Source: an uncultured Armatimonadetes bacterium (GTDB lineage Bacteria > Armatimonadota > UBA5829 > DTJY01). Taken from it: 64,000 nucleotides of DNA. Position 1 is the stretch's first letter, and every line of letters starts with the position of its first letter. The stretch spans positions 4,256,001 to 4,320,000 of the forward strand of contig OY970325.1 of NCBI GenBank assembly GCA_963717145.1, given 5' to 3'. The notes under the pieces are model-generated. The model saw nothing but the letters and a program-made list of their open reading frames with translations, made no database searches and was not told the DNA's origin. A program made the translations under genes and the position numbers. Shown piece by piece: positions 1 through 64,000 of this stretch.

Positions 1-893
1 TGCTTGTAGAGCAGCGGGAGGTAGTACTCGACTCCATCGAAGTATGCCCGGTTCTGCAGCCGCGCGATGTCGTCCTCGATCGCCGCCCGGAGTCGCACCG
101 AGGCATCGTGGTCGTCCTCGGCCTCGAATCGCTCCCACTCCAACTCCAGGAGATCCGCGAGCGCCTTCGCTCCCGACTCCGCGAGTTCGGGGCTGAGCAG
201 GATTTCGCGCGCCGGCCCGATGTCGATGGCGTCGGTATGGGCGCTCGACCGCTGGGATTCCGGGTCGAACCATCGGATGCTCTCGACCTCATCGCCGAAC
301 AACTCGATGCGGACCGGCGACTCCTCCGTCGAGGGGAAGACGTCGAGGATCCCGCCACGGATGCTGAACTCGCCCTGCCGTTCGACCATCAGCGCGCGCT
401 CGTATCCGAGTTCGACCAGCGTATGGCCCGCCTCGTCGAGATCGAGTTCCGCGTTCTTCTCGACGCGTATCCGATGAGCCGCGAGCACCTCGGGCGGGAT
501 CGTTCGCTGGAGGACCGCGCTGATCGGCGCGACGATCACTACGGGTCGGCCGTCCTGGAGGCGTGAGAGCGCCGTGATCCGCCGCCCGATGACATCGTAG
601 TCGGTGTCGCCATCCCGGTAGACCATGCCGTCCGACGGGGCGACCAGGAGCGCCTCGCCGTTCATCCCGAGGCTGCTGAGGTCGTCGTACAGGTGCTCGG
701 CCTGCTCGTAGTTGTAGGTGACGACGAGCGTCGGGCGCTTCATGGTCCGCTGGAGAGCGGCCGTGAACGCGCTCTTGGTCGCCGCTGCGAGGCCTTCGAC
801 CTGGACTGCGCCACCGCTCTCTCGCAGGGACTCCCTGATCTCCCGGAACTTCGGGAGGTCCTGTATCAGTTGCAGTATATGCTCAGATTTCAT
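1..893 (-). CDS. mfd: Transcription-repair coupling factor, N-terminal part (runs off window start)
   Basis: Manual translation from ATG 893: MKSEHILQ...LVELGYER...GEFSIRGGILDVFP...PVRIELFGDEVESIRWFDPESQRS, the UvrB-homology region of Mfd. Absent from the ORF track because there is no stop in the window. Confidence 0.92.
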   Translation of the reverse strand, partial: MKSEHILQLIQDLPKFREIRESLRESGGAVQVEGLAAATKSAFTAALQRTMKRPTLVVTYNYEQAEHLYDDLSSLGMNGEALLVAPSDGMVYRDGDTDYDVIGRRITALSRLQDGRPVVIVAPISAVLQRTIPPEVLAAHRIRVEKNAELDLDEAGHTLVELGYERALMVERQGEFSIRGGILDVFPSTEESPVRIELFGDEVESIRWFDPESQRSSAHTDAIDIGPAREILLSPELAESGAKALADLLELEWERFEAEDDHDASVRLRAAIEDDIARLQNRAYFDGVEYYLPLLYK

Positions 894-909
894 GTGTATT
901 TCGTTCAGC

Positions 910-1006
910 CTGTAGGGGCGTGCCTTGTGCCGCCTGCCGTCCCATCGGTCGTATGTGTCCTATATGTCCTATGGGACGGCAGGCGGCACAAGGCACGCCC
1001 CTACAG
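910..1006. repeat. GTAG-type REP palindrome (family A)
   Basis: ctgtaggggcgtgccttgtgccgcctgccgtcccat...atgggacggcaggcggcacaaggcacgcccctacag; second copy at 50812-50884. Confidence 0.85.
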
Positions 1007-1159
1007 TGCCTACCGCCGAACGCCGCTAAGGGCTTTGGCCCGACACCCCGGTGGTGTCCACCAAAACCCTGCCCAAGAACGTCGATTATGCTGGCCGCTC
1101 CACCCTCGAAGCCGCGCAGCGACCTTGATATTATACCAGAAGTCGGCGCTGATTGACAG

Positions 1160-1605
1160 CTACTTCGACTTCGTGAAACCAAAGAGGCCGGTGATGCCTT
1201 TCCCGATCCGCTGGAGGAAGTTGGACTCCGAGGCCTTATCGGCGATCGGCTCCTTCTTCGTATCGTCCACCACCACGGCGACCTCGCCCTCCTTGACCCA
1301 GCCGAGCTTGCGGGCTTCCGATTCCATCCCGGCGGGCGTCTGCACGTACCCGATCTGCTTGTCGAGACTCTTGTGCCGGGCTGTCTCCTGGGCGATCTGC
1401 CGGTTGATCTGCGCGATCTCACGGTTCTCAGTGTGGCCGACGAGATACGGTTTTGCGCCCTTGCCGATCACCGCGCCGACCGCGAGGAGTATCCCGGCGA
1501 TCGAGAGCACGGTGACGACCGTGTTCCTGAACCGGGCCGCCTGGACTTGCGCCGTTTCGGGCCAGCGGTCCGTCGGGGTTTGACGTGGATTACCTTTGTA
1601 GTCAT
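1160..1605 (-). CDS. Septum formation initiator (FtsB/DivIC-like), apparent 1-nt frameshift near 1533
   Basis: TM helix, coiled coil, then ESEARKLGWVKEGEV. The basic N-terminus from ATG 1605 (RBS GGAGG) is in a different frame from ORF 1160..1510. Lies downstream of eno/pyk. Confidence 0.7.
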
Positions 1606-1672
1606 GCCGATCACCTCCGGGGAGGAAGACTTTGGACCTTAGACTTCAGGGCAACAGTCCAAAGTCTAAGGT

Positions 1673-3097
1673 CTAAAGTCTATTCCCCACCACTTGCACC
1701 TTTATCAGATTCGTCCTGCCCGGGACTCCGGATGGAATCCCCGCTGTCAGGACGACCGTGTCGCCCTGCTTGACGATGCCCAGATCCTCCGCGCCCTTGA
1801 CGGCCTGCTCGATCATCTCGTCGGTGTTCGCACTTCGAGCGACGAGCACCGGGATGACTCCCCACGAGAGCGCCAGTTGCCGGTATACACTTGCCGAACT
1901 CGGCGCCGCAACTATCGGGGCGACCGGCCGGTACTGTGACACGGCGCGCGCGGTCGCTCCGGATGAAGTCGGCGTGATGATCGCTGCAGCCGACAGGTCC
2001 CATGCCAGGGAGACGCTCGCCTGAGCGATCGCGTCGGTTACCGTGTTCGCCGATAGCCGCTCCCTTTCCTGCATCATTTGGAGGTAATCCAGATTCGATT
2101 CGGTTTCGAGCAGGATCGCCCTCATCATCTGCACCGTCTCGACCGGAAACTTGCCGATCGCGGTCTCGCCGGAGAGCATCGTGGCGTCCGTGCCGTCGAA
2201 CACCGCGTTGGCGACATCGGTGACCTCGGCGCGCGTCGGACGGCGGTTGCGGATCATCGAATCGAGCATCTGGGTCGCGGTGATGACCGGCTTCCCGGCC
2301 TGGTTGCACTTCCTGATGATCGTCTTCTGTGCGATCGGCACCTTCTCGACCGGCAGTTCGACGCCGAGGTCGCCGCGCGCGACCATGATGCCGTCCACCG
2401 CCTCGATGATCGAGTCGATGTTCGCGACGCCCTCGCCCTTCTCGATCTTGGCGATCAGGCGGACCGACTTCCCCGAGTCGGCGATCAGCTTGCGGATCGG
2501 ATCGAGGTCGGCGGCGGTGCGGACGAACGATGCGGCGACCCAATCGACATCGTGCTCCAGGCCGAACTTGAGGTCTTCGATGTCCTCGTCGGTGACAGAC
2601 GGGAGGCAGATGTCCGAGCCGGGCATGTTGACGCCCTTGTGAGCGCCGAGCGGGCCGCCGATCACCACGCGAGTGACGATATCGGTGTCGGTTACGGATT
2701 CGATGTGGAACTCGAAGTCGCCGTCCGCCACGAAGATCTGCTGCCCCGGTTTCGCCTGTCGCACCAGGTCGGGGTAGGGGAGGTTGACCTCCTCGGCGGT
2801 CCCGGGGACGTCTCGAGTGGTGAAGACGAACCGTTGGCCGGTGACGACATCGACCGTGTCGGAAGCCATCGCGCCGGTCCTAAGCTTCGGGCCGGGGAGG
2901 TCCTGCAGCACTGCGATCGGCTTACCGAGCCTCGCCTCGATCTCACGGATGCACGCGATGCGTCTGCCGTGATCCTCGCGGGTGCCGTGGGAGAAATTCA
3001 GGCGTGCGACGTTCATCCCGGCTTCCGCCAGGGCGAGGAGCATCTCTTCGGATTCGGTCGCCGGACCGATTGTGCAGATGATCTTTGTTCGTCGCAT
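1673..3097 (-). CDS. pyk: Pyruvate kinase
   Basis: MRRTKIICTIGPA, ARLNFSHG, IMVARGDLGVE, ATQMLDSM, MLSGETA. Confidence 0.97.
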   Translation of the reverse strand: MRRTKIICTIGPATESEEMLLALAEAGMNVARLNFSHGTREDHGRRIACIREIEARLGKPIAVLQDLPGPKLRTGAMASDTVDVVTGQRFVFTTRDVPGTAEEVNLPYPDLVRQAKPGQQIFVADGDFEFHIESVTDTDIVTRVVIGGPLGAHKGVNMPGSDICLPSVTDEDIEDLKFGLEHDVDWVAASFVRTAADLDPIRKLIADSGKSVRLIAKIEKGEGVANIDSIIEAVDGIMVARGDLGVELPVEKVPIAQKTIIRKCNQAGKPVITATQMLDSMIRNRRPTRAEVTDVANAVFDGTDATMLSGETAIGKFPVETVQMMRAILLETESNLDYLQMMQERERLSANTVTDAIAQASVSLAWDLSAAAIITPTSSGATARAVSQYRPVAPIVAAPSSASVYRQLALSWGVIPVLVARSANTDEMIEQAVKGAEDLGIVKQGDTVVLTAGIPSGVPGRTNLIKVQVVGNRL

Positions 3098-3115
3098 GGT
3101 AAACAGAATAGACTG

Positions 3116-3360
3116 TCCCATCGGTCTCATATGTCCCATCCGTCCCATGGGACATATGAGACCGATGAGACCGCTGTTCGGGCAGGAGTTGTACTCCTGC
3201 CCGCAAGACTAGATCGGGAGTTGAACTCCCCCAGCCAGTGCTCCGGGCAGGAGTACAACTCCTGCCCGAACGGTGGGCTGCTGCCCGAACAGATAACCCA
3301 CCCACCGATCTCAGGCGACTCCGTCGCCGGCCGCCGGCGACGGAGTCGCCTGAGATCGGT
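3116..3360. repeat. Cluster of several palindromic REP-like elements between eno and pyk
   Basis: gggcaggagttgtactcctgccc and gggcaggagtacaactcctgccc (related copy at 4871-4895); ccgatctcaggcgactccgtcgcc...ggcgacggagtcgcctgagatcgg (family B). Confidence 0.8.
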
Positions 3361-3381
3361 GAGGGCTGATCTGCTTGATAC

Positions 3382-4758
<1,377 letters not shown>

Positions 4759-4982
4759 TCAGAGCGGAGAGATTGTAAACCGACGGGCGAGAGGGGACGC
4801 GGGGAGGGGGAGAGTGGGGGAGTGGGAGTATGGGAGTGCGGGAGAGGGAACGGGAGTCCGTGAGCGGAATGGGGCGGGAGTACAACTCCCGCCCCAACGT
4901 CTTACCTATTCGCTACCTGCGGTCGGCGGAGTACTATCTGCGTCTGCGGTCTTCAATTCCGCATTCCACATTCCGCATTCGG

Positions 4983-7900
4983 CTATCTCTCCACTATCCC
5001 CTCCGGGCCGGAGAGGCGGATGATCGGGGTCCGGCTCGTGCCGTCGAACTCGAAGGACGAGATGCCCGTCACGATCACCGGATCGTTCTCCGCGAGAGCG
5101 CCGATGTCGATGCCCGCCGCGATCACCTTGATCGGGCCGCCGGGCGATCCATCATTGACGAAGAACTGATTCTCGCCGGGGGATTCGACTGTGCCGGCGA
5201 CCTGTATCAGCAGGCCGATGTTGTTCAGTCCCGAGCCGAGCGTCAGGCCCGGAGTCAGCGGATTGAAGTCATCGCCTCCGAGGTTCCGCCCCGGTACGTA
5301 GAGCCCCTTGGGGACGAGGGCGGGATTCGCGGGCGACTCCACAGTCGTCACCGGTTCGAGGATCGCCCTCTCGCCCACCGCATTGACGCCCATGATCCCG
5401 CCAACGGTGACGATCGCTCCCGGCCCGGGCCCTGAGTCGAGGACCAGGATGCCGGACGATCTGTCGCCCTCCTGGATGTAGTAGCTGTTGGCAAAGCTGG
5501 CCGTGACCACCTTGCTGATCAGCCCGACTGGAGTTGTGTCGGTCAGGGCCTTCGCCGCGGCTATCGTCAGCGATTCGGCTGCGAGTTGGATGCCATCGGA
5601 GGATGCCACATCGCTCCAAGCTCCGGCCCCGTTCTTCGCCTTGGCCGAGATGTAGTACGTCGTGCCGAGGCTCAGTCCGGGCTGCGGAATGGCGATGTTC
5701 GCATCGGCATTTGCATCGGCGGATGTCCATCCGACGATATCCACTCCGCCGGACGCTGTGCCAACCGCATACTGGTACTCCGCGATGCCCGAATCGGCGT
5801 CGGTCGCGTTCCAGCTTCCGTGAAGGGTCGAACTCGATCCGGTGTACTGACCGTCGTCGTTGACCACAGGCGCATCCGGAGCCGAGGAGTCATACTTGAA
5901 CGTGAAGATCGTCTCCCACTCATCCGCGAGGTTGCCGGCGTTGTCCTTAGCGCGTACTCGTAGATAGTATGTGCCGGTGCTGACTGCTGCGGGGTCGTAT
6001 GCCGCGTCGGTCACGAACGTCTCGGAGGTCGCCGATTCATCGGATCCGAAGTAGACGAGATATCCGGCGATCCCCGACTCGGCGTCCGATGCGCCGCTCC
6101 AGGTGAAGGCAGGATCCGATACAGCGGCCTGCCATTGGTCGTCGACAGCGCCGCCGGTCTCGACAGCGGAGGTCGGGTTCAGCGGAGGTGCGGTGTCGAA
6201 CTTGAACGGTCCGAGATCGAGAGTGCCGCTTGCGACCCCCTCACCATTGAAGCCCTTTACGTGCAGGTAGAAACTCCCGGCCGATCCGAGTATGAGGTCG
6301 CCCGAATTCCAGATCGGCTCAGCGCCGGTCCAGGTGTGCGTCGGGCTGCCGTCCCATTCATACGCATATTGGGACACAGTGCCCTGTCCGAATCCACCGA
6401 CCGCCGTGAAGCTGAAGTCGGGGGTCGCATACCACACGCCTGCCGATCGGTCGCAGGAGATACTTGGAGCAGCCGCGAGAGTCCACCTCGTTGCGGCGGC
6501 GGACGACAGGCTGTTCAGCGTGCCGTTGTATGACTTGGCATATCGGGTATACGGTGTGTTCGCCGCCAGACTGCCCTCGTCGATGGACACACCTGCGCCT
6601 GTGCCGTTCGAGACGGCTGCGGAAGCCTTGATCGTCTGGGCCGCATCGAGGATCCGGAAGCCCATCTCGTTGTTCGACGTATCCGTTACGCTCCAACGAA
6701 TGCTCGATGAAGAGAGAGCGGCCGGCGTCCCCATGGTCGGGACGGTCGGCGCTGATGCGTACATCGCGCAGTCGTCGAACCAGCCCGCCTGGTTGACTCG
6801 GTAGTGATATCCGTACGCCACCATGTTGAGACCGTAGGTCTGAGTGTCGAGCGTGCGCTCCACTGTGCTTACCAGGATGTCGTCAATATAGAACTTGACC
6901 TCGTTCCCGGCGCCGGTGTACGGCTGGAAGTCAATGGTGAACTTGTGCCACCCGACGACTCTGGCCTTGCTCGCCGCGCCCGGCCAGTACCATCCCGTGC
7001 ATCCCGCGCCACAGGCCTTGTAGTAGCCTGCGCTGTACGTGCTGAACGATCCCGGCGCGGCTGAGTATGTGCCAAGATAGTAGATCGCCTTGACACCGCC
7101 GCTTCCATCGAGGCATCTCACCTGGAGACCCTGGCGGCTGTTGTTGCTGGCCGAGGAATCGTAGAACCAGCTCTCGAACTTGGCCGCACCGAATCCGGGG
7201 CTGAACGAGTGGCCGAGAAGGCATCCCTGCGTCGAGACTCCGGAGTCAACCGACCTGATCGAGCCCGCGCCGGGGAAGCCACCGGGGTGGTTCGCTCCGC
7301 CGTCCCACACCAGGGGATTCGGTCCGGACATCGGGCTCTGGACGATGGCGCTCCAGAGAGCGCCGTTAATGCTTGCGAACCCATCCTGGAAGATGGCGAC
7401 AGTCCCCGGGAGAGTCCCCGCGGACGCGGTATTCGACGCGCCGGAGACGTTATTCGCGTTGTCGTAGGCCTTGACGAAGTAACTGTAGCTCGTATTCTGG
7501 GTGAGGCCGTTGTCCTGGTAGGTAGTTGCGGTAGTCCTGCCCACCTCGGCGCTGTTGCGGTATATGATGTAGCCCGCGAGCCCTGCGCCGCCGGTGTCAG
7601 TTGAGGCCGTCCACGCCAGATTGATCTGCGAAGGCGAGATGCCGGTCGCGCTGAGTCCCGAGGGATTCGACGGCGCAGTGGCGTCGGTCGAGACGAGGTT
7701 GAAGTCCTTGGTCGTCGTCGCTCCGGCAGTAACGGCCGCCGTGCCGCTCGTCGGATCGAATCCGGCCTTCGAAACGTTGAGAGTATACGTGGCCGGATCC
7801 AGATTGTTGAACGTATAGACGCCCGAGCTGTTGGTTGTCGTTGATGGCCCGCCGGAGATCGCGACCGAGGCTCCGGAGAGTGCCTGGCTATTCGCGGCAT

Positions 7901-9425
7901 TGCGGACCGTCCCCGTGATGTTCCCTTGTGCGGCGGCGACGGTGATGGTCCAGGTGACCTCGCCTCCAAACCAGGTCACGCCTTCCTGAACCGGCCGGTA
8001 CTTCTCGACGTAGACTCCCGGAGTACTGGGCGCTTTGATTACGAAGGAGAACCGTCCGACCTGCCCGGTCGTCACGGCGCTCTGGTCAACAGCGGTCGGC
8101 CTGGTGCAGCCGATCCAGTTCCCCGACTGGAAGAACGGGCTGCAGCGGTCCTGCGGGCCCGAGGTGCCGAGATTCGTCGCGGCATGACCCCAGGTCGCCG
8201 TGCCGTCATTCACATACTCGGCCCAAACGACTGCGGTCGATCCAGCCGTCATGGACGCAGGATACGACTGCGCGTTGTAGTGAGCGGCATAGGATGGTGG
8301 AGGCGGAGCGCCCGCGACCACCTGGATGTAGTAGCCCCAGTCCCATCCACCGCCCGGATCCCAGTGAGACCCGCCGCAGTGGCAGTTATTGGCGTCATTG
8401 TGGCCCAGAATGCCCGGGGCGCAACTGCGATGCGCCTTCGGGATGCCCCATCTGTTGCACATATCGCGGGTGAGGAGCCCCGACGCATTGTAGAGGCTGG
8501 TCGGATGACTCGAGGAAGCAGCATATCCCTCGTGCTCGATGCCCAGTGAACGGCTGTTGATGCAGCCGACATGCCAGGCTCGGTAGTTCTCGTCCACGCA
8601 TTGCCAGACGCCGCCGGCTTCCGACACGACATAGTGGGCGGAAACCTGTGAGCTGCAGTTCCTGAACCACGATCTAGCGCCGGCAGCGGATCCCTCGATT
8701 GTATGGACAATAACGGTGTCTTTGGCTGTGTAATACGCGCTGTAGTTGCAGCTCGCGGCGGGGTACCAGGTGGCCCCCGAATACCCGGCCGCGGCTTTGA
8801 TCGCGGCCGGCATCAGCTTCTCGAAGTCGATCGAGCCGATGTTCTGAGCCGAGAATACGAAACTTTCCCCGGCGGCATTGGTGTAGTCAAGGCCTGCCTG
8901 GAGCTTCTGGAAGATCTCTCCCGCGAAGAACTTGCTGTTCTCCTCGTCGAGGCCGGCATACTTGATGACAGGTTCGAGCCAGGCTTCGAGCCCCTTTGCG
9001 CGATCGATCTTCATTCTTGCCGCATATGAACTGATTACGGCGGCGGCGGCCTTGATGTTGAGTGCCGGGTCGATCTGAAGAGCCTCCGTGGAGGAACTCA
9101 TCAGCGATGCCCCCGCGATGAGTGAATTGCCGCCCATCTTATTGTCACGGAGGGCCATGACTCCGTAGCCGCCCTCTATCGTCGGAGCGCCATAGCGGTT
9201 CTCGAACGCGCTGCCGAAGTAGCCGAGGGTAAGAAGGAGCGGGAGCGGGACGTTGTATTCCTTGGCCGCCGAGTCGAACACCGGCATAAGTGACGTCGTC
9301 CATGCCGTGGCTTTGGGATTCTTCATGGACGCAAAATCAGGCAATCCAGACTGATTGTCCTGTGCCGCTGCTCCTCCTATGAAGACAAACAGCAGCACCG
9401 GGATGAGTAGACGTGGAAATCTCAT
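4983..9425 (-). CDS. Secreted multidomain N-acetylmuramoyl-L-alanine amidase (Amidase_2, carboxypeptidase-regulatory-like, FN3/Ig-like, C-terminal shared domain)
   Basis: Signal peptide; IVHTIEG, SAHYVV, AWHVG, GIEHEG, HWDPG amidase motifs; FN3 repeat (APSNPSGL...YSYFVKAYDNANN). Confidence 0.85.
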   Translation of the reverse strand: MRFPRLLIPVLLFVFIGGAAAQDNQSGLPDFASMKNPKATAWTTSLMPVFDSAAKEYNVPLPLLLTLGYFGSAFENRYGAPTIEGGYGVMALRDNKMGGNSLIAGASLMSSSTEALQIDPALNIKAAAAVISSYAARMKIDRAKGLEAWLEPVIKYAGLDEENSKFFAGEIFQKLQAGLDYTNAAGESFVFSAQNIGSIDFEKLMPAAIKAAAGYSGATWYPAASCNYSAYYTAKDTVIVHTIEGSAAGARSWFRNCSSQVSAHYVVSEAGGVWQCVDENYRAWHVGCINSRSLGIEHEGYAASSSHPTSLYNASGLLTRDMCNRWGIPKAHRSCAPGILGHNDANNCHCGGSHWDPGGGWDWGYYIQVVAGAPPPPSYAAHYNAQSYPASMTAGSTAVVWAEYVNDGTATWGHAATNLGTSGPQDRCSPFFQSGNWIGCTRPTAVDQSAVTTGQVGRFSFVIKAPSTPGVYVEKYRPVQEGVTWFGGEVTWTITVAAAQGNITGTVRNAANSQALSGASVAISGGPSTTTNSSGVYTFNNLDPATYTLNVSKAGFDPTSGTAAVTAGATTTKDFNLVSTDATAPSNPSGLSATGISPSQINLAWTASTDTGGAGLAGYIIYRNSAEVGRTTATTYQDNGLTQNTSYSYFVKAYDNANNVSGASNTASAGTLPGTVAIFQDGFASINGALWSAIVQSPMSGPNPLVWDGGANHPGGFPGAGSIRSVDSGVSTQGCLLGHSFSPGFGAAKFESWFYDSSASNNSRQGLQVRCLDGSGGVKAIYYLGTYSAAPGSFSTYSAGYYKACGAGCTGWYWPGAASKARVVGWHKFTIDFQPYTGAGNEVKFYIDDILVSTVERTLDTQTYGLNMVAYGYHYRVNQAGWFDDCAMYASAPTVPTMGTPAALSSSSIRWSVTDTSNNEMGFRILDAAQTIKASAAVSNGTGAGVSIDEGSLAANTPYTRYAKSYNGTLNSLSSAAATRWTLAAAPSISCDRSAGVWYATPDFSFTAVGGFGQGTVSQYAYEWDGSPTHTWTGAEPIWNSGDLILGSAGSFYLHVKGFNGEGVASGTLDLGPFKFDTAPPLNPTSAVETGGAVDDQWQAAVSDPAFTWSGASDAESGIAGYLVYFGSDESATSETFVTDAAYDPAAVSTGTYYLRVRAKDNAGNLADEWETIFTFKYDSSAPDAPVVNDDGQYTGSSSTLHGSWNATDADSGIAEYQYAVGTASGGVDIVGWTSADANADANIAIPQPGLSLGTTYYISAKAKNGAGAWSDVASSDGIQLAAESLTIAAAKALTDTTPVGLISKVVTASFANSYYIQEGDRSSGILVLDSGPGPGAIVTVGGIMGVNAVGERAILEPVTTVESPANPALVPKGLYVPGRNLGGDDFNPLTPGLTLGSGLNNIGLLIQVAGTVESPGENQFFVNDGSPGGPIKVIAAGIDIGALAENDPVIVTGISSFEFDGTSRTPIIRLSGPEGIVER

Positions 9426-9753
9426 CAGATGTGCACCTCCCCAGGATTACGAAGCGCCGATATGTGGCAGACAAACGCAGGGTTACTTTACGTTCTATTA
9501 TACACCCATTCTGCGCCGCTGAGGTATCTCCTGTTCGGAAAAGAAAAATCAGGTATTTCTACCAGGTAGTGCATGCGATCGCCGAACTGATCTGCGGCTG
9601 TTATGAAAGCCCTTGCCTTTTCTTTACACTCCTGTTACAATTGCGACGACCTTGCGTGGGATAGCTACCCATGCAGGCAATATAGCCCTATGGGCTCCGG
9701 GCTCAGGAAACATAGGATACTGCGCCCGGCCGAGGAAGCAAGGAGGAAATCGT

Positions 9754-10436
9754 ATGAAGTCAGCTTTTCGGATTGCGCTGGTCGTGGCATTCGTGCTCAT
9801 CGTCCAGCAGATGGTGCTCGGCAGCAGCATCATTACAATGCCGACCGCGGATGTCGCCCCGCAGGGACTGGTGAATGTGGCCGCTTATGCGGTCAACTTC
9901 AATGACCTGCCCGACCCGCCCTTGGCGCCGTCAGGGATGAATGTCTTCATCGCGTACGGCGCCATCGCGAAGAACCTGGAGTTGGAAGCCAACATCTATG
10001 ATCAGAAGGATGGCTTCGACACTCTCACTTTCTTCAACCTGACCTACAAGGTGGTGGAGCAGACCGCCACAATGCCGCAGATCTCAGTCGGAATCAAGAA
10101 CGTGCTGGGCGAGGACCTCGGCAACGGCGACGTCGCACCCAACGACGACGCGACGTACTTCATCACAGCGGTAAAGGTGATCACGGGCCCGGCGCCGGCG
10201 AGCCCTTCAAGCCGGTCGTTCGACTTCATGTCGGGCTCGGCAACAACCTTCACAATGGGATCTTCGGCGGAGTCCAGGCGATGCTCACTCCTCAGATCGG
10301 CCTGGCGCTGCTGAATGACGCCGAGAGCACGCTGATCTCGGGCGCCTACAAGCCGAGTGCGAACTCGCCGACCTTCAAGGCCGGCACGCTCGGAGATCAC
10401 ACCTGGTTCGGCATCGACTACGACGTGAAATTCTGA
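9754..10436 (+). CDS. Putative outer-membrane beta-barrel protein, apparent 1-nt frameshift near 10190
   Basis: RBS AGGAGG, signal peptide, IITMPTAD. Continues in the -1 frame as VRLHVGLG...GIFGGVQ...WFGIDYDVKF* with a terminal Phe. Confidence 0.6.
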
Positions 10437-10467
10437 GGCGTCGGTCCTCAGTTGTCGGTATGAACAG

Positions 10468-10502
10468 AAGGGCCTCCGGTCACACGACCGGAGGCCCTTT
10501 TT
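10468..10502 (+). terminator. Rho-independent terminator
   Basis: aagggcctccggtc-acac-gaccggaggccctt followed by T tract. Confidence 0.85.
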
Positions 10503-10610
10503 CACGTCTGATACCCAAACAACACCACAAACTCATCTTCTTAAGGTATAATGAGCATGGCAATCCCTCGTCGGGGATGCTTTCCGAGAGAGATCAAGCA
10601 GGTGTTCCGC

Positions 10611-13160
10611 ATGAAGTACGCACGAATTATCCTGGCAGCCATGGTCATACTCTGTCTGCCCGTCATAGCTCAGTCGTCGCCTCCACTGCTGTATGACAAC
10701 TTCGACGCCGCGACCGTCGGGACGATCCCGGCCGGATGGAGGGTCGCCAAGACCGTCGCCGGCACGAGCGCCCTCGTGCAGATCGGCACGCCCGCGGGCA
10801 ACAAGTGGCTGGTCATCCATGACGACAACGGCGCGGGGATCATCACCAGCAATACGGTCTCACGGACGGCGTCATTCGCGGCGGTGACGGGCTCGGATCG
10901 CTGCACGGCGCAGTTCGAAGTGATGCTCTCTCAGATCACCGCCGGATTCGGCATGCGGCTCACCAACGGCGACGTCGCGACAACTCTCTCCAACTGCGCG
11001 ACCTCGATCACCTTCGAGGGCAATATCCCATATGCGCCCAACGGGATTCCTGGCGCAATCTCATATCAGACCCAGACCAGCACCTACGCACGCTCGCCGC
11101 TTCTGACGACCTACGCCGCCGACACATGGTACACCGTACGAGTGGAGGCGAACGTCGGCAGCAAGATGTACAAGCTCTTCTTCGGTCCCAGGGGAGGCAC
11201 GCTGGCAGAGATCACCCCGACCGGTGGCGTCCAGTTCCTCGTAGCAGTCTCAGGGTCGCAGGTCAGCCAGATAGCCAACATCTCGTTCTTCACCTCCGTC
11301 AAGGATGGCGACGGACCGGGCGACATGACGATCGACAACGTGGAGGTCGTCCTCGGCGACCCGGAGCCGACCACACTGGTGAACACGATCGCGATGGCCC
11401 GGCTGCTCGACCGCAGTACCAAGATCAGCCTTACGGACAAGCTCGTGACTGCCGGCACCTCGAACGGAGTCTTCTATATCGAAGATGACGGCCCCGGGGT
11501 CAAGCGCGCCGCGGGCATCCGTGTACGATCCGGAACGATCGTGCAAGAGAACGATAAGGTCGATGTCATCGGCCGGATCGCCAATACCTCAGAGGCCAGA
11601 GGAACGTGGCATACGGGTGAGCGGGAGATCATCGCCGAGTCGGTATCGGTCCGGAGCACCGGAAACACGCCCCTGGAACCGTTCCTCATGCGCTGCTCGG
11701 ATGTCGGCGGCGGCTGGTATGGCCCGATGGAGATCACCATCAATGGCTCGGAGCCCGCAATCAAGGCGGTCTGGCCGTTCAACGCCTGGGGTGACAGCGG
11801 CGTTTCATCATGGAACTCCACTTATGGCCCGCTGAACAATACCGGCCTCCTCGTGACGGTGATCGGCAAGGTCACCGATCCGACGGTCTACGACATGTAC
11901 GGCACGAACTATGATTTCTACATCGACGATGGCAGCCTGACGAACGACGGATGGTTCGCCACTGCCACGCCCGAGGACGAAGCATTCAAGCCAAACGGTC
12001 TCCGCGTCCGAATTACCGATCCCTCCATACTAGATGACGTGCTTCCCATCTACCATGGCGATCATGTGAAGATCACCGGCATCGTGGGAGCAATCTCATG
12101 CGAAGACCTCGGCAGGGCGACCGTCCGCAACGTCAGGGTCGTTCGCCCAAGGAAGCCGGAGGACATCGAGATCATCCGCCGGCAGGAGCGATACGTCAAG
12201 TTCGACAAGCAGGGCAACTGCCTCGTCGGTGGCAAGCCGTTCTTCCCGATCGGCATATTCATCTATGCGTGGGATTCGCTCGTCCGGCCGGAGGTCCTCG
12301 CCAAGCAGTTCAACACGGTGATCTATGCCGTCACGCCCGATCAGCTCGACAGCCTGCAGGCGGACGGGCTGATGACGATCCCGTATGCCACGGAGGAGTG
12401 GATCGCGCACAAGGACCATCCCGCGATCCTGGCATGGTACCTCGACGACGAGCCGGAGGGTCACGGGCTTACTCCCGCGTATGAGCGCGACTACTATGAG
12501 CGAACGCGCGCCGCCGATCCCACGAGGCCCGCTGGAACGGCGCACTTCTTGTATGATTCTCTGTGGAACTACCGGTTCTGCGACGACTACACGATGTCGG
12601 ACGTCTACCCGCTTCACCGGATGAACATCTGGTCGATGACCGATCACATCAACCGCCTACACCAGATCCACGGGCAGAACTTCCCGGTGTGGCCGGCGAT
12701 CCAGTCATTCGGCGGCACGGAGGGCTACGGCATCCCCTCTCCGGCCGAGGAGCGCGCGATGACCTACATGGCGCTGGCGGCCAACTCGAAGGCGATCCTG
12801 TACTTCTCGTACTATCCGTCGCTCACGGAAACATGGGCTGAGGTCGGGGTGCTCGTGCAAGAACTCAAGGCGCTGACACCATTCTACTGCCTGCCTTCCA
12901 TCGAAGGCGGTCATGGCAATACGAATAGCTGGATAATGACGCGACTGATACGAAACGGAGCGTCCGGTCTGCTCATCACCGTCAATTACTCGTACTCAGC
13001 CCAGACAGCGACGATCACTCTGCCCGCGGGTGCGCCTTCGACGCTCAATCTGCCGTTGGAAGGCGGAAGCATCCCTGTCACAGGCGGCTCGTTCACGGCG
13101 GACTACACGCCGCTCCAGGTCCACGTCTACCAGTGGGGCCCGATCCCGGCGATGCCGTAG
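10611..13160 (+). CDS. Secreted multidomain protein with C-terminal TIM-barrel glycoside-hydrolase-like domain
   Basis: Signal peptide MKYARIIL; GKPFFPIG, HPAILAWYLDDEP, DVYP motifs; central shared domain (FYIEDD, LNNTGLLV, FYIDDGS). Confidence 0.7.
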   Translation: MKYARIILAAMVILCLPVIAQSSPPLLYDNFDAATVGTIPAGWRVAKTVAGTSALVQIGTPAGNKWLVIHDDNGAGIITSNTVSRTASFAAVTGSDRCTAQFEVMLSQITAGFGMRLTNGDVATTLSNCATSITFEGNIPYAPNGIPGAISYQTQTSTYARSPLLTTYAADTWYTVRVEANVGSKMYKLFFGPRGGTLAEITPTGGVQFLVAVSGSQVSQIANISFFTSVKDGDGPGDMTIDNVEVVLGDPEPTTLVNTIAMARLLDRSTKISLTDKLVTAGTSNGVFYIEDDGPGVKRAAGIRVRSGTIVQENDKVDVIGRIANTSEARGTWHTGEREIIAESVSVRSTGNTPLEPFLMRCSDVGGGWYGPMEITINGSEPAIKAVWPFNAWGDSGVSSWNSTYGPLNNTGLLVTVIGKVTDPTVYDMYGTNYDFYIDDGSLTNDGWFATATPEDEAFKPNGLRVRITDPSILDDVLPIYHGDHVKITGIVGAISCEDLGRATVRNVRVVRPRKPEDIEIIRRQERYVKFDKQGNCLVGGKPFFPIGIFIYAWDSLVRPEVLAKQFNTVIYAVTPDQLDSLQADGLMTIPYATEEWIAHKDHPAILAWYLDDEPEGHGLTPAYERDYYERTRAADPTRPAGTAHFLYDSLWNYRFCDDYTMSDVYPLHRMNIWSMTDHINRLHQIHGQNFPVWPAIQSFGGTEGYGIPSPAEERAMTYMALAANSKAILYFSYYPSLTETWAEVGVLVQELKALTPFYCLPSIEGGHGNTNSWIMTRLIRNGASGLLITVNYSYSAQTATITLPAGAPSTLNLPLEGGSIPVTGGSFTADYTPLQVHVYQWGPIPAMP

Positions 13161-13181
13161 TCCACCTGCACTCCCTCTGCG

Positions 13182-13290
13182 CCCCTCCTTACGAAGGAGG
13201 GGCCGGCCAGCAGGCCGGGGGAGGTTCGCGTGCCGATACCCTGGCAGAAACCCCCTCGGCCCAGAGGCCGGTCCCCCTTCGTAAGGGGGA
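13182..13290. repeat. REP-like palindrome pair at convergent gene ends
   Basis: cccctccttacgaaggagggg ... cccccttcgtaaggggg. Confidence 0.6.
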
Positions 13291-13303
13291 CATCCCGGAT
13301 CGC

Positions 13304-16300
13304 TTATACCGACAGCCCCACGAAGAGCCGGGCGTCGATGCTGGTGAGCGGATCGACCTCTCCATTCGCGGCGGCATCGGCGAAGACGATGCCCGGGTAC
13401 TTCGCCCTCATCGCCCGATCGAGGACGTTGAACCCCTTCGGCTCGGCGTACTCCCGGACTCCGTATGCCCCGCGAAGGGTTTCCAGGGCGATCTCTCCGA
13501 GGCCTTCGCGGGCGCTCGGGACGAGAGCGAACATCTCTTCGGATGTGAGACCTTCCGCCAGGCCATGCCGGATCGGGATGCCGTCCTGCGTGCCGGTCGA
13601 TCCTACGAGCCTGACCAGCCAGCGCATGTTCCCCCGCGCGCGGCTCTTCACCGCGAGCATCTGAGGCCCGAGATCGCAGCTATCGAAGTCGGTCCAGGCC
13701 CCCAGTGCTTCCTCGAGCGCGGCCGAGTACTTCTCCCACTCCTTCGGGTCGCCGCTCTCCGGCATCGCGGGCCGATGGAGGCTCTCCCCGACAAATGGGC
13801 TGAGTGACGCTCCGGACTCCTTGGCTACACGGAGGCCGAGGTCGAGCAGCTTATCGGAGGTTTGGAGCATCCGGTCGATTCCGTCCCTCTCAAGGATATC
13901 GGTTAGTGTGTCGATGATCGACTCGCGGGTGACGTATCCCTCCGGGATGGCGATCTCCACGCCGGCGATCTGCTCGATCTCTCCTAGATCGGTCATGCTC
14001 AGGGCGGCCGAGCCCCCACAGCGCCTCGAAGCGAGGGAAGATCAGCTTCGCCAGGGATGGGTCTCGGCGCAGGTGTCCGGCGATCGAGAGCTTCTCCCCG
14101 GCCTCCTTCTGGCCTGCCTCGGTGAGCGGTAGGAACACCGCAGCATGGTCGCCGTCGAAGTCTCCGTTCACCAGCATGCACGCCAGCGGGTGAAGCCTGA
14201 TCGTGCGGTCGCCGCTTCGTACCGGATGGAACGCCAGGAGCGCGGTCGGCATGAACGTCGGCGAGCGGTTGACAAGCACCCACGACCGGGCCATGGTCGC
14301 GTCCAGGGTCTGAGTCGCTCGTTCGGACCGAGCCTCTACCTCCGACATGTCCATTTCGCGGGCGACGAGCGGTCCGAAGATCGCCCATGCGATATCATCC
14401 GCCAAGCCGACCTGATCGGTCCGCAGACCGACTCCCGGCGAGAGCACGGTTCGCCCGCTGAAGAGGATCGGCTGGTGGAACCGCAGGTTCTCCGGCACGA
14501 GCAGCAGATCGAAGTAAGCCCTGACCGCCGACTCGAGATCGCCGTACGACCTCTGCCTGAGGCTTTCGGGAGCGCCGCTTGAGATCATGCGGGCTATCTT
14601 CGTGTTCGCCTCGACGAGCGTCGCCCATGTAGGAGGGGGTTTCCGGTCTACCCCGACCGTGGGCGCACCGACCTCCTCCAGCATCCTCTCGGGCAGCCAC
14701 GGATGCGGGACCGGGCATGCCAAGTTGAGGACTTCCCCTTCAGGAGAAGCGAACCGGAATGCCAGTCTGCCATCCTCCAGTTGAGTATGGATGCCGCCCG
14801 CTGCCAGACGCTCGGCGACCTCAGTGAAATCCGGGGTGGGGGGACCGGCCTGTTCGATCGGGCCGGACACCACTCGTTCCGCGAACGACTCCGCTCCCTC
14901 GCGTTCAGTGGACCGCGTGTTGAACTGCTCACGGATGTTCTCGAATGCGCCGACATCGCGCATGGCATAGTACTCATTCTCGCCCTGCCTGCACACTGGT
15001 TCGCCGGGCCTGGTTCCGATGAAGAGCTTGCTGTGGGCGAGGTGGACTGTCTTGCCCCAGTAGACATAGCCGACTGTGCTCGGACGATCGAGCTTCCGGC
15101 CGCCTTTGCCAAGCGTCAGAGTCTCCATCCCGCTCTCGGGCAGACCGGCCTTCACGAGCCGTTCCCTGATCTCCTCAGCCTTAGGGGCGTGGAAAGGCGG
15201 GGCAATGAACGGCGTCCCTTCCGCACGAGCGATCCGGCCGGCGACCGCCTCCCGCACGACGCCGAAGATCAGCCGCGTGTGGAGCGCGATGAAGTTGTAG
15301 ACCAGTTCGACCGGCGTGCCGTCGGGCAGATGAGGCATCCCGTCGTCGGGGACGATGCGGCTGATGCAGCCCTTCGCGCCATGCCGGTTGGTGATCTTGT
15401 CGCCGGGCTCGAGCGGCCTGGGGTAGCCGAGACGCTTCGCCGCCGATTCGCTGATGAGGATGCCGTCCTCGAAGGTATCGCGGCCCCAGGAGACGAACGC
15501 GGTGAGGAGGTTTCGCCCGCACCAGAATCCCGGTGCGCTGAACTCGTTGCCGGTCTGAACGAGCGCAGGCTCGGGTCCGGAGCGACCACCCACTGGCGCA
15601 TCATGTTCACGCCCATGAGGATCCGGGTCGAATCATCGTGCTCCAGGAACGGGACCAGAGAGGCGACCATACCCAGAGCGGCTTCCGGCCGATCATCTAC
15701 GATAACCAGTCTGCTATCTCGGATCTCCGCGCCGACCGCGACGGAGAGCACGCGCCCGACGTTGGGGCCTTCCGGCGTCTCGAACGGGCAGACGCGCCCG
15801 AAGTGCGAGGGAGTGATCAGCTTCTCCCGAGTTGGGATGAGCAGCCTGCGGGAGTGGGTCACGGTCGCCAGGCGGTCGGTCTTGTCGAGCCACTGACCGA
15901 TCCCATCCACGGCTTCGGCGACCCAGGTGTCGAGGGGGAGCCACGATCTCATCAGCGCCTGGTCGAAGGTGACGTCCTTTGGGGCCTCGCCAAGGCGCTC
16001 GCCGACGTAGTCGTAGAGCTGTTCGCCGACGCACTTGATATCGGCGGTGTCCAGGTACTCGTTCGACGCGACCGGCAGCACGATCATATGCCCATCGCGG
16101 ATCTGAAAGATGCCCCATTCATCCGGGCGAAGGATCTCATACTCCATCTCGGCATCGCCAACGGTGACCTCCAGCCGGCATGTGTACTCGTCACATTCGG
16201 CCTGGTAGCCGGAGAGCGGCAGGCGGTCAGCCAGCAACTCAGGCAGGCGCTCGTTGATAAACCGGTCATAGGATTCCCTATGCCAGGGTGTAGCAATGTT

Positions 16301-16312
16301 CAATGTCATCAT
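13304..16312 (-). CDS. Miniaturised single-chain RNA polymerase beta-beta' fusion (~1000 aa), split by two 1-nt indels (~15574, ~14008)
   Basis: RpoB motifs in order: THSRR, SHFGRVCPFETPEGPNVG, SLVPFLEHDDSTRILMGVNMMRQ, FEDGILISE, GDKITNRHGAKG, MPHLPDGTPVELV, VGYVYWGKTVHL. Then RpoC motifs: SGRTV, VLVNRSPT, LHPLAC..NGDFDGD, KSRARG, EGL..AREGLGEIALET, AAANGEVDPL. Confidence 0.85.
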
Positions 16313-16887
16313 GATTCCTCCCATTCGCGTTCGAGGTTTCTCCATTCGCGAGCGAGACGCTTTCTGGCATAATGCAGGCGCGATTTGACCGTTCCCTCCG
16401 GCACGCCGAGCGCCTCGGCGACCTCCTGGATCTCCATCTCGAACTCGTGGACCAGCCGAAGCACCTCCCGCTTGTCGGCGGGAAGCTCCTCCACCAGCGC
16501 TCGAAAGAGCCTGTTCCGCTGGGCCAACTCGACCGCTTCTTCCGGACGAAGCGCGTCGGCCTCGTAGTCATGCTCTTCCGCAGAGAATTCCAGGGGCGAT
16601 TCCCTCCTGCGGCGGACGGTTCGGAGGTAGTTCAGCGCCGTGTTCGTGGCAATGCGCAGGATCCAGCCGTTGAGCGACCCTCGTCCGTCCCACTGATCGG
16701 CGTGCGTCCACACTCTCAGCAGGACCTCCTGGGTCAGGTCGCGGGCGGCGTCCGAGTCACGGATGATGTCGCGGAGTCGGAGGGTGATCGCCCTCTCGTA
16801 TCGTGCGGCAAGCGCATCGAACGCCTCGGGGTCACTCCCGGCGATCCGTGACATCAGTTCCGCATCGGACAGATCGTGCATAGCCAT
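16309..16887 (-). CDS. ECF-type RNA polymerase sigma factor
   Basis: Region 2 (DLTQEVLLRVW, WILRIATN) and region 4 (EVAEALGVPEGTVKSRLHYAR). Stop overlaps the next ATG (ATGA). Confidence 0.93.
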   Translation of the reverse strand: MAMHDLSDAELMSRIAGSDPEAFDALAARYERAITLRLRDIIRDSDAARDLTQEVLLRVWTHADQWDGRGSLNGWILRIATNTALNYLRTVRRRRESPLEFSAEEHDYEADALRPEEAVELAQRNRLFRALVEELPADKREVLRLVHEFEMEIQEVAEALGVPEGTVKSRLHYARKRLAREWRNLEREWEES

Positions 16888-16910
16888 GCCTCAAACGTCT
16901 CCCACTGCCA

Positions 16911-16938
16911 ATGACACCGGGGAGCGGGCGGGGGTTCA
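16911..16938 (-). promoter_or_regulatory. Candidate ECF-type promoter
   Basis: tGAAC-N18-GTCa just upstream of the sigma gene; resembles general ECF promoter consensus. Confidence 0.35.
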
Positions 16939-17054
16939 GTACCTGGATGTGATCTGCAGTTGCCGAAAGAGGTCAGGCATGCACCGATCAGTCGCTTTGC
17001 AGAACGGATCCTGCCAGCGACTGTCAGACAGGTCCCATGCGGGCCACACATCGG

Positions 17055-17759
17055 TTAGTCAGCTATGTCAGCCGGTCTGATCGAGCTGAACCTTGATTCA
17101 TCTTGAAGCATTCTGCCGAACGCCTGCATAAAGGTCTTGATACTCTGCACGACTGGCTTATCGTACTCCGTCAGTTCCTCTCTGACCCGTTTGGAAAGAG
17201 AGGAGTGTGGTTTGTAGAGAATATCGTGTTCGATCTCGCGGTAACGGTCAAGAATCCAGGGCACTACCTGGATCTCACAGACACACTGCAGTCCGAATCT
17301 GGGCGGAATTGGAACGCAATACTGAAGCTGATCGACCTCATCCACGTAGGAGCTATAGGGCTTGTTCCCACGGGCCGGTTTATGATCCTCAGTGCAGGAA
17401 GGATATGCCTTCTTGATAACATCATGCACATTCTTCAAGTAGGAGTTTGGGCAGACCTGTACCTTCACTCCCGCCATATCTGTCAAGGAGCCAAACGTGT
17501 AATCATCTAGTCTTTCAGGGTCGAAGAAGTTGCCTTCCTGCCGCTGCTGGAGCTTGGCAGACGCGCTGTCGAATGACTTGACTCTGCCGACAATCTGGAT
17601 GCGTTCAAAGGGCAAGAGCTGCGACCGCAGCCCAAGCAATCTATACTCCAAGGTGGCCTTGACTATGTCAACAGCATTCGCATACATACTGACGTTCGCT
17701 TGGTATTCCATCAGCAGCCTGTTCTGCACCAAGGTTGAAGTATCATCGGCTGTCAACAT
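17055..17759 (-). CDS. RelA/SpoT-like (small alarmone synthetase-like) nucleotidyltransferase, divergent
   Basis: GRVKSFDSASAK, TDMAGVK, CEIQ, EHDILYK; visibly lower GC than flanks. Confidence 0.72.
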   Translation of the reverse strand: MLTADDTSTLVQNRLLMEYQANVSMYANAVDIVKATLEYRLLGLRSQLLPFERIQIVGRVKSFDSASAKLQQRQEGNFFDPERLDDYTFGSLTDMAGVKVQVCPNSYLKNVHDVIKKAYPSCTEDHKPARGNKPYSSYVDEVDQLQYCVPIPPRFGLQCVCEIQVVPWILDRYREIEHDILYKPHSSLSKRVREELTEYDKPVVQSIKTFMQAFGRMLQDESRFSSIRPADIAD

Positions 17760-17763
17760 GCGA

Positions 17764-18018
17764 CTAGGTAGCTTCCGTTAGCAGTTTGCCAAGTTCATTC
17801 TGGAGGGTCAGGGAAGGCGGTCTGTTGAAGTAGAACTCCCAACCATGTTTCCGCTTGGGTGCGAGAACCATGTCCGCGAGCTTGTCTGGATGATCCTCGA
17901 CGTACTCCAAACTGAAGCATTTCATGGTGACGCGGTTGACGAAGACATCCCTGTCGAAGAGGTAGCGGTACCCCTGCTGCTCAAGAAAACGTATAGACTC
18001 GCGTGTTCTCGGATCCAT
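17764..18018 (-). CDS. Small hypothetical protein (candidate antitoxin/partner)
   Basis: 84 aa, RBS GGAGG, ends 4 nt before the RelA/SpoT-like gene. Confidence 0.65.
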   Translation of the reverse strand: MDPRTRESIRFLEQQGYRYLFDRDVFVNRVTMKCFSLEYVEDHPDKLADMVLAPKRKHGWEFYFNRPPSLTLQNELGKLLTEAT

Positions 18019-18129
18019 CTGAATATGCCTCCGTGGACGAGCGGTTCGCCACCATCAACTATGCACGCACCCTATTCTAGCGCAAAAAACCGGAATGATC
18101 AAGTAGAAAGCACCATCCATAGGTGCTTG

Positions 18130-19269
18130 TCAGAGATCGCCCTGCTGGACGGTGACCACATCTTGTCCTCTCAGCGTGACATCATCCAGGTACTCGACGG
18201 CCACTCCCTGCGGCGCGAGCAAGTCGTGCAGCCGGGGAGCGAGTTCGACCATGCCGGGGCGCTCGGTCCAGAAGTGCGTCGCGTCGATCACGTTGATTCC
18301 GAGCGCCTTCGCTTCGAGGAACTGGTGGTGGTTCACGTCGCCGGTGACGTAGACATCCGCGCCCATCGAGTGCGCGAGGCCTATCCGCTTACTGCCTCCA
18401 CCGCCGAGCATCGCGACCCTTTCCACCTTCGACTCCGGGTCGCCCGCCGTGCGCGGGTCCGGGACGCGGAGGACCTCACAGACCATCGAGCAGAACGCCC
18501 CGAATGTCGTCGGCGACTCGAGCCTGCCATACAAGCCGATGCCGTGCACCCGCCCCTCGTTCGCCAGGGGATAGACGTCGTAGGCGACCTCCTCATATGG
18601 GTGGGCGGCGGTCATCGCGGTGATCACGTCATGCAGGCGTTCGTCGGGGACGATCGTCTCGAGCCGGACCTCGGGCGTCTTCTCCAGCTCGCCGACCTTC
18701 CCGACGTATGGTTCCGCGCCCTCAAGCGCCTTGAACGTGCCGGTCCCTGTGGTCTGGAACGTGCAATGCGAGTACTTGCCGATCCAGCCCGCGCCCGCCT
18801 CGGAGATCGCATCCCGGACGGCATCGAGCGCATCCTCAGGGACGAAGGTCACCAGCTTGAACAGCTTGTCCGTCCACGTCGGCAGTAGGACCTTCGTGTC
18901 CACTACTCCCATCTTCTCCGCGAGTGTGTCGTTGATGCCACCATCCGCCGAGTCGAAGTTCGTGTGCATGACATAGAGGCCGATCCCTGTGTTGATGAGC
19001 TGATAGACGAGCGACTGCGGGTACACATCGAGTCGCACGCTCGGCAACGGCTGCCAACTCGGGCTGATGAGCGGATGGTGCGTGATGAGCAGGTCGGCGG
19101 ACCGGCGCGCGCACTCCCGGACGATGCCGGGGGTCACGTCGAGCGAGACGACGATGGTGCGCAGGTCCGCCTCAGGGTCGCCGATCTGAAGGCCGATCGC
19201 GTCGCCCTCCTGAGCATATTTCGGCGGGGCGATCCCCTCGAGTATCGGGATGATGTCTCCCAGCTTCAT
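18130..19269 (-). CDS. Nif3-like dinuclear metal-centre protein (YqfO type with PII-like insert)
   Basis: GLQIGD, LITHHP, MHTNFD, AHPYEEVAYD, DATHFWTE. Confidence 0.93.
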   Translation of the reverse strand: MKLGDIIPILEGIAPPKYAQEGDAIGLQIGDPEADLRTIVVSLDVTPGIVRECARRSADLLITHHPLISPSWQPLPSVRLDVYPQSLVYQLINTGIGLYVMHTNFDSADGGINDTLAEKMGVVDTKVLLPTWTDKLFKLVTFVPEDALDAVRDAISEAGAGWIGKYSHCTFQTTGTGTFKALEGAEPYVGKVGELEKTPEVRLETIVPDERLHDVITAMTAAHPYEEVAYDVYPLANEGRVHGIGLYGRLESPTTFGAFCSMVCEVLRVPDPRTAGDPESKVERVAMLGGGGSKRIGLAHSMGADVYVTGDVNHHQFLEAKALGINVIDATHFWTERPGMVELAPRLHDLLAPQGVAVEYLDDVTLRGQDVVTVQQGDL

Positions 19270-19710
19270 GGCGCGCCTCCTCGGAACATCGATGCTGATA
19301 ACAGCATTTTCGACGGAATCCGCCCTTTCTACTCCTGACCGGCCAAACCGAGTCGGACGCCTATTCCCTAACTCTTAATTAACTATGTTTCATAACTCGA
19401 CCAGGCAGGGTATAGGACAGTGTACAAGCAGGGGGACGAGGCCCCATCAACAACCCCAGGATTAAGACGACCGCTAGACCGGAGGCTTCACCCTCTCCTT
19501 CCCTCACACTGAGGGGAAGGAGAGGGTGACCAAGCGGGCGAGGGGGATGGCACCATAGGGTTGCCGCTGGGGATCAGGAGGGGCCTTCCTCCGCTTGGAT
19601 TTGTGCCTCCTGTGCCGACCCAATGTTTAACCGCTGACCCGGCGAGACACCTTCGGCCAGGAGGCACATTGCGTCTCGGCCTCACTTCACTGGGATCCTA
19701 AGAAAGCCCA

Positions 19711-19827
19711 CACCGTCAGTCCTGAGTGCGCCGGTGAATGACGGCGTGTAACGAAGGACGGCTCGGTGCAGCAAGGCCGTCCTTCGTTACACGCCGTCAT
19801 TCACCGGCGCACTCAGGACTGACGGTG
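19711..19827. repeat. ~117-bp perfect palindrome (family C)
   Basis: caccgtcagtcctgagtgcgccggtgaatgacggcg...; copies at 55354-55465 and 56573-56690. Confidence 0.9.
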
Positions 19828-19914
19828 GTTTCCGCCAGAAACAACTACGCAAACTGCGTAGTGACTTGCTCAGAATGACACCCGCGTAGCGCAACTTCCA
19901 ACAATCGTGAACTC

Positions 19915-20361
19915 CTACCCCTTCCGCCGGGGAACAGTCGCATCGAGTATCAGGCGATGCAGGTCGGAGAGCCTGCTGAGGAGGCGACGAAGCTCCCTCA
20001 TGTCGCCCGGACTGATCTCGTCCTTCAGGAGCGAACACATCCACTTGGTACACTCGAACGGCCGGAGGTCGTCCGGGAAGACGCATCCATGCTCACCGAG
20101 ATAGTCGCAGGGCTCGAGCGCGTCATCGGTCGCGCGCCCCTTGAGCGCCTCGATGCACGCATCGACGAATTCGCGGGCGGTGGCTTTCGGCTCGATGTCG
20201 TACCCGGCCGCCCGGGCGAGGATCACATCGAAATCGCGAACCTTTGTCGGCTTTCGGCAGCAGGGTTCCGGGCACTCGGGGCAGAACCTTGTCGTATATG
20301 GATTGAGGCATTGCCTGATGCGTTTGTGAGTGGCTCGATATTTGTCGATTAGATTTGCCAT
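19915..20361 (-). CDS. Cys-cluster protein (YkgJ-like)
   Basis: CPECPEPCC ... CDYLGEHGC ... RPFEC; start taken at MANLIDKY. Confidence 0.65.
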   Translation of the reverse strand: MANLIDKYRATHKRIRQCLNPYTTRFCPECPEPCCRKPTKVRDFDVILARAAGYDIEPKATAREFVDACIEALKGRATDDALEPCDYLGEHGCVFPDDLRPFECTKWMCSLLKDEISPGDMRELRRLLSRLSDLHRLILDATVPRRKG

Positions 20362-20481
20362 GGTCGGCGGTATCCTAACACGAAGCATCCCGGCCGTCAA
20401 CCGGGTGAGTGTCAAGGCCGCAGTTTCGGGGTACACTCCACATATGCAGTTAGCGATGAGGGTTACGGGAAGGAACAGCCC

Positions 20482-20874
20482 ATGCATGACCAAAGACTCC
20501 GCGTGGAATCCCGAAGGCTCGACGGGATTCCCTTACTCTTCCTCAGCGGCGAGGTCGACCTGTACACCGTGCCCGCATTCGAGCAAGCGATATCCGGCGT
20601 GATCGTGGACGACACAAGAGCTGTCGTGGTCGATCTTACGGAAATATCCTACCTCGACAGCTCGGGGCTCAGCACGCTGATAGTTGCCTACAAGAAGCTC
20701 GCGGCTCAGGGCGGCGACCTGTACGTAATAGCCTCGAGCAGCCCGCCCGCCGTTCGCCGCGTCCTGGAGATCACTCGCGTCGACACGTTCATCCGCGTTC
20801 GGCGGACAGTGGATGACATCCGGGAGGAACTTGGCCTGCCCCGCCCCGCGTCATCAGGCGGCACGACAGTTTAA
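20482..20874 (+). CDS. STAS anti-sigma factor antagonist
   Basis: GEVDLYT, DLTEISYLDSSGL. Confidence 0.9.
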   Translation: MHDQRLRVESRRLDGIPLLFLSGEVDLYTVPAFEQAISGVIVDDTRAVVVDLTEISYLDSSGLSTLIVAYKKLAAQGGDLYVIASSSPPAVRRVLEITRVDTFIRVRRTVDDIREELGLPRPASSGGTTV

Positions 20875-20952
20875 TGCCAACGCATGATGGGTATATGTGT
20901 ATGACCTGGAACGCACAGGGAAGTGGATCTGTTACCACAAGGAGCGAGCACC

Positions 20953-21321
20953 ATGTCTGAAGAACCGTATACCGAAGAGTGCTCCATATGTGTCGGCAAG
21001 ATGAATGACGTGACGATCATCGAGCTTGCGGGCGAGATAGACATCGCGACGGTCTCTCTGCTCGCGAAGGCGCTCGATGATGCCGTCAGGCACGGGAGAG
21101 GCCCGGTAGTGGTGGACGCCCACGATCTGACCTACATCGACAGCGCCGGCCTCCAGACGCTGCTCTCCTCGAACCGCAAGCTGGTCGAAACCGGACGCTC
21201 GCTCTCGATCGTCGGGTGCCACGGGATCTTCCACAAGCTGATGAAGATCACCCGCTTCGACGAGCACTTCACGATGTACCCCACCATCGAAGACGCCCTC
21301 GCGACCCTCAGCGCGGCATAG
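20953..21321 (+). CDS. STAS anti-sigma factor antagonist
   Basis: GEIDIAT, LTYIDSAGL. Confidence 0.9.
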   Translation: MSEEPYTEECSICVGKMNDVTIIELAGEIDIATVSLLAKALDDAVRHGRGPVVVDAHDLTYIDSAGLQTLLSSNRKLVETGRSLSIVGCHGIFHKLMKITRFDEHFTMYPTIEDALATLSAA

Positions 21322-21349
21322 GGGAATCACGACGCCACAAGCCTCTGAC

Positions 21350-23341
21350 TCACGGCACAGGCGTGATCTGGGTCGCCCGAATCAACCGGAACAGGTTGCC
21401 GTCCCGCTTGTAGCACGAACTCGCGCCGGTGACCTTCACGTATGACTCGAATGCAGGCATCGAGAGCCCCTCGATCCTGACCTTCACCCCGATATACCCC
21501 GACCCGTCGTCGAGCTTCGAGCCATCGTCGAGGTAGAAGAAGCCGCTGTCCGTATGGGTCACTCTGCCCGAGGTCGATACGAGCAGACCGATGTTGTTCA
21601 GATCGGGCGCATCCAGGAATGTTCTGGTCCACGAGCCGCCATTCAGTACAAGCCGGTACTCCTTCTGGCCGTTCTGTCCCGCGCCTGTCGTGGGACTGTA
21701 GAACCAGTTCGCGCCCCCGATGGACCTGTTCAGCAGACCGATCGGAGCAATACTCCCTGCGCCGTCCGCGACGACCGTCAGCGCCTCGATGTACCGCTCA
21801 CCATCGGCGTTCGTGTTCATGCTCCCGGTGATGATCACCCTGTTCCCCACTTGAACAACGTGATCAGCCTTGCCCACCCGAATGCCGGATGATCTGTCCT
21901 CCCTTTCGATGTAGAAAAACCCGTCGAACTCGGCAGAAACGATGGCATCCTGGCCGCTGATCTGTGCTCCGTCGGCAGCAAGTCGGGCATCCGTGATGCT
22001 CATAACCGGTGACCACCACTCGTCCGCGCCCATGTCGACCTTGCGCCCGAAGATACGGCCTTCGCTATCCATGTCAAAAAGAGGTAGGTTGGCAGCACCG
22101 TTCCAGCCACTGTTGATGCAGGGCGATGTCGGAAGGAGATGGTAGTTCCTATTTGCACGCTCAACGAACAAGGGATCTGTCGCGATATCCCCGGCCCCCG
22201 GTGAGATGCCCGAGTAGTCATAGCCAGTGTTGGCGTACACGCAGTTATTGCGCAGAGCTGGCGTTCCCGAGAACTGGACGATCTTGAATAACCCGGAGGA
22301 GTTGAAGGCTATGACATTGTTGACGAGTATGGGTGACGAGGAGTATGAACGCATCCCACCCCCATCATATGTTGCAACGTTCGCAACCATAGTATTGTTG
22401 GTAACTACCGGTGAGGATGAGTCAGTACATTCCAAAGCCCCGGCATACTCTGCACTGTTCGCCGTGATTGTATTCCCGGCGACGATGGGGGACGACGACT
22501 CGCAAGCCACGCCTCCACCAAAGCCTATGCTATTCTGTGTTATCACATTGTTGGTAATCTTGGCAGAAGAATGCCGGCAGCAGTATACTCCGCCTCCGCC
22601 TCCTGCGCCACTGCCAAGGTTCTTCGAGATGACATTCCCATCTATGACAGGTGAAGAAGCAGAGCAGTATATACCAGCACCGCTCCATGCCCTGTTTTCG
22701 GTTATGGTATTTCGGATGATCGTGGGATCGGAGGAGTTGCATGCTATCCCGCCTCCCATGCAGTTCGGGTTGTCAGTGGCGTTTGATGAGATCACGCAGT
22801 CTGAAATCAGAGGTGAGGAAGAGGAGCAGTATATCCCACTACCCCCGCCATCCCAATGGGATATGCGGTTTGCTGTGATCACGTTGTTGCTGATAGTTGG
22901 AGACGATGACGTGCAGTATATCCCAGCCCCGTACCGAGCTCTTCCATTCCTTACTATGAACCCATCAATAGTGGTTGCAAGTACCGCCCCAACAGGCGAT
23001 GTCACGACACTACCCGCTGCAGCGCCATCCAGAATCGTCACGTTGGCCCTGAAGTCGCGCTGATTCCTCGATGTCTCGGTGCCGAGAAAGCCTCCGTAGA
23101 GGCCGACGCCGAGCTTGAGGGTGATGCGTTCCACGTAGATACCCTTCGCGACCCAGACCTCATCGGCCGACACGGATGCGTTCAAGCCGGCCTGGACCGC
23201 GTGGTAAGCTGTGTCCCAGGACGTGCCGTCGAAGGTCGGGCCGGGAGAGTCCAACTTGACGTAGACGGTCTTGGCGCTACAGGAGAGCGTGCACAGAAGG
23301 AGCAGTGCGGCGATCAGGACAAGCGCTGGGCGGTGCGTCAT
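21350..23341 (-). CDS. Secreted right-handed beta-helix repeat protein with C-terminal shared domain
   Basis: Signal peptide, GTSWDTAY, repeated GGGIxCxxSSPxIxxNxI, YHLLPTSPCIN, DMGADE. Confidence 0.8.
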   Translation of the reverse strand: MTHRPALVLIAALLLLCTLSCSAKTVYVKLDSPGPTFDGTSWDTAYHAVQAGLNASVSADEVWVAKGIYVERITLKLGVGLYGGFLGTETSRNQRDFRANVTILDGAAAGSVVTSPVGAVLATTIDGFIVRNGRARYGAGIYCTSSSPTISNNVITANRISHWDGGGSGIYCSSSSPLISDCVISSNATDNPNCMGGGIACNSSDPTIIRNTITENRAWSGAGIYCSASSPVIDGNVISKNLGSGAGGGGGVYCCRHSSAKITNNVITQNSIGFGGGVACESSSPIVAGNTITANSAEYAGALECTDSSSPVVTNNTMVANVATYDGGGMRSYSSSPILVNNVIAFNSSGLFKIVQFSGTPALRNNCVYANTGYDYSGISPGAGDIATDPLFVERANRNYHLLPTSPCINSGWNGAANLPLFDMDSEGRIFGRKVDMGADEWWSPVMSITDARLAADGAQISGQDAIVSAEFDGFFYIEREDRSSGIRVGKADHVVQVGNRVIITGSMNTNADGERYIEALTVVADGAGSIAPIGLLNRSIGGANWFYSPTTGAGQNGQKEYRLVLNGGSWTRTFLDAPDLNNIGLLVSTSGRVTHTDSGFFYLDDGSKLDDGSGYIGVKVRIEGLSMPAFESYVKVTGASSCYKRDGNLFRLIRATQITPVP

Positions 23342-23563
23342 AGCGAGTACCTCCGAGAGAGAGCGTCCGGTACTGCGTGTTGCCGAATTGACATGGACGC
23401 TCTCATCATACCACCGAGTTTGATAGCCGTCAATCAGGGGCGGCGGAAACAGGTAATTGTACCTGGTCGGTACATCGGACGGTGGAATTCTTTTCAGATC
23501 ATGGTGAGATATGCTATAATGCAGTGTTTTCAGGCCCGGCGAGGCCGGAGTGAGAGGTTTCCA

Positions 23564-23938
23564 GTGCAAAACAACTACGCATATATCGCACTTTTCGCAA
23601 TAGTCGGGGTAGCTTTCACGGTCGTGACCATGTGGTTTTCGTGGCTGCTCCGTCCGAAGTACACGGCCACGGGTATGAAGTCCGAGTCGTACGAATGCGG
23701 CGAGGTCCCGACCGGCAGCGGATGGGCGCAGTTCCGGATCGGCTACTACATCTTCGCGCTCGTATTCGTCATATTCGATGTGGAGGCGATCTTCATCTTC
23801 CCGTGGGCCCGCGTGCTCCAGAACCTGAAGGCGAGCGGGCTCGGGCTCTTCGGCTTCGTCGAGATGATGGTGTTCATCGGCATCCTTCTCGTCGGCCTGC
23901 TCTATGCCTGGCGGAAGGGGGTGCTGAAGTGGGAGTAG
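23564..23938 (+). CDS. nuoA: NADH-quinone oxidoreductase subunit A
   Basis: [29 protein letters not shown] start. Confidence 0.95.
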
Positions 23939-24414
23939 TCGAGAATCTGCCCGGGGTGATCACCACCAAACTCGATACGGTCCTGAACTGGGCGCGCACC
24001 TCATCGCTCTGGTACATGCTCTTCGGCCTCGCGTGCTGCGCGATCGAGTTGATGGCGACCGGCGCGGCCCGGTATGATTTCGACCGCTTCGGCATGATAT
24101 TCCGCGCCTCACCGAGGCAGAGTGACCTGATGATCGTCGCCGGCACCGTCACGAAGAAGATGGCCCCGAGGATCAAGCGCCTGTACGAGCAGATGGCCGA
24201 GCCGAGGTACGTGATCGCGATGGGCGCGTGTGCGATCTCGGGCGGGCCGTTCCAGGATTCGTACAATGTGGTGATGGGCGTGGACGAGATCATCCCGGTT
24301 GACGTATATATCCCCGGGTGCCCGCCGAGGCCCGAGGCGCTCATCCAGGGCTGCCTCAGGGTTCAGGAGAAGATTCGCAAGGAACGAATGGGGAAGAAGA
24401 AGGCCGAGGCGTGA
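23929..24414 (+). CDS. nuoB: NADH-quinone oxidoreductase subunit B
   Basis: [33 protein letters not shown]. Confidence 0.96.
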
Positions 24415-24878
24415 GCAATTCAGAGCAGATCGAACAGGCGATACGAAATCGGTTTCCGGACGCCGTGGAGTCCTCCACGGAGATCGGCGGCGTGGCGACT
24501 CTCACCGTCGGGGCCGCGTCGATCATCGACATATGCTCCTTCCTGAGAGACGATCAGGCGCTCCGGTTCGACTATCTGATGTCGCTCACCGCCGTCGATT
24601 GGACCGACCGATTCGAGGTGGTCTACCACCTCTACTCGATCCCGATGAAGCATTACGTGACCCTCAAGGTCAAAACGGATCGGGGGAATCCGAGTGTGCC
24701 GTCAGTCACTTCCCTCTGGAAGGCGGCGGACTGGCAGGAGCGCGAGGTCTACGACATGTTCGGCATCACGTTCGAGGGCCATCCGAACCTCGTCCGCATC
24801 CTGCTCGAAGACGACTGGGAGGGCTTCCCTCTGCGGAAGGACTATGTCACCAGTCCGGTAGGCGAAGAACCGACATGA
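24411..24878 (+). CDS. nuoC: NADH-quinone oxidoreductase subunit C
   Basis: [27 protein letters not shown]. Confidence 0.95.
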
Positions 24879-25978
24879 CCACTATTCAGACAGAAACCAT
24901 TCAGATCAATATGGGCCCTCAGCATCCGAGCACTCACGGTGTGCTTCGGATGATCCTGACGCTCGACGGCGAGACCGTCGTCGATGCGAGGCCCGATATC
25001 GGCTACCTGCACCGAGGCATCGAGAAGCTGGCCGAGAACCGCACGTATGTGCAGTTCGTCGGACTGACTGACCGGACCGACTACCTCTCGGCGATGCTCA
25101 ACAACGCCGTCTACGCCATGGCGGTCGAGAAACTTGCCGGGCTCGAAGTTCCGGAGCGGTCGGAGTTCATCCGTGTGATTATGATGGAACTGCAGAGGAT
25201 CGCCAGCCATCTCGTGTTCGTCGGGGCGTTCGCTCTCGACCTCGGGGCGACCACTCCGTTCCTCTATGCGTTCCGCGAGCGCGAAGATATCATGGATCTC
25301 TTCGAGATGACGTGCGGCGCGCGGCTTACGTACAGCTACATCCGTCCGGGCGGCGTCATGAACGATCTGCCCGAGGGTTTCGATCAGAAGACGCGGGTCT
25401 TCCTGAAGAAGCTCCCGGGACGGCTCGACGAGATCGACGATCTGTTCAGCAAGAACGAGATCGTCTACATCCGCGCCAAAGGAGTCGGGATCCTGTCGCC
25501 TGAGGACGCGGTGAGTTACGCCGTGAGCGGTCCGAGCCTCAGAGGCTCCGGAGTCCCGATGGACATTCGCCGGGATCATCCCTACTCCGTGTACGACAGG
25601 CTCGACTTCAACGTCGTGACGCGTGATACCTGCGACTGCATGGCACGATATCTGGTGCGCATGGACGAGATCCGTGAGAGCGCCAGGATAGTCGAGCAGG
25701 CGCTCGATATGATCCCCGAAGGCGAATATACCGCCAAAGTGCCGAGAGTGCTCAAACCTGCGGCGGGCGAAGCCTATGCCCGCGTCGAATCGTCGAGAGG
25801 TGACTTGGGATGCTACATCATCAGCGACGGCTCCACGAGTCCTTACCGCCTGCACTGGCGGGCCCCATCATTCATCAACCTGGCTGCTGTGGGCGACATG
25901 GTGCGCGGATGGAAAGTGGCCGACACCGTGGCAATTCTGGGAACCCTGGACATCGTTCTGGGCGAGGTCGACCGGTAG
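24875..25978 (+). CDS. nuoD: NADH-quinone oxidoreductase subunit D
   Basis: [33 protein letters not shown]; no NiFe CxxC motifs. Confidence 0.96.
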
Positions 25979-25989
25979 CGAGGTGATAC

Positions 25990-27207
25990 ATGCTGTCATC
26001 TAGACCGTTTTGGATACTGTACACCATAACCATCATACTGGTAGTCTTCTGGGTGGCAGTAGTACCCCTGACCGAGTGGCGAATCGCCGATGAACTGGTT
26101 GGCAAAGGCATCGTCAATCTCAAGAGCGATCTGAGAGATGACGGTCTGATGGCCCAGTGGATGATGTTGTACCAGGATAACTACCTCATCGCCCTTGGTA
26201 TCACAGCCGGTATGTTCGTCATCGGCATACTGATGGGGTTCCTGCTGGCGTCGCTGACATTCAGGCAGATTGTGAGCCTCGGTGATCGGCTGCACGATAT
26301 GACCGCGGCCGACAAAGTCGCGGCCCTGTTGGGTCTGATCATGGGCCTGCTGCTCAGCGTTCTGCTGCTACAGTACATTCGAGACTGGGCCGGAGACTCC
26401 GGGCCTCTACTCGGAGTGCTCACGATTCTGTTTCTCGTCTTCTTCTGCATCTGGGCGATGATGAGCATGAAAGACGAGTTGCGGTACTACTTCCCCGGGC
26501 TGCAGCGCGATAAGGAAGAGCAGAAGGAAGTCCAGAAGCCGAAGTTGCTCGATACAAACGTCATCATCGATGGACGGGTTGCCGATGTCTGTCGCAGCGG
26601 ATTCATCGAGGGCAGGATATATATCCCGAGCTTCGTGCTGGATGAACTCCAACACATCGCCGACTCGAGCGATTCACTGAGGCGTGCGAGAGGACGCAGA
26701 GGACTCGACATCCTGAACGCGATGCGCAAGGAGCTGGACCTTGAGGTCAAGGCAGATGAACCGGTAGACCCGGATAACCCCGATGAAGTCGACAGCCGGC
26801 TCGTCAAGATGGCGAAGGACCTCGACGGCTCCATCGTCACGAACGATTTCAACCTCAACAAGGTCGCCGAACTCCAGGGAGTGCCCGTACTGAACATCAA
26901 TGAGCTGGCAAATGCGCTCAAGCCGGTCGTGCTCCCCGGCGAAGAGATGACGGTCATGGTGATCAAGGAAGGCAAGGAACTCAGCCAGGGGGTCGCCTAC
27001 CTCGACGATGGGACGATGGTCGTCATCGAAGGCGGACGACGGCACATCGGAGAGACGCTCGACGTCATCGTCACCAGCGTGCTTCAGACCGTCGCCGGCA
27101 AGATGATCTTCGCCAACATCAAGTCCGATCAGGAAGAAGAGGACCAGCTCATTGACCGCAACGTCCGCAATTATTCCAGCTTCAGGCCGCGGAAGAAGAC
27201 TAAATAG
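25990..27207 (+). CDS. Membrane PIN/TRAM-domain protein (YacL-like)
   Basis: [47 protein letters not shown]. Confidence 0.92.
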
Positions 27208-28330
27208 GCTATGCAACAAAGCGTTCCTTCCACTTGCCGGAAAGCCTATGGTCGTCCGCACCCTCAGTATCTTTCAGGCCTGTGAGGCGGTGGACGAGAT
27301 TGTCCTGGTTGTGAATCAGGATGAGATGGATCAGGCCTCTCGGTTGGTCGATGAGCACGGAATCTCCAAGGTTTCACACGTGATCCCCGGAGGCGAGATC
27401 CGCCAGGATTCGGTCAGGAACGGCCTCACGTGCATCTCCCCGAGCGCCGAGATAGTGGCGATCCACGATGCCGCCCGTCCGCTCGTTACCCAGGAGATCA
27501 TACTCGCCTCCATAGAAGCCGCCAGGGAGAACGGCGCCGCCATCGCAGCCGTGCCTGTGGTCGATACCATCAAGTCCTCGCTCGACAGCCGATTCGTCAG
27601 CGGCACTCCCGACCGCAGCCAACTCTACTCGGTGCAAACGCCTCAGACCTTCGAGCGCAGGCTGATTGAATCGGCATACGAGCGCGCCTATGCCGATTGC
27701 TTCGTCGGCACGGACGACGCCTCGCTGGTCGAACGGCTCGGCGAGCCGGTCGCGATCGTGAGCGGCTCATACGACAACATCAAGGTCACGACTCCGCCCG
27801 ACGTGGCGACCGCTGAGGCGGTGCTGGCCGCCCGGGGGGAGAGTGAGTGTCCGTCGATGAGGATCGGCCACGGATATGACGTACACCGCTTTGCGCCCAA
27901 TCGCAGGCTCTTCCTGGGCGGGATCGAGTTCTTCGGCGAGGAAGGTCTGTACGGCCACTCGGACGCCGATGTGCCGATCCACGCCCTGATGGATGCGCTC
28001 CTCGGCGCAGTGGGGGAGCCCGACATCGGGTGTCTGTTCCCGGATACGGACCCGGCCTACCGAGATATCCGCAGCACGGAGCTTCTCGCGCGCGTGGCGC
28101 TTCGCATTGCTGAACTCGGGTGGCGTATTGCCAATGTCGATGTGACGATCATTGCAGAGCGCCCGAGGGTCGCCAAGCGCGTGCCGGAGATGCGGGAGGC
28201 GATCGCCGAGTCGCTCGCCATCTCGCCGTCGCAGGTCGGCGTGAAGGCTTCGACCGCCGAAGGGCTCGGGTTCGTCGGCCAGGGCCTCGGAATCGAATGC
28301 CACGCGGTTGCCCTTCTTTACCTCGTTTAG
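27152..28330 (+). CDS. ispDF: Bifunctional IspD/IspF
   Basis: [27 protein letters not shown], then [17 protein letters not shown]. Confidence 0.95.
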
Positions 28331-28514
28331 CTCCAACAATCAGCCCTCTCTGAAAACCGTTGAATCTCCGATAATCCTAAGGAGTGCCTTCACGGCACAG
28401 TATTTGTACCAGATGTAGCACGTCCCCGGGGCGTAGCATGGGCCGCCGGTGACGGCCGATGGTTCGCCCCGTCATTACCTGCACATCAAAGGATAACGGA
28501 GGATCAGCAGACAT

Positions 28515-30386
28515 ATGAAGTTTCGCGGGAGCCTTGAGTCCAGAATCTGCATTCTTACAACCGGTCTGCTCTTTGCACTGCTACTCGCTGTCGGACACGT
28601 GGAGATGTCCGGGCAGAAGTCAGCACTCATAGAGGAAAAGGTCGAGAAGTACGACGCCCTGTCCAAGATCCTCGCCCTCTCATACATGCCTCTCGGCGAG
28701 CAGAGCGACGATGCAGTGTACCGCGAGTTCACGAACCGCATCATGCGCGCGGACCGGGACATCACCTATGTCATCATCACCGACTCGAAGAACAACCCGC
28801 TGTTTGCGCTGAACAGGGAAAGCTCCGCGCAGCAGAAGAAGCGGGCCGGCATTCCGGATGTGAAGCAGCTCGCGGCATCCATCAGGCGGCTGGCGCGTCC
28901 CGGTGGGAACGAGTTCAGAACCCTGCGAGTCCCTGCGAAGATCGGACCCGGTGAGACCGGGGCCATCGCGGTCGGTTTCTCCTCCAAATCGGTCGATATC
29001 GCCGTGGAGCAGTCACAGAACCGTCTGCTGGGGACATTCGCCGCCGCGCTGCTGGTCGGGCTGCTGGGTGCGATGTCGCTGGCCAGGGCCATCACGGGTC
29101 CGCTCAGGACTCTCATCCGTGCCGCCAGCGACGTCGAGAAGGGCGACCTCGACGTCACGATTGCCATCCACTCGAAAGATGAACTCGGCGTGCTCGCGTT
29201 CGGCTTCAATCGCATGGTCATCGCCCTCAAGGAGAGCCGTGACAAGCTCATCGAGCGCGCGAATACAGACAGCCTGACCGGTCTGTACAACCACCGCCAT
29301 TTCCAGGAGCGGCTTGCCACTGAGTTAAGCCGCGCCGAGCGGTTCGGCAGACCGCTTTCGATGGTCATGCTCGACATCGACAACTTCAAGACTCTGAACG
29401 ATACCCACGGCCATCCGATCGGCGATCAGGTGCTCAAAGACGTCGCCAAGGTGCTCTGCAGCGAGGTCCGGGATATCGACGTGGTGGCCCGCTACGGCGG
29501 TGAGGAGTTCGCCCTCATACTTCCCGAGACGTCAGTCGCCGAGGCGAAGGTCGCCGCCGAGCGTGTGCGGCTGGGGGTCAAGAGGCACTGCTTCATGGGC
29601 CGAGATGAGCAGTCTCTTTCCGTTACCATCAGCCTGGGAGTCGCACAGTACCCGATCCACAGCTTGGAACGCGAAGGCCTCATCATGGCTGCCGACCTTG
29701 CGATGTATCAGGCAAAGAGCATGGGTCGCAACCGATCCGTCGCGTTCAGCAACGACATCCGTGAGGACAAGGGAAACGATCCATACAAGCTGTACCTGCT
29801 GCTCCATGCGACCGATATGAGCACGATCGAGGCGATGGCGGCGGCCGTCGATGCAAAGGGTCAGCGCTATCCCGGCTTCTCCCGCGATGTCATGAAGGAC
29901 GCCATGCGGCTTGCGGAGGAACTCGGCATGTCTGAGCAGGAGCAGGAAGCTGTTCGCATCGCCAGCCTGCTGCATGACATCGGGAAGCTCGGAATCCCGG
30001 ACAACATCCTGAACAAGGACGGCGCCTACACGGAAGAAGAGCGCCGCGTCATCAGGAGCCACGCAGCCATGGGGTACGCGATTGTGCAGAAGTCGCCACA
30101 CCTGCGCTCGATGCTTCCGGGGATACTGTACCACCACGAGTGGTGGGATGGCAGCGGCTACCCGAACTGTCTCAAGGGCCAGGATATCCCTCCGATCGCT
30201 CGGATCATCGCGGTCGTGGACGCCTACCATGCGATGATGACGCAGAGGACCCACGCGCGCACCATGAACCCCGACGAAGCTCGTGCGGAACTCCGGAAGT
30301 GCGCTGGAACTCAGTTCGATCCGGACATGGTCGAGGCTTTCATCGGCATGCTCGACCGCGATGAGTCCAAGGCGCAGGCGGCCTAG
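28515..30386 (+). CDS. Membrane HAMP-GGDEF-HD-GYP protein
   Basis: Two TM segments, HAMP, RDID I-site, GGEEF, LHDIGK, HHEWWDGSGYP. Confidence 0.92.
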   Translation: MKFRGSLESRICILTTGLLFALLLAVGHVEMSGQKSALIEEKVEKYDALSKILALSYMPLGEQSDDAVYREFTNRIMRADRDITYVIITDSKNNPLFALNRESSAQQKKRAGIPDVKQLAASIRRLARPGGNEFRTLRVPAKIGPGETGAIAVGFSSKSVDIAVEQSQNRLLGTFAAALLVGLLGAMSLARAITGPLRTLIRAASDVEKGDLDVTIAIHSKDELGVLAFGFNRMVIALKESRDKLIERANTDSLTGLYNHRHFQERLATELSRAERFGRPLSMVMLDIDNFKTLNDTHGHPIGDQVLKDVAKVLCSEVRDIDVVARYGGEEFALILPETSVAEAKVAAERVRLGVKRHCFMGRDEQSLSVTISLGVAQYPIHSLEREGLIMAADLAMYQAKSMGRNRSVAFSNDIREDKGNDPYKLYLLLHATDMSTIEAMAAAVDAKGQRYPGFSRDVMKDAMRLAEELGMSEQEQEAVRIASLLHDIGKLGIPDNILNKDGAYTEEERRVIRSHAAMGYAIVQKSPHLRSMLPGILYHHEWWDGSGYPNCLKGQDIPPIARIIAVVDAYHAMMTQRTHARTMNPDEARAELRKCAGTQFDPDMVEAFIGMLDRDESKAQAA

Positions 30387-30476
30387 AACCTGGGTTAAGG
30401 GATAAGGAGTGAGGGCAAGGGGTCACGACGACAACAGAGTCATCTGACCCCTTGCCCCTTATTCCAATGAACGCCA

Positions 30477-31697
30477 CTATTTCTTCAGACAGAGCAGCAT
30501 CCCCTGGCCCGCCGCAAGCCAGCAGTCTTCGCCGCCCCATGAGCCGGTCGCCCCTGTGTAGGCGCTGACTCTATTGACCTGCCCCGGCTCCTTGAATGCC
30601 ACTCCGAACGCCGTAGAGACGTGGAGGCTCTTGTTGACCACCATGACATAGGGGACGCCGCCCGGTCCTTCGAACTCGCCAACCAGCAGATCGTCCCCGC
30701 TCACCGAGGCAAGATACTTGCTGGTCCCGATCCCTGAGCAGCCCTCCGGGACGTTCGGATGGTGGAAGACATTGACGCTCTTCAGTGTGATGTAGGTCGG
30801 CCCGAGCTTGTGAAGTTGCAGGTTCACATTTCGGAGCATGTCCCACGTCGGGGTCTTGTGCCCGAACTGGTCAATGGGCGCGAGGCGATAGTTGCCGATC
30901 TGCGGTGCGAAATACGTGAAGTAGCTGATCCCGCGCCCTCCGTAGGCTAGAGTGGTGTAGAGCTGGAATCTGAAACCGGCAGGAGTCGGTTCGGCGTACC
31001 GGAAATGAGAGTTCGAGAGCACGATGTTCCAGAACGGCAGATCATGCTTCAACGCCAACTTTCTCACTGCTTCGAGGTTCTGGTAGTATCCGCCTCTGAG
31101 CGAGCCGTCATCCATCAGGGCATAGTGGTCGTAGCTGATGAACTTAGGCTTCACCGTCTTGACGAAGGACTCCAGATACTCCTCATAGGTCGGTACGCCA
31201 AGTTGTCCGGCAGAAGCATAGTTGGGCAAGAGGTTGATGTAGGCCAGCGCTTCCGGCGCCGCTTTCCTGTAAGCATCGGCCCATCGTCCGAGCCCCGGAT
31301 AGGCCCCGGCACTCGGCTCATCGCGCAGGTAGTAGCCAAACACCGCCGGGTGCTTCGCGGTTCGCGCCACCAGCGCTTCCACCCGCTTCGCGATCTCCTT
31401 CTCGTCCAGTTGAGCTTCAGCGTCACCCACGACGTTGGTTCCCTCAATCACAAGGCATTGAAGGCCCGCCTTGCTCACCTTGTCCAGATCGTCCGGGGCT
31501 ACGAACCCCGCGAGGTTGAACCCGCAATCCCGAATCTCCTTCAGCGCGGCCTCGTCACCCGGAGTGGACCCCCAGGGAAAGATGGCAAACTCATCCGGCT
31601 TCAGCATAGTATTTCCCTCCTGCGCAGACACCCTGGACCCGTGACAACACAGCGCCAGGCAGACAGCAATGACCCACGATAGCAAAGCGAATCTCAT
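30477..31697 (-). CDS. Secreted glycoside-hydrolase-like (TIM barrel) protein
   Basis: Signal peptide, HPAVFGYYLRDEP, YINLLP, SYDHY, LAYGGRGISYFTY. Confidence 0.65.
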   Translation of the reverse strand: MRFALLSWVIAVCLALCCHGSRVSAQEGNTMLKPDEFAIFPWGSTPGDEAALKEIRDCGFNLAGFVAPDDLDKVSKAGLQCLVIEGTNVVGDAEAQLDEKEIAKRVEALVARTAKHPAVFGYYLRDEPSAGAYPGLGRWADAYRKAAPEALAYINLLPNYASAGQLGVPTYEEYLESFVKTVKPKFISYDHYALMDDGSLRGGYYQNLEAVRKLALKHDLPFWNIVLSNSHFRYAEPTPAGFRFQLYTTLAYGGRGISYFTYFAPQIGNYRLAPIDQFGHKTPTWDMLRNVNLQLHKLGPTYITLKSVNVFHHPNVPEGCSGIGTSKYLASVSGDDLLVGEFEGPGGVPYVMVVNKSLHVSTAFGVAFKEPGQVNRVSAYTGATGSWGGEDCWLAAGQGMLLCLKK

Positions 31698-31839
31698 GCA
31701 AACACTCCTCACAACACCATCACCTCTCACCTTCTCATTCCCACGGCCGTCATTCCTCCTCCAAGCAGGAATCGGTACGCATCCGACGTAACAGTATCAC
31801 GAACTTGCGCACCATCATTCTTGTTCCACGGAGGATGCC

Positions 31840-32793
31840 ATGAAACGGATTAGCCTATGGATCGTCATATTCCTGCTGGCCGGCTCTCTGCTCTCGTGCA
31901 GTAAGCAGGGGAGCAACGTCCCCGCAGTCGCGTTCGTCACGAACAACGTATCGGACTTCTGGAAGATCGCGAAGGCCGGAGTGAGTGCCGGCGAGAAGGA
32001 CTTCAAGGTGAAGTGCGATTTCCGAATGCCGCCCACAGGCACTCCGGCCGAGCAGAAGCAGATCATCGAGGACCTGATCGTCACCGGCACGACGGGCATT
32101 GCGATCTCCCCGGTAGATCCGGCCAACCAGACCGACATGCTCGACAATGCCGCCGGATCGGTCAATCTGATCTGCATGGACTCCGATGCGCCCAAGTCGA
32201 AGAGGGTCTGTTACGTCGGTACCGACAACTACAAGGCCGGACTCGCCGCCGGCGAGGAGATCAAGAAGGCGCTCCCGAAAGGCGGCAACGTAGTCCTCTT
32301 CGTCGGCACTCTTGACGCCCAGAATGCGACTGACCGCAAGAAGGGGATCGAGGATGCGATCAAGGGATCAAAGGTCCGCGTCGCGGGGACGCTGACCGAT
32401 AAGACCGATCATACGAAGGCCAAGTCGAACGTCGAGGATGCTATGGTGACCTACCCGGACGTCGCGGGGTTCGTAGGGCTGTGGAGCTATAACGGCCCGG
32501 CGATCGTGGAGGCAGTCAAGTCATCAGGGAAGATCGGCAAGATCAAGATCGTCTGCTTCGATGAAGATGTGGCGACTCTCCAAGGCGTCAAGGACGGCAT
32601 CGTATTCTCGACGGTCGTTCAGAAACCGTACCAGTTCGGCTACGAGTCGATGCGGATCCTCGCGGCGCTCGCCCGCAAGGAGGACGCCAAGATTCCGGAG
32701 AGCAAGGTTGTCGACACCGGTGTTCTGGTCGTCAACACCGCGAACGTCGAGTCGTTCTGGGCCGATCTGAAAAAAATGACCGGGCAGAAGTAG
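31840..32793 (+). CDS. Sugar ABC transporter substrate-binding lipoprotein (RbsB-like)
   Basis: Lipobox LLSC, GIAISP, YVGTDN, VQKPYQFG. Confidence 0.9.
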   Translation: MKRISLWIVIFLLAGSLLSCSKQGSNVPAVAFVTNNVSDFWKIAKAGVSAGEKDFKVKCDFRMPPTGTPAEQKQIIEDLIVTGTTGIAISPVDPANQTDMLDNAAGSVNLICMDSDAPKSKRVCYVGTDNYKAGLAAGEEIKKALPKGGNVVLFVGTLDAQNATDRKKGIEDAIKGSKVRVAGTLTDKTDHTKAKSNVEDAMVTYPDVAGFVGLWSYNGPAIVEAVKSSGKIGKIKIVCFDEDVATLQGVKDGIVFSTVVQKPYQFGYESMRILAALARKEDAKIPESKVVDTGVLVVNTANVESFWADLKKMTGQK

Positions 32794-32815
32794 CTTCGCG
32801 CTCCAGGCCAACGTC

Positions 32816-34339
32816 ATGGAAGAAGCCTACACCACAACCTCACATCCGCCGCTGCTCCGGATGGAGGGGATTACCAAGCGCTTCCCCGGGGTCCGGGCGC
32901 TCGACCGCGTCGACCTCGAGCTATATCCGGGCGAGATACTCGGGCTGATCGGAGAGAACGGTGCGGGTAAATCGACGCTCATGCGCATCCTTGCCGGCAT
33001 CTATCCCGCGGATGAGGGCTCGATCCTCTTTGATGGCTGCCCGGTGCGCATCTCGGGCATCCATGACTCCCTCGCGCTCGGAGTCTCGGTCATCCACCAG
33101 GAGCTGAATCTGGCGGACAACCTCGACATCGCGACCAATATCTTCCTCGGACGCGAGATGACCCGCTCGCCGTTCCGAGTCGTGCGCAATCGGACGCTGA
33201 TGGATGAGGCGAAGAGGCTCACCGCGAGCGTCGGCCTCGATGTGCCGGTCACTACGCCGGTCGAGAAGCTCTCACCTGGCGAGCAGCAGCTCGTCGAGAT
33301 CGCAAAGGCACTCTCGATGTCCGCGCGGATCCTGGTGCTCGACGAGCCGACCAGTTCTCTGTCTCCGAACGAGGCGGAGTGCCTCTTCGCAGTCATGGGC
33401 CGGCTCAAGGCGCAGGGCGTCTCGATGATCTACATCTCACACCGGCTCCCTGAGGTCGAGGCGGTATGCGACCGAGTGGTCGTGCTGAGGGACGGCGCCC
33501 GTGTCGGCGAGCTGACTAGCGAGGAGGTATCGAGGGATGCGATGGTCCGCCTGATGGTGGGACGCGACATCTCCCGCTTCTTCCCGGGCGCGGGGAAGTC
33601 GCACGGGGGGCCTGCGCTCACCGTTCGAGGCTTTCGTCCGGCCGATTCGGAAGGCGCTTTCGACTTCGAGGTCCGCCAGGGCGAGATCCTGGGCGTATTC
33701 GGATTGGTGGGATCGGGGCGGACGGAGCTTGCCCGGAGTCTCTTCGGGGTCGAGCCGTCGCTGGGCGGTGAGGTCCTGGTCTTCGGTGAGCCGACGAGCA
33801 TCCGTACGCCGCTCGATGCGATCCATCACGGGATCGGCATGGTGCCCGAGGACCGGAAGTACCTGGGAGTGATCCTGGAGATGTCCGTGAAGGAGAACAT
33901 TTCGCTGCCCGATTTCTGCTCCGGCAGCACGCGGATGGCCCTGCTCGACGAACGCCGGGAGACGCGCATAGCTGAGGAGCAGGCCAAGGCGCTCGACATC
34001 CGCACCCCCGGGCTCGGGCAGATGGTCGAGTTCCTCTCCGGCGGAAACCAGCAGAAGGTGGCGCTGGCGAAATGGCTCGCTATCGAGCCGAAGGTCCTGA
34101 TTCTGGACGAGCCGACGAGAGGGATCGACGTCGGTTCCAAGAGCGAGGTTTACAGCCTGATCCGCAGGCTCGCGGACGAGGGCCTGGCGGTGATCATGAT
34201 CTCCTCCGAGATGGAGGAGATCCTCGGCCTGGGCGACAGGGTGCTCGTCGTCCACGAGGGCAGGCAGAAGGGTATCCTGGAGCACGATGAAGCCGCTGAG
34301 GAGAGCATCATGCGCCTCGCCACGGGGGGAACGATATGA
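32816..34339 (+). CDS. Sugar ABC transporter ATP-binding protein (RbsA-like)
   Basis: GENGAGKST, LSGGNQQK, LDEPTRGIDVG. Confidence 0.95.
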   Translation: MEEAYTTTSHPPLLRMEGITKRFPGVRALDRVDLELYPGEILGLIGENGAGKSTLMRILAGIYPADEGSILFDGCPVRISGIHDSLALGVSVIHQELNLADNLDIATNIFLGREMTRSPFRVVRNRTLMDEAKRLTASVGLDVPVTTPVEKLSPGEQQLVEIAKALSMSARILVLDEPTSSLSPNEAECLFAVMGRLKAQGVSMIYISHRLPEVEAVCDRVVVLRDGARVGELTSEEVSRDAMVRLMVGRDISRFFPGAGKSHGGPALTVRGFRPADSEGAFDFEVRQGEILGVFGLVGSGRTELARSLFGVEPSLGGEVLVFGEPTSIRTPLDAIHHGIGMVPEDRKYLGVILEMSVKENISLPDFCSGSTRMALLDERRETRIAEEQAKALDIRTPGLGQMVEFLSGGNQQKVALAKWLAIEPKVLILDEPTRGIDVGSKSEVYSLIRRLADEGLAVIMISSEMEEILGLGDRVLVVHEGRQKGILEHDEAAEESIMRLATGGTI

Positions 34340-35295
34340 AGAAGATTCTGGGCATGACCCTGCTGCTGGTCGCCCTGTGCATTGCCATCGACCTGGTGAA
34401 CAACCGATTCAGCAGCACGGTGAACTTGCAGAATCTGAGTCGCCAGATCGCGCTCCTCGCGATATTCGCGATCGGTGAGGGCATCGTGATCCTCTCGGGC
34501 GGGATCGATCTGTCGGTCGGCTCCGTGATCGCATTCACGGGTCTATTCGTGGCCTATGCTGTGCAGAGTTACGGCATGTCGCCCTGGGCCGCCAGCGGGA
34601 TCGTTCTCGCCCTCTGCGTGGTGATCGGCCTGGCCCACGGCCTGCTGATCACCAAGGTGAATCTCCAACCGTTCATCGCCACGCTCTGTTCGATGCTGAT
34701 CCTGAGGGGACTGGCGCGCGGTCTGACCAGTGACGGGACGATGGGCTTCGGAAACGAGTCGGTCGCGTTCCGGTCGCTCGGCGATGGGAACTGGCTCGGC
34801 ATACCGGCGCCGGTAGTGATACTCGTAGTAGTGGCGGCAATCGCTCACTTCTTCATGCGGTACACGGTCTACGGCAGATACCTCTATGCGATAGGGCGGA
34901 ACCCGGACGCGGCGCGGTATTCCGGCGTGAGAGTCGATAGGATGCAGACCGGCTCGTATCTGGCCTGCGCGGTCCTCGCGGGGATCGCCGGAATCCTATA
35001 TGCCGGCTACACGAACTCGGTGCAGCCGGCGACCACCGGGCAGGCGTATGAGCTGTATGCGATCGCGGCGGCCGTTCTCGGCGGATGTTCGATGCGAGGC
35101 GGTGAGGGCACCGTGCTCGGCATCATTGTCGGGGCGAGCATCATGCGGGTCATGTACAACGGCATCATTCTGGTCAAGATCTCGACCTATTACGAGTTCG
35201 CCGTCATCGGCCTCGTGATCCTCATAGGCGTCGTCGCCAACGCCTCCGTCAAGCGCCGCGCGGCCCGAGTTGCCAAGCAGCCTGCCAAGACTTGA
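34336..35295 (+). CDS. Sugar ABC transporter permease (RbsC-like)
   Basis: GGIDLSVGS, PFIATL, YELYAIAAAVLGG. Confidence 0.93.
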   Translation: MKKILGMTLLLVALCIAIDLVNNRFSSTVNLQNLSRQIALLAIFAIGEGIVILSGGIDLSVGSVIAFTGLFVAYAVQSYGMSPWAASGIVLALCVVIGLAHGLLITKVNLQPFIATLCSMLILRGLARGLTSDGTMGFGNESVAFRSLGDGNWLGIPAPVVILVVVAAIAHFFMRYTVYGRYLYAIGRNPDAARYSGVRVDRMQTGSYLACAVLAGIAGILYAGYTNSVQPATTGQAYELYAIAAAVLGGCSMRGGEGTVLGIIVGASIMRVMYNGIILVKISTYYEFAVIGLVILIGVVANASVKRRAARVAKQPAKT

Positions 35296-35321
35296 AGCTG
35301 GATGCACTTTGCAGGTCGGCA

Positions 35322-36530
35322 CTACGGTCGGGCGGATGGAGTGGCGCGATCCTGTCCTGCGCCTGCGAAGGCAACCTCGGGGCAATCGGGCGTCAAGTCG
35401 TAGTACGCGATGACGTGATCGAATCTTTCGAGGATGTCCCTGGGAGTCAGTCCGTATTGGCTCAGGGAGTAGGTGTGCTCGCTTCTGTACGTGCGCGACT
35501 TCGCGTGCTCTTCCCTCAGGCACTCCGCGAACGCCGGACTGATCTCGAGGCCGAGGCGCGCATACAGGTCCCTGGCGGTCGCATAAGGGTCGGCTATCAG
35601 ATCGTCATAGCGGACAATCGCATATCGGTTGTCCAGCCAGTATGGAAGGCGTTGCATGGGGTACAGGTACCAGTGTCCCGCCATCTCCAGCACCCTGTCG
35701 CGGAAAGAGCATCCGCGAGGATCATTGTCAAGGAAGCCCCACGTATAGTACATGTAGCTCAACAGGGACGGTATCGCCCGGAACGGGTCACGCACGTTGC
35801 AGATCACCTTCGCGTCCGGAAAGTACTCGTCGATCGCATCGATCCGGGAGGTGAAGGCCGGGTTCTTCGATAAGAAGTGCTTGCTAGCGCCATGGACGTA
35901 GAGGTGCCGCTGAACGCATCGGCGGTAGAACGACATGATCCGGTGCTTGTCCGCCGCAGGTGTCGCGCTGTCGAAATGAACGAGGTGCCAGAGGATCTGT
36001 GGGAACGGAAACAGGTGCAATAGGAATATGCTCGAGAACAGGGGAAGAAGCAGCATCTCGTCTTCCTCGGGCTGAAAAAGGCTGACCTTGTGGATCTTGC
36101 TCCCACTGGCGAATACTCGATCATCGAGGGCGTGGACCAACCTGCGTCCGAAGCCGCCGAACCGCCGATCGACGGCCGCCAACGCCATCAGGAGCTTTCG
36201 CTCCGTGATCGAAGGCGCGAGCAGCATCTCCCACAACTGCATTGTTGTGCAGTTCTCGGTGTCCCGCGACAGCATCCGATGAAGGAAGGTTGTGCCGCTG
36301 CGCGGTACGCCGAGGATGAATATCGGAGTGCGGATTACGATTGCCCGGTATTTCCTGAAGAGTACCTCGTCCAATAGGAACCCAAGCCAATGGCACACTT
36401 GCAGGAAGAGCAAGACGGGGGCGAGGATCGAGAGAATGCCCACTCTCTTGAGTGTAGGCCGGGCAAAGGTGCCTCTGCTGTGAAACAGACTCAGCCACAG
36501 CAATCGAAGGTATTGTCTGAACCCGGACAT
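35322..36530 (-). CDS. Sulfotransferase family protein
   Basis: PIFILGVPRSGTTFLH PAPS-binding loop, LSKNP, VRDP. Confidence 0.85.
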   Translation of the reverse strand: MSGFRQYLRLLWLSLFHSRGTFARPTLKRVGILSILAPVLLFLQVCHWLGFLLDEVLFRKYRAIVIRTPIFILGVPRSGTTFLHRMLSRDTENCTTMQLWEMLLAPSITERKLLMALAAVDRRFGGFGRRLVHALDDRVFASGSKIHKVSLFQPEEDEMLLLPLFSSIFLLHLFPFPQILWHLVHFDSATPAADKHRIMSFYRRCVQRHLYVHGASKHFLSKNPAFTSRIDAIDEYFPDAKVICNVRDPFRAIPSLLSYMYYTWGFLDNDPRGCSFRDRVLEMAGHWYLYPMQRLPYWLDNRYAIVRYDDLIADPYATARDLYARLGLEISPAFAECLREEHAKSRTYRSEHTYSLSQYGLTPRDILERFDHVIAYYDLTPDCPEVAFAGAGQDRATPSARP

Positions 36531-36687
36531 CGCATCCTCTTCGGAGTGAACAGCCACTCCGATTCTAGACTCCCGCTCGACATCCGTCAAGCCCACGTAG
36601 GTTCCGGTCACCACCGACGATGCCGCCGAGAGCATTCGCAGATCTTGAGTCAAGCGGACATGGCGGTCCTGCCAAGTATCCTGATCA

Positions 36688-36716
36688 TTGCCATGCCCGG
36701 CCCATTCCGGTATAAT
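36688..36716 (+). promoter_or_regulatory. Sigma70 promoter of tRNA-Ser
   Basis: TTGCCA-N17-TATAAT. Confidence 0.75.
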
Positions 36717-36736
36717 GACCTCGCTGAGAAGTACAC

Positions 36737-36824
<88 letters not shown>

Positions 36825-36875
36825 TCAGAATTGCCTCATTTCATGAGGGCATTTGGCGTTCTTCGGTGAAGATGG

Positions 36876-37667
36876 CTACTTGGCCTCATAGCTCCTGATG
36901 GTCGCGAGTTCCCTGGGCAGGTGTATCTCGCAAGGCTCCCAGCCGATCCATTCGCCGCTCAGGTATCCGTCGTAGGAGGCTCCATGGAGGAGTTCGACCG
37001 CTCGACGATGGTCGATCATCCCTTCCCCGATCGGCACCAGCTTCATCTTCCCTTCTACGAGCACTCCATCGTGGAAATGGACATGGCGGATCCATGGTCG
37101 GAGCGTGCAGAAGGTATCGTCGATCGTGTGGCCGTGCCGGGCCGGATGCATGATGTCCCAGTTCACCGCGATCGCGTCGTCGTTCACGCGTCTCATGACT
37201 GCGGCCACATCCGCTGGATCACACCAGTGGTCGTGTGTTTCCAGGCAGACGGTCACGCCACGATGCCCTGCATGTTCCGCCACGGCTGCGAGAGACCTGG
37301 CGACGAGTTCGACTGCGTCCTCACGACTCACGCCATCGGGGATCGGCCCGCCGAAAACTCGCAGCCGTGACGATCCGACATCAGCCGCCAGGTCGATGCA
37401 CCTCAGGGTGACGGCGACTTCCTGCTCGGCGGCGCCGGGGTCGGCAAACTTGCGGGAAGTGGCCACACAGCAGATGGCGATACCGCTGTCCTCAGCCTTC
37501 TGCCTGATCGCCGCTCGTTTGGCGGGCGCCGCATCCAGCTCAATCCCGTGCGCGTGCCGGCTTTCGATGCGCGGCTCGATCCCATCGTAGCCATATCGCC
37601 TGGCCGTGGAAAGCATTTGGTCGAAGTCCTGTTCGGGACAGGAGAAACTCATGAAAGCGTATCTCAT
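36876..37667 (-). CDS. Sugar phosphate isomerase/epimerase (TIM barrel)
   Basis: GYDGIE, CLETHD, NWDIMH, HVHFHD, GYLSGE. Confidence 0.85.
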   Translation of the reverse strand: MRYAFMSFSCPEQDFDQMLSTARRYGYDGIEPRIESRHAHGIELDAAPAKRAAIRQKAEDSGIAICCVATSRKFADPGAAEQEVAVTLRCIDLAADVGSSRLRVFGGPIPDGVSREDAVELVARSLAAVAEHAGHRGVTVCLETHDHWCDPADVAAVMRRVNDDAIAVNWDIMHPARHGHTIDDTFCTLRPWIRHVHFHDGVLVEGKMKLVPIGEGMIDHRRAVELLHGASYDGYLSGEWIGWEPCEIHLPRELATIRSYEAK

Positions 37668-37830
37668 GACTACATGATAGCACGATGCGCGGCTGGGGTG
37701 AAAGCTCGGCGACTGCTGGACGTACGATGGGAAGATATCCCGGGGTTCAACTGCCGAAACACCGAGCCCAGGAAGACGACACCACGGTTTCCCAAACTTT
37801 CCTGCACGGCCGAGGCGACATATCACCCCC

Positions 37831-37995
37831 TTAGCAGTACCCGGGGTACTTCTCCTCGACCCACCGGCGAACCACCTGGCCGAACCTTGCCGCCTCCTCG
37901 ATTAGCTCCTTCACTTCTCCGCTGGACACGATTCCCGAGCGCGAGTAGGTCGAGAGGTTGCGGATCTTTCGGCACTGCTGGAAGTACCGAGCTGT
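37831..37995 (-). pseudogene. Possible 3' remnant of a HEPN-like gene
   Basis: YFQQCRKIRNLSTY...EVKELIEEA resembles the C-terminal half of HEPN domains (RNxxxY); no convincing 5' part. Confidence 0.35.
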
Positions 37996-38225
37996 CGAGT
38001 TGACGGCTCCGTCTGTACCCATCCTGGGTTCGATCGCACCCGATCTGGGTTCATTAGTGGCCTTGTTCAAGTATACTTTGTGAAAGCATACTTGAACAAC
38101 CCGGGGGAGGTTCTGAAACTACTGTGACCCATTCACGCGGTTCTGGTACAGATTCGTGGCAGGTCCTGCTGATCTCGGGTGATGACCTGCTGGGGTAGAG
38201 AGTTCAGTCATGGCTACCTGCCGTC

Positions 38226-38243
38226 ATCCCACCCTCTCCGCCA
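38226..38243 (+). repeat. Direct repeat of tRNA-Ser 3' end (attR-like)
   Basis: ATCCCACCCTCTCCGCCA, identical to 36807-36824. Confidence 0.85.
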
Positions 38244-38364
38244 AATCCAACTTCCGATTCTGCCGAAGAGCGGTTTGAGCACGCCTTGGAACCTGGTATA
38301 ACGAATTGGTCAGTCAGCGGCCTGATCCAACAGGCCGCCGAGACCTTAGTAGTGCGGGGTAGTA

Positions 38365-39858
38365 GTGCAACCAACAAATTCCAGACAACCGGAACGACCA
38401 GGGAGGCGTGGAAGCGATTCACAACGAGCCAACGGAAGCCTAAGCAGCGCAGTACCGCGCGGTCCGTGGTGGATCGGATATGTGGTCACGCTTGCCCTCG
38501 AAGCCGTGCTCACGGTTGGTTTGCTCGCATTGTCGCCTCTCTTCCCACTCGCCAGGTTCCCGATACCTTACGTCCTGCTGATCATGCTCGTCGCCTACGT
38601 TTTCGGCGAGGGACCGGCGCTCCTGGCGTTTATCCTGGGCCTCTTTGCCTTCGATTACTATTTTGTTCCTCCTGTCGGCACCTCTTTCCCACACGCAGAG
38701 ACTCCGGAAGGGTGGGCCGCACTCGTCGCTTTCATGCTTGGAACCCTGATAGTCGGGTTCGCAACTGTGCTCATGCGCAGGTCGAGGCAGCGCACGGAGC
38801 AGATGGCTCGGTCGCTGCACCAAAGTGAGTCGGATCTGAACAAGGCTCAGGCCGTCGCGCATGTGGGAAGCTGGCGGCTCGATGTGCGGCGTGACGAACT
38901 GCTTTGGTCTGACGAGGTGTACCGGCTCTTCGGCATTTCCTCGGGGACGTCTCTGACCTATGATGCATTCCTGGCTGCCGTTCACCCGGAGGACCGGGGT
39001 TTCGTCGAAGCCGCCTGGCAGGCGGCTCTCACGGGAAAGCCATACGACGTCGAGCACAGGATCGTCACTCCTGAAGGCGTCAAATGGGTCCGCGAGCGAG
39101 CCGAACTCGAGTTCGACGATCAGGGAGCGCTGCTCGGTGGGTTTGGGACCGTACAGGATATCACGGAGCGCATGGAGGTCCAGCGGCGGGAGCGCGACTT
39201 GGAGGAGCATAAACTGGAATTCTACCAGCGCACACTACAGGCGGCGACCAGCGGCAAGCTCATCGTTACGGATCGTGAGAGGATCGAGCAACTGGCCGGC
39301 CCTGCTTCGGCAAGATGGGAGGTCAGGGAGCCGCGCGACCTCAGCCGAATCAGAAACGAGGCGGCGGACCTGGCCGGAAACCTCGGCATGGATGAGTCGA
39401 GGATCGGGAAGTTCCAGGTGTGCGTCGGGGAGGCTACCACCAACGCTGTCAAGCACGCGGAAGGTGCGATCGCCTCGTTGCACGCCAATCACGACTCGCT
39501 CATCTTCTTTGTGGCCGATACAGGCCCTGGAATCGATGCCGTGATCCTGCCCGATGTTGCTCTGACACCCGGATTCTCCACTGTCGGAACGCTGGGCATG
39601 GGGTACAAGGTCATGCTCTCGTTTGCCGACAAGGTCTATCTAGCCACGGATCCGGACGGCACGGCAGTCGCCATCGAGATGATGTTCCGGGTCCCCGAGT
39701 CGAGTCCACTTCTGTCCGGACTTGCATTCCCGGCGGTCGGATCGGCGAGTGATCGCTATGGCCACCGACCGAGGCGAGTTCATATTGACAGCGGTGGAAC
39801 TCGCCGACAGACTGATCCAAGGAATGGGCTATCTGCATCGAGAAGGGGAAGGCAATGA
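38365..39858 (+). CDS. Membrane sensor (DUF4118-like)-PAS-RsbW-like kinase
   Basis: TM segments with FDYYFVPP, PAS (WSDEVYRLFG, VHPEDR), EATTNAVKH, DTGPG, GMG. Confidence 0.8.
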   Translation: MQPTNSRQPERPGRRGSDSQRANGSLSSAVPRGPWWIGYVVTLALEAVLTVGLLALSPLFPLARFPIPYVLLIMLVAYVFGEGPALLAFILGLFAFDYYFVPPVGTSFPHAETPEGWAALVAFMLGTLIVGFATVLMRRSRQRTEQMARSLHQSESDLNKAQAVAHVGSWRLDVRRDELLWSDEVYRLFGISSGTSLTYDAFLAAVHPEDRGFVEAAWQAALTGKPYDVEHRIVTPEGVKWVRERAELEFDDQGALLGGFGTVQDITERMEVQRRERDLEEHKLEFYQRTLQAATSGKLIVTDRERIEQLAGPASARWEVREPRDLSRIRNEAADLAGNLGMDESRIGKFQVCVGEATTNAVKHAEGAIASLHANHDSLIFFVADTGPGIDAVILPDVALTPGFSTVGTLGMGYKVMLSFADKVYLATDPDGTAVAIEMMFRVPESSPLLSGLAFPAVGSASDRYGHRPRRVHIDSGGTRRQTDPRNGLSASRRGRQ

Positions 39859-40226
39859 CTGCTGAGGGAACATCCGGCGGAGCGCAGGTCGTGAGCGTCT
39901 CCGGCGAGATTGACTACTCGAATCTTGACGGCTTCTCGAAGCCTGTCGATGAGGCGGCGAAGGTTTCGCCCGCCGGTTTCATCATCGATCTCTCAGAGGC
40001 CACCTACCTCGACAGCGGCGGAGTGGCAGTCATCATATCGGCCTATCAGCGCATATGCCCCGAAGGAAGACTCGTGCTGGTGGTCGCAAACGACAACATC
40101 AGGGATCTCCTGGCCCTGATCCACCCGGAGATGCTTCCCAATCTCTTCATCCGCGAAGACCTCACATCGGCAGAGGCAGCCCTAAATGCCGACGACGGAT
40201 CTCCTCGCTCGCGATCCAGTCCTTGA
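39855..40226 (+). CDS. STAS anti-sigma factor antagonist
   Basis: GEIDYSN, DLSEATYLDSGG; overlaps the kinase stop. Confidence 0.88.
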   Translation: MTAEGTSGGAQVVSVSGEIDYSNLDGFSKPVDEAAKVSPAGFIIDLSEATYLDSGGVAVIISAYQRICPEGRLVLVVANDNIRDLLALIHPEMLPNLFIREDLTSAEAALNADDGSPRSRSSP

Positions 40227-40250
40227 CTTTTCGCCGCTTTGTGGTATAAT
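40223..40250 (+). promoter_or_regulatory. Sigma70 promoter
   Basis: TTGACT-N16-TATAAT with TG extension. Confidence 0.7.
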
Positions 40251-40299
40251 GGGGCAAGTCAACAAGCCTCCCCCCACAAACTGTTGCAAAGGCATTAAA

Positions 40300-42564
40300 A
40301 TGAAACCCTACCACGTGCTCTCTGCCCTGTTGTCGGCTGTCGTACTGCTGTCTCTGTGCTCGACCTGCTTTGCGGGTAGCCCCGTTTCCTTTGAAGGGAT
40401 GTCCGTGACCGCGGCGTTTCCGGGAAGGATCTACATTGAGAAGTCTGACCGAAGCCAGGGGATCCGAGTCGATACGCCCGGGATCTTCGCGGAGGGAGCC
40501 GTCGTCAACGTCTCCGGCACGCTGGAGATCGATCCCGTGACGGAGGAGCGATATGTCGCACCGTCGGCCGGGTATCCCCAGGCCACCGGAGCCACGCTCG
40601 TCCTCAAGCCGCTGGGAATCGTCGGCCGCGCATTTGGCGGAGGCGACTCGGCGATCCACGGAGGAATTGCGGGCGACTCGAACCTGAATAACGTCGGCAT
40701 GCTGGTCACAATCTGGGGGCCGGTGTCGGCGTTCGATGACCCGGTGAAACCCGTCAGTTGGTTCAAGATCAGCGATTCCCTGGGGCCGGAGATCAAGGTC
40801 GTCTGTCCGAGCGGCGTCAAGATCGACGTGGAATGGGCATATGTCGTCGTCACCGGGATAGCCTGCGTCGAGAAGGTGGGCGGATCGAACGTCCGGGTGC
40901 TCAAGGTGCGCAAGCCGAGCGATGTCGTCTCACGGCAGTCCTGGTCGGGGAACCGGCTCAAGTCGATGACCCTCGATGAGAAGGTCGGGCAGCTCTTCCA
41001 AGTCCGAGTCGACGGCGACACGCTCGAGGCATCCGAAATCAGCCTGGTCACCGACAAGCATGTCGGCGGCATAGTCTATTTCCAGTATAACGGCAACCTC
41101 AACGATCCCATGCGGTCGGCGCAGATGAGCAACGACCTGCAGGAGTACGCGGTCGGGCCGAGCGGCACGGGAATCCCGCTCCTGATCTCGATGGACCAGG
41201 AAGGCGGCCGAGTCACGAGGATCACCGGCGGCGCCGAGGGGCCGGGCAATATGGGGCTCGGGGCGTCGAGGAATACCGCACTGGCATACTCGATCGGCAG
41301 CATATTCGGTGAGGAGATCAAGGCGGTCGGCGGCAACATGGACCTCGCGCCGGTCCTCGATGTCAACAACAACCCGTCGAACCCGGTCATCGGCGTGCGC
41401 TCGTTCGGGGAGGATCCTGACCTCGCGTCGGAGATGGGACAGTCCTATGTGGAGGGCCTCCACAGCGCGGGCGTGATCGCAACCGGCAAGCATTTTCCGG
41501 GCCACGGCGACACCGCCGTCGACTCGCATTCCGGCCTTCCGATCGTGACCTACGATTTCGCGACCCTCGACAATATACATGGCAAGCCATTCAGGGATGC
41601 GATCGCGAACGGGCTTCAAGCCATCATGACCGCTCACATCGTCGTCACGTGCCTTGATCCCGATCGTCCGGCCACGCTCTCGCCCGCTGTTATGGAAGGC
41701 TACCTCCGCGGCAACCTGGGGTTCAACGGAGTGTGCATGACCGACTCGATGGGCATGGCGGGGATCACCTCGGGGTACGGCATCGGGCAGTCCTCGGTCC
41801 TGGCGATCAAGGCGGGCGTGGATCTCCTGTCCCTGTCGCCCGACCTCAATACCGCGATCGACGCTATCAAGGCGGCAGTCCAGAGTGGCGAGATACCGAT
41901 GTCCCGCCTAAATCAGGCGGTCGAGCGTATTCTCGCCCTGAAGCATCGGAATGGGATCTTCGCCAACCCGTATGTCGATCCGGCCGCCGCGGATGCGATC
42001 GTCGGAAGTACGGCTCACTGGAACGCCGAGTCGGCTGCCGCGCGGTCCGCGGTCACACTCGTCCAGAACACGGGCAGCATCCTGCCGTTGACCCTGACTC
42101 CGAGCCAGAAGATTCTGCTGGTGACCGTCGAGGGAGCTGAGACGACCACCAACGCCTCATCGCGATTCGCCTCATACATCACTGCGAAGCATTCGAACGT
42201 CCAGTCGCTCCCCTTGGTCGTGAACCCGAACTCCTCGCAGAGGACGACCGTCAAGAATGCGGCGGCGTCGGCATACGTGACCATAATCGGCACATCGAGG
42301 GCTCAGCTTTCGTCGAATGTGGGCCAGGCGACGCTGGTGAACGAGCTTCGGGCGCTAGGACGACTGGTGATCGTCGTCGGCCTGAGGGAACCGTATGAAC
42401 TGGCGAGCTTCCCGACGGCAAATGCGTACATTGCGGCGTACAACTACCGGAATTGCGGGTTCCAGGCGGCGGCGGACGTGCTCTTCGGCGATGTGAATCC
42501 ATCGGGCGTGCTCCCGGTCACGGTTCCGGGACTCTATGCGTTCGGCTACGGCCTGAGCTACTGA
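40300..42564 (+). CDS. Secreted GH3 beta-N-acetylhexosaminidase with N-terminal shared domain
   Basis: DQEGGRV, APVLDV, RSFGED, KHFPGHGDTAVDSH (NagZ signature). Confidence 0.9.
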   Translation: MKPYHVLSALLSAVVLLSLCSTCFAGSPVSFEGMSVTAAFPGRIYIEKSDRSQGIRVDTPGIFAEGAVVNVSGTLEIDPVTEERYVAPSAGYPQATGATLVLKPLGIVGRAFGGGDSAIHGGIAGDSNLNNVGMLVTIWGPVSAFDDPVKPVSWFKISDSLGPEIKVVCPSGVKIDVEWAYVVVTGIACVEKVGGSNVRVLKVRKPSDVVSRQSWSGNRLKSMTLDEKVGQLFQVRVDGDTLEASEISLVTDKHVGGIVYFQYNGNLNDPMRSAQMSNDLQEYAVGPSGTGIPLLISMDQEGGRVTRITGGAEGPGNMGLGASRNTALAYSIGSIFGEEIKAVGGNMDLAPVLDVNNNPSNPVIGVRSFGEDPDLASEMGQSYVEGLHSAGVIATGKHFPGHGDTAVDSHSGLPIVTYDFATLDNIHGKPFRDAIANGLQAIMTAHIVVTCLDPDRPATLSPAVMEGYLRGNLGFNGVCMTDSMGMAGITSGYGIGQSSVLAIKAGVDLLSLSPDLNTAIDAIKAAVQSGEIPMSRLNQAVERILALKHRNGIFANPYVDPAAADAIVGSTAHWNAESAAARSAVTLVQNTGSILPLTLTPSQKILLVTVEGAETTTNASSRFASYITAKHSNVQSLPLVVNPNSSQRTTVKNAAASAYVTIIGTSRAQLSSNVGQATLVNELRALGRLVIVVGLREPYELASFPTANAYIAAYNYRNCGFQAAADVLFGDVNPSGVLPVTVPGLYAFGYGLSY

Positions 42565-42569
42565 GGTTT

Positions 42570-42680
42570 GGAATGCGGAGTGGGGATTGCGGAGTATGGG
42601 AGTATGGGAGTATGGGGGTATGGGGGTATGGGGGTATGGGAGTAGGAGTGGGGAGTATGAGTATGAGTATGAGTATGAGA
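42570..42680. repeat. Short tandem repeats (GGGAGTAT octamer, GAGTAT hexamer)
   Basis: Seen directly; similar tracts at ~4813, 47934, 50508, 52955. Confidence 0.85.
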
Positions 42681-43077
42681 CGGGCTTCCGGGGGGATTGG
42701 GCTGTGACGGAGATGTGTTGATCGGCGGAGGTTAACCGTCAGGCATTTGTCACATTTGGTTTGACCGAAACTATGACAAAGATGAGCGGCCTTCGATTGC
42801 TGTAAAAAAGCTGTCGAGGGCCGTTTGAGCGTGGGTGGGGCACTACAAATTCCTGCATTTCTTGACAAAATCCCCGTTTTCGGGTCCTTGTCGGGGGTTG
42901 TTCACTGCCTAGACACCACATTTTGGCGGGTTGCAGGCTATAAAAAGCGGTTCTTGGGCCCTGTTTCCGGTTGGGTGCTGTGGACTGCGGGGAGTAGCGC
43001 CTGGTTGTTGGTTGGGAGGATCCTTGCCTGCGACGGGTTGGCTTGGTATACTTACCGTCGGGAGGCATGTAGACCTT

Positions 43078-43419
43078 ATGGGCAACGCTTCCGACAATGT
43101 GTCGTTCCAATTGGACGTCTCACGCGATGAACTGCTGTCGTCCTTGGCGCTGATCGTCAAGTTGAGGAGGCTCAGGAACGCCACCTGGGTCAATCTGTCC
43201 TACGCAGAAGGCGAACTTGTATTCCATGTGAGCAGGCTGTCAACGCGGATGTCGGCCGAGGGCGACTGGCCAGGCACAGTCAAGATAAGGGTCTCGGAAC
43301 TGAGGAGGCTAGCGCTATCGCCTCCGTCTGCAGACCCGGTCATGTTCCGGTACTCCGGCGGCTTGGTGAAGATCGGTGACATGGTACTCCCGGCGGCAGG
43401 TTCGGAGGCCAGCCGATGA
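43078..43419 (+). CDS. Hypothetical protein coupled to the R-M gene
   Basis: 113 aa; ATGA overlap with 43416. Confidence 0.55.
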   Translation: MGNASDNVSFQLDVSRDELLSSLALIVKLRRLRNATWVNLSYAEGELVFHVSRLSTRMSAEGDWPGTVKIRVSELRRLALSPPSADPVMFRYSGGLVKIGDMVLPAAGSEASR

Positions 43420-46400
43420 ACCCAGTCGAAACCTACCTCACCGAGCTTCGGGATATCCGCGCCTACAATGCGCACGTCGAGGAGACCACCTTCTACGGTA
43501 CCCTGGAGACTCTCCTCAACGAGATCGGGAAGTCGCTCAAGCCGAAGGTCCGCTGCATAATCAACCCGAGGAACGAGGGCGCGGGGATTCCCGACGGCGG
43601 GCTGTTCACCCCCGATCAGAAGAATACCGACATGATCGGCGGCCAAGTCCCATCCCGTGGCGTCGTCGAGGTGAAGGGTATCCGCGACGAGGTACCCGCC
43701 GTCATCGCGACCGAACAGGTGCTGAAGTACCTCCGAAGATATGCGCAGGTGCTCGTGACGAACTACCGAGACTTCGCGCTCGTCGGCAGGGACGACGCGG
43801 GCAATCCCGTGACGCTCGAATCGTTCCGCCTCGCGGAGAGCGCCGACGACTTCAAGGCGAAGCTCGCCCATCCCCGAAAGCTTTCTCAGGAGATCGAAGC
43901 CGAGTTCACCGAGTTCCTCATGCGATCGCTTCTCCGCGCCGCCGATCTCACCGAGCCCAGAGACGTCGCCTGGGTGCTCGCATCCTACGCCCGAGTCGCT
44001 CGAGGCAAAGTCGAGCAGGCCGAACTTCCGGCGCTCGATGCGGTCCGGACGGCGCTGGAGGAAGCGCTCGGCCTCAAGTTCGAGGGCGAGAAGGGCGAGC
44101 ACTTCTTCCGATCGACGCTCGTGCAGACGCTCTTCTATGGCGTGTTCTCCGCCTGGGTGCTCTGGGCGAAGGACAACCGCGATCCGGGTCCAGAGGCCAA
44201 GTTCGACTGGCGAATGGCCGCATGGTATCTCCACGTCCCGATGATCGGCGCGCTCTTCGCACAGGTCGCGACGAAGGAGAAGCTCGGCGACTTGGGGCTC
44301 ATGGAGGTCCTCGACTCCGCCGGAGCCGCTCTGAACCGGGTCAAGCGCGGCCCGTTCTTCGAGAAGTTCGAGGAGCAGCATGCCGTTCAGTATTTCTATG
44401 AGCCCTTCCTCGAAGCGTTCGATCCCGAACTGCGCAAGCAGCTCGGCGTATGGTATACCCCGCCGGAGATTGTGGAGTATATGGTCGAGCGCGTGGATGC
44501 CGTCCTGCGCGAGGAGCTTCACATCGAAGGCGGGCTGGCGAACCCACAGGTCTACGTGCTCGACCCGGCGTGCGGAACGGGCGCGTACCTGGTGGAGGTG
44601 CTTCGGCGCATCGAGCGGACAATTCGCGAGGAACAGGGCGAGGATGCGGTTGCGGGCGCGATGGTCAAGCTTGCGGCCACCGAGAGGGTTTTCGGCTTCG
44701 AGATCCTGCCCGCGCCGTTCGTGGTCGCTCATCTCCAACTCGGGCTGATGCTCAAGAACATCGGCGCGGAACTCTCCGACGAGAAGAACGAGCGCGCGGG
44801 GGTCTACCTCACCAATTCGCTCACCGGCTGGGAGCCGCCCACCGGGCCGAAGACCCGCATCATGTTCCCGGAGATGGAGCAGGAACGCGAGGCCGCCGAC
44901 CGCGTGAAGCGCGATGTCCCCATCCTCGTCATTCTCGGCAATCCGCCGTACAACGGATACGCGGGGATGGCCGTGTCGGAGGAGCGCGAGCTTTCGACCG
45001 CCTACCGCGATACGAAACGTGCCCCGAAGCCTCAGGGTCAGGGTCTGAACGATCTCTACATCAGGTTCTTCCGCATGGCCGAGCGCCGCATCGTGGAGGG
45101 AACGCAGAAGGGCGTCGTCTGCTTCATTTCGAACTACTCCTGGCTCGATGGCCTCTCGTTTACAGGGATGCGCGAGAGGTATCTGGAGGTTTTCGACGAG
45201 GCATGGATCGATAATCTGCATGGCGATCGGATTATCTCAGAGTATGCGCCGGATGGCCGAACGAGCGAAACCGTATTCGCCATGGCGGGCACGTCTCCGG
45301 GTATCAAGATAGGTACGGCGATAGCCCTGCTGGTGAAAAAGGATGGGGAGAGCGGTGAGACCTGTGAGTTGCACTACCGCGATCTCGACGAAGCCAGGGC
45401 GGATGACCGGCGGAGGGCTTTGCTCACCGGTCTGAAGGCATCGAGCTTCGACGAATCGTATGCTACCCTGGAGCCGGTTCTGCAGATCGGCCTGCCGTTC
45501 AAGCCGCGAGCGATGGGGGAGGATTACATCACCTGGCCTTTGCTCACCGACCTCTTCCCGGTTTCTTTCCCGGGAGTCAAGACGAGCCGCGACGATGTGG
45601 TTGTAGATATCGACCGCGACCGCCTGGTCAAGCGCATGGAGCAGTACTTCGATCCCGAGATCAGCCACGAAGAGATGAGACGCATTTCTCCCGGCGCAAT
45701 GGAGAGCACGGCGCGGTTCAAAGCCGAAACCGTCCGCGATCAGCTCCGGAAGAGAGGCTTCCTTGCGGGGAACGTTCTGCGTTACTGCTATCGTCCGTTC
45801 GATTCGCGCTGGCTGTACTGGGAACCAGAGACAAAGTTATTGGATGAAAAGCGCTCGGAGTATACTCCTCACGTTTCTCCCGGCAACGAATGGCTGAGCG
45901 CCGGTCAACGCAACAGAAAGATGGACTTCTATCAGCCGCAGTTCACGACTCACCTGGCGGACCATCATCTCGTTGAGTCGAATGTCGGCATGTTTCCCAT
46001 CTTTATCATGCCCACTGAGGCCGACCTATCTCTCTTTGCCGATGCGGATATCCGGGCGAACTTGACGTCGTCGGCACAGCAGTACCTCGACGACATTCAC
46101 GGAGGAGTGGGCGATCTCTTCCACCACACGCTCGCGATACTCCACTCCCCCAACTACCGCAAGGAGAATGCCGGGGCATTACGCCAGGACTGGCCTCGGA
46201 TTCCGCTGCCGAACACGAGTGGGACGATGTACACGTCCGCCGACCTTGGGGAGCAACTCGCCGCGCTCCTCGACACCGAAAGCCCCGTCGCCGGGGTGAC
46301 CGCCGGGACTCTCAGGCCCGAGATCAAGGTCACCGGCGTCATATCCCGCGAGGGTGGGGGGAATCTGAACCCCGATACCGACTTCGCCGTCACGGTGGGA

Positions 46401-46817
46401 TGGGGTCATGCCGGGCAGGGAGGCGTCACCATGCCCGCGCGCGGCAAGGCGATCGAGCGCGAGTACACATCAGACGAACGCGCGGCGATTGTGCAGGGCG
46501 CGGGGGCGCTCGGCATCACGTCCGCTGAGGCGTTCGCTCACCTCGGGGAGACTACGTTCGATATCTACCTGAATAATACCGCGTACTGGAAGAACGTCCC
46601 CGCGCGCGTATGGGATTATCACATCGGCGGATACCAGGTCATCAAGAAGTGGCTCAGCTACCGTGAGGAGAAGCTCCTTGGCAGGCCTCTTCGCCTGGAG
46701 GAGGTCGAGGAAGTGCGGAACATGGCTCGTCGGATCGCCGGCATCTGCCTGCTTGAGCCCTCCATGGACAGAAACTACACGGCAGTCAAGGCAGACACGT
46801 ACGCTTGGCCGGGCTGA
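43416..46817 (+). CDS. Single-polypeptide restriction-modification enzyme (N6-adenine MTase, Type IIG/ISP-like, no helicase)
   Basis: PDGGLF...VEVK nuclease-like N-terminus, GVWYTPPEIV, LDPACGTG, GNPPY, C-terminal YHIGGYQVIKKWL. Confidence 0.88.
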   Translation: MNPVETYLTELRDIRAYNAHVEETTFYGTLETLLNEIGKSLKPKVRCIINPRNEGAGIPDGGLFTPDQKNTDMIGGQVPSRGVVEVKGIRDEVPAVIATEQVLKYLRRYAQVLVTNYRDFALVGRDDAGNPVTLESFRLAESADDFKAKLAHPRKLSQEIEAEFTEFLMRSLLRAADLTEPRDVAWVLASYARVARGKVEQAELPALDAVRTALEEALGLKFEGEKGEHFFRSTLVQTLFYGVFSAWVLWAKDNRDPGPEAKFDWRMAAWYLHVPMIGALFAQVATKEKLGDLGLMEVLDSAGAALNRVKRGPFFEKFEEQHAVQYFYEPFLEAFDPELRKQLGVWYTPPEIVEYMVERVDAVLREELHIEGGLANPQVYVLDPACGTGAYLVEVLRRIERTIREEQGEDAVAGAMVKLAATERVFGFEILPAPFVVAHLQLGLMLKNIGAELSDEKNERAGVYLTNSLTGWEPPTGPKTRIMFPEMEQEREAADRVKRDVPILVILGNPPYNGYAGMAVSEERELSTAYRDTKRAPKPQGQGLNDLYIRFFRMAERRIVEGTQKGVVCFISNYSWLDGLSFTGMRERYLEVFDEAWIDNLHGDRIISEYAPDGRTSETVFAMAGTSPGIKIGTAIALLVKKDGESGETCELHYRDLDEARADDRRRALLTGLKASSFDESYATLEPVLQIGLPFKPRAMGEDYITWPLLTDLFPVSFPGVKTSRDDVVVDIDRDRLVKRMEQYFDPEISHEEMRRISPGAMESTARFKAETVRDQLRKRGFLAGNVLRYCYRPFDSRWLYWEPETKLLDEKRSEYTPHVSPGNEWLSAGQRNRKMDFYQPQFTTHLADHHLVESNVGMFPIFIMPTEADLSLFADADIRANLTSSAQQYLDDIHGGVGDLFHHTLAILHSPNYRKENAGALRQDWPRIPLPNTSGTMYTSADLGEQLAALLDTESPVAGVTAGTLRPEIKVTGVISREGGGNLNPDTDFAVTVGWGHAGQGGVTMPARGKAIEREYTSDERAAIVQGAGALGITSAEAFAHLGETTFDIYLNNTAYWKNVPARVWDYHIGGYQVIKKWLSYREEKLLGRPLRLEEVEEVRNMARRIAGICLLEPSMDRNYTAVKADTYAWPG

Positions 46818-46845
46818 GGCTGCGTGAGCCGATCCGCAGGCAGGC

Positions 46846-47474
46846 CTAGGGCGAACGCATCTTATCTACGCATGACCGCCAACCTAACGGTGTAGGAGGG
46901 ATTTTCCGGGATGGTTCGTGCCCGGTAATCCCGAACGTCGGCGTCAGGTGGCATTCGGGATTACCGGGCACGAACCATCCCGGAAAATCCCTCCTACATC
47001 CCCGCAGACTAGATGCGTTCGCCCTGCAAACAGGCCAACAAGTGCTTGACACGCCGATAGGGTTGAGCTAGCCTGCATTATCATGTCATTCTGAGCAGCG
47101 AACCGCGGGCACGCGGTTATTTCAAAAAGAAACCACCGATCTCCAGACGACTCCGTCGTCGGCTGCCGGAGATCGACGACGGAGTCGTCTGGAGATCGGC
47201 GCTTTCTTAGGAGCATGTCGAAGAATCCGGCCGATGAAAGTGCTTCAAACGCCAGATTCTTCGACAAGCTCAGAATGACAACGTGGGTCGCTCAGAATGA
47301 CAGCGTGGACGCTCTGAGCAGGTCATGAATAATGCAGGCTAGAAGCCTCCTACAACCGCTTCGCACTCCGAAGTGAAACCTTTCCGCTCCTTCATGCCGT
47401 CTAATCCATGACAGGGATGCGCCCGTGGGAGAGGTACAACAGGGCCACCGACGACGGAGTCGTCTGGAGATCGG
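46846..47474. repeat. Composite/nested REP-like palindrome region
   Basis: GTAG...CTAC hairpin 46891-46998; tgtcattctgagc...gctcagaatgaca 47084-47302 enclosing a family B element at 47136-47199; half family B element at 47447-47474. Confidence 0.8.
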
Positions 47475-47519
47475 TCAAAGCCTTCCCTGCGGGTCAATGA
47501 TCGAAGGGAGGAACACCGA

Positions 47520-47930
47520 ATGTTTGCAGACAAGAAGGGCAGAGTCCTGATCGGGATCGTGGCGGTGGTTTTCGTTGCCGCGCTGGCAGTGGCTTTGGTC
47601 ACGGGGTATCCGAGGGCCGCACTGGCTCAGGTGCCGCCGGGTATGGACCAGAATGCGCCGATGCCTCCGCCCCCGGGAGACTGGCAGGGGCAGCAACCTC
47701 CGCCAGGGGGACGTCAGGGCGGTGGTTACGGACAGATGCCGGGCGGGATGATGCGCCCCGGAATGGGAATGATGGATTCCGGCGGAGTGGCGATCGCCAT
47801 CAGCACCGATTCCATCTACGTCGTCAAGGGCAATACGCTCTTCCAGTTCAACGCGCGCACGCTCAAGCAGACGAACAGCGTGCAGTTGGCCCCGCCGACG
47901 CCCCAGCCGATGCCGCCTCCCCAGCAGTAG
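47520..47930 (+). CDS. Small Pro/Gly/Met-rich exported protein
   Basis: RBS GGAGG, N-terminal hydrophobic segment, low-complexity linker. Confidence 0.7.
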   Translation: MFADKKGRVLIGIVAVVFVAALAVALVTGYPRAALAQVPPGMDQNAPMPPPPGDWQGQQPPPGGRQGGGYGQMPGGMMRPGMGMMDSGGVAIAISTDSIYVVKGNTLFQFNARTLKQTNSVQLAPPTPQPMPPPQQ

Positions 47931-48033
47931 CCCGGTGTGGGAGTGTGGGGGTGTGGGAGTGTGGGAGTCAGACCCAGTACTCCCACACCGTCACACTCCG
48001 CAATTCTGGGTATACAGACCATGAATCACCAGC

Positions 48034-48208
48034 GGGTGCATTTGCGCACACTGGGCCAGCCTCTCGTTATGCCACCAGAGTGGCTACTCGAGGAGAACGG
48101 TTGGGTGGTCTGCCAAGGTTCCCAAGCCCCAACCGTCTAGTCTCTAGTAGGTTTGTCTGGTAACCATAACGAGAGACGGTCGCCACCCACTGAACTCGAA
48201 TGCACCCC
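48034..48208. mobile_element. MITE (copy 1) with GGGTGCATT/AATGCACCC ends and 8-bp target duplication TCACCAGC
   Basis: TSD at 48026-48033 and 48209-48216; homologous copy at 61522-61727. Confidence 0.8.
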
Positions 48209-48289
48209 TCACCAGCCGCTGGGTTGACTTCAGGGCGGGAAAGTCTTACTATTACCTGGCTGAGGCACGTTTTGTTACGGGGCAAAATC

Positions 48290-49735
48290 ATGAGCAGAAT
48301 GCGAGCGATCGTACGATCTTGTAGTGGCCGTGCCTCCGTGCCGGCCAGCAACGTCGCAAGGCCGGCACGGAGGCACGGCCACTACGCTGATCCGCATGGG
48401 AGGCCGGCACGGAGGCACGGCCACTACCGGGCGTTGACGGTCGCCTTGATGCTACTCCTCTGCGGGGCGTCTCTCTCCGCAAAGGTCGGCGGTCCCGTCG
48501 TGAAGACGATGCGGATCGACGGCCCGATCAGTCCCGCGGCGGCGCTATACGTCCACCGCGCGATCGAGATCGCGGAGGGGAGCGATGCCCAGGCGCTGCT
48601 CATCCACCTGGACACACCGGGCGGCCTCGACGACTCCATGCGCTCGATCATCAAAGATTTCTTCGCGTCCGACGTGCCGATCGTCGTCTATGTGTCCCCC
48701 AAAGGCGCGCGGGCCGCATCCGCCGGAGCGATCATCACCATCGCGGCCAACATTGCGGCGATGGCGCCCGGGACTGCGATGGGCGCCGCGCATCCCGTCG
48801 CCATCGGCGGCGGTGGAGGCGATTCCGAGGGGAGTCAGCCGAAACAAGACGGTGTCATGAGCACGAAGATGGAGGAAGACGCGGCCGCCTACGCCCGGTC
48901 GATCGCCGAGCGACGGGGTCGAAACATCAGGTGGGCTGAAGACGCCGTTCGGAAGAGCATCTCATCGAGCGCGTCCGAAGCGCTCAAGAAGGGTGTCATC
49001 GACCTGATCGCCGATGACGACACACAGCTTCTGAAGGCGATCGACGGCCGCAAAGTCAAGCTCGACGCGGGCACGGTGACTCTGCGAACGGGCACCGCCC
49101 GGACGGAGGACATCGGCCCGAGCCTGAGGGAGCGCTTCCTGGCGATCATCGGCAACCCGAACGTCGTGCTGATCCTGATGACGATCGCCATATACGGCAT
49201 CATCTTCGAGTTGAGCAACCCGGGATCGATCTTCCCCGGCATCATCGGGGGGATCGCGCTGATCCTCGCGCTCTTCTCGTTCGCGATTCTGCCTGTCAAC
49301 ACAGCGGGGATAGCGCTGATCGCGTTCGCGGCCATTCTGTTCATCGCCGATCTGCTCATTCCCGGGCACGGCATCCTGTCGGCCGGCGGGGTGATCTCGT
49401 TCATCATCGGCGCGCTCATGCTTTTCGAGACGCCGTCGCCGGTGTTCAGGGTTTCGCTCAGCCTGGTGATCACCCTGGCGTTCGTGACCGCCGGGTTCTT
49501 CCTGTTCGCGGTCGGATCGGCGGTTCGGGCTCAGAAGGCAAGAGTCGTCACCGGCGGCGAGGGGATGATCGGCGAGCTGACCGAGGCGCGGACGGATTTC
49601 GACCCCAAGGGCAAGGTTTTCATCGAGGGATCTCTTTGGAACGCAGTCTCGGAGGGCGAGCCGATCAAGCAGGGCGAGCTGGTCCGGGTTGTGAGTATGG
49701 ATGGGCTGACACTACATGTCAAAAAGGAGAGCTAG
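48290..49735 (+). CDS. nfeD: NfeD-like membrane serine protease (start uncertain)
   Basis: LDTPGGL, AASAG, GAAHPV, TM region, C-terminal OB fold (GKVFIEGSLWNA). Confidence 0.9.
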   Translation: MSRMRAIVRSCSGRASVPASNVARPARRHGHYADPHGRPARRHGHYRALTVALMLLLCGASLSAKVGGPVVKTMRIDGPISPAAALYVHRAIEIAEGSDAQALLIHLDTPGGLDDSMRSIIKDFFASDVPIVVYVSPKGARAASAGAIITIAANIAAMAPGTAMGAAHPVAIGGGGGDSEGSQPKQDGVMSTKMEEDAAAYARSIAERRGRNIRWAEDAVRKSISSSASEALKKGVIDLIADDDTQLLKAIDGRKVKLDAGTVTLRTGTARTEDIGPSLRERFLAIIGNPNVVLILMTIAIYGIIFELSNPGSIFPGIIGGIALILALFSFAILPVNTAGIALIAFAAILFIADLLIPGHGILSAGGVISFIIGALMLFETPSPVFRVSLSLVITLAFVTAGFFLFAVGSAVRAQKARVVTGGEGMIGELTEARTDFDPKGKVFIEGSLWNAVSEGEPIKQGELVRVVSMDGLTLHVKKES

Positions 49736-49738
49736 AAA

Positions 49739-50509
49739 ATGGAAGGGCTGGTTGGAACCATTGTTGCGCTGTTCGTCGTGTTCGCGATCATACTGCCATC
49801 CGCAGTCAGGATCATCAAGGAATACGAGCGGGGCGTCATCCTCCGCTGGGGACGTTACAGCCATGTGAAGCTGCCGGGCATCCGGTTTCTGATCCCATTC
49901 GTCGATCAGATGTTCCGCATCGATCTGCGCGTGGTGACGATGGACGTTCCGAAGCAGGAGATGATGACGCGGGACAACGTGCCGGTCACGGTCGATGCGG
50001 TCGTGTACTTCCGCGTGGTGAACGCCGAGGACGCGATCCTGAAGATCGAGAACTACGTGAAGGCAACGGCGCTGATCGCCCAGACGACGCTTCGGAGCAC
50101 GGTCGGCCAGCATGCGCTGGATGAGCTGCTGTCGGAGCGGGACAGGGTGAATGAGAAGCTGCAGACCGTGATCGACGAGCAGACCGAGCCGTGGGGCGTC
50201 AAGGTCACCAACGTCGAGGTCCGCGACGTGATCCTCCCCGAGACGATGAAGCGCGCGATGGCGGGTCAGGCAGAGGCCGAACGAGAGCGCCGCGCGAAGG
50301 TCATCAATGCGGAAGGCGAGTTCCAGGCGTCGGAGAAACTGGCGATGGCGGCGGCGATCATCAGCAAGGACCCGGCGGCGATCCAGCTCCGGTTCCTGCA
50401 GACGCTTGCGCAGGTCGCAACCGAGCACAACAGCACCACGATCTTCCCGGTGCCGATCGACCTCTTCACACCGTTCATCAAGCTGATGCGTGAGAAGGCG
50501 GGGGAGTAG
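49739..50509 (+). CDS. SPFH/stomatin-like protein
   Basis: EYERGV, TRDNVPVTVDAVVYFRV, QAEAERERRAK, LRFLQTL. Confidence 0.94.
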   Translation: MEGLVGTIVALFVVFAIILPSAVRIIKEYERGVILRWGRYSHVKLPGIRFLIPFVDQMFRIDLRVVTMDVPKQEMMTRDNVPVTVDAVVYFRVVNAEDAILKIENYVKATALIAQTTLRSTVGQHALDELLSERDRVNEKLQTVIDEQTEPWGVKVTNVEVRDVILPETMKRAMAGQAEAERERRAKVINAEGEFQASEKLAMAAAIISKDPAAIQLRFLQTLAQVATEHNSTTIFPVPIDLFTPFIKLMREKAGE

Positions 50510-50811
50510 GGAGTGTGGGGGTGTGGGAGTGTGGGGGTGTGGGAGTAATGGGAGCCCAGCGCTCGAGTGCTCCACCGCTACATTTCTCCCGTCCCCGCAA
50601 TCCTACCGGTTTTTTCGTTTGCCTCTAAGATAGCGGCGTTGTCCGGCCATAATGAGTAGTAGTTCCAGGACAACGCAGCAAGCGGACCTCTTAGAAGGTC
50701 GTTGACGAGGCGGGCCTGGTCAAGAAAAGGGGCGTTGGCATACTCTAGCAGTTTTCAGCCGGCGTCCCTTTTGCACGTCTGGCTCGTACTGCTACTCTCC
50801 CGAAGGCATCA

Positions 50812-50884
50812 CAGGCTGTAGGGGCGTGCCTTGTGCCGCCCGACGCGCGATCGCAGGCGGCACAAGGCACGCCCCTACAGCCTG
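50812..50884. repeat. GTAG-type REP palindrome (family A copy)
   Basis: Same arms as 910-1006 with a different spacer. Confidence 0.85.
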
Positions 50885-50971
50885 GTTTCGGCATGGCCCG
50901 CCGCACTCCACAGTCCTTGACACCCACGCTCCCATTGCGCTATCCTCGCGACAGTCGGGAGGGCGAGCGGA

Positions 50972-53008
50972 ATGCGAGAGGCGATTCGGGCGGGGAATAT
51001 CGTGCGAGACCGGTGGCCGCTGAACATGCAGCGCCACCTCAACCTCTACATGGGTAGCGGTCGGGCCGGCGCGTGCTTCGATGCATACGGCCTGATGAAT
51101 AACGGGATGCGCGGGGAGTACCTCGTGAGCCTGAGCCAGACCAGGCTTATGCACGCCGACCACTGGCACCGCGGCGCATGGGGCCTCGACTACTGGCTTC
51201 CCGTCCTCAAGATCGCGTGGGAGGGCGAACCTCCGCCCGAGCCGAATACCTACCGCCAGGAACTCGATCTGTATGACGGCCGGCTTACCACCGAGATGTC
51301 CTGGCCGGATTTGCGGCTCTCACTGACCTCATACTTCCATCCCGAGCGCCGGGATCTTCTCGCCTTCGACGTGCGCTTCGAGGGCCGAATGCCCGGCCTG
51401 CTGATCGCGCCGGAACTCGACATCCACACACAGTACGACCAGCATCTGACCGGTGATGCGAAGGGCCTCGAACTCGATCAGGGCTGGTGGCTCGGGCGAA
51501 TCACGGTAGGCACGGCGGACAGCGTCGTTGGCCTGAGGGTGATCTCGACCGATGGGACCGCCGAGTTGACGCCGGTCGCCGACGGGCTCGCGATCCGATT
51601 CGAGGGCGAGACCGGGCGGCACTTGCTGGTCGTCGGGACAGCGGGCTTCGGGCGGCGGACGGAATTGTGCGAGGACCTGAAGTCGATCCCTGCGCCGGAG
51701 GAGTTCGCGGCAGAGGCGGTCCAGGCATGGCATCGGCGCTGGGGTGGGGGATTCATCCACGTGCCCGTGCCGGAATACCAGGCGCTGTGGGCACGGTCGA
51801 TGTTCTACGTCCTGTCGAGTTACGCGCCGGACGTTCGGCCTCCCGCGCCGCCGATGGGCTGGGCGGGCAACTGCTGGCCGTTCGGGTTCCCGCAGGACCT
51901 CTCGTACCTCCATCCGGCGCTCCTTCGTTTGGGACACTTGGATATAGCACGTGCCTGGGTCGAGTCGTACCGCAACGACCTCGAGACCATGCGCGATTAC
52001 ACGAAGCGCATCTACGGCGCTGAGGGCACGATGTGGGCGTGGGAATATCCCATCGGCCCTGACTCGAAGCTTCTCTCCGACGGCACGCCGAACTGGTGCC
52101 AGTTCGAGATCCACAATGCCGGATACCCCGCGAGGATGGCTCGGGAAGCGGCGCTCCACATGGATGATGGCCAGTGGACTACAGAGGTCGCCTGGCCGAT
52201 CGTGCGGGAGTTGGCGCGGTTCTTCGGATCGGTGCTCCGGCCCGAGGACGACGGCACTTGGGGCATGCACGTGATCCCGTCGTTCGGCCAGGATGAGCTA
52301 GGTGGTACGGATGCGAAGAACTACCTCTGCTCGCTCTGGAGCGCTCGGTATGCCCTCGAAACGGCGCTGACGATGGCCGAAGAACTCGGGCAGTTGGATC
52401 CGGCATTCGACCGCTGGCGGAAGATCCTCGCGGACGGCCTCGCATTCAAGCGGCTTCTCGATCCCAAGACCGGCCTGCTGGTGACATGCGAGGGCCTGCT
52501 CGGGACGGAACAGCTTGGCAAGGAGAAGCACCCGGTCCAGCTCAATCCGCTGATCTTTCTCCCGCTGGGCAATCCGGATGAGCATGTCGTCCAAGCCTAT
52601 CGGCGTCGGTACGAGTTGTGCGCCGGCGTGCGGGAGAATACCTACCATGGATGGACGCTCGCGGCGTACTGGCTGGCGGCGTCTCATATGGGCGACGCGG
52701 ACGGCCTCCTTCACGAACTCGGGCAGGCGCTCCCGGGGCGGTACGTCGACCCGGACTGGATCCAGATATTCGAAGGCTCTGACCAACTCGGAGCTTCGTT
52801 CTACGTCACGAGCCACGGACTGTATCTCCAGGCGCTGAACGACGCGATCGTCTCGGATTACTGGGGCGAGACGCAGATCGGCGCGGCGTGCCCGGACGCG
52901 TGGCAGACGGTCCGCTTCGGAGGGATGCATACGGCGGATGGGCGGGTGCACAGCGGAGTGCGGAGTATGGGAGTGTGGGAGTGTGGGAGTATGGGAGTAA
53001 GGGAGTAG
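50972..53008 (+). CDS. Six-hairpin glycosidase-like protein (GH65/GH95-like)
   Basis: YRQELDLYDG, WHRRWG, FEIHN, GQDE, KHPVQL; family assignment tentative. Confidence 0.55.
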   Translation: MREAIRAGNIVRDRWPLNMQRHLNLYMGSGRAGACFDAYGLMNNGMRGEYLVSLSQTRLMHADHWHRGAWGLDYWLPVLKIAWEGEPPPEPNTYRQELDLYDGRLTTEMSWPDLRLSLTSYFHPERRDLLAFDVRFEGRMPGLLIAPELDIHTQYDQHLTGDAKGLELDQGWWLGRITVGTADSVVGLRVISTDGTAELTPVADGLAIRFEGETGRHLLVVGTAGFGRRTELCEDLKSIPAPEEFAAEAVQAWHRRWGGGFIHVPVPEYQALWARSMFYVLSSYAPDVRPPAPPMGWAGNCWPFGFPQDLSYLHPALLRLGHLDIARAWVESYRNDLETMRDYTKRIYGAEGTMWAWEYPIGPDSKLLSDGTPNWCQFEIHNAGYPARMAREAALHMDDGQWTTEVAWPIVRELARFFGSVLRPEDDGTWGMHVIPSFGQDELGGTDAKNYLCSLWSARYALETALTMAEELGQLDPAFDRWRKILADGLAFKRLLDPKTGLLVTCEGLLGTEQLGKEKHPVQLNPLIFLPLGNPDEHVVQAYRRRYELCAGVRENTYHGWTLAAYWLAASHMGDADGLLHELGQALPGRYVDPDWIQIFEGSDQLGASFYVTSHGLYLQALNDAIVSDYWGETQIGAACPDAWQTVRFGGMHTADGRVHSGVRSMGVWECGSMGVRE

Positions 53009-53012
53009 TGGA

Positions 53013-55304
53013 GTGATGGAGTGGTGGAGTAATGGAAGAATCGCGCGCACATGCCTTGTCCTTCTTGTGACGGGCCTGGCGCTGATGGGAAGAGCGGAGG
53101 GAAAGAGCTTGAACCTGACATTTTGCTGTGCGCGGGACAACGATCTGTACTCGATCCTATCGAAGTCCGGCAGTTACCCGCGATATGAGGCGCCGGCTGA
53201 GGCCGTCGAGCATGCGAAGGACGGCTCGGCGGTCCTGATCTTGGCGGACGGCTATCCGGAGACGACGACGGTTGTTCCTCCTGAGGTCCTCGACCGTGCG
53301 AGGGAGAAAAACCTGCGGCTGTATATCGAGTACCCGGATGCCGGGAGCGCCCGTGTCCTCACGGGCAACGAAGTCGGCGCGCCTCAGCACACGGTATGGG
53401 AGCGGGCGGTAGTTTCCTCCGATGCATTCGGTGAGGAGCTGCCGAAGCTTCACATCGTCGGAGTCCAGGATTGCCATTTCGTGCCGATGAAGGCGTCTGA
53501 TCCAATGCTCGTGGTGGCGAAGGTCGCCGGATTCGATACCGCCGTCTTCGGCCTCCCGGAGAATGCGTTTCCGTTGCTCTTCGAGGTTCCGGACCGCAAT
53601 CTCCTCGTCGCCACCACCAAGCTCAGCGGATTCGTGACCGGCCGATACGCGCCGACGCACGCTTGGAAGGTCATCTGGGCGCATATTCTTACGATGCTCG
53701 CCCCGGAGAACCCCTCCCCAGCCCTCCCCGCAACGGGGAGGGAGTCCCCGGCGCGTACCGAGGTACTCCCTCCCCGTTGCGGGGAGGGCTGGGGAGGGGT
53801 TCTTCGGTGGACGCCGACGGTGCATCCGGCGTATGGCCGGGACGACAAGCTGCCCAGGGACTTCGAGCGGAAGGCGTTCGATGCGGCGGCGGACTGGGTC
53901 TTCGATTCCCGCCTGCTGATCCATCCATCGCGTGAAGCTGAGATTCACCGTCTGCTGGCCCAGAACATCGAAGGTATCGAGGAGCCGGGTTCAGATGCAC
54001 CCACCGGCGACGGGTCGCTCGGCATCCTGGAGGGATATTCCGCGGCCATCAAGTATGACGGCTCGCAGGTCCAGCGCCTCCCGATCCGGTCGGACTGCCA
54101 TGCGGAAACAGCGGCGGTCCTGGCCCTCGACTCGATGCTCAACGGCGATGACAGGAGCGGGAAAACAGCATCGAACCTGCTGGATTATGTTTACTTCACC
54201 TCGGGCATGTGCGGCGGAGTGAGAGGCAACCCGAAGCATCCGGCTTATGGCCTGATCGCTTGGGGGAACGTCTCCCGCGCGTGGGAGGTCGCCAGCTACA
54301 GTGACGACGACGGCCGCGTGATGCTCGGCACGATGCTCACATCGGCATGTCTCGGCTCGAAGAAGTGGGACGAGCCGCTCCTCAGGGCGCTGCTTGCCAA
54401 CCTCCGAACGACCGGCCCGCAGGGGTTCCGAGGCGACCGGATCGACATGCCGCCGATCGAGTCCGTGGGATGGAAGCATTTTCACGATACTGAGAGGGTC
54501 AACTACTCCACGCACCATGAATCTTACCTCTGGGCCTGCAACATTTGGGCATACGGGCAGACCGGCTACAAGCCGTTCATCGAGCGCACGAAGACCGCCA
54601 TCCGGATGACGATGGAGGCCTTCCCCGATGGCTGGCGCTGGAACGACAGCATGGAGCGCGCGCGGATGCTCCTCTGCCTCTCGTGGCTCGTCCGGATCGA
54701 GGATACGCCGGAGCATCGCGAGTGGCTCGATCGGATCGCCCAGTCGATTATTTCATACCAGCAACCCTCCGGTGCGATCGACGAGCGGCGCGGCGGCGAG
54801 CTGACCGGCTTCCAGATCGCCATGTCGAACGAGGAGTACGGCACGGGCGAGACTCCGCTGATCCAGCAGAACGGCGACCCGGTGACCGATCAGCTTTACA
54901 CGACCGGGTTCGCGCTCCTCGGCCTGCACGAGGGATATGCGGCGACCGGTGATCCGAAGCTCAAGGCGTCGGAGGACAAGCTGGCGGAGTTCCTCTGTCG
55001 GATACAGGTGCGCTCGGAGAAATACCCGTACCTCGACGGCACGTGGTTCCGGGCGTTCGATCATCGGCAGTGGGACTACTGGGCGAGTTCGGGCGATGTC
55101 GGCTGGGGCGCATGGAGCGTCGAGGCGGGATGGGCTCAGGCATGGACGGCGGTGGTGCTCGCGCTCCGTCAGAAGGGGACGTCGATGTGGGAGATGACCG
55201 CCGGCAGCCGGATCATCGACCACTGGGATGCCGTCCGCGAGCAGATGAAGCAGAATGATGGCGGCCCATGGACCGGCGCTCCGTGGAAGGGGAGTCGGGA
55301 GTAG
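53013..55304 (+). CDS. Secreted (alpha/alpha)6-barrel-like protein with in-frame palindrome insertion
   Basis: Signal-like N-terminus; long ORF with host-like codon usage; function unresolved. Confidence 0.65.
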   Translation: MMEWWSNGRIARTCLVLLVTGLALMGRAEGKSLNLTFCCARDNDLYSILSKSGSYPRYEAPAEAVEHAKDGSAVLILADGYPETTTVVPPEVLDRAREKNLRLYIEYPDAGSARVLTGNEVGAPQHTVWERAVVSSDAFGEELPKLHIVGVQDCHFVPMKASDPMLVVAKVAGFDTAVFGLPENAFPLLFEVPDRNLLVATTKLSGFVTGRYAPTHAWKVIWAHILTMLAPENPSPALPATGRESPARTEVLPPRCGEGWGGVLRWTPTVHPAYGRDDKLPRDFERKAFDAAADWVFDSRLLIHPSREAEIHRLLAQNIEGIEEPGSDAPTGDGSLGILEGYSAAIKYDGSQVQRLPIRSDCHAETAAVLALDSMLNGDDRSGKTASNLLDYVYFTSGMCGGVRGNPKHPAYGLIAWGNVSRAWEVASYSDDDGRVMLGTMLTSACLGSKKWDEPLLRALLANLRTTGPQGFRGDRIDMPPIESVGWKHFHDTERVNYSTHHESYLWACNIWAYGQTGYKPFIERTKTAIRMTMEAFPDGWRWNDSMERARMLLCLSWLVRIEDTPEHREWLDRIAQSIISYQQPSGAIDERRGGELTGFQIAMSNEEYGTGETPLIQQNGDPVTDQLYTTGFALLGLHEGYAATGDPKLKASEDKLAEFLCRIQVRSEKYPYLDGTWFRAFDHRQWDYWASSGDVGWGAWSVEAGWAQAWTAVVLALRQKGTSMWEMTAGSRIIDHWDAVREQMKQNDGGPWTGAPWKGSRE

Positions 55305-55353
55305 GGAATGGTTGATGGTCGATGGTTCATGGCTCATGGTTAATGATACGGGA

Positions 55354-55465
55354 ACCGTCAGTCCTGAGTAGCCGGTGAATGACGGCGTAACGAAGGACGG
55401 CCTTGGGTGGCAAAGAGGCCGTCCTTCGTTACGCCGTCATTCACCGGCTACTCAGGACTGACGGT
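55354..55465. repeat. Family C palindrome
   Basis: Homologous to 19711-19827. Confidence 0.9.
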
Positions 55466-55485
55466 GGTGTAAAGAGGTAACGTAG

Positions 55486-56520
55486 ATGACCCACAGAGAA
55501 CGTACACTAGCCGCAATCAGGCATCAGCCGACCGACCGGATTCCGGTCGATGCCATCTGCATCGAGACGATCCCCGAACTGGCGGAATACCTCGACATCC
55601 CTCAGGAGGCCGTGCTCGACCGGCTGGGGATCGACGGGCGAATCGTCGCCGCCGGTTACTCGGGCGAACTGCCGGTCGCGGATGACGGCGCGGTCGTCTC
55701 GGAGTGGCGGACATCCTGGCGGCCGGACTACTCGATCGACCGAGGGTACTATCCGCTGGCAGGGGTTACGACAATCGCTGAGATCGAGCGGTTTCCCTGG
55801 CCGGATCCCGCCCAGTATAACTATGAGGCGGTCGGAGGATACGCGAAGTCGCTCGGAGACACATACGCCGTCCGCGGCCCTTACTGGAATCCGCTCTTCT
55901 GCCGTGCGCTCGACCTCTTCGGCATGGAAGAGGCGATGGTCAACATGTCACTCGAACCGGCGCTCTTCGAGGCGGTCATCGAGCGGACCTACGAGTACCT
56001 GGCGGAGTATTGCCGGCGACTGATCGAGGCGTGCGGCGACTCGATGCCGATCCTCTGCCTGGCGGACGATTTCGCGACCCAGCGCGGGCTGATGATCTCG
56101 CCCGATCAGTGGCGCAGGTTCCTCAAGCCGAGGTACGCGGGGCTCTTCGAGATCGGCAAGCGGTCCGGCAAGCTGATCTGGTTCCACTCCTGCGGCGACA
56201 TCACGGCCATTCTGCCCGACCTGATCGAGATTGGGGTGGATGTGTGGGAGACGGTTCAACTTCACGCGCTGCCGATGACTGCATCGGACCTGAAGCGCGA
56301 GTATGGCGAGGACATCTGCTTCTTCGGCGGAGTGAACACTCAGCATCTGCCGTTCGCTCGTCCGGAGGAGGTGCGGGACGAGGTCAGGCGCTGCATCGAG
56401 GTCCTTGGGGAAGGCGGCGGATACATTTGTGGGCCGGACCATCATATCAAGCCGGACGTCCCGCCGGAGAACACCGTCGCGCTTTTCGATACTGCGACTG
56501 GGGTTAAAGCCCCAGCCTAG
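55486..56520 (+). CDS. Uroporphyrinogen decarboxylase (URO-D) family protein
   Basis: MTHRER...PTDRIP, DDFATQRG, FHSCG, FFGGVNTQ, GGYICGPDH. Confidence 0.88.
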   Translation: MTHRERTLAAIRHQPTDRIPVDAICIETIPELAEYLDIPQEAVLDRLGIDGRIVAAGYSGELPVADDGAVVSEWRTSWRPDYSIDRGYYPLAGVTTIAEIERFPWPDPAQYNYEAVGGYAKSLGDTYAVRGPYWNPLFCRALDLFGMEEAMVNMSLEPALFEAVIERTYEYLAEYCRRLIEACGDSMPILCLADDFATQRGLMISPDQWRRFLKPRYAGLFEIGKRSGKLIWFHSCGDITAILPDLIEIGVDVWETVQLHALPMTASDLKREYGEDICFFGGVNTQHLPFARPEEVRDEVRRCIEVLGEGGGYICGPDHHIKPDVPPENTVALFDTATGVKAPA

Positions 56521-56572
56521 GAAGCAGGAAGCATGCTGAAGCAAGCTAAGCAGATTCATGTCAAGGCAAACC

Positions 56573-56690
56573 CGCCGTGAGTCCTGAGTGCGCCGGTGAA
56601 TGACGGCGTGTATCGAAGGACGGCTCGGTGCACCCAAGGCCGTCCTTCGATACACGCCGTCATTCACCGGCGCACTCAGGACTGACGGTG
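56573..56690. repeat. Family C palindrome
   Basis: Homologous to 19711-19827. Confidence 0.9.
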
Positions 56691-56697
56691 GTGACTT

Positions 56698-59169
56698 ATG
56701 GATAGGGAGTCAAGCATGGGAAGGTACATACTACTTGTGTTGGCGCTGATGGTGCTGACCATGACCGTGACCGCATTCGGCCAGGAAACCCAGGTCGATC
56801 GGTACACAATCGACGACTTCGAGAAGATCAGCGGATGGTCCACGATCAACGGCGGGAAGATCGGCTCGAGCGATGTCGTCGTCAAGCAGGGCGAGAAGTC
56901 GCTCAAGTGGACTGCGCAGATCATCAAGCCGCGCAACTCGCTCACCGGCATCGAGAAGCGCAAGCTTGGTCTGCCGGTTCCGAATCTGGTGAGCATCCGG
57001 ATCTATCCCGAGCGGCCGCACGTCATCATCGGCCTCTCGGACTCGCAGGGCAACCGGGTGATCCAGAGCCCGGTGCGCGACCTCTTCCCCCGGCAGTGGA
57101 ACACGGTCAAGCTCTCCCCGAAGGCGATGCAGCCGGTCGGACGGGATGCCAAGCCGCTCACCGACCTCGACTCGATCTTCATCGGCACGGAGGACGGCGC
57201 GGGCGAGAACCCGGCTACCGGCGAGTACATCTTCTACATCGACGACCTGGCGGCCATCTACCCCGCCGGGACCGCCCCGAACCACGAGCAGGTTCCGAGC
57301 GAGGCGCTCTTCAAGGAAAAGCTCGAGATCGCCCGCGTGAGGCTCGGCAAGCTCGATGAACTGATGGTGAAGGCGGAGACCTCGAGCATCGACGTCTCCT
57401 ACCCGCGAGTCTCGCGCACGGTCGTCGGCCAGTTCATCGACTTCGCCGCGGCCGAGGCGCAGGAGGGCAAGCTGTCCAGGGCGCATAAACAGGCGGACTT
57501 CATCATCGAGTGCGCCAACCGCGCGATCGATGAGTTGCAGACGATGCTCGACGATCCGACGAAGCGCATCACGATGCCGAAGGTAGCGATGCAGAACATC
57601 ACCGCGAAGGACGGCGACTTCTACAGCGGCAACCGGCCCGTCGAGATGGTCGGGCTCTGCGGCTGGTGGGACAAGTCGTACTTCCCGACCGTCAAGGGCA
57701 CGGGCTTCAACGCCATCAGCATGGAGATCGGGCCGAGCGGGAGTCTGAAGCCCGATGAGACGCTGAACGAGGCGTCGATCGCCAAGGTGACGTCCATCCT
57801 CGACACCGCGAAGGAGCACAACATGGCGGTCGATCTGCTCCTCTCGCCGCACTACTTCCCCGATTGGGCCTACGCGAAGCACCCGACCGCCGATGCTGAC
57901 AGCGCGCGTCGGAATCGTGGCGGCTTCATGCCATGGGATGTGAGCGATCAGGGCTTCCGGGAGGTCGTCGAGAAGCATCTCGGCGCGGTGATCCCCAGGG
58001 TCCGAGATCATCCGTCTCTCCTCAGCTACGACCTCGTGAACGAGGCATGGTACGAGTTGATGGGCGACTTCTATCTCGGCGACTACGACAAATGGATGTC
58101 GGAGAGTCCCGGCGGCGACGACTCCTGGGTCTCGCTCTACGATTTCAACCGCGACCGCGTGACGGATTTCTTCCGCTGGTACACGGCGGCGGTTCATAAG
58201 CATGACGTCAGGCATCCCACCTGGGCGAAGATCATCGGGCTCGGCGAGGTCATGGGAGTCGACCGCGAGGCGATCGGCGACATCCTCGATGCGAACGGCA
58301 TGGACTGCTGGCCCCGGTATCCAGATCCGACCGGCCGGTACGCGCTCGATGTCTGGACACAGGCGATCATGCACGACACGTACCGCTCGTTCCAGCCGGA
58401 CAAGCCGGTGCTCGACGGCGAGTACCATATCATCTCCTACGGGAGCGTCGTGCCGGAGGGGTACGTTCGGACATGTCTGTGGAACGCTCACCTCCACGGG
58501 CGCGATTTCTCGGCGATATGGGTCTGGGGGCGCGATCTGGAGAACGACCTGAACAGCTTCTACACCCAGCCCTCAGCGGTCGAGGAAGCGGGTCGGACGG
58601 CGCTCGACCTCCAGCGGCTGGCGGAATACGTCGTCGAGTTTCCCCGGCAGAAGTCGGAGGTCGCGTTGTTCTATGGCGGCGCGGATTTCCAGCGGGCGTA
58701 CGAGGCGATGTACTTCCTCGACGCGCAGTTCGACCTGGTCTCCGAGCGGCGGATCGAGGCGGGGAAGTTGAGCGCGTACAAGCTGCTGGTGATCCCGGCG
58801 AACGTGAAGCTGAGCAGGCCGATCGAGAAGGCGGTCGAGTCGTTCCGCAGATCAGGGGGCGTGGTGTTCACATGCCGCGACATCCCCGGCCAGGATGAGA
58901 AGTACCTAAGCCGCGAGATCGAGACTCAGTACGGGCGGGCGAAGATCAACCGCCCGGTGCGCGCGGACAAGTGGGGAGTCGAGTGCCGGTCTGCGATGAT
59001 GCCCGGCGGCCGGTGCGCGTATCTGATCAACTACACGAAGAAGCCGGTGAAGGTGAGGCTCTCGGTCTCTCCGAAAGTCACCACCGCCCGCGACCTGATC
59101 ACCGGCCGCGAAACCGGCCTCGGCTTCTCTCTCGATCCGATGACGCCGATGCTGCTGGAGTTGCGTTGA
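56698..59169 (+). CDS. Secreted GH42-like beta-galactosidase-type protein
   Basis: Signal peptide, HYFPDWA, YDLVNE, KPVLDGEYH, trimerisation-like C-terminus. Confidence 0.65.
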   Translation: MDRESSMGRYILLVLALMVLTMTVTAFGQETQVDRYTIDDFEKISGWSTINGGKIGSSDVVVKQGEKSLKWTAQIIKPRNSLTGIEKRKLGLPVPNLVSIRIYPERPHVIIGLSDSQGNRVIQSPVRDLFPRQWNTVKLSPKAMQPVGRDAKPLTDLDSIFIGTEDGAGENPATGEYIFYIDDLAAIYPAGTAPNHEQVPSEALFKEKLEIARVRLGKLDELMVKAETSSIDVSYPRVSRTVVGQFIDFAAAEAQEGKLSRAHKQADFIIECANRAIDELQTMLDDPTKRITMPKVAMQNITAKDGDFYSGNRPVEMVGLCGWWDKSYFPTVKGTGFNAISMEIGPSGSLKPDETLNEASIAKVTSILDTAKEHNMAVDLLLSPHYFPDWAYAKHPTADADSARRNRGGFMPWDVSDQGFREVVEKHLGAVIPRVRDHPSLLSYDLVNEAWYELMGDFYLGDYDKWMSESPGGDDSWVSLYDFNRDRVTDFFRWYTAAVHKHDVRHPTWAKIIGLGEVMGVDREAIGDILDANGMDCWPRYPDPTGRYALDVWTQAIMHDTYRSFQPDKPVLDGEYHIISYGSVVPEGYVRTCLWNAHLHGRDFSAIWVWGRDLENDLNSFYTQPSAVEEAGRTALDLQRLAEYVVEFPRQKSEVALFYGGADFQRAYEAMYFLDAQFDLVSERRIEAGKLSAYKLLVIPANVKLSRPIEKAVESFRRSGGVVFTCRDIPGQDEKYLSREIETQYGRAKINRPVRADKWGVECRSAMMPGGRCAYLINYTKKPVKVRLSVSPKVTTARDLITGRETGLGFSLDPMTPMLLELR

Positions 59170-59186
59170 CACCAAGGAGGAGTATC

Positions 59187-60173
59187 ATGCCCGAACCATT
59201 GATCAGAGAACTGAAATCGAGCCCGGTGATGACGCGATACCCGGGGAATCCGGTGCTGTCCAGGAAGGAGATCCCTTACAAGGCGAACCTGATATTCAAT
59301 GCCGGAGTGACCAAGTACCAGGGGAAGTACGTGATGGTCTTCCGCAACGACTACGGCGAGTTCGGGCCTCATCGGTTCGAGGGCACGAACCTGGGGCTCG
59401 CATACAGCGATGATGGGATCAAGTGGGAGGTTACCTCGAAGCCGTGCTGGGAACTCCAGGATGAGGAGATCAGTCGGGCATACGACCCGCGCCTGACGGT
59501 GATGGATGGCCGCGTCTACATGTGCTTTGCGGTCGATACCAGGCACGGCGTCCGTGGCGGGATCGCCGTCACCGACGACTTCGACCGGTTCGAGATCATC
59601 TCGATGTCAGTGCCCGACAACCGCAACATGGTGCTCTTCCCGGAGAAGATCGGCGGGATGTACGTCCGCCTGGAGCGGCCGTTCCCGGTCTACAGCCGGG
59701 GTGGGGAGCGCTTTGACGCGTGGATCTCCGACTCATGTGACCTGAAGTACTGGGGCAACTCGAACCTGCTGCTGGCGGTCGAGGACGTTCCGTTCGCCAA
59801 CACGAAGACCGGGCCCGCCGCGCCGCCGGTCAAGACGCCCAGGGGATGGCTGACGACGTTCCACGCGGTGGATTTCGATCCCTCGCGCGGGAAGAACGGC
59901 TGGGAGCCGGTGTGGAGGAAGCGCTACACGGCGGGGATCATGCTGCTCGACCTGGAGGACCCGTCGAAGGTGATCGGCCTCTACAAGGAGCCGCTGCTCG
60001 CGCCGGAGACGCCGTATGAGGTCGAGGAGGGATTCCGGACCAACGTGATCTTCCCCGGTGGGATGGTGCTCGAGGACTCGGGCGAGGTGAAGCTCTACTA
60101 CGGAGCAGCGGACACCGTCGAGTGCCTAGCGACGGCCGATGTTGCGGATCTCCTGGCCCTCTGCGGACAGTAG
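59187..60173 (+). CDS. GH130 glycosidase/phosphorylase
   Basis: FNAGV, YDPRLT, NRNMVLFPEKI, NVIFPGG, YYGAADT. Confidence 0.9.
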   Translation: MPEPLIRELKSSPVMTRYPGNPVLSRKEIPYKANLIFNAGVTKYQGKYVMVFRNDYGEFGPHRFEGTNLGLAYSDDGIKWEVTSKPCWELQDEEISRAYDPRLTVMDGRVYMCFAVDTRHGVRGGIAVTDDFDRFEIISMSVPDNRNMVLFPEKIGGMYVRLERPFPVYSRGGERFDAWISDSCDLKYWGNSNLLLAVEDVPFANTKTGPAAPPVKTPRGWLTTFHAVDFDPSRGKNGWEPVWRKRYTAGIMLLDLEDPSKVIGLYKEPLLAPETPYEVEEGFRTNVIFPGGMVLEDSGEVKLYYGAADTVECLATADVADLLALCGQ

Positions 60174-60224
60174 GAGCGCCGATGTCCTCATCGGCATTCA
60201 TGTGCGAGGAGATGCGCTCCTTGC

Positions 60225-61316
60225 TCAGAAATGCTGTGCTCTGCGGCGGCGGAATACGGGAAGCGAGGCCAGACCTCCAGCCAAAACGACGAGTGAGGAC
60301 GGCTCGGGGATGGGATCTGCGGTGTAGTGCCAGAGCATCGCATCGCCATCAGCCAAGCCAGCAACCCAGATCTCGTCGCTAGACACATCAACGCTCCAGG
60401 CCTGGGACTCTGAGTATGCTCCGGCGGGCAGAAGGGCATGCAGATCCATCCAGCTTCCGGCACTCCCCATCCACAGTCCGGCGTGAAACAAACCGCCAAA
60501 CGTGGCTATCCCCACCTGCCGGCCCTCGGCAACGCCATTGGCATAAGAATACTCCGCCCCTGCGGGGTTGAGGTCCACCCAACTCTCGGCAGTCCCGTTC
60601 CACAGTCCGGCGTGACCTGTGCCTGCAACCTCGGCGTAGCCCACCTGCTGGCCGCGCGAAACGCCCCTGACCTCCGAATCGAGCGACCCTGCGGGGTTGA
60701 GGTCCACCCAACTCTCGGCAGTCCCGTTCCACAGGCCAGCGTGAGGGTTATAGGACGTGCTGCCAAAGTTTGCGTATCCCACCTGCTGACCGGCGGAGAC
60801 TCCCCAGGCACTTGAATCTGTCGCCCCTGCAGGGTTGAGATCCACCCAGCTTCCGGCATTCCCGCTCCACAGACTAGCGTGCCAAAAGGTGCCAACGTCG
60901 ACAGCTCCCACCTGCTGGCCGCCGGAAACGGCCCAAGCGTACGAAGTGGGCGCCCCGACAGGATTGAGGTCCACCCAGCTTTCGGCAGTTCCGTTCCACA
61001 GCCCAGCGTGATCACCGGTGCCTGGAACGTAGGCTTGGCCCACCTGTTGGCCGTTGGAGACACCGTGGGCAAACGACCACGCCGCTCCTTCAGGGTTGAG
61101 ATCCACCCGGCTCTCGGGAGTCCCGTTCCACAAGGCGGCGTGATCGTCACCGTTCATGTAGACCCGCCCTACCTGCTCACCACGGGAGATACCATAGGCA
61201 TCTGACATTGTCGCCCCTGCAGGGTGAAGGCTGACGACAGTCCACCCCCCAAGTGCGGGGCCGCTGACCATGCACAGCAGCACAATCGCTGCCGTCAATG
61301 CAAGAAGCTTCTTCAT
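60225..61316 (-). CDS. PEP-CTERM surface protein with ~43-aa repeats
   Basis: Repeats HAGLWNGTAESWVDLNP; C-terminal IPEPSS + TM + RRRR. Confidence 0.88.
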   Translation of the reverse strand: MKKLLALTAAIVLLCMVSGPALGGWTVVSLHPAGATMSDAYGISRGEQVGRVYMNGDDHAALWNGTPESRVDLNPEGAAWSFAHGVSNGQQVGQAYVPGTGDHAGLWNGTAESWVDLNPVGAPTSYAWAVSGGQQVGAVDVGTFWHASLWSGNAGSWVDLNPAGATDSSAWGVSAGQQVGYANFGSTSYNPHAGLWNGTAESWVDLNPAGSLDSEVRGVSRGQQVGYAEVAGTGHAGLWNGTAESWVDLNPAGAEYSYANGVAEGRQVGIATFGGLFHAGLWMGSAGSWMDLHALLPAGAYSESQAWSVDVSSDEIWVAGLADGDAMLWHYTADPIPEPSSLVVLAGGLASLPVFRRRRAQHF

Positions 61317-61447
61317 ATCTTATCCTCCCAGCCTGTGATGTCTGCTGCTCTTCGACAGCCTGACAGTGCCATGTTATCACTACTATGGTGATTATGCAAG
61401 GCGTGGACAAGAAACTGGTAGTTTTACCAGGTCACGCGGCTCAGCTT

Positions 61448-61510
61448 CCGATCCCCTGACGACTCCCGTCGTCGGGGCCGGCCATGACGACGGGAGTCGT
61501 CATGCGATCG
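61448..61510. repeat. Family B palindrome variant
   Basis: tgacgactcccgtcgtc...gacgacgggagtcgtca. Confidence 0.7.
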
Positions 61511-61521
61511 AGGGATCCGGG

Positions 61522-61727
61522 GGGGTGCATTTCCACAGAGTGGGTCAGCCTCTCGTTATGCCACCAGAGTGGCTACTCGAGGAGAACGGTTGGGGGGTCT
61601 GCCAGTGTCCCAAGCCCCTTTGGGTGGTCTGCCGTGGGTCCATGGCCCAGAACCGTCTAGTCTCGAGTAGGTTTCTCTGCGAACCAGAACGAGAGACGGT
61701 CGCCACCCACTCCACTCGAATGCACCC
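61522..61727. mobile_element. MITE (copy 2) with 8-bp target duplication GATCCGGG
   Basis: TSD at 61514-61521 and 61728-61735; carries an internal ~30-bp duplication relative to copy 1. Confidence 0.8.
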
Positions 61728-61802
61728 GATCCGGGTCCCGCCGTTGACACGCTCCGGGCATGGTGCTACTATTGGGCAGACCTGTGGAAAAGCGAGGAAG
61801 CG

Positions 61803-62729
61803 GTGAGGAAGACAACAACCTGGAATCTGCTCTCGGGTGATTTCGTGCCCGGAAAACTGCGGCCACTGTACGCTCCGATCTATGCTCTGGTCAATGGCCT
61901 CCACAACAGCCATCCGTACGAGCAACTCGATGACAGGCTGGAGGTTCGTGACTTCGCGTGCGATTTGGAGAAGTACGGGTCGCAGTTCACCGCGGACACG
62001 ACGCCCAGCAGGCTGCTGTGCAACCTGTTCTGGCACGAACTCCCCTGGGCGAAGATCAAGCAGGAACTCGGCGAGATCCAGGTCCTGGACTCCGGATGCG
62101 GCGCGGGCAACTACGGTCCCACGCTAATGGAGTGGAGCGGCAATGCCATATCCTCGTACACCGGGCTCGACCTGTTCCCGAGAGACAATTGGAAGGCTCT
62201 GGAAGCGGAGAATCCGACCTTCAAGTTTCAGCAGTGCGAGGATAAGGACACATACAAGCACATCCCGCCGACCGCGAACTTTCTCATGTCGCAGTCGGCA
62301 ATCGAACACTTCAGGTACGATCTGGAGTTCTTCCGGCAGATCCGAGACCACGTGCATGCCTATGGGAAGTCCGCCGTGCAGGTACACCTGTTCCCGAGCA
62401 GCGCCTGTCTGAGGCTCTATGGCCCGCACGGATTCCGGCACTACACTCCCAGAACGGTCTCGATGATCACGCGCCTGTTCGACGAGCGCTCCCATGCCGT
62501 CCTCTACGGACTCGGAGGCCGGGAATGCAATGACCTCCACTACGAGTTCATCACTCGTCCATCGAGCGTCTGGCGGCCCGGCGATCTGCGGGACCAGAAG
62601 CCTCAGGAGTACGTGAAGCGGCTCCGGTCGGCGGTCGAGGCTGACTTCAAGGATCCCGGAAGGGATCCCGCATTCTGGGCACTTGTGATTCACACGAATC
62701 CGGCCATCAAGTTGTTCGGCTCCGAGTGA
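61803..62729 (+). CDS. Class I SAM-dependent methyltransferase
   Basis: VLDSGCGAG, YTGLD, SQSAIEH; promoter TTGACA-N17-TACTAT at 61744-61772. Confidence 0.75.
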   Translation: MRKTTTWNLLSGDFVPGKLRPLYAPIYALVNGLHNSHPYEQLDDRLEVRDFACDLEKYGSQFTADTTPSRLLCNLFWHELPWAKIKQELGEIQVLDSGCGAGNYGPTLMEWSGNAISSYTGLDLFPRDNWKALEAENPTFKFQQCEDKDTYKHIPPTANFLMSQSAIEHFRYDLEFFRQIRDHVHAYGKSAVQVHLFPSSACLRLYGPHGFRHYTPRTVSMITRLFDERSHAVLYGLGGRECNDLHYEFITRPSSVWRPGDLRDQKPQEYVKRLRSAVEADFKDPGRDPAFWALVIHTNPAIKLFGSE

Positions 62730-62742
62730 GATCGCTCTCCGG

Positions 62743-63213
62743 TCACTGGCGCTTAGCGTATATCTCTTTCACGGTCCGGTTCGCCTGCTCGATCCACTGC
62801 CGGATCGTCGCCTCGGGCACGTTCCACTGCTTCGAGGTCGCCGGGACGTCGATGTCCTCGTAGCCTTCAGCCGGAGTGCTTCGCGGGCTCTCGATCCACT
62901 TGCCGGACTCTGGATCGAACCGGAAGAGGTTCACGAAGTACTCGCTGTCTTTGTAGCCGATCACCGTCACCCCGAAGTGCGCGCCCTCGTGGTCATGCAG
63001 CTTGTCATAGTCCAGCGTGCAGCCGGGGTTCTTCTCGCATTCCGACCGCGCGTCTGCCACGAATGCCTTCCAACTCTCCGCGGCGATGACAATCGGCTTC
63101 TGCGCCTCCGGTCTGGGGGCAGGCTGCTGCACAGATGTTGGCGGCGGCTGGCAGCCGGAGAGGATGAGAACGACAAGCGCCGCGCCGAGGCATGTGTTCA
63201 TCGTGGATCGCAT
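62743..63213 (-). CDS. Hypothetical lipoprotein
   Basis: Lipobox ILSGC. Confidence 0.7.
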   Translation of the reverse strand: MRSTMNTCLGAALVVLILSGCQPPPTSVQQPAPRPEAQKPIVIAAESWKAFVADARSECEKNPGCTLDYDKLHDHEGAHFGVTVIGYKDSEYFVNLFRFDPESGKWIESPRSTPAEGYEDIDVPATSKQWNVPEATIRQWIEQANRTVKEIYAKRQ

Positions 63214-63222
63214 GATCTCCCC

Positions 63223-64000
63223 CTACTCGATGATGATGTTGGCGGCAAGCGTTCCATCGCCCGCATGGGGCTTGCAGATGGCCGCAAGCTCCTCCCGGAT
63301 GCGGGCGATCTCCTTGGCCGGCCTCTTGTCGAGGATCGCCTTCCTGAGCTTGAACGCGCCCGCCACATAGTCCGGCTGCCACGAGAGCTTTCCGACCGCC
63401 CATTTCGCCTCAGGGGTATCCGCGAGCCCGACCGCCTCGCTCATCAGTTTGCGCGTCTCATCGATCAGCGGCTCGAGAGGCGCGAGCGCGTCGGGCGTGG
63501 GGCTTTCCGGTGTCAATGCCCCGAGGGAAATCCTGGTCGCCGCCGAGTTGTACTTCTTCATGGCATCGGCAGACGCGCCGAACCGTGCCCTGAGGTACGC
63601 GTCGTACCACTTCCCCGCATCGAGCTTCTTGTCCCACGAGGCCTTTGCGAACACGAGATGGTGAACCTCCCGCGCGAGCCAGTCGCTCGGCGCGCACCGA
63701 CTGCTCGTGCCGATCTCGCCGGCCGCCTGCCGATGGGCTATCTCCTGCGCGATCTGCTCCGGCACGATCACAGGCAGCGACCGCCAACTTCCCTTGTCGG
63801 CGTCGGGCGTGGTCTCCGGCTTTCCAACTTCCAGCCGGAGGCCAAGCTTTTCGATCAGCGCTAAGCTCCAAGCCTTCGTCAACTCGTGTGTATCGTCGCG
63901 GAGCACGAGAGTGTTCTGACGGTTCTTCACCATCCAGTCCAAAATCGCCGGGCCGTTCGACTCCGTGTACGAGCCGCCGGGGTCTTGTTGGCGATGCTTC
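63223..64000 (-). CDS. Partial CDS, possibly carbohydrate-active (5' end outside window)
   Basis: Frame open to window end; DWMVKNRQN, RFGASADAMKKY. Confidence 0.55.
   Translation of the reverse strand, partial: KHRQQDPGGSYTESNGPAILDWMVKNRQNTLVLRDDTHELTKAWSLALIEKLGLRLEVGKPETTPDADKGSWRSLPVIVPEQIAQEIAHRQAAGEIGTSSRCAPSDWLAREVHHLVFAKASWDKKLDAGKWYDAYLRARFGASADAMKKYNSAATRISLGALTPESPTPDALAPLEPLIDETRKLMSEAVGLADTPEAKWAVGKLSWQPDYVAGAFKLRKAILDKRPAKEIARIREELAAICKPHAGDGTLAANIIIE

Follow-up and report, generated by a model that had tools for sequence, protein, structure and literature searches.

An ECF-type sigma factor paired with a single-chain miniature RNA polymerase in bacterial genomes, with predicted sigma-directed RNA synthesis

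In the textbook picture, a bacterium has a single RNA polymerase core. In a 64,000-nucleotide stretch of DNA from an uncultured Armatimonadetes bacterium (contig OY970325.1; hereafter, the window), an original prediction made from the letters alone described three overlapping open reading frames (ORFs) that would join, via two 1-nt indels, into a beta-beta' fusion of about 1000 aa, against a total of about 2700 aa for cellular beta and beta'. The locus raises the question whether a bacterium can encode a second, stripped-down polymerase next to its canonical one and, if so, how such an enzyme would be directed to its templates.

Gene layout of the locus

The locus (16938..13304, minus strand) is a self-contained module of two genes, one for an ECF-type sigma factor and one for a single-chain mini RNA polymerase. 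The polymerase gene, 16312..13304 on the minus strand, is read across three frames and codes for about 1,000 aa. Its ORFs, and the segments that remain once the frames are joined, are the following:

16345..15269, minus strand: ORF 1, 358 aa, Pfam domain Rpb2_3 (3.4e-10)
15593..13890, minus strand: ORF 2, 567 aa, Pfam domains Rpb2_6 (1.4e-30, residues 57-190) and Rpb1_2 (6.2e-15, residues 437-499)
13996..13304, minus strand: ORF 3, 230 aa, no Pfam domain found
15573..16312, minus strand: segment 1, first frame; beta protrusion (beta1) domain without lobe, then fork region; contains Rpb2_3
14011..15572, minus strand: segment 2, second frame; beta barrel and hybrid-binding region, beta C-terminal region, beta' clamp helices, switch 2, beta' barrel
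13304..14008, minus strand: segment 3, first frame again; funnel-like region, F-loop, bridge helix, short C-terminal tail
13244..13294, no strand: palindromic, REP-like element of about 50 bp

In a tblastn comparison with this region, the intact 1018-aa homologue P0001 aligned in three colinear pieces (frames -1, -3 and -1; 83%, 81% and 84% identity), beginning at the ATG at 16312 and stopping at the stop codon at 13304 (TAA, 13306..13304), which bears out the joining of the three ORFs into one product. Rpb2_6 and Rpb1_2 both reside on 15593..13890, so that the beta-to-beta' junction lies inside this single ORF, as had been proposed, and the HMM check suggested with that proposal recovered the Rpb2 and Rpb1 domains (Rpb2_3, Rpb2_6 and Rpb1_2). 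The genome, a single contig, carries a separate canonical rpoB and rpoC at a distance of about 1.8 Mb, and the mini polymerase gene lies outside the rpoBC operon; the first point answers a check that had been proposed, and the second agrees with the original prediction. The palindrome is directly 3' of the stop codon and has 83 BLAST matches across the genome; it is a possible terminator hairpin, although not one specific to this operon. The same element shows very high depth in soil-metagenome contigs.

A family of intact proteins in at least seven phyla

Intact homologues of about 1000 aa, for which a search had been recommended, turned out to be numerous. The family consists of intact proteins of about 990-1,100 aa encoded at no fewer than 206 confirmed loci in species genomes from at least seven phyla, with carriers in Chloroflexota, Planctomycetota, Poribacteria, Latescibacterota, Armatimonadota and Hydrogenedentota as well as one member of Verrucomicrobiota. 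The best 120 matches are all 1001-1106 aa long; 112 of these contain PF04565, PF00562 and PF00623, and the other 8 contain PF00562 and PF00623. A search of representative sequences with the N-terminal 145 aa yielded 187 clusters at E 0.001 or better; among the 150 matches listed, 148 start within the first 40 residues of the target, and no new architecture was detected. Within the window's own phylum, 19 of 301 sampled genomes (the window's genome counted) carry the family; outside the window's genome, no match in this sample has an internal stop and each full-length match is one open frame. Among relatives, 5 of 41 genomes are carriers.

Family members are annotated as 'hypothetical' or by domain names only, and the statement that the protein was not recognised as described holds in that full-text literature searches found no published account of the family. 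The PADLOC defence-system models gave 0 families for the polymerase. In the main text of Casas-Pastor et al. 2021, Rpb1, Rpb2, RpoB and RpoC are not mentioned; the supplementary context tables of that study could list this neighbour.

Protein anatomy, fold and active site

The predicted structure of P0001, which is 80% identical to the window's copy, has a pLDDT of 90.1 and a pTM of 0.86, and in a Foldseek search it resembles both beta chains (8ras_C, 8.1e-24) and beta' chains (6p18_D, 2.3e-19), so that the structure prediction that had been called for is consistent with both halves of the fusion. The family profile matches solved RNA polymerases with E values of 1e-62 to 1e-68 for beta and about 1e-48 for beta', which excludes chance. 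By sequence, the protein is of the bacterial and not of the archaeal type (best bacterial beta 1.2e-40 vs archaeal Rpo2 1e-27).

An hhalign comparison of the family alignment A1 with canonical beta places columns 103-534 on residues 435-1313 (E 1.6e-37) and leaves the flap unmatched; in an alignment of P0001 to the solved beta chain 8i23_C, the stretch 797 to 933 of beta is bridged by P0001 residues 293 to 301 only, and the flap has no counterpart. With canonical beta', columns 511-973 align to residues 316-878 (E 2.9e-35), an alignment that takes in the clamp helices, switch 2, barrel, funnel, F-loop and bridge helix; a phmmer stretch likewise matches canonical beta' up to the F-loop and bridge helix. 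The clamp helices are present: A1 covers the clamp-helix segment of canonical beta' with its columns ~571-620, in the profile comparison stretch 558-814 falls on beta' 267-562, and two long helices (577-594 and 599-620) are predicted in the P0001 model. Judged from these alignments, the protein retains the protrusion, fork, both double-psi barrels, clamp helices, funnel, F-loop and bridge helix, and is missing the lobe, the flap, the N-terminal third of beta', the rudder segment and everything past the bridge helix. The trigger loop and jaw are located after the bridge helix in canonical beta'. In the hhalign alignment to beta', about 45 residues are left after the bridge helix of the mini polymerase; with no room for a trigger loop, catalytic competence is not guaranteed.

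The N-terminal 150 aa are predicted with a pLDDT of 90.3 and match beta1 domains (3mlq_A, Z 10.3; 4kbj_A, Z 9.5), although Foldseek alone gave no match for this domain at E 0.001 or better. The domain was considered as a new anchor for sigma region 4 and rejected as such, being an ordinary beta1 protrusion by these matches.

Two motifs mark the active site:

14168..14148, minus strand: NGDFDGD, metal-binding Asp triad of the beta' barrel
15404..15369, minus strand: GDKITNRHGAKG, beta barrel / hybrid-binding region with two conserved lysines (GDK...HG.KG)

Both are at the positions given by the original prediction, and FED, HTRL and KTVHL, also named there, are present in stretches that align to the matching beta segments of solved RNA polymerase. 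Among 40 family sequences, D736, G737, D738 and R699 are invariant, and D734, K306, K314, D283 and P701 are conserved in at least 90%; the window's copy has all of these residues, in accordance with the claim that each catalytic Asp, Lys and Arg would have a counterpart. The features of the two-barrel superfamily, as far as sequence and model can tell, comprise the beta-type lysines and FED on the beta side, the DFDGD triad and NRxP on the beta' side, and a predicted fold matching beta and beta'. The homologues, the selection acting on them (see below) and the predicted fold support the view of a stripped-down, cellular-derived second RNA polymerase, the activity of which is predicted.

The sigma factor gene and its neighborhood

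An ECF-type sigma gene preceded by a conserved promoter is located immediately upstream; both were absent from the original prediction and are added by the present analysis:

16309..16887, minus strand: ECF-type sigma-70 family factor, 192 aa, intact (Pfam Sigma70_r2 6.3e-13, Sigma70_r4_2 1.3e-15, Sigma70_ECF 4.6e-05)
16934..16938, minus strand: -35-like element TGAAC
16913..16918, minus strand: -10-like element GGTGTC, 25 nt upstream of the sigma start codon
16899..16906, minus strand: downstream element AGTGGGAG, family consensus AGTrGrAG, 7 nt past GTGTC, identified by the information content of the promoter matrix

The sigma factor passes the general NCBIfam model TIGR02937 (107.2 bits, cut-off 42.9); none of the specific ECF subgroup models of NCBIfam reaches its cut-off. 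Pfam matches are confined to regions 2 and 4, with none for regions 1 and 3. Against PADLOC, the sigma factor gave only weak matches (E 5.5e-4 to 6.6e-3), to models labelled CARF3--CARF.

The cognate sigma gene is found upstream of the polymerase gene, on the same strand, in 75 of the 76 loci with upstream DNA. The two genes abut or overlap in 22 of 47 loci and lie no more than 11 nt apart in 36 of the 47; in the window, the sigma stop and polymerase start codons overlap as ATGA (16312-16309). When 1,129 ORFs from 80 loci were clustered all against all, the sigma factor emerged as the only neighbour common across phyla, and the eight other neighbours in the window were each detected by tblastn in 0 or 1 of 84 loci. 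Flanking genes are common to twelve Poribacteria loci. No third conserved gene emerged: the ORF clusters spanning 12 loci are accounted for by this synteny within Poribacteria, and one cluster was made up of antisense ORFs. Searches of Pfam and NCBIfam found no other function-defining domain in the mini polymerase.

In cellular enzymes, sigma region 2 docks mainly on the clamp helices of beta', and region 4 is usually anchored by the beta flap with its flap-tip helix. When residues 1-800 of the L010 polymerase and the sigma factor of that locus, both supplied as alignments, were predicted as a complex, the score was 0.22 vs a mark of 0.32, a value that we weigh neither for nor against contact.

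A conserved promoter and its copies in six complete genomes

The arrangement GAAC-N16-GTGTC precedes the sigma gene in 71 of 77 loci, and the spacer is 16 nt long in 68 of the 71 promoter-bearing loci. The downstream element AGTGGGAG likely corresponds to the start-site region together with the ribosome-binding site. We built a position weight matrix from 66 unique promoters; in the whole genome of the window, the operon promoter is the top match (36.3 bits), the next best match reaches 17.9 bits, and the maximum of the reversed-genome control is 14.4 bits. Allowing the spacer to vary by ±1 base in this genome did not change the result. Five other complete genomes contain 15 exact core matches vs 12 control matches; of the 15, the three operon promoters alone scored high and the other 12 reached at most 6.8 bits, in a search that demanded the exact core, such that diverged targets would be missed. 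No second convincing copy of the promoter was found in the six complete genomes (the window's and these five). At locus L034, where the sigma and polymerase genes are apart, a second promoter copy (46.8 bits) directly precedes the polymerase gene. A core match within a 10-copy IS-like repeat was examined as a promoter and judged to be a chance match amplified by copy number. In IMG/VR, the promoter scan returned 35 single matches, the best of 32.5 bits vs 47-63 bits for true copies, and none of these 35 phage-borne matches resembles the true promoter.

Predicted function of the module

The reading that we favour, and consider reasonably probable, is that the module encodes a sigma-coupled, pruned beta-beta' fusion that is translationally coupled to its sigma factor, has an ECF-type promoter of its own (TGAAC-N16-GTGTC) and is predicted to carry out sigma-directed RNA synthesis. 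The sigma factor would dock on the mini polymerase via the clamp helices and direct it to promoter-specific, DNA-dependent RNA synthesis; the operon's own promoter would provide positive autoregulation, and the host polymerase with the same sigma factor may prime expression.

The flap is deleted, yet the -35/-10 spacing is strict, as a host-core holoenzyme would need; therefore, the promoter may be read by the host enzyme alone. This observation leads to an alternative under which the sigma factor works with the host core only and switches the operon on, the mini polymerase being a sigma-free effector, e.g., an RNA-primed, RNA-templated or non-specific enzyme. Besides the missing flap, it draws on the resemblance of the promoter to an ordinary ECF promoter with fixed 16-nt spacing, on the match of the sigma factor to the general ECF model, and on the finding that every promoter copy detected drives the sigma or the polymerase gene itself, which is the usual ECF sigma/effector layout. 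We nevertheless regard it as unlikely, given that the clamp helices are kept although about two thirds of beta and beta' are lost, that the adjacency in 75 of 76 loci, together with overlapping start and stop codons, makes a closer link than a regulator and its target normally show, and that the mini polymerase comes without another function-defining domain.

The proposed holoenzyme of sigma factor and mini polymerase would, for its part, have no known target but itself, since no second convincing promoter copy was found in the six genomes. A further-reaching version of the sigma-coupled reading, which we put forward tentatively and hold to be rather doubtful, is that the module is an orthogonal self-priming system in which a single-chain polymerase with a private sigma factor and a private promoter, almost unchanged across at least seven phyla, has the module itself as the only detectable target.

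Integrity of the copy in the window

The reading frame of the window's copy is broken twice:

15572..15575, minus strand: frame break 1, one base missing at or adjoining the CCC run 15575-15573
14009..14010, minus strand: frame break 2, one extra base

It is improbable, in our assessment, that two real frameshifts have recently turned this copy into a true pseudogene in a family that is functional elsewhere. The breaks are there in the sequence as assembled, relatives differ from the window's copy at the second one, and other long ORFs of the window are unbroken (e.g., the 1480-aa ORF 4983..9425), so that errors are not everywhere. In the same assembly, however, the essential rpoB and rpoC are fragmented far worse, their pieces being on at least seven separate ORFs (10 ORFs tested, RNA polymerase domains in 7 of the 10) vs intact genes of 1354 aa and 1414 aa in a genome of the same family; therefore, the frame breaks here are no sign of decay. 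The correct frames of the window's copy contain no stop codons, identity to P0001 is steady, conservation is equal across all three segments, and dN/dS against the nearest orthologue (0.174, 0.173 and 0.200 in segments 1, 2 and 3) does not rise past either break; furthermore, the sigma gene and the promoter are both intact. The ~1,000 aa are under purifying selection (dN/dS 0.17-0.20), which settles the dN/dS check that had been proposed.

At the second break, the base at 14009/14010 is absent from every covering contig of relatives (two in run X1, two in run X2 and one in run X3), these being relatives in soil metagenomes (four runs, 5-9% of sampled words) and not the source sample; when the extra base is dropped, the reading agrees with P0001. 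For the first break, there was no bridging piece among the relatives' contig pieces listed. Placement of the second break at the G5 run 14017-14013 was ruled out, because both tblastn and the relatives' contigs put it at 14009/14010. Given the chopped rpoB and rpoC, the even dN/dS and the relatives without the extra base, both frameshifts are most likely assembly errors, and the gene is probably intact in the organism. The pseudogene or misassembly that the original prediction had allowed for thus probably comes down to indels that are errors of assembly rather than decay.

Improbable alternatives: sequestration and mobile origin

Genes for anti-sigma factors are usually located directly downstream of ECF sigma genes, and the mini polymerase gene has this very position, is translationally coupled and keeps the sigma-docking clamp helices; the protein could accordingly be seen as a core mimic that sequesters or regulates its sigma factor, with a vestigial polymerase activity. 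This anti-sigma function by mimicry is very improbable because across phyla there is little or no variation in the catalytic Asp, Lys and Arg residues or in the active-site architecture as a whole, and purifying selection extends over about 1,000 aa, which sequestering would not require.

We give hardly any credence to the idea that this is the polymerase of a phage or mobile element, located in a prophage or island, an idea for which the patchy occurrence among relatives (5 of 41 and 19 of 301 genomes) and a match in phage Arash (30% identity over 35% of the query) would speak, considering that none of 45 phage records reaches a coverage of 80% of the protein, that a full-length family member occurs in 0 of 79 IMG/VR loci, that no phage genes recur beside the family loci (in keeping with the original remark on the lack of phage neighbours), and that the tree groups the sequences largely by phylum (8 label changes vs a shuffled mean of 29.5), with common flanks at the twelve Poribacteria loci.

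Comparison with known polymerases and sigma operons

The sigma-coupled mini polymerase shares with canonical RpoB and RpoC sequence homology, the same order of conserved blocks, the catalytic motifs and the fold, but comprises about 1,000 aa in one chain as opposed to about 2,750 aa in two. Its scores are far below the cut-offs of the NCBIfam models for rpoB (TIGR02013, 165.7 bits, cut-off 801.15) and rpoC (TIGR02386, 76.6 bits, cut-off 963.5). Full-length beta::beta' fusions (NF011417 and NF007172), the type found in Helicobacter and Wolbachia, similarly have beta and beta' on one polypeptide in the same order; however, these models span 2,839-2,890 positions and represent the only polymerase of the cell, whereas here the fusion is a second copy of a third of the size that scores below both models (168.8 vs a cut-off of 4,632 and 121.4 vs 5,372 bits, respectively).

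An AAC-type -35 element, a GTC-type -10 element and a spacer of about 16 nt are typical of ECF promoters. Autoregulated ECF sigma operons resemble the module in these elements, placed before the operon's own gene, and in the two-domain sigma factor (regions 2 and 4), but differ in that the co-transcribed partner here is a polymerase instead of an anti-sigma factor, and in that a search of six genomes yielded no additional promoter copy.

A counterpart of similar size is Orf6 of the yeast cytoplasmic plasmid pGKL2 (K2ORF6p), which passages of two papers describe as a 982-aa Rpb2::Rpb1 fusion that keeps the two barrels, bridge helix, protrusion, fork, hybrid-binding region and switch 3, with trigger loop, lid and rudder not detectable (PMC2919709, PMC6211774). 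Likened by description only, both proteins are miniature beta-beta' fusions of nearly equal size. In contrast to the mini polymerase, K2ORF6p is, in those passages, eukaryotic, plasmid-borne and of viral type by the authors' tree, and it relies on a second, small subunit (K2ORF7p) and on a short conserved stretch upstream instead of a sigma factor. Such a fusion is 'not known to be present in any other' polymerase according to one of the passages (PMC6211774). YonO of the Bacillus prophage SPbeta is similarly a single-chain enzyme of the two-barrel kind (~100 kDa), and in the portions of the sources that describe it, it is phage-encoded and has 'very distant homology' to multisubunit enzymes (PMC5467207, PMC2919709). 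Compared with YonO by description, the mini polymerase differs in that it aligns readily with bacterial beta and beta' (about 880 columns), has its gene on the chromosome and comes with a sigma factor. The polymerases of Salmonella phage Arash and Vibrio phages D69, D148 and D181 differ in aligning at 30-33% identity over just 28-35% of the query. Seven Bacillus phage records are among the weak phage matches of the mini polymerase.

Implications

If the sigma-coupled reading is correct, a second core that is chromosomal, single-chain and only a third as large as the canonical one would revise the one-core picture for the carrier lineages. It would amount to a natural experiment on how little of beta and beta' sigma-directed transcription needs, having no flap, no lobe and no room for a trigger loop, and it bears on the evolution of two-barrel polymerases. 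Should the module also be self-priming, this 'autogene' loop would serve as a bistable switch or a stand-by polymerase, and the enzyme would be insensitive to many factors and inhibitors that target the host enzyme at the flap, jaw, trigger loop or beta' N-terminus, all of which it lacks; its actual templates may fall outside the promoter class found here. The module would, in addition, give a compact set of sigma factor, promoter and polymerase for orthogonal gene expression.

The mini polymerase gene and its predicted fold

The mini polymerase gene is represented in the window by three ORFs that overlap one another on the minus strand. An intact sigma factor gene adjoins it, with the sigma stop codon and the polymerase start codon overlapping as ATGA; this gene was absent from the original prediction.

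Promoter, genes and frame breaks of the module in the window
16938-16934, 16918-16913 and 16906-16899, minus strand: promoter elements, read from the sequence
16887..16309, minus strand: ECF-type sigma factor gene, directly upstream of the mini polymerase
16345..15269, minus strand: ORF 1, Pfam Rpb2_3
15593..13890, minus strand: ORF 2, Pfam Rpb2_6 and Rpb1_2
13996..13304, minus strand: ORF 3, without a Pfam match
15575-15573, minus strand: frame break 1, one base missing at or beside CCC
14009/14010, minus strand: frame break 2, one extra base

Because ORF 2 bears both Rpb2_6 and Rpb1_2, the beta-to-beta' junction lies within a single ORF, as originally predicted, and the motif coordinates proposed with that claim are exact on re-reading of the sequence. 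P0001, an intact 1018-aa homologue with 80% overall identity, is colinear with the window gene between the ATG at 16312 and the stop codon at 13304, in frames -1, -3 and -1 (83%, 81% and 84% identity for the respective pieces). Structure prediction, suggested as a check and carried out on P0001, yielded a confident fold (pLDDT 90.1, pTM 0.86) that resembles both the beta and the beta' chains of solved enzymes.

Alignment with canonical beta from a family-mate genome places family columns 103-534 on residues 435-1313; the fork and rifampicin-region block, the 'FLE..D.NR' block, the barrel and the C-terminal block are retained, and three long stretches, the flap among them, have no counterpart. 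Residues 1-150 folded alone (pLDDT 90.3) match 3mlq_A (Z 10.3) and 4kbj_A (Z 9.5), the next nine structural matches all being second-largest polymerase subunits; these residues are the beta1 protrusion domain without the lobe. Columns 511-973 align with residues 316-878 of canonical beta' and retain the clamp helices, switch 2, barrel, funnel region, F-loop and bridge helix; residues 1-315 and the rudder segment are absent. Beyond the bridge helix the protein continues for only about 45 residues, compared with 536 in canonical beta', too few to accommodate a trigger loop or jaw. Conservation across the family is complete or almost complete for the catalytic Asp triad, the two lysines, the FED acid and the NRxP motif, and the window's copy has all of them.

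Frame breaks and selection

The genome containing the window is a single contig of 5.37 Mb. A separate canonical rpoB/rpoC locus is indeed present 1.8 Mb from the mini polymerase (L009, G000:C1:2462000-2476000, minus strand 3657-12163) and is chopped into many ORFs; of 10 scanned, 7 carry parts of Rpb2 or Rpb1 domains, a different part in each. The same genes are unbroken (1354 and 1414 aa) in a complete genome of the same family. Since essential genes cannot be so broken, the assembly contains indel errors. One ORF in this locus (L009:7452-8870) spans the end of Rpb2_6, Rpb2_7 in full and the beginning of Rpb1_1; rpoB thus reads through into rpoC in one frame there, either a real fusion or a further indel artefact.

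At 14009/14010, every covering contig of relatives from soil metagenomes (two each from runs X1 and X2, one from X3) has one base fewer, and removal of the extra base brings the reading into agreement with P0001. The frameshifts in the mini polymerase are very probably assembly errors, the contig comparison covering the second break only. The proposed dN/dS analysis, which likewise speaks for assembly error, indicates purifying selection (0.174, 0.173 and 0.200 for the three segments of the gene against the nearest orthologue).

Distribution and relation to known polymerases

Intact homologues of the anticipated size are numerous: the best 120 longer homologues are all 1001-1106 aa long and carry only domain names or 'hypothetical', and 112 contain all three Pfam domains, the remaining 8 lacking PF04565. 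At least 206 family loci were confirmed on contigs, with one genome per species; record titles name Chloroflexota, Planctomycetota, Poribacteria, Latescibacterota, Armatimonadota and Hydrogenedentota, plus a Moanabacter. Within the window's own phylum, the family occurs in 19 of 301 sampled genomes (the window's included), scattered over families; no match outside the window's genome in this sample has internal stops, and partial matches sit at contig ends. A search of 1.84 billion representatives with the N-terminal 145 aa retrieves 187 clusters, the match falling at the protein N-terminus in nearly every case. A FastTree phylogeny of 68 members groups largely by phylum, with a few placements crossing phyla (8 label changes; minimum 5, shuffled mean 29.5). 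No full-length member was found on 45 cultured-phage records or 79 IMG/VR contigs.

Cellular beta and beta' are nearest by sequence. In design, the mini polymerase comes closest to a 982-aa Rpb2::Rpb1 fusion encoded by yeast plasmid pGKL2 (PMC2919709, PMC6211774), which its authors described as not known from any other polymerase. YonO (PMC5467207) and the fused enzymes of the phage Arash type are more remote. The mini polymerase falls far under the NCBIfam cut-offs for rpoB, rpoC and fused rpoBC, no NCBIfam model exists for the family, and the full-text literature searched, within whose reach supplements and Iyer and Aravind 2012 did not fall, holds no description of it.

The linked sigma gene and promoter

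A survey of 80 of the at least 206 species-genome loci detected a sigma match in 76, the other four having hardly any DNA upstream. The cognate sigma gene (38-79% identity) lies upstream on the same strand in 75 of these 76 loci; the exception is L045, where an IS200-type transposase (4107-4538) adjoins a polymerase gene that lacks its sigma. Besides sigma, no neighbour is conserved across phyla in the family loci compared. Elsewhere, two ABC-exporter genes lie between a promoter copy and the sigma gene (L057:3281-7230) and an S9 peptidase gene between the sigma and polymerase genes (L070:5236-7641); these insertions, like that in L045, are lineage-specific.

GAAC-N16-GTGTC precedes the sigma gene in 71 of 77 loci, with a spacer of exactly 16 nt in 68 of the 71; the consensus is TGAACyTTT...cGGTGTC, with AGTrGrAG 7 nt downstream. 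On a 51-nt matrix, the window promoter scores 36.3 bits (next best site in the genome 17.9, control maximum 14.4). Five other complete genomes contain no further high-scoring copies beyond the operon's own, and the promoter is unique in all six genomes. In L034, a locus with about 0.8 kb between the two genes, one promoter copy stands before each.

The window's genome contains 10 copies (e.g. G000:C1:3600110-3601050; 99.6-100% identity) of an IS-like repeat, about 935 bp long, that holds an exact core match, TGAAC-N15-GGTGTC, without the downstream element; we judge it a chance match, although it could be a real target. Identical sequence copies at C1:244168 and C1:1476025 of G042, the genome of locus L012, also match the core, but reach only 5.1 and 3.2 bits on the full matrix and are probably a repeated element.

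Surroundings of the module in the window
17764-18018, minus strand: 84-aa ORF, directly upstream of the 234-aa protein
17055-17759, minus strand: 234-aa protein, weak RelA/SpoT nucleotidyltransferase match
13244-13294: palindromic REP-like element, about 50 bp, just past the polymerase stop codon
10551-13160, plus strand: 869-aa protein with a signal-peptide-like start, converging on the polymerase gene

BLAST gives 83 matches to the REP-like element genome-wide, and in four soil-metagenome runs contigs stack up over it, to a depth of as much as about 2,400. The 869-aa protein shows only weak similarity, to a glycoside-hydrolase family 2 TIM-barrel (E 0.013). The 234-aa protein (26.0 bits, cut-off 27) and the 84-aa ORF, in a stretch of lower GC (0.567), could by their sequences be a small alarmone-synthetase toxin-antitoxin pair; the pair is conserved beside the module in none of 84 loci.

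Proposed mechanism

The main rival explanation, which we consider unlikely, is that the promoter is read by the host holoenzyme alone. Strict spacing would be equally readable by that enzyme, and the missing flap leaves sigma region 4 without a known anchor on the mini polymerase, which is the weak point of a sigma-directed reading. We favour sigma-directed transcription by the mini polymerase. Its domain content, conserved catalytic residues, purifying selection and linkage to sigma and promoter are established here, as is the uniqueness of the promoter in six genomes. In the proposed mechanism, the sigma factor would dock on the retained clamp helices and steer the mini polymerase to the promoter. 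The module would then form a self-activating loop on its own promoter, which the host core with the same sigma may prime.

Follow-up and report, generated by a model that had tools for sequence, protein, structure and literature searches.

An ECF-type sigma factor encoded with a single-chain mini-RNA polymerase in Armatimonadota and other phyla

The locus

The window, i.e. the whole stretch of DNA analysed, comprises 64,000 nucleotides from an uncultured Armatimonadetes bacterium (contig OY970325.1, positions 4,256,001 to 4,320,000). Its minus strand carries, as read from the sequence, a two-gene cassette in which a sigma gene is followed by a pruned β::β′ fusion of ~1000 aa, which we refer to as mini-RNAP. 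The features of the cassette are, in the direction of reading:

16934..16938, minus strand: −35 element TGAAC of the operon promoter (sequence read; kept in related upstream regions, see below)
16913..16918, minus strand: −10 element GGTGTC, 15 nt past TGAAC (sequence read and site alignment)
16899..16906, minus strand: conserved block AGTGGGAG, with AGTRGAGG as the family consensus, at constant spacing past the −10 element (promoter-site alignment)
16309..16887, minus strand: ECF-type sigma factor, 192 aa (Pfam and NCBIfam); start ATG at 16887, stop TGA at 16311-16309 (sequence read)
16317..16321, minus strand: ribosome-binding site GGAGG of the polymerase gene, 4 nt 5′ of its ATG and within the codons of the sigma tail (..EWEES)
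16309..16312, minus strand: ATGA stop/start overlap of sigma and polymerase; the polymerase ATG is 16312-16310
15572..16312, minus strand: mini-RNAP piece A, residues 1-247, with the pruned β N-terminus, the fork motif HFGRVCPFETPEGPNVG (15755-15805) and the start of the β barrel (Pfam Rpb2_3; alignment to intact homologues)
15571..15572, minus strand: frame break 1, where a base that all homologues have is missing (..PDP / EPALVQTG..; alignment)
14010..15572, minus strand: mini-RNAP piece B, 521 aa, in a different frame from A, with the rest of β including GDKITNRHGAKG (15369-15404), the flap deleted, and the β C-terminus fused to the N-terminal part of β′ (Pfam Rpb2_6 1.4e-30, Rpb1_2 6.2e-15; PDB alignments)
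14508..14627, minus strand: clamp-helix hairpin in piece B, peptide WATLVEAN...AYFD (profile alignment and AF2 model)
14148-14168, minus strand: catalytic NGDFDGD in piece B, aligned with the β′ motif
14009, minus strand: frame break 2, with a base more than in homologues (..EALWGL / AALSMTD..; alignment)
13304..14008, minus strand: mini-RNAP piece C, 234 aa and stop, in the frame of A, with the middle part of β′, the putative bridge helix (13460-13576) and a C-terminal tail, but no trigger loop (alignment to homologues)

The ATGA overlap behind GGAGG (16321-16317), which the initial annotation had pointed out, was confirmed by the sequence read, and the junction GAATGGGAGGA at the polymerase ribosome-binding site is found again in many related loci. 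Searches of the surroundings returned no Rfam family at 12800-18200 (E up to 0.1) and, at 13000-17200, no intrinsic terminator and just one irrelevant sigma-70-type promoter-like site, on the plus strand.

The sigma factor

ECF (group 4) sigma factors consist of regions 2 and 4 only, with about 190 aa and neither region 1.1 nor region 3. The cassette sigma has this composition: Pfam detects Sigma70_r2 (6.3e-13) and r4_2 (1.3e-15), as well as r4 and Sigma70_ECF, and neither r3 nor r1 in its 192 aa. With NCBIfam, it scores 107.2 bits against TIGR02937 (cut-off 42.9), and no specific sigma family reaches its cut-off (best 121.2 bits vs 236). PADLOC-DB 2.0 gave two marginal matches only (about 6e-4).

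Frame breaks in the polymerase gene

In this assembly, the mini-RNAP gene is no single ORF but occupies three frames (15572-16312, 14010-15572 and 13307-14008); the initial annotation had overlooked both single-base indels (15571/15572 and 14009). The contigs of relatives have one extra base behind 15571 and one base fewer at 14009; at exactly these two positions the frame is unbroken in the relatives, which come from soil metagenome contigs and share about 87-93% identity. In the same assembly, the canonical rpoB and rpoC genes fall into at least 10 pieces each and never reach the family cut-offs. Since these essential genes are fragmented and the close relatives are intact at both sites, the two breaks most likely reflect mistakes in an indel-rich assembly rather than a dead gene.

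Programmed frameshifting was rejected, as homologues read straight through both sites, the two shifts have opposite signs and the essential genes are broken likewise.

It seems quite improbable that the polymerase gene is a real pseudogene, with both indels genuine and the module dead in this genome. Such a gene would show what we see in the assembly, two breaks with the middle 521 codons out of frame and stops in the original frame, next to soil metagenome relatives that are intact at both sites. However, the breaks carry little weight given the far higher density of breaks in the essential rpoB and rpoC of this assembly; moreover, the three pieces retain every conserved motif, at 79-80% identity to the closest homologues, and sigma, promoter and ribosome-binding site are all intact.

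The mini-polymerase

The mini-RNAP keeps the catalytic Asp triad, both barrels, the clamp helices and, as predicted, the bridge helix, and is without the β flap and trigger loop. Of the two barrels, that of β has the GDK..RHG.KG motif along with the ETPEG fork motif, and that of β′ has a Mg-binding motif of the NADFDGD type (here NGDFDGD). Across 120 homologues, with a mean column identity of 44%, there is no variation at D736, G737, D738, the RHG motif, E181, R239 and R699, and conservation of D734 and N732 is 90% or higher. The similarity is greater to bacterial β (29-31% identity) than to archaeal and eukaryotic chains (22-27%). The NCBIfam rpoB, rpoC and rpoBC models all remain below cut-off (TIGR02013, 165.7 bits vs 801; TIGR02386, 76.6 vs 963.5; NF011417, 168.8 vs 4632), and Pfam finds RNAP domains alone in the three pieces, with no anti-sigma domain.

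An AF2 model of the closest intact homologue (pLDDT 94.1, pTM 0.91) ends at residue 1018. Its first ~515 residues superpose on β from the N- to the C-terminus (Z about 30, rmsd 2.5-3 Å), so that ~515 of some 1150-1340 β residues are retained. From its position in the model, we infer that a helix of 33 residues at 940-972 is the bridge helix; the chain stops 46 residues past it, and the trigger loop is absent. Absent also is the β flap with the flap-tip helix, four residues replacing about 130 between the ILISE and PGDK motifs; in the PDB alignment, residues 66 to 70 of the query correspond to 797 to 929 of β. The flap is the usual anchor of sigma region 4, which it holds at −35 distance.

In the β′ part, the clamp helices named in the initial annotation, to which sigma region 2 docks in the canonical enzyme, are borne out by profile comparison. 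The profile of the WATLVEAN...AYFD segment aligns, over its positions 31-76, with the β′ clamp-helix region of solved RNAPs, the match to E. coli β′ being contiguous over 266-507. In the AF2 model, helices 577-594 and 599-620 make up this hairpin.

Distribution and neighbourhood

We found more than 120 intact homologues of 1000-1106 aa (E below 1e-186). Among those named by their source, all are 'hypothetical protein' but one, which is named just by its Pfam domains. Relatives are present in 217 of 185,579 species genomes, and the distribution is that of a patchy accessory gene, with 17 of 201 sampled genomes of the phylum carrying a mini-RNAP. Phyla with the cassette include Poribacteria, Latescibacterota, Chloroflexota, Armatimonadota, Planctomycetota, Hydrogenedentota and others. 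Mobile elements yielded no family member: PLSDB plasmids and INPHARED phages matched with canonical rpoB/rpoC only (about 27-35% identity), and IMG/VR with partial or 25-53% matches only. No PADLOC-DB 2.0 defence model matches the polymerase.

For the neighbourhood, we compared 80 related loci, which cover at least six named phyla and include 76 with upstream DNA. Gene-neighbourhood conservation, which the initial annotation had set as a check, is nearly complete: a cognate sigma lies directly upstream of the polymerase in 75 of 76 homologue loci. There is no conserved third gene, no neighbour family being common to more than about 11 of the 80 loci, and the genes flanking the cassette are housekeeping genes. 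The gene after an ECF sigma is the usual position of an anti-sigma, and a cognate anti-sigma next to the ECF gene is common, if not defining. Among 109 flanking ORFs, no anti-sigma domain is present.

Our literature searches found no description of the sigma and mini-RNAP family. A paper on ECF classification (PMC7826278) has no occurrence of Rpb1, Rpb2 or three other subunit terms, and its supplementary context tables may list an RNAP-domain neighbour.

Promoter and regulon

Upstream of sigma, the GAAC-N18-GTC motif seen by the initial annotation is real: GAAC at 16937-16934 is followed, after 18 nt, by GTC at 16915-16913. In related loci, the motif is TGAAC-N15-GGTGTC and occurs across phyla in 69 of 71 upstream regions, with about 3/71 expected by our own arithmetic, which places it beyond chance. 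The spacing between GAAC and GTC is exactly N18 in 66 of the 69 sites, and the motif lies mostly 33-53 nt 5′ of the sigma start. With a GAAC-type −35 and a GTC-type −10 element, this is by sequence a promoter of the autoregulation type of the ECF family. The AGTGGGAG-type block, which probably represents the start-site region and Shine-Dalgarno of sigma, holds its distance to the −10 element even in loci where sigma starts 76-133 nt further on (L003, L007, L028, L033).

One genome has a second mini-RNAP without its own sigma, in addition to a full module on another contig; this paralogue has the same type of promoter 74 nt upstream.

To search for further promoters of the cassette type, we built a position weight matrix (PWM) from 63 unique promoter sites, for which the chance level in the genome of the window is ~23 bits. 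The cassette promoter is the best match in the whole genome (24.8 bits) and the only one to exceed this level. The next match, at 22.0 bits, falls within an opposite-strand ORF, and ten copies at 19.9 bits are all within an IS3-like transposase gene. In 1.03 Mb of related loci no additional promoter of this type was found apart from L036 and L050, and in five complete genomes the pattern counts (1-4) equalled those of reversed-pattern controls (0-6). Two identical pattern matches in one of these five genomes are antisense, inside paralogous genes.

Sigma factor and polymerase as partners

Of 75 loci, 20 show a 4-nt overlap between the stop codon of sigma and the start codon of the polymerase, and 53 have a gap of no more than 48 nt. 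This frequent overlap or near-abutment suggests that the two proteins are produced jointly. In the 201-genome sample of the phylum, all sigma matches with E below 1e-50 (12/12) adjoin a mini-RNAP, and generic ECFs of the phylum reach up to about 1e-46 against the sigma profile. The adjacency in 75/76 loci, the location of the top matches and the lack of a third gene support a dedicated sigma.

We also predicted the complex of sigma with pieces A and B, which reached a score of 0.50 (runs 0.50, 0.53 and 0.30; partner pLDDT 66), with the best control at 0.00. When the tool was calibrated, the mark was reached by 58 of 80 solved complexes and by 2 of 110 mismatched pairs; however, only 7 of the 80 solved complexes had scores of 0.60 or under, as did both mismatched pairs that passed. 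The score came without contacts and may reflect likeness to solved sigma-RNAP structures. The prediction weakly suggests that sigma binds the mini-RNAP. In the earlier view of a dedicated sigma in place of an anti-sigma, the dedication of sigma and the lack of a conserved anti-sigma stand, while physical binding is a weak prediction.

The distance matrices of sigma and polymerase are correlated (Mantel r 0.758, n = 51; 0 of 2000 permutations as high), as expected from shared genome history alone.

Interpretation

We read the locus as a self-contained, self-activating two-gene transcription module whose sigma and mini-polymerase form a holoenzyme, a reading that we would put slightly above an even chance. 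The ECF-type sigma would be co-produced with the one-chain polymerase of ~1000 aa, a bacterial β and β′ set end to end and reduced to the two catalytic barrels, the fork, the predicted bridge helix, the clamp and its helices. Region 2 of sigma would dock on the retained clamp helices, and the mini-holoenzyme would open ECF-type promoters, its own TGAAC-N15-GGTGTC included, leading to positive feedback. That no second promoter of the cassette type was found in the own genome, in related loci apart from L036 and L050 or in five complete genomes speaks against this holoenzyme.

Sigma might instead use the host core RNAP only, in which case sigma and its promoter would make up a self-activating expression switch, portable along with the mini-RNAP, and the mini-RNAP would act without sigma, by another initiation mode or with some further factor. 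We consider this unlikely, if far from negligible. The deletion of the flap, the usual anchor of region 4, leaves room for it: the promoter has the canonical −35/−10 geometry of ECFs while the flap, which sets that geometry, is missing from the mini-RNAP, and an ordinary ECF geometry would fit the host core as user, which counts against the holoenzyme. By domain content the sigma is an ordinary ECF, and generic ECFs of the phylum reach up to about 1e-46 on the sigma profile. In addition, no sigma is known for YonO, which is likewise a two-barrel RNAP in one chain (PMC5467207). Against the use of the host core alone, the clamp helices are kept in an enzyme that is stripped of most other accessory parts, the two genes frequently overlap or nearly abut, high-scoring members of this sigma type (E below 1e-50) were not found without the polymerase, and the complex prediction, as weak evidence, exceeds its best control.

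The initial annotation had left two alternatives, a private transcription system or an RNAP-mimic decoy. The former fits better; the latter, in which the mini-RNAP would trap sigma on its clamp helices as an anti-sigma or buffer that limits the feedback, with no transcription, is highly improbable: although the mini-RNAP occupies the usual place of an anti-sigma, with no other candidate conserved nearby, retains the clamp helices and comes without a detected regulon (own genome, related loci, five complete genomes), the Asp triad and the β active-site residues are (near-)invariant across the 120 homologues and needless in a pure decoy, the whole ~1000 aa fold with both barrels and bridge helix is conserved and confidently modelled, far beyond the needs of a sigma trap, and the three pieces have no anti-sigma domain by Pfam.

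To our knowledge, bacterial transcription as described in textbooks runs entirely on one five-subunit core. It is quite conceivable, though short of probable, that several phyla own a second, orthogonal, sigma-programmed single-chain RNAP, one third as large as the cellular core, which switches itself on by positive feedback. The mini-RNAP would then be the smallest natural sigma-dependent RNAP, and a chromosomal, sigma-dependent single-chain enzyme of ~110 kDa would show how far a promoter-initiating cellular RNAP can be pruned, which bears on the role of flap, trigger loop and whatever else has been deleted. It could go on transcribing while inhibitors or phage factors block the main enzyme, as the absence of flap and trigger loop might allow escape from those directed at these elements. 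The cassette would also be a natural orthogonal sigma/polymerase/promoter triplet for synthetic biology and, because all three parts are defined in sequence, lends itself to in vitro tests with synthetic versions of them. The role of a second polymerase in little-studied phyla is the question that this raises.

Comparison with known systems

The mini-RNAP has clear sequence and fold homology to both canonical subunits, rpoB and rpoC, and is closest to bacterial β. With a canonical RNAP and its ECF, the cassette shares the catalytic motifs, the predicted bridge helix, the clamp helices, sigma regions 2 and 4 and a promoter of the GAAC/GTC type. In contrast to the canonical enzyme, with about 2700 aa in two chains, the mini-RNAP is one chain of ~1000 aa and has no flap and no trigger loop.

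The NCBIfam models NF011417 and NF007172 (about 2840-2890 positions) describe natural full-length β/β′ fusions, as in Helicobacter and Wolbachia. These also join β to β′ in the same order, but they are the only, full-size polymerase of the cell, whereas the mini-RNAP has a third of the size and occurs beside separate rpoB and rpoC.

Orf6 of the yeast cytoplasmic killer plasmid pGKL2, a 982 aa Rpb2::Rpb1 fusion, is of the same architecture: it joins the second-largest to the largest subunit, has lost roughly half of their sequence and retains ~1000 aa (PMC2919709). Compared by this description, it differs in its eukaryotic-type origin, its location on a linear plasmid and the lack of a sigma.

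Among phage enzymes, YonO of the Bacillus prophage SPbeta is an efficient RNAP formed by a single ~100 kDa polypeptide without homology to the trigger loop (PMC5467207). As far as the available descriptions go, YonO and the RNAPs of crAss-like phages and P23-45 resemble the mini-RNAP as single-chain two-barrel enzymes of about 100 kDa without a trigger loop, but belong to phages and have no more than a remote similarity to the cellular enzyme. The mini-RNAP, in contrast, is about 30% identical to bacterial β and β′, has a sigma and lies in no phage context. The non-virion RNAPs of jumbo phages (phiKZ, AR9) are likewise described as combining a reduced set of β/β′ with a dedicated promoter-specificity subunit; unlike the mini-RNAP, they are formed by split subunits, their sigma-like fifth subunit is not a recognisable ECF, and they are encoded in phage genomes.

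A dedicated sigma factor beside the polymerase gene

On the reverse strand of the window, a promoter, a gene for an ECF-type sigma factor and a gene for the mini-RNAP, a single-chain β::β' fusion, follow one another. The elements listed here, except the sigma ORF, which was assigned with Pfam, were read directly from the sequence.

16938-16934, reverse strand: TGAAC, 15 nt before GGTGTC
16918-16913, reverse strand: GGTGTC, ending 25 nt ahead of the sigma ATG
16309-16887, reverse strand: ECF-type sigma ORF of 192 aa with regions 2 and 4 and no other domain
16321-16317, reverse strand: GGAGG, ahead of the polymerase ATG
16312-16310, reverse strand: ATG of the polymerase gene
16311-16309, reverse strand: sigma stop TGA, overlapping this ATG

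The sigma passes the TIGR02937 superfamily model (107.2 bits, cut-off 42.9) and, at the NCBIfam cut-offs, none of the specific sigma family models. Reading the sequence confirmed the overlap of its stop with the mini-RNAP start behind GGAGG, as described in the initial annotation.

We compared 80 related loci, of which 76 were assessable, as four have no upstream DNA. In 75 of the 76, a sigma of the window's type lies directly upstream on the same strand; its E-values range from 1e-27 to 1e-98, those of other ECFs at these loci from 1e-10 to 1e-16. In the sole exception, L036, the promoter stands directly before the polymerase gene, 74 nt upstream, and the same MAG carries a full module with sigma on another contig (L194); we therefore regard L036 as a sigma-less second copy with the same promoter type. 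Among 201 genomes sampled from the window's own phylum, all 12 sigma matches with E < 1e-50 adjoin a mini-RNAP, the best ordinary ECFs reaching only ~1e-46, which supports the proposal of a dedicated sigma. The distance matrices of sigma and polymerase are correlated (Mantel r 0.758, n=51, reached in 0 of 2000 permutations), which shows joint inheritance, not binding.

Translational coupling, also proposed initially, is common: stop and start overlap by 4 nt in 20 of the 75 loci and the gap is at most 48 nt in 53. It is not universal, since sigma and polymerase are 64-263 nt apart in Poribacteria. Even there the sigma retains a conserved acidic C-terminal tail (..EWEE or DWEE; 16312-16326 in the window, and in related loci), at a distance that precludes a role as RBS for the next gene; the tail may be a contact element at the protein level.

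Clustering of flanking ORFs over the 80 loci found no third conserved gene. Across 62 diverse loci, the 109 flanking ORFs closest to the cassette are assorted metabolic and housekeeping genes, and include three transposases, one PIN-domain protein and one Uma2-family protein. Just 5' of the sigma promoter, the window has a 234-aa ORF (17055-17759, reverse strand) with a weak match to RelA/SpoT-type nucleotidyltransferases (E 1.2e-5, 26.0 bits, slightly below the cut-off of 27) and, next to it, an 84-aa ORF (17764-18018) without a family match; neither emerged as a conserved neighbour when the flanking ORFs of the 80 related loci were clustered. Facing the polymerase gene in convergent orientation is an 869-aa ORF (10551-13160, forward strand) that matches nothing in Pfam or NCBIfam.

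The promoter

The ECF-like motif GAAC-N18-GTC seen upstream of the sigma gene proved to be recurrent. Over 71 upstream regions (70 loci and the window), GAAC-N17/18-GTC occurs in 69, with N18 in 66; the consensus is TGAACYTT..CGGTGTC, with AGTRGAGG at a constant distance behind it. The two regions without it are those of L050, whose promoter lies 4.5 kb further upstream, and L030. With a promoter matrix derived from the conserved sites, the window's own site ranks first in its genome (24.8 bits); no other convincing target was found in that genome, in 1.03 Mb of related loci or, compared with a reversed-pattern control, in five complete genomes. The module itself is the only target nameable from these searches.

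At six loci (L003, L004, L007, L028, L033, L039), an insert of 76-133 nt separates the sigma start from the conserved block of the promoter; the flanks of the L003 insert look complementary by eye, and it may form a leader hairpin. An IS3-like element with ten identical copies in the window's genome (e.g. G000:C1:4172952) has a 19.9-bit matrix match in each copy, antisense within the transposase gene, which we judged to be a chance match multiplied by transposition.

Distribution of the mini-RNAP

A search with the middle piece of the window's polymerase (piece B below) yielded more than 120 intact homologues (1000-1106 aa, E < 1e-186), all with Rpb2_6 and Rpb1_2 domains. Among those with a source name, all but one are termed 'hypothetical protein', and the exception is labelled by its Pfam domains alone. 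When one genome per species was scanned, 217 of 185,579 species had relatives, and the best 80 loci belong to Poribacteria, Latescibacterota, Chloroflexota, Armatimonadota, Planctomycetota, Hydrogenedentota and one 'Candidatus Moanabacter' record. The mini-RNAP is a patchy accessory gene, present in 17 of the 201 genomes of the phylum sample (14 of 170 high-quality ones) and in none of three genomes from the same family as the window's organism. No full-length member was found among PLSDB plasmids or INPHARED phages or in IMG/VR, and no PADLOC model matches.

In the ESM Atlas, clusters of the family bear the names 'hypothetical protein' and 'DNA-directed RNA polymerase family protein'. Further Atlas clusters of fused Rpb2_6 + Rpb1_2 proteins (1164-1787 aa, mostly 'hypothetical protein'), which we treat as leads only, and a 25%-identity match over residues 160-970 on a viral IMG/VR contig of 245 kb (L122) hint at several families of fused polymerases. 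The closest complete relative has a low-complexity insertion of ~42 residues in its β part (~residues 205-250; L001:6600-6750), which other homologues lack.

Anatomy of the mini-RNAP

We built an AlphaFold2 model of P0001, the closest intact homologue (80% identical to the middle piece), from 120 sequences (mean pLDDT 94.1, pTM 0.91). Foldseek matched it to RNAP β and β' chains and to no others. In a second alignment, residues 1 to ~515 superpose on β from N- to C-terminus (Z ~30, rmsd 2.5-3 Å), the β part being 29-31% identical to bacterial chains against 22-27% to archaeal and eukaryotic ones. Given these matches and the higher bacterial identity, the mini-RNAP is a pruned bacterial β joined to a pruned β' in one chain.

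The fork motif, both barrel motifs and NGDFDGD are retained; the model has a helical hairpin (577-620) and, in the place of the bridge helix, a long helix (940-972). The flap is gone, four residues replacing ~130, and so is the trigger loop, as the modelled chain stops 46 residues past the bridge helix. A profile built from the β' N-part of 23 loci aligns without interruption to residues 266-507 of E. coli β' (E 1.8e-35), and its hairpin segment aligns with the clamp helices in β' of Clostridium and Mycobacterium; because of these alignments with solved chains, the claim that the β' clamp helices are retained stands. The 120 sequences (mean column identity 44%) show no variation at D736, G737, D738, the RHG motif, E181, R239 and R699, and conservation of at least 90% at D734 and N732. 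At the sequence level, these active-site residues point to an active enzyme.

Frame breaks in the polymerase gene

In the window, the polymerase gene is split over three frames, as alignment to intact homologues shows.

15572-16312, reverse strand: piece A, residues 1-247
Between 15571 and 15572, reverse strand: frame break 1, one base absent
14010-15572, reverse strand: piece B, 521 residues, frame shifted by one base
14009, reverse strand: frame break 2, one surplus base
13307-14008, reverse strand: piece C, 234 residues, first frame again
G000:C1:2465600-2474200, same genome, outside the window: canonical rpoB/rpoC in frame-shifted pieces (ORF and profile search)

Aligned with the homologues, the three pieces join end to end. 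The assembly is a single contig of 5.37 Mb in which the essential rpoB and rpoC are shattered, into ten fragments of 150-470 aa at the ORF level and at least ten pieces each, some with internal stops, at the profile level; both fall below the family cut-off. Contigs of relatives (~87-93% identity), all from one study with three soil-metagenome runs, differ by precisely the two corrections needed, a base added behind 15571 and one dropped at 14009. Since rpoB and rpoC are broken in the same assembly and relatives are intact at both sites, the two breaks are most likely assembly artefacts. As the correcting contigs stem from relatives and not from this strain, we leave a slim chance that the gene is a true pseudogene. 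The whole assembly seems indel-rich, so that genes of this genome should be called pseudogenes or frameshifted only with caution.

Metagenome contigs pile up ~20-fold at 15744-15865 (word depth ~250-350 against 10-25 elsewhere). The stretch covers the fork motif region (15755-15805), shared at ≥85% identity by the canonical rpoB of many organisms; the pile-up is no copy-number signal.

Possible mechanisms

Promoter, sigma and polymerase thus form a conserved, co-inherited cassette, whose polymerase has kept an intact active site and the clamp helices. The initial interpretation is supported in part. Of the two readings it offered, a private transcription system fits better and is a plausible mechanism: region 2 of the sigma would dock on the clamp helices, and the two proteins would form a mini-holoenzyme that would fire its own promoter as well. 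Complex prediction, run on the sigma of the window together with pieces A and B, lends weak support to such binding, with a score of 0.50 (three runs: 0.50, 0.53, 0.30; partner pLDDT 66) against 0.00 for the best control. When the tool was calibrated, its mark was reached by 58 out of 80 solved complexes and by 2 out of 110 mismatched pairs; scores ≤0.60 comprised only 7 of the 80 solved complexes, but both passing mismatches. The score may also be explained by likeness to solved sigma-RNAP complexes, and the prediction returned no contacts.

The main rival is that the sigma may serve the host core and do no more than turn on the gene of a polymerase working without sigma; the missing flap and a promoter of ordinary ECF geometry argue for this. 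The other initial reading, a decoy that traps the sigma as an anti-sigma would, is the weakest, since a trap would need no conserved catalytic centre.

Comparison with known systems

Literature searches found no description of the mini-RNAP/sigma pair. The main text of an ECF classification paper (PMC7826278) has no occurrence of Rpb1, Rpb2 or three further subunit terms; its supplements, with the gene context of each ECF group, may bear on the pair. The canonical core enzyme has the same chemistry at three times the size. Also among the closest known likenesses are full-length β/β' fusions, Orf6 of the yeast plasmid pGKL2, an Rpb2::Rpb1 fusion of 982 aa (PMC2919709), and YonO, a single-chain prophage RNAP that, like the mini-RNAP, has no trigger loop and is nevertheless efficient (PMC5467207). 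In none of these four is a bacterial chromosomal setting combined with clear bacterial β/β' ancestry and a dedicated ECF sigma.
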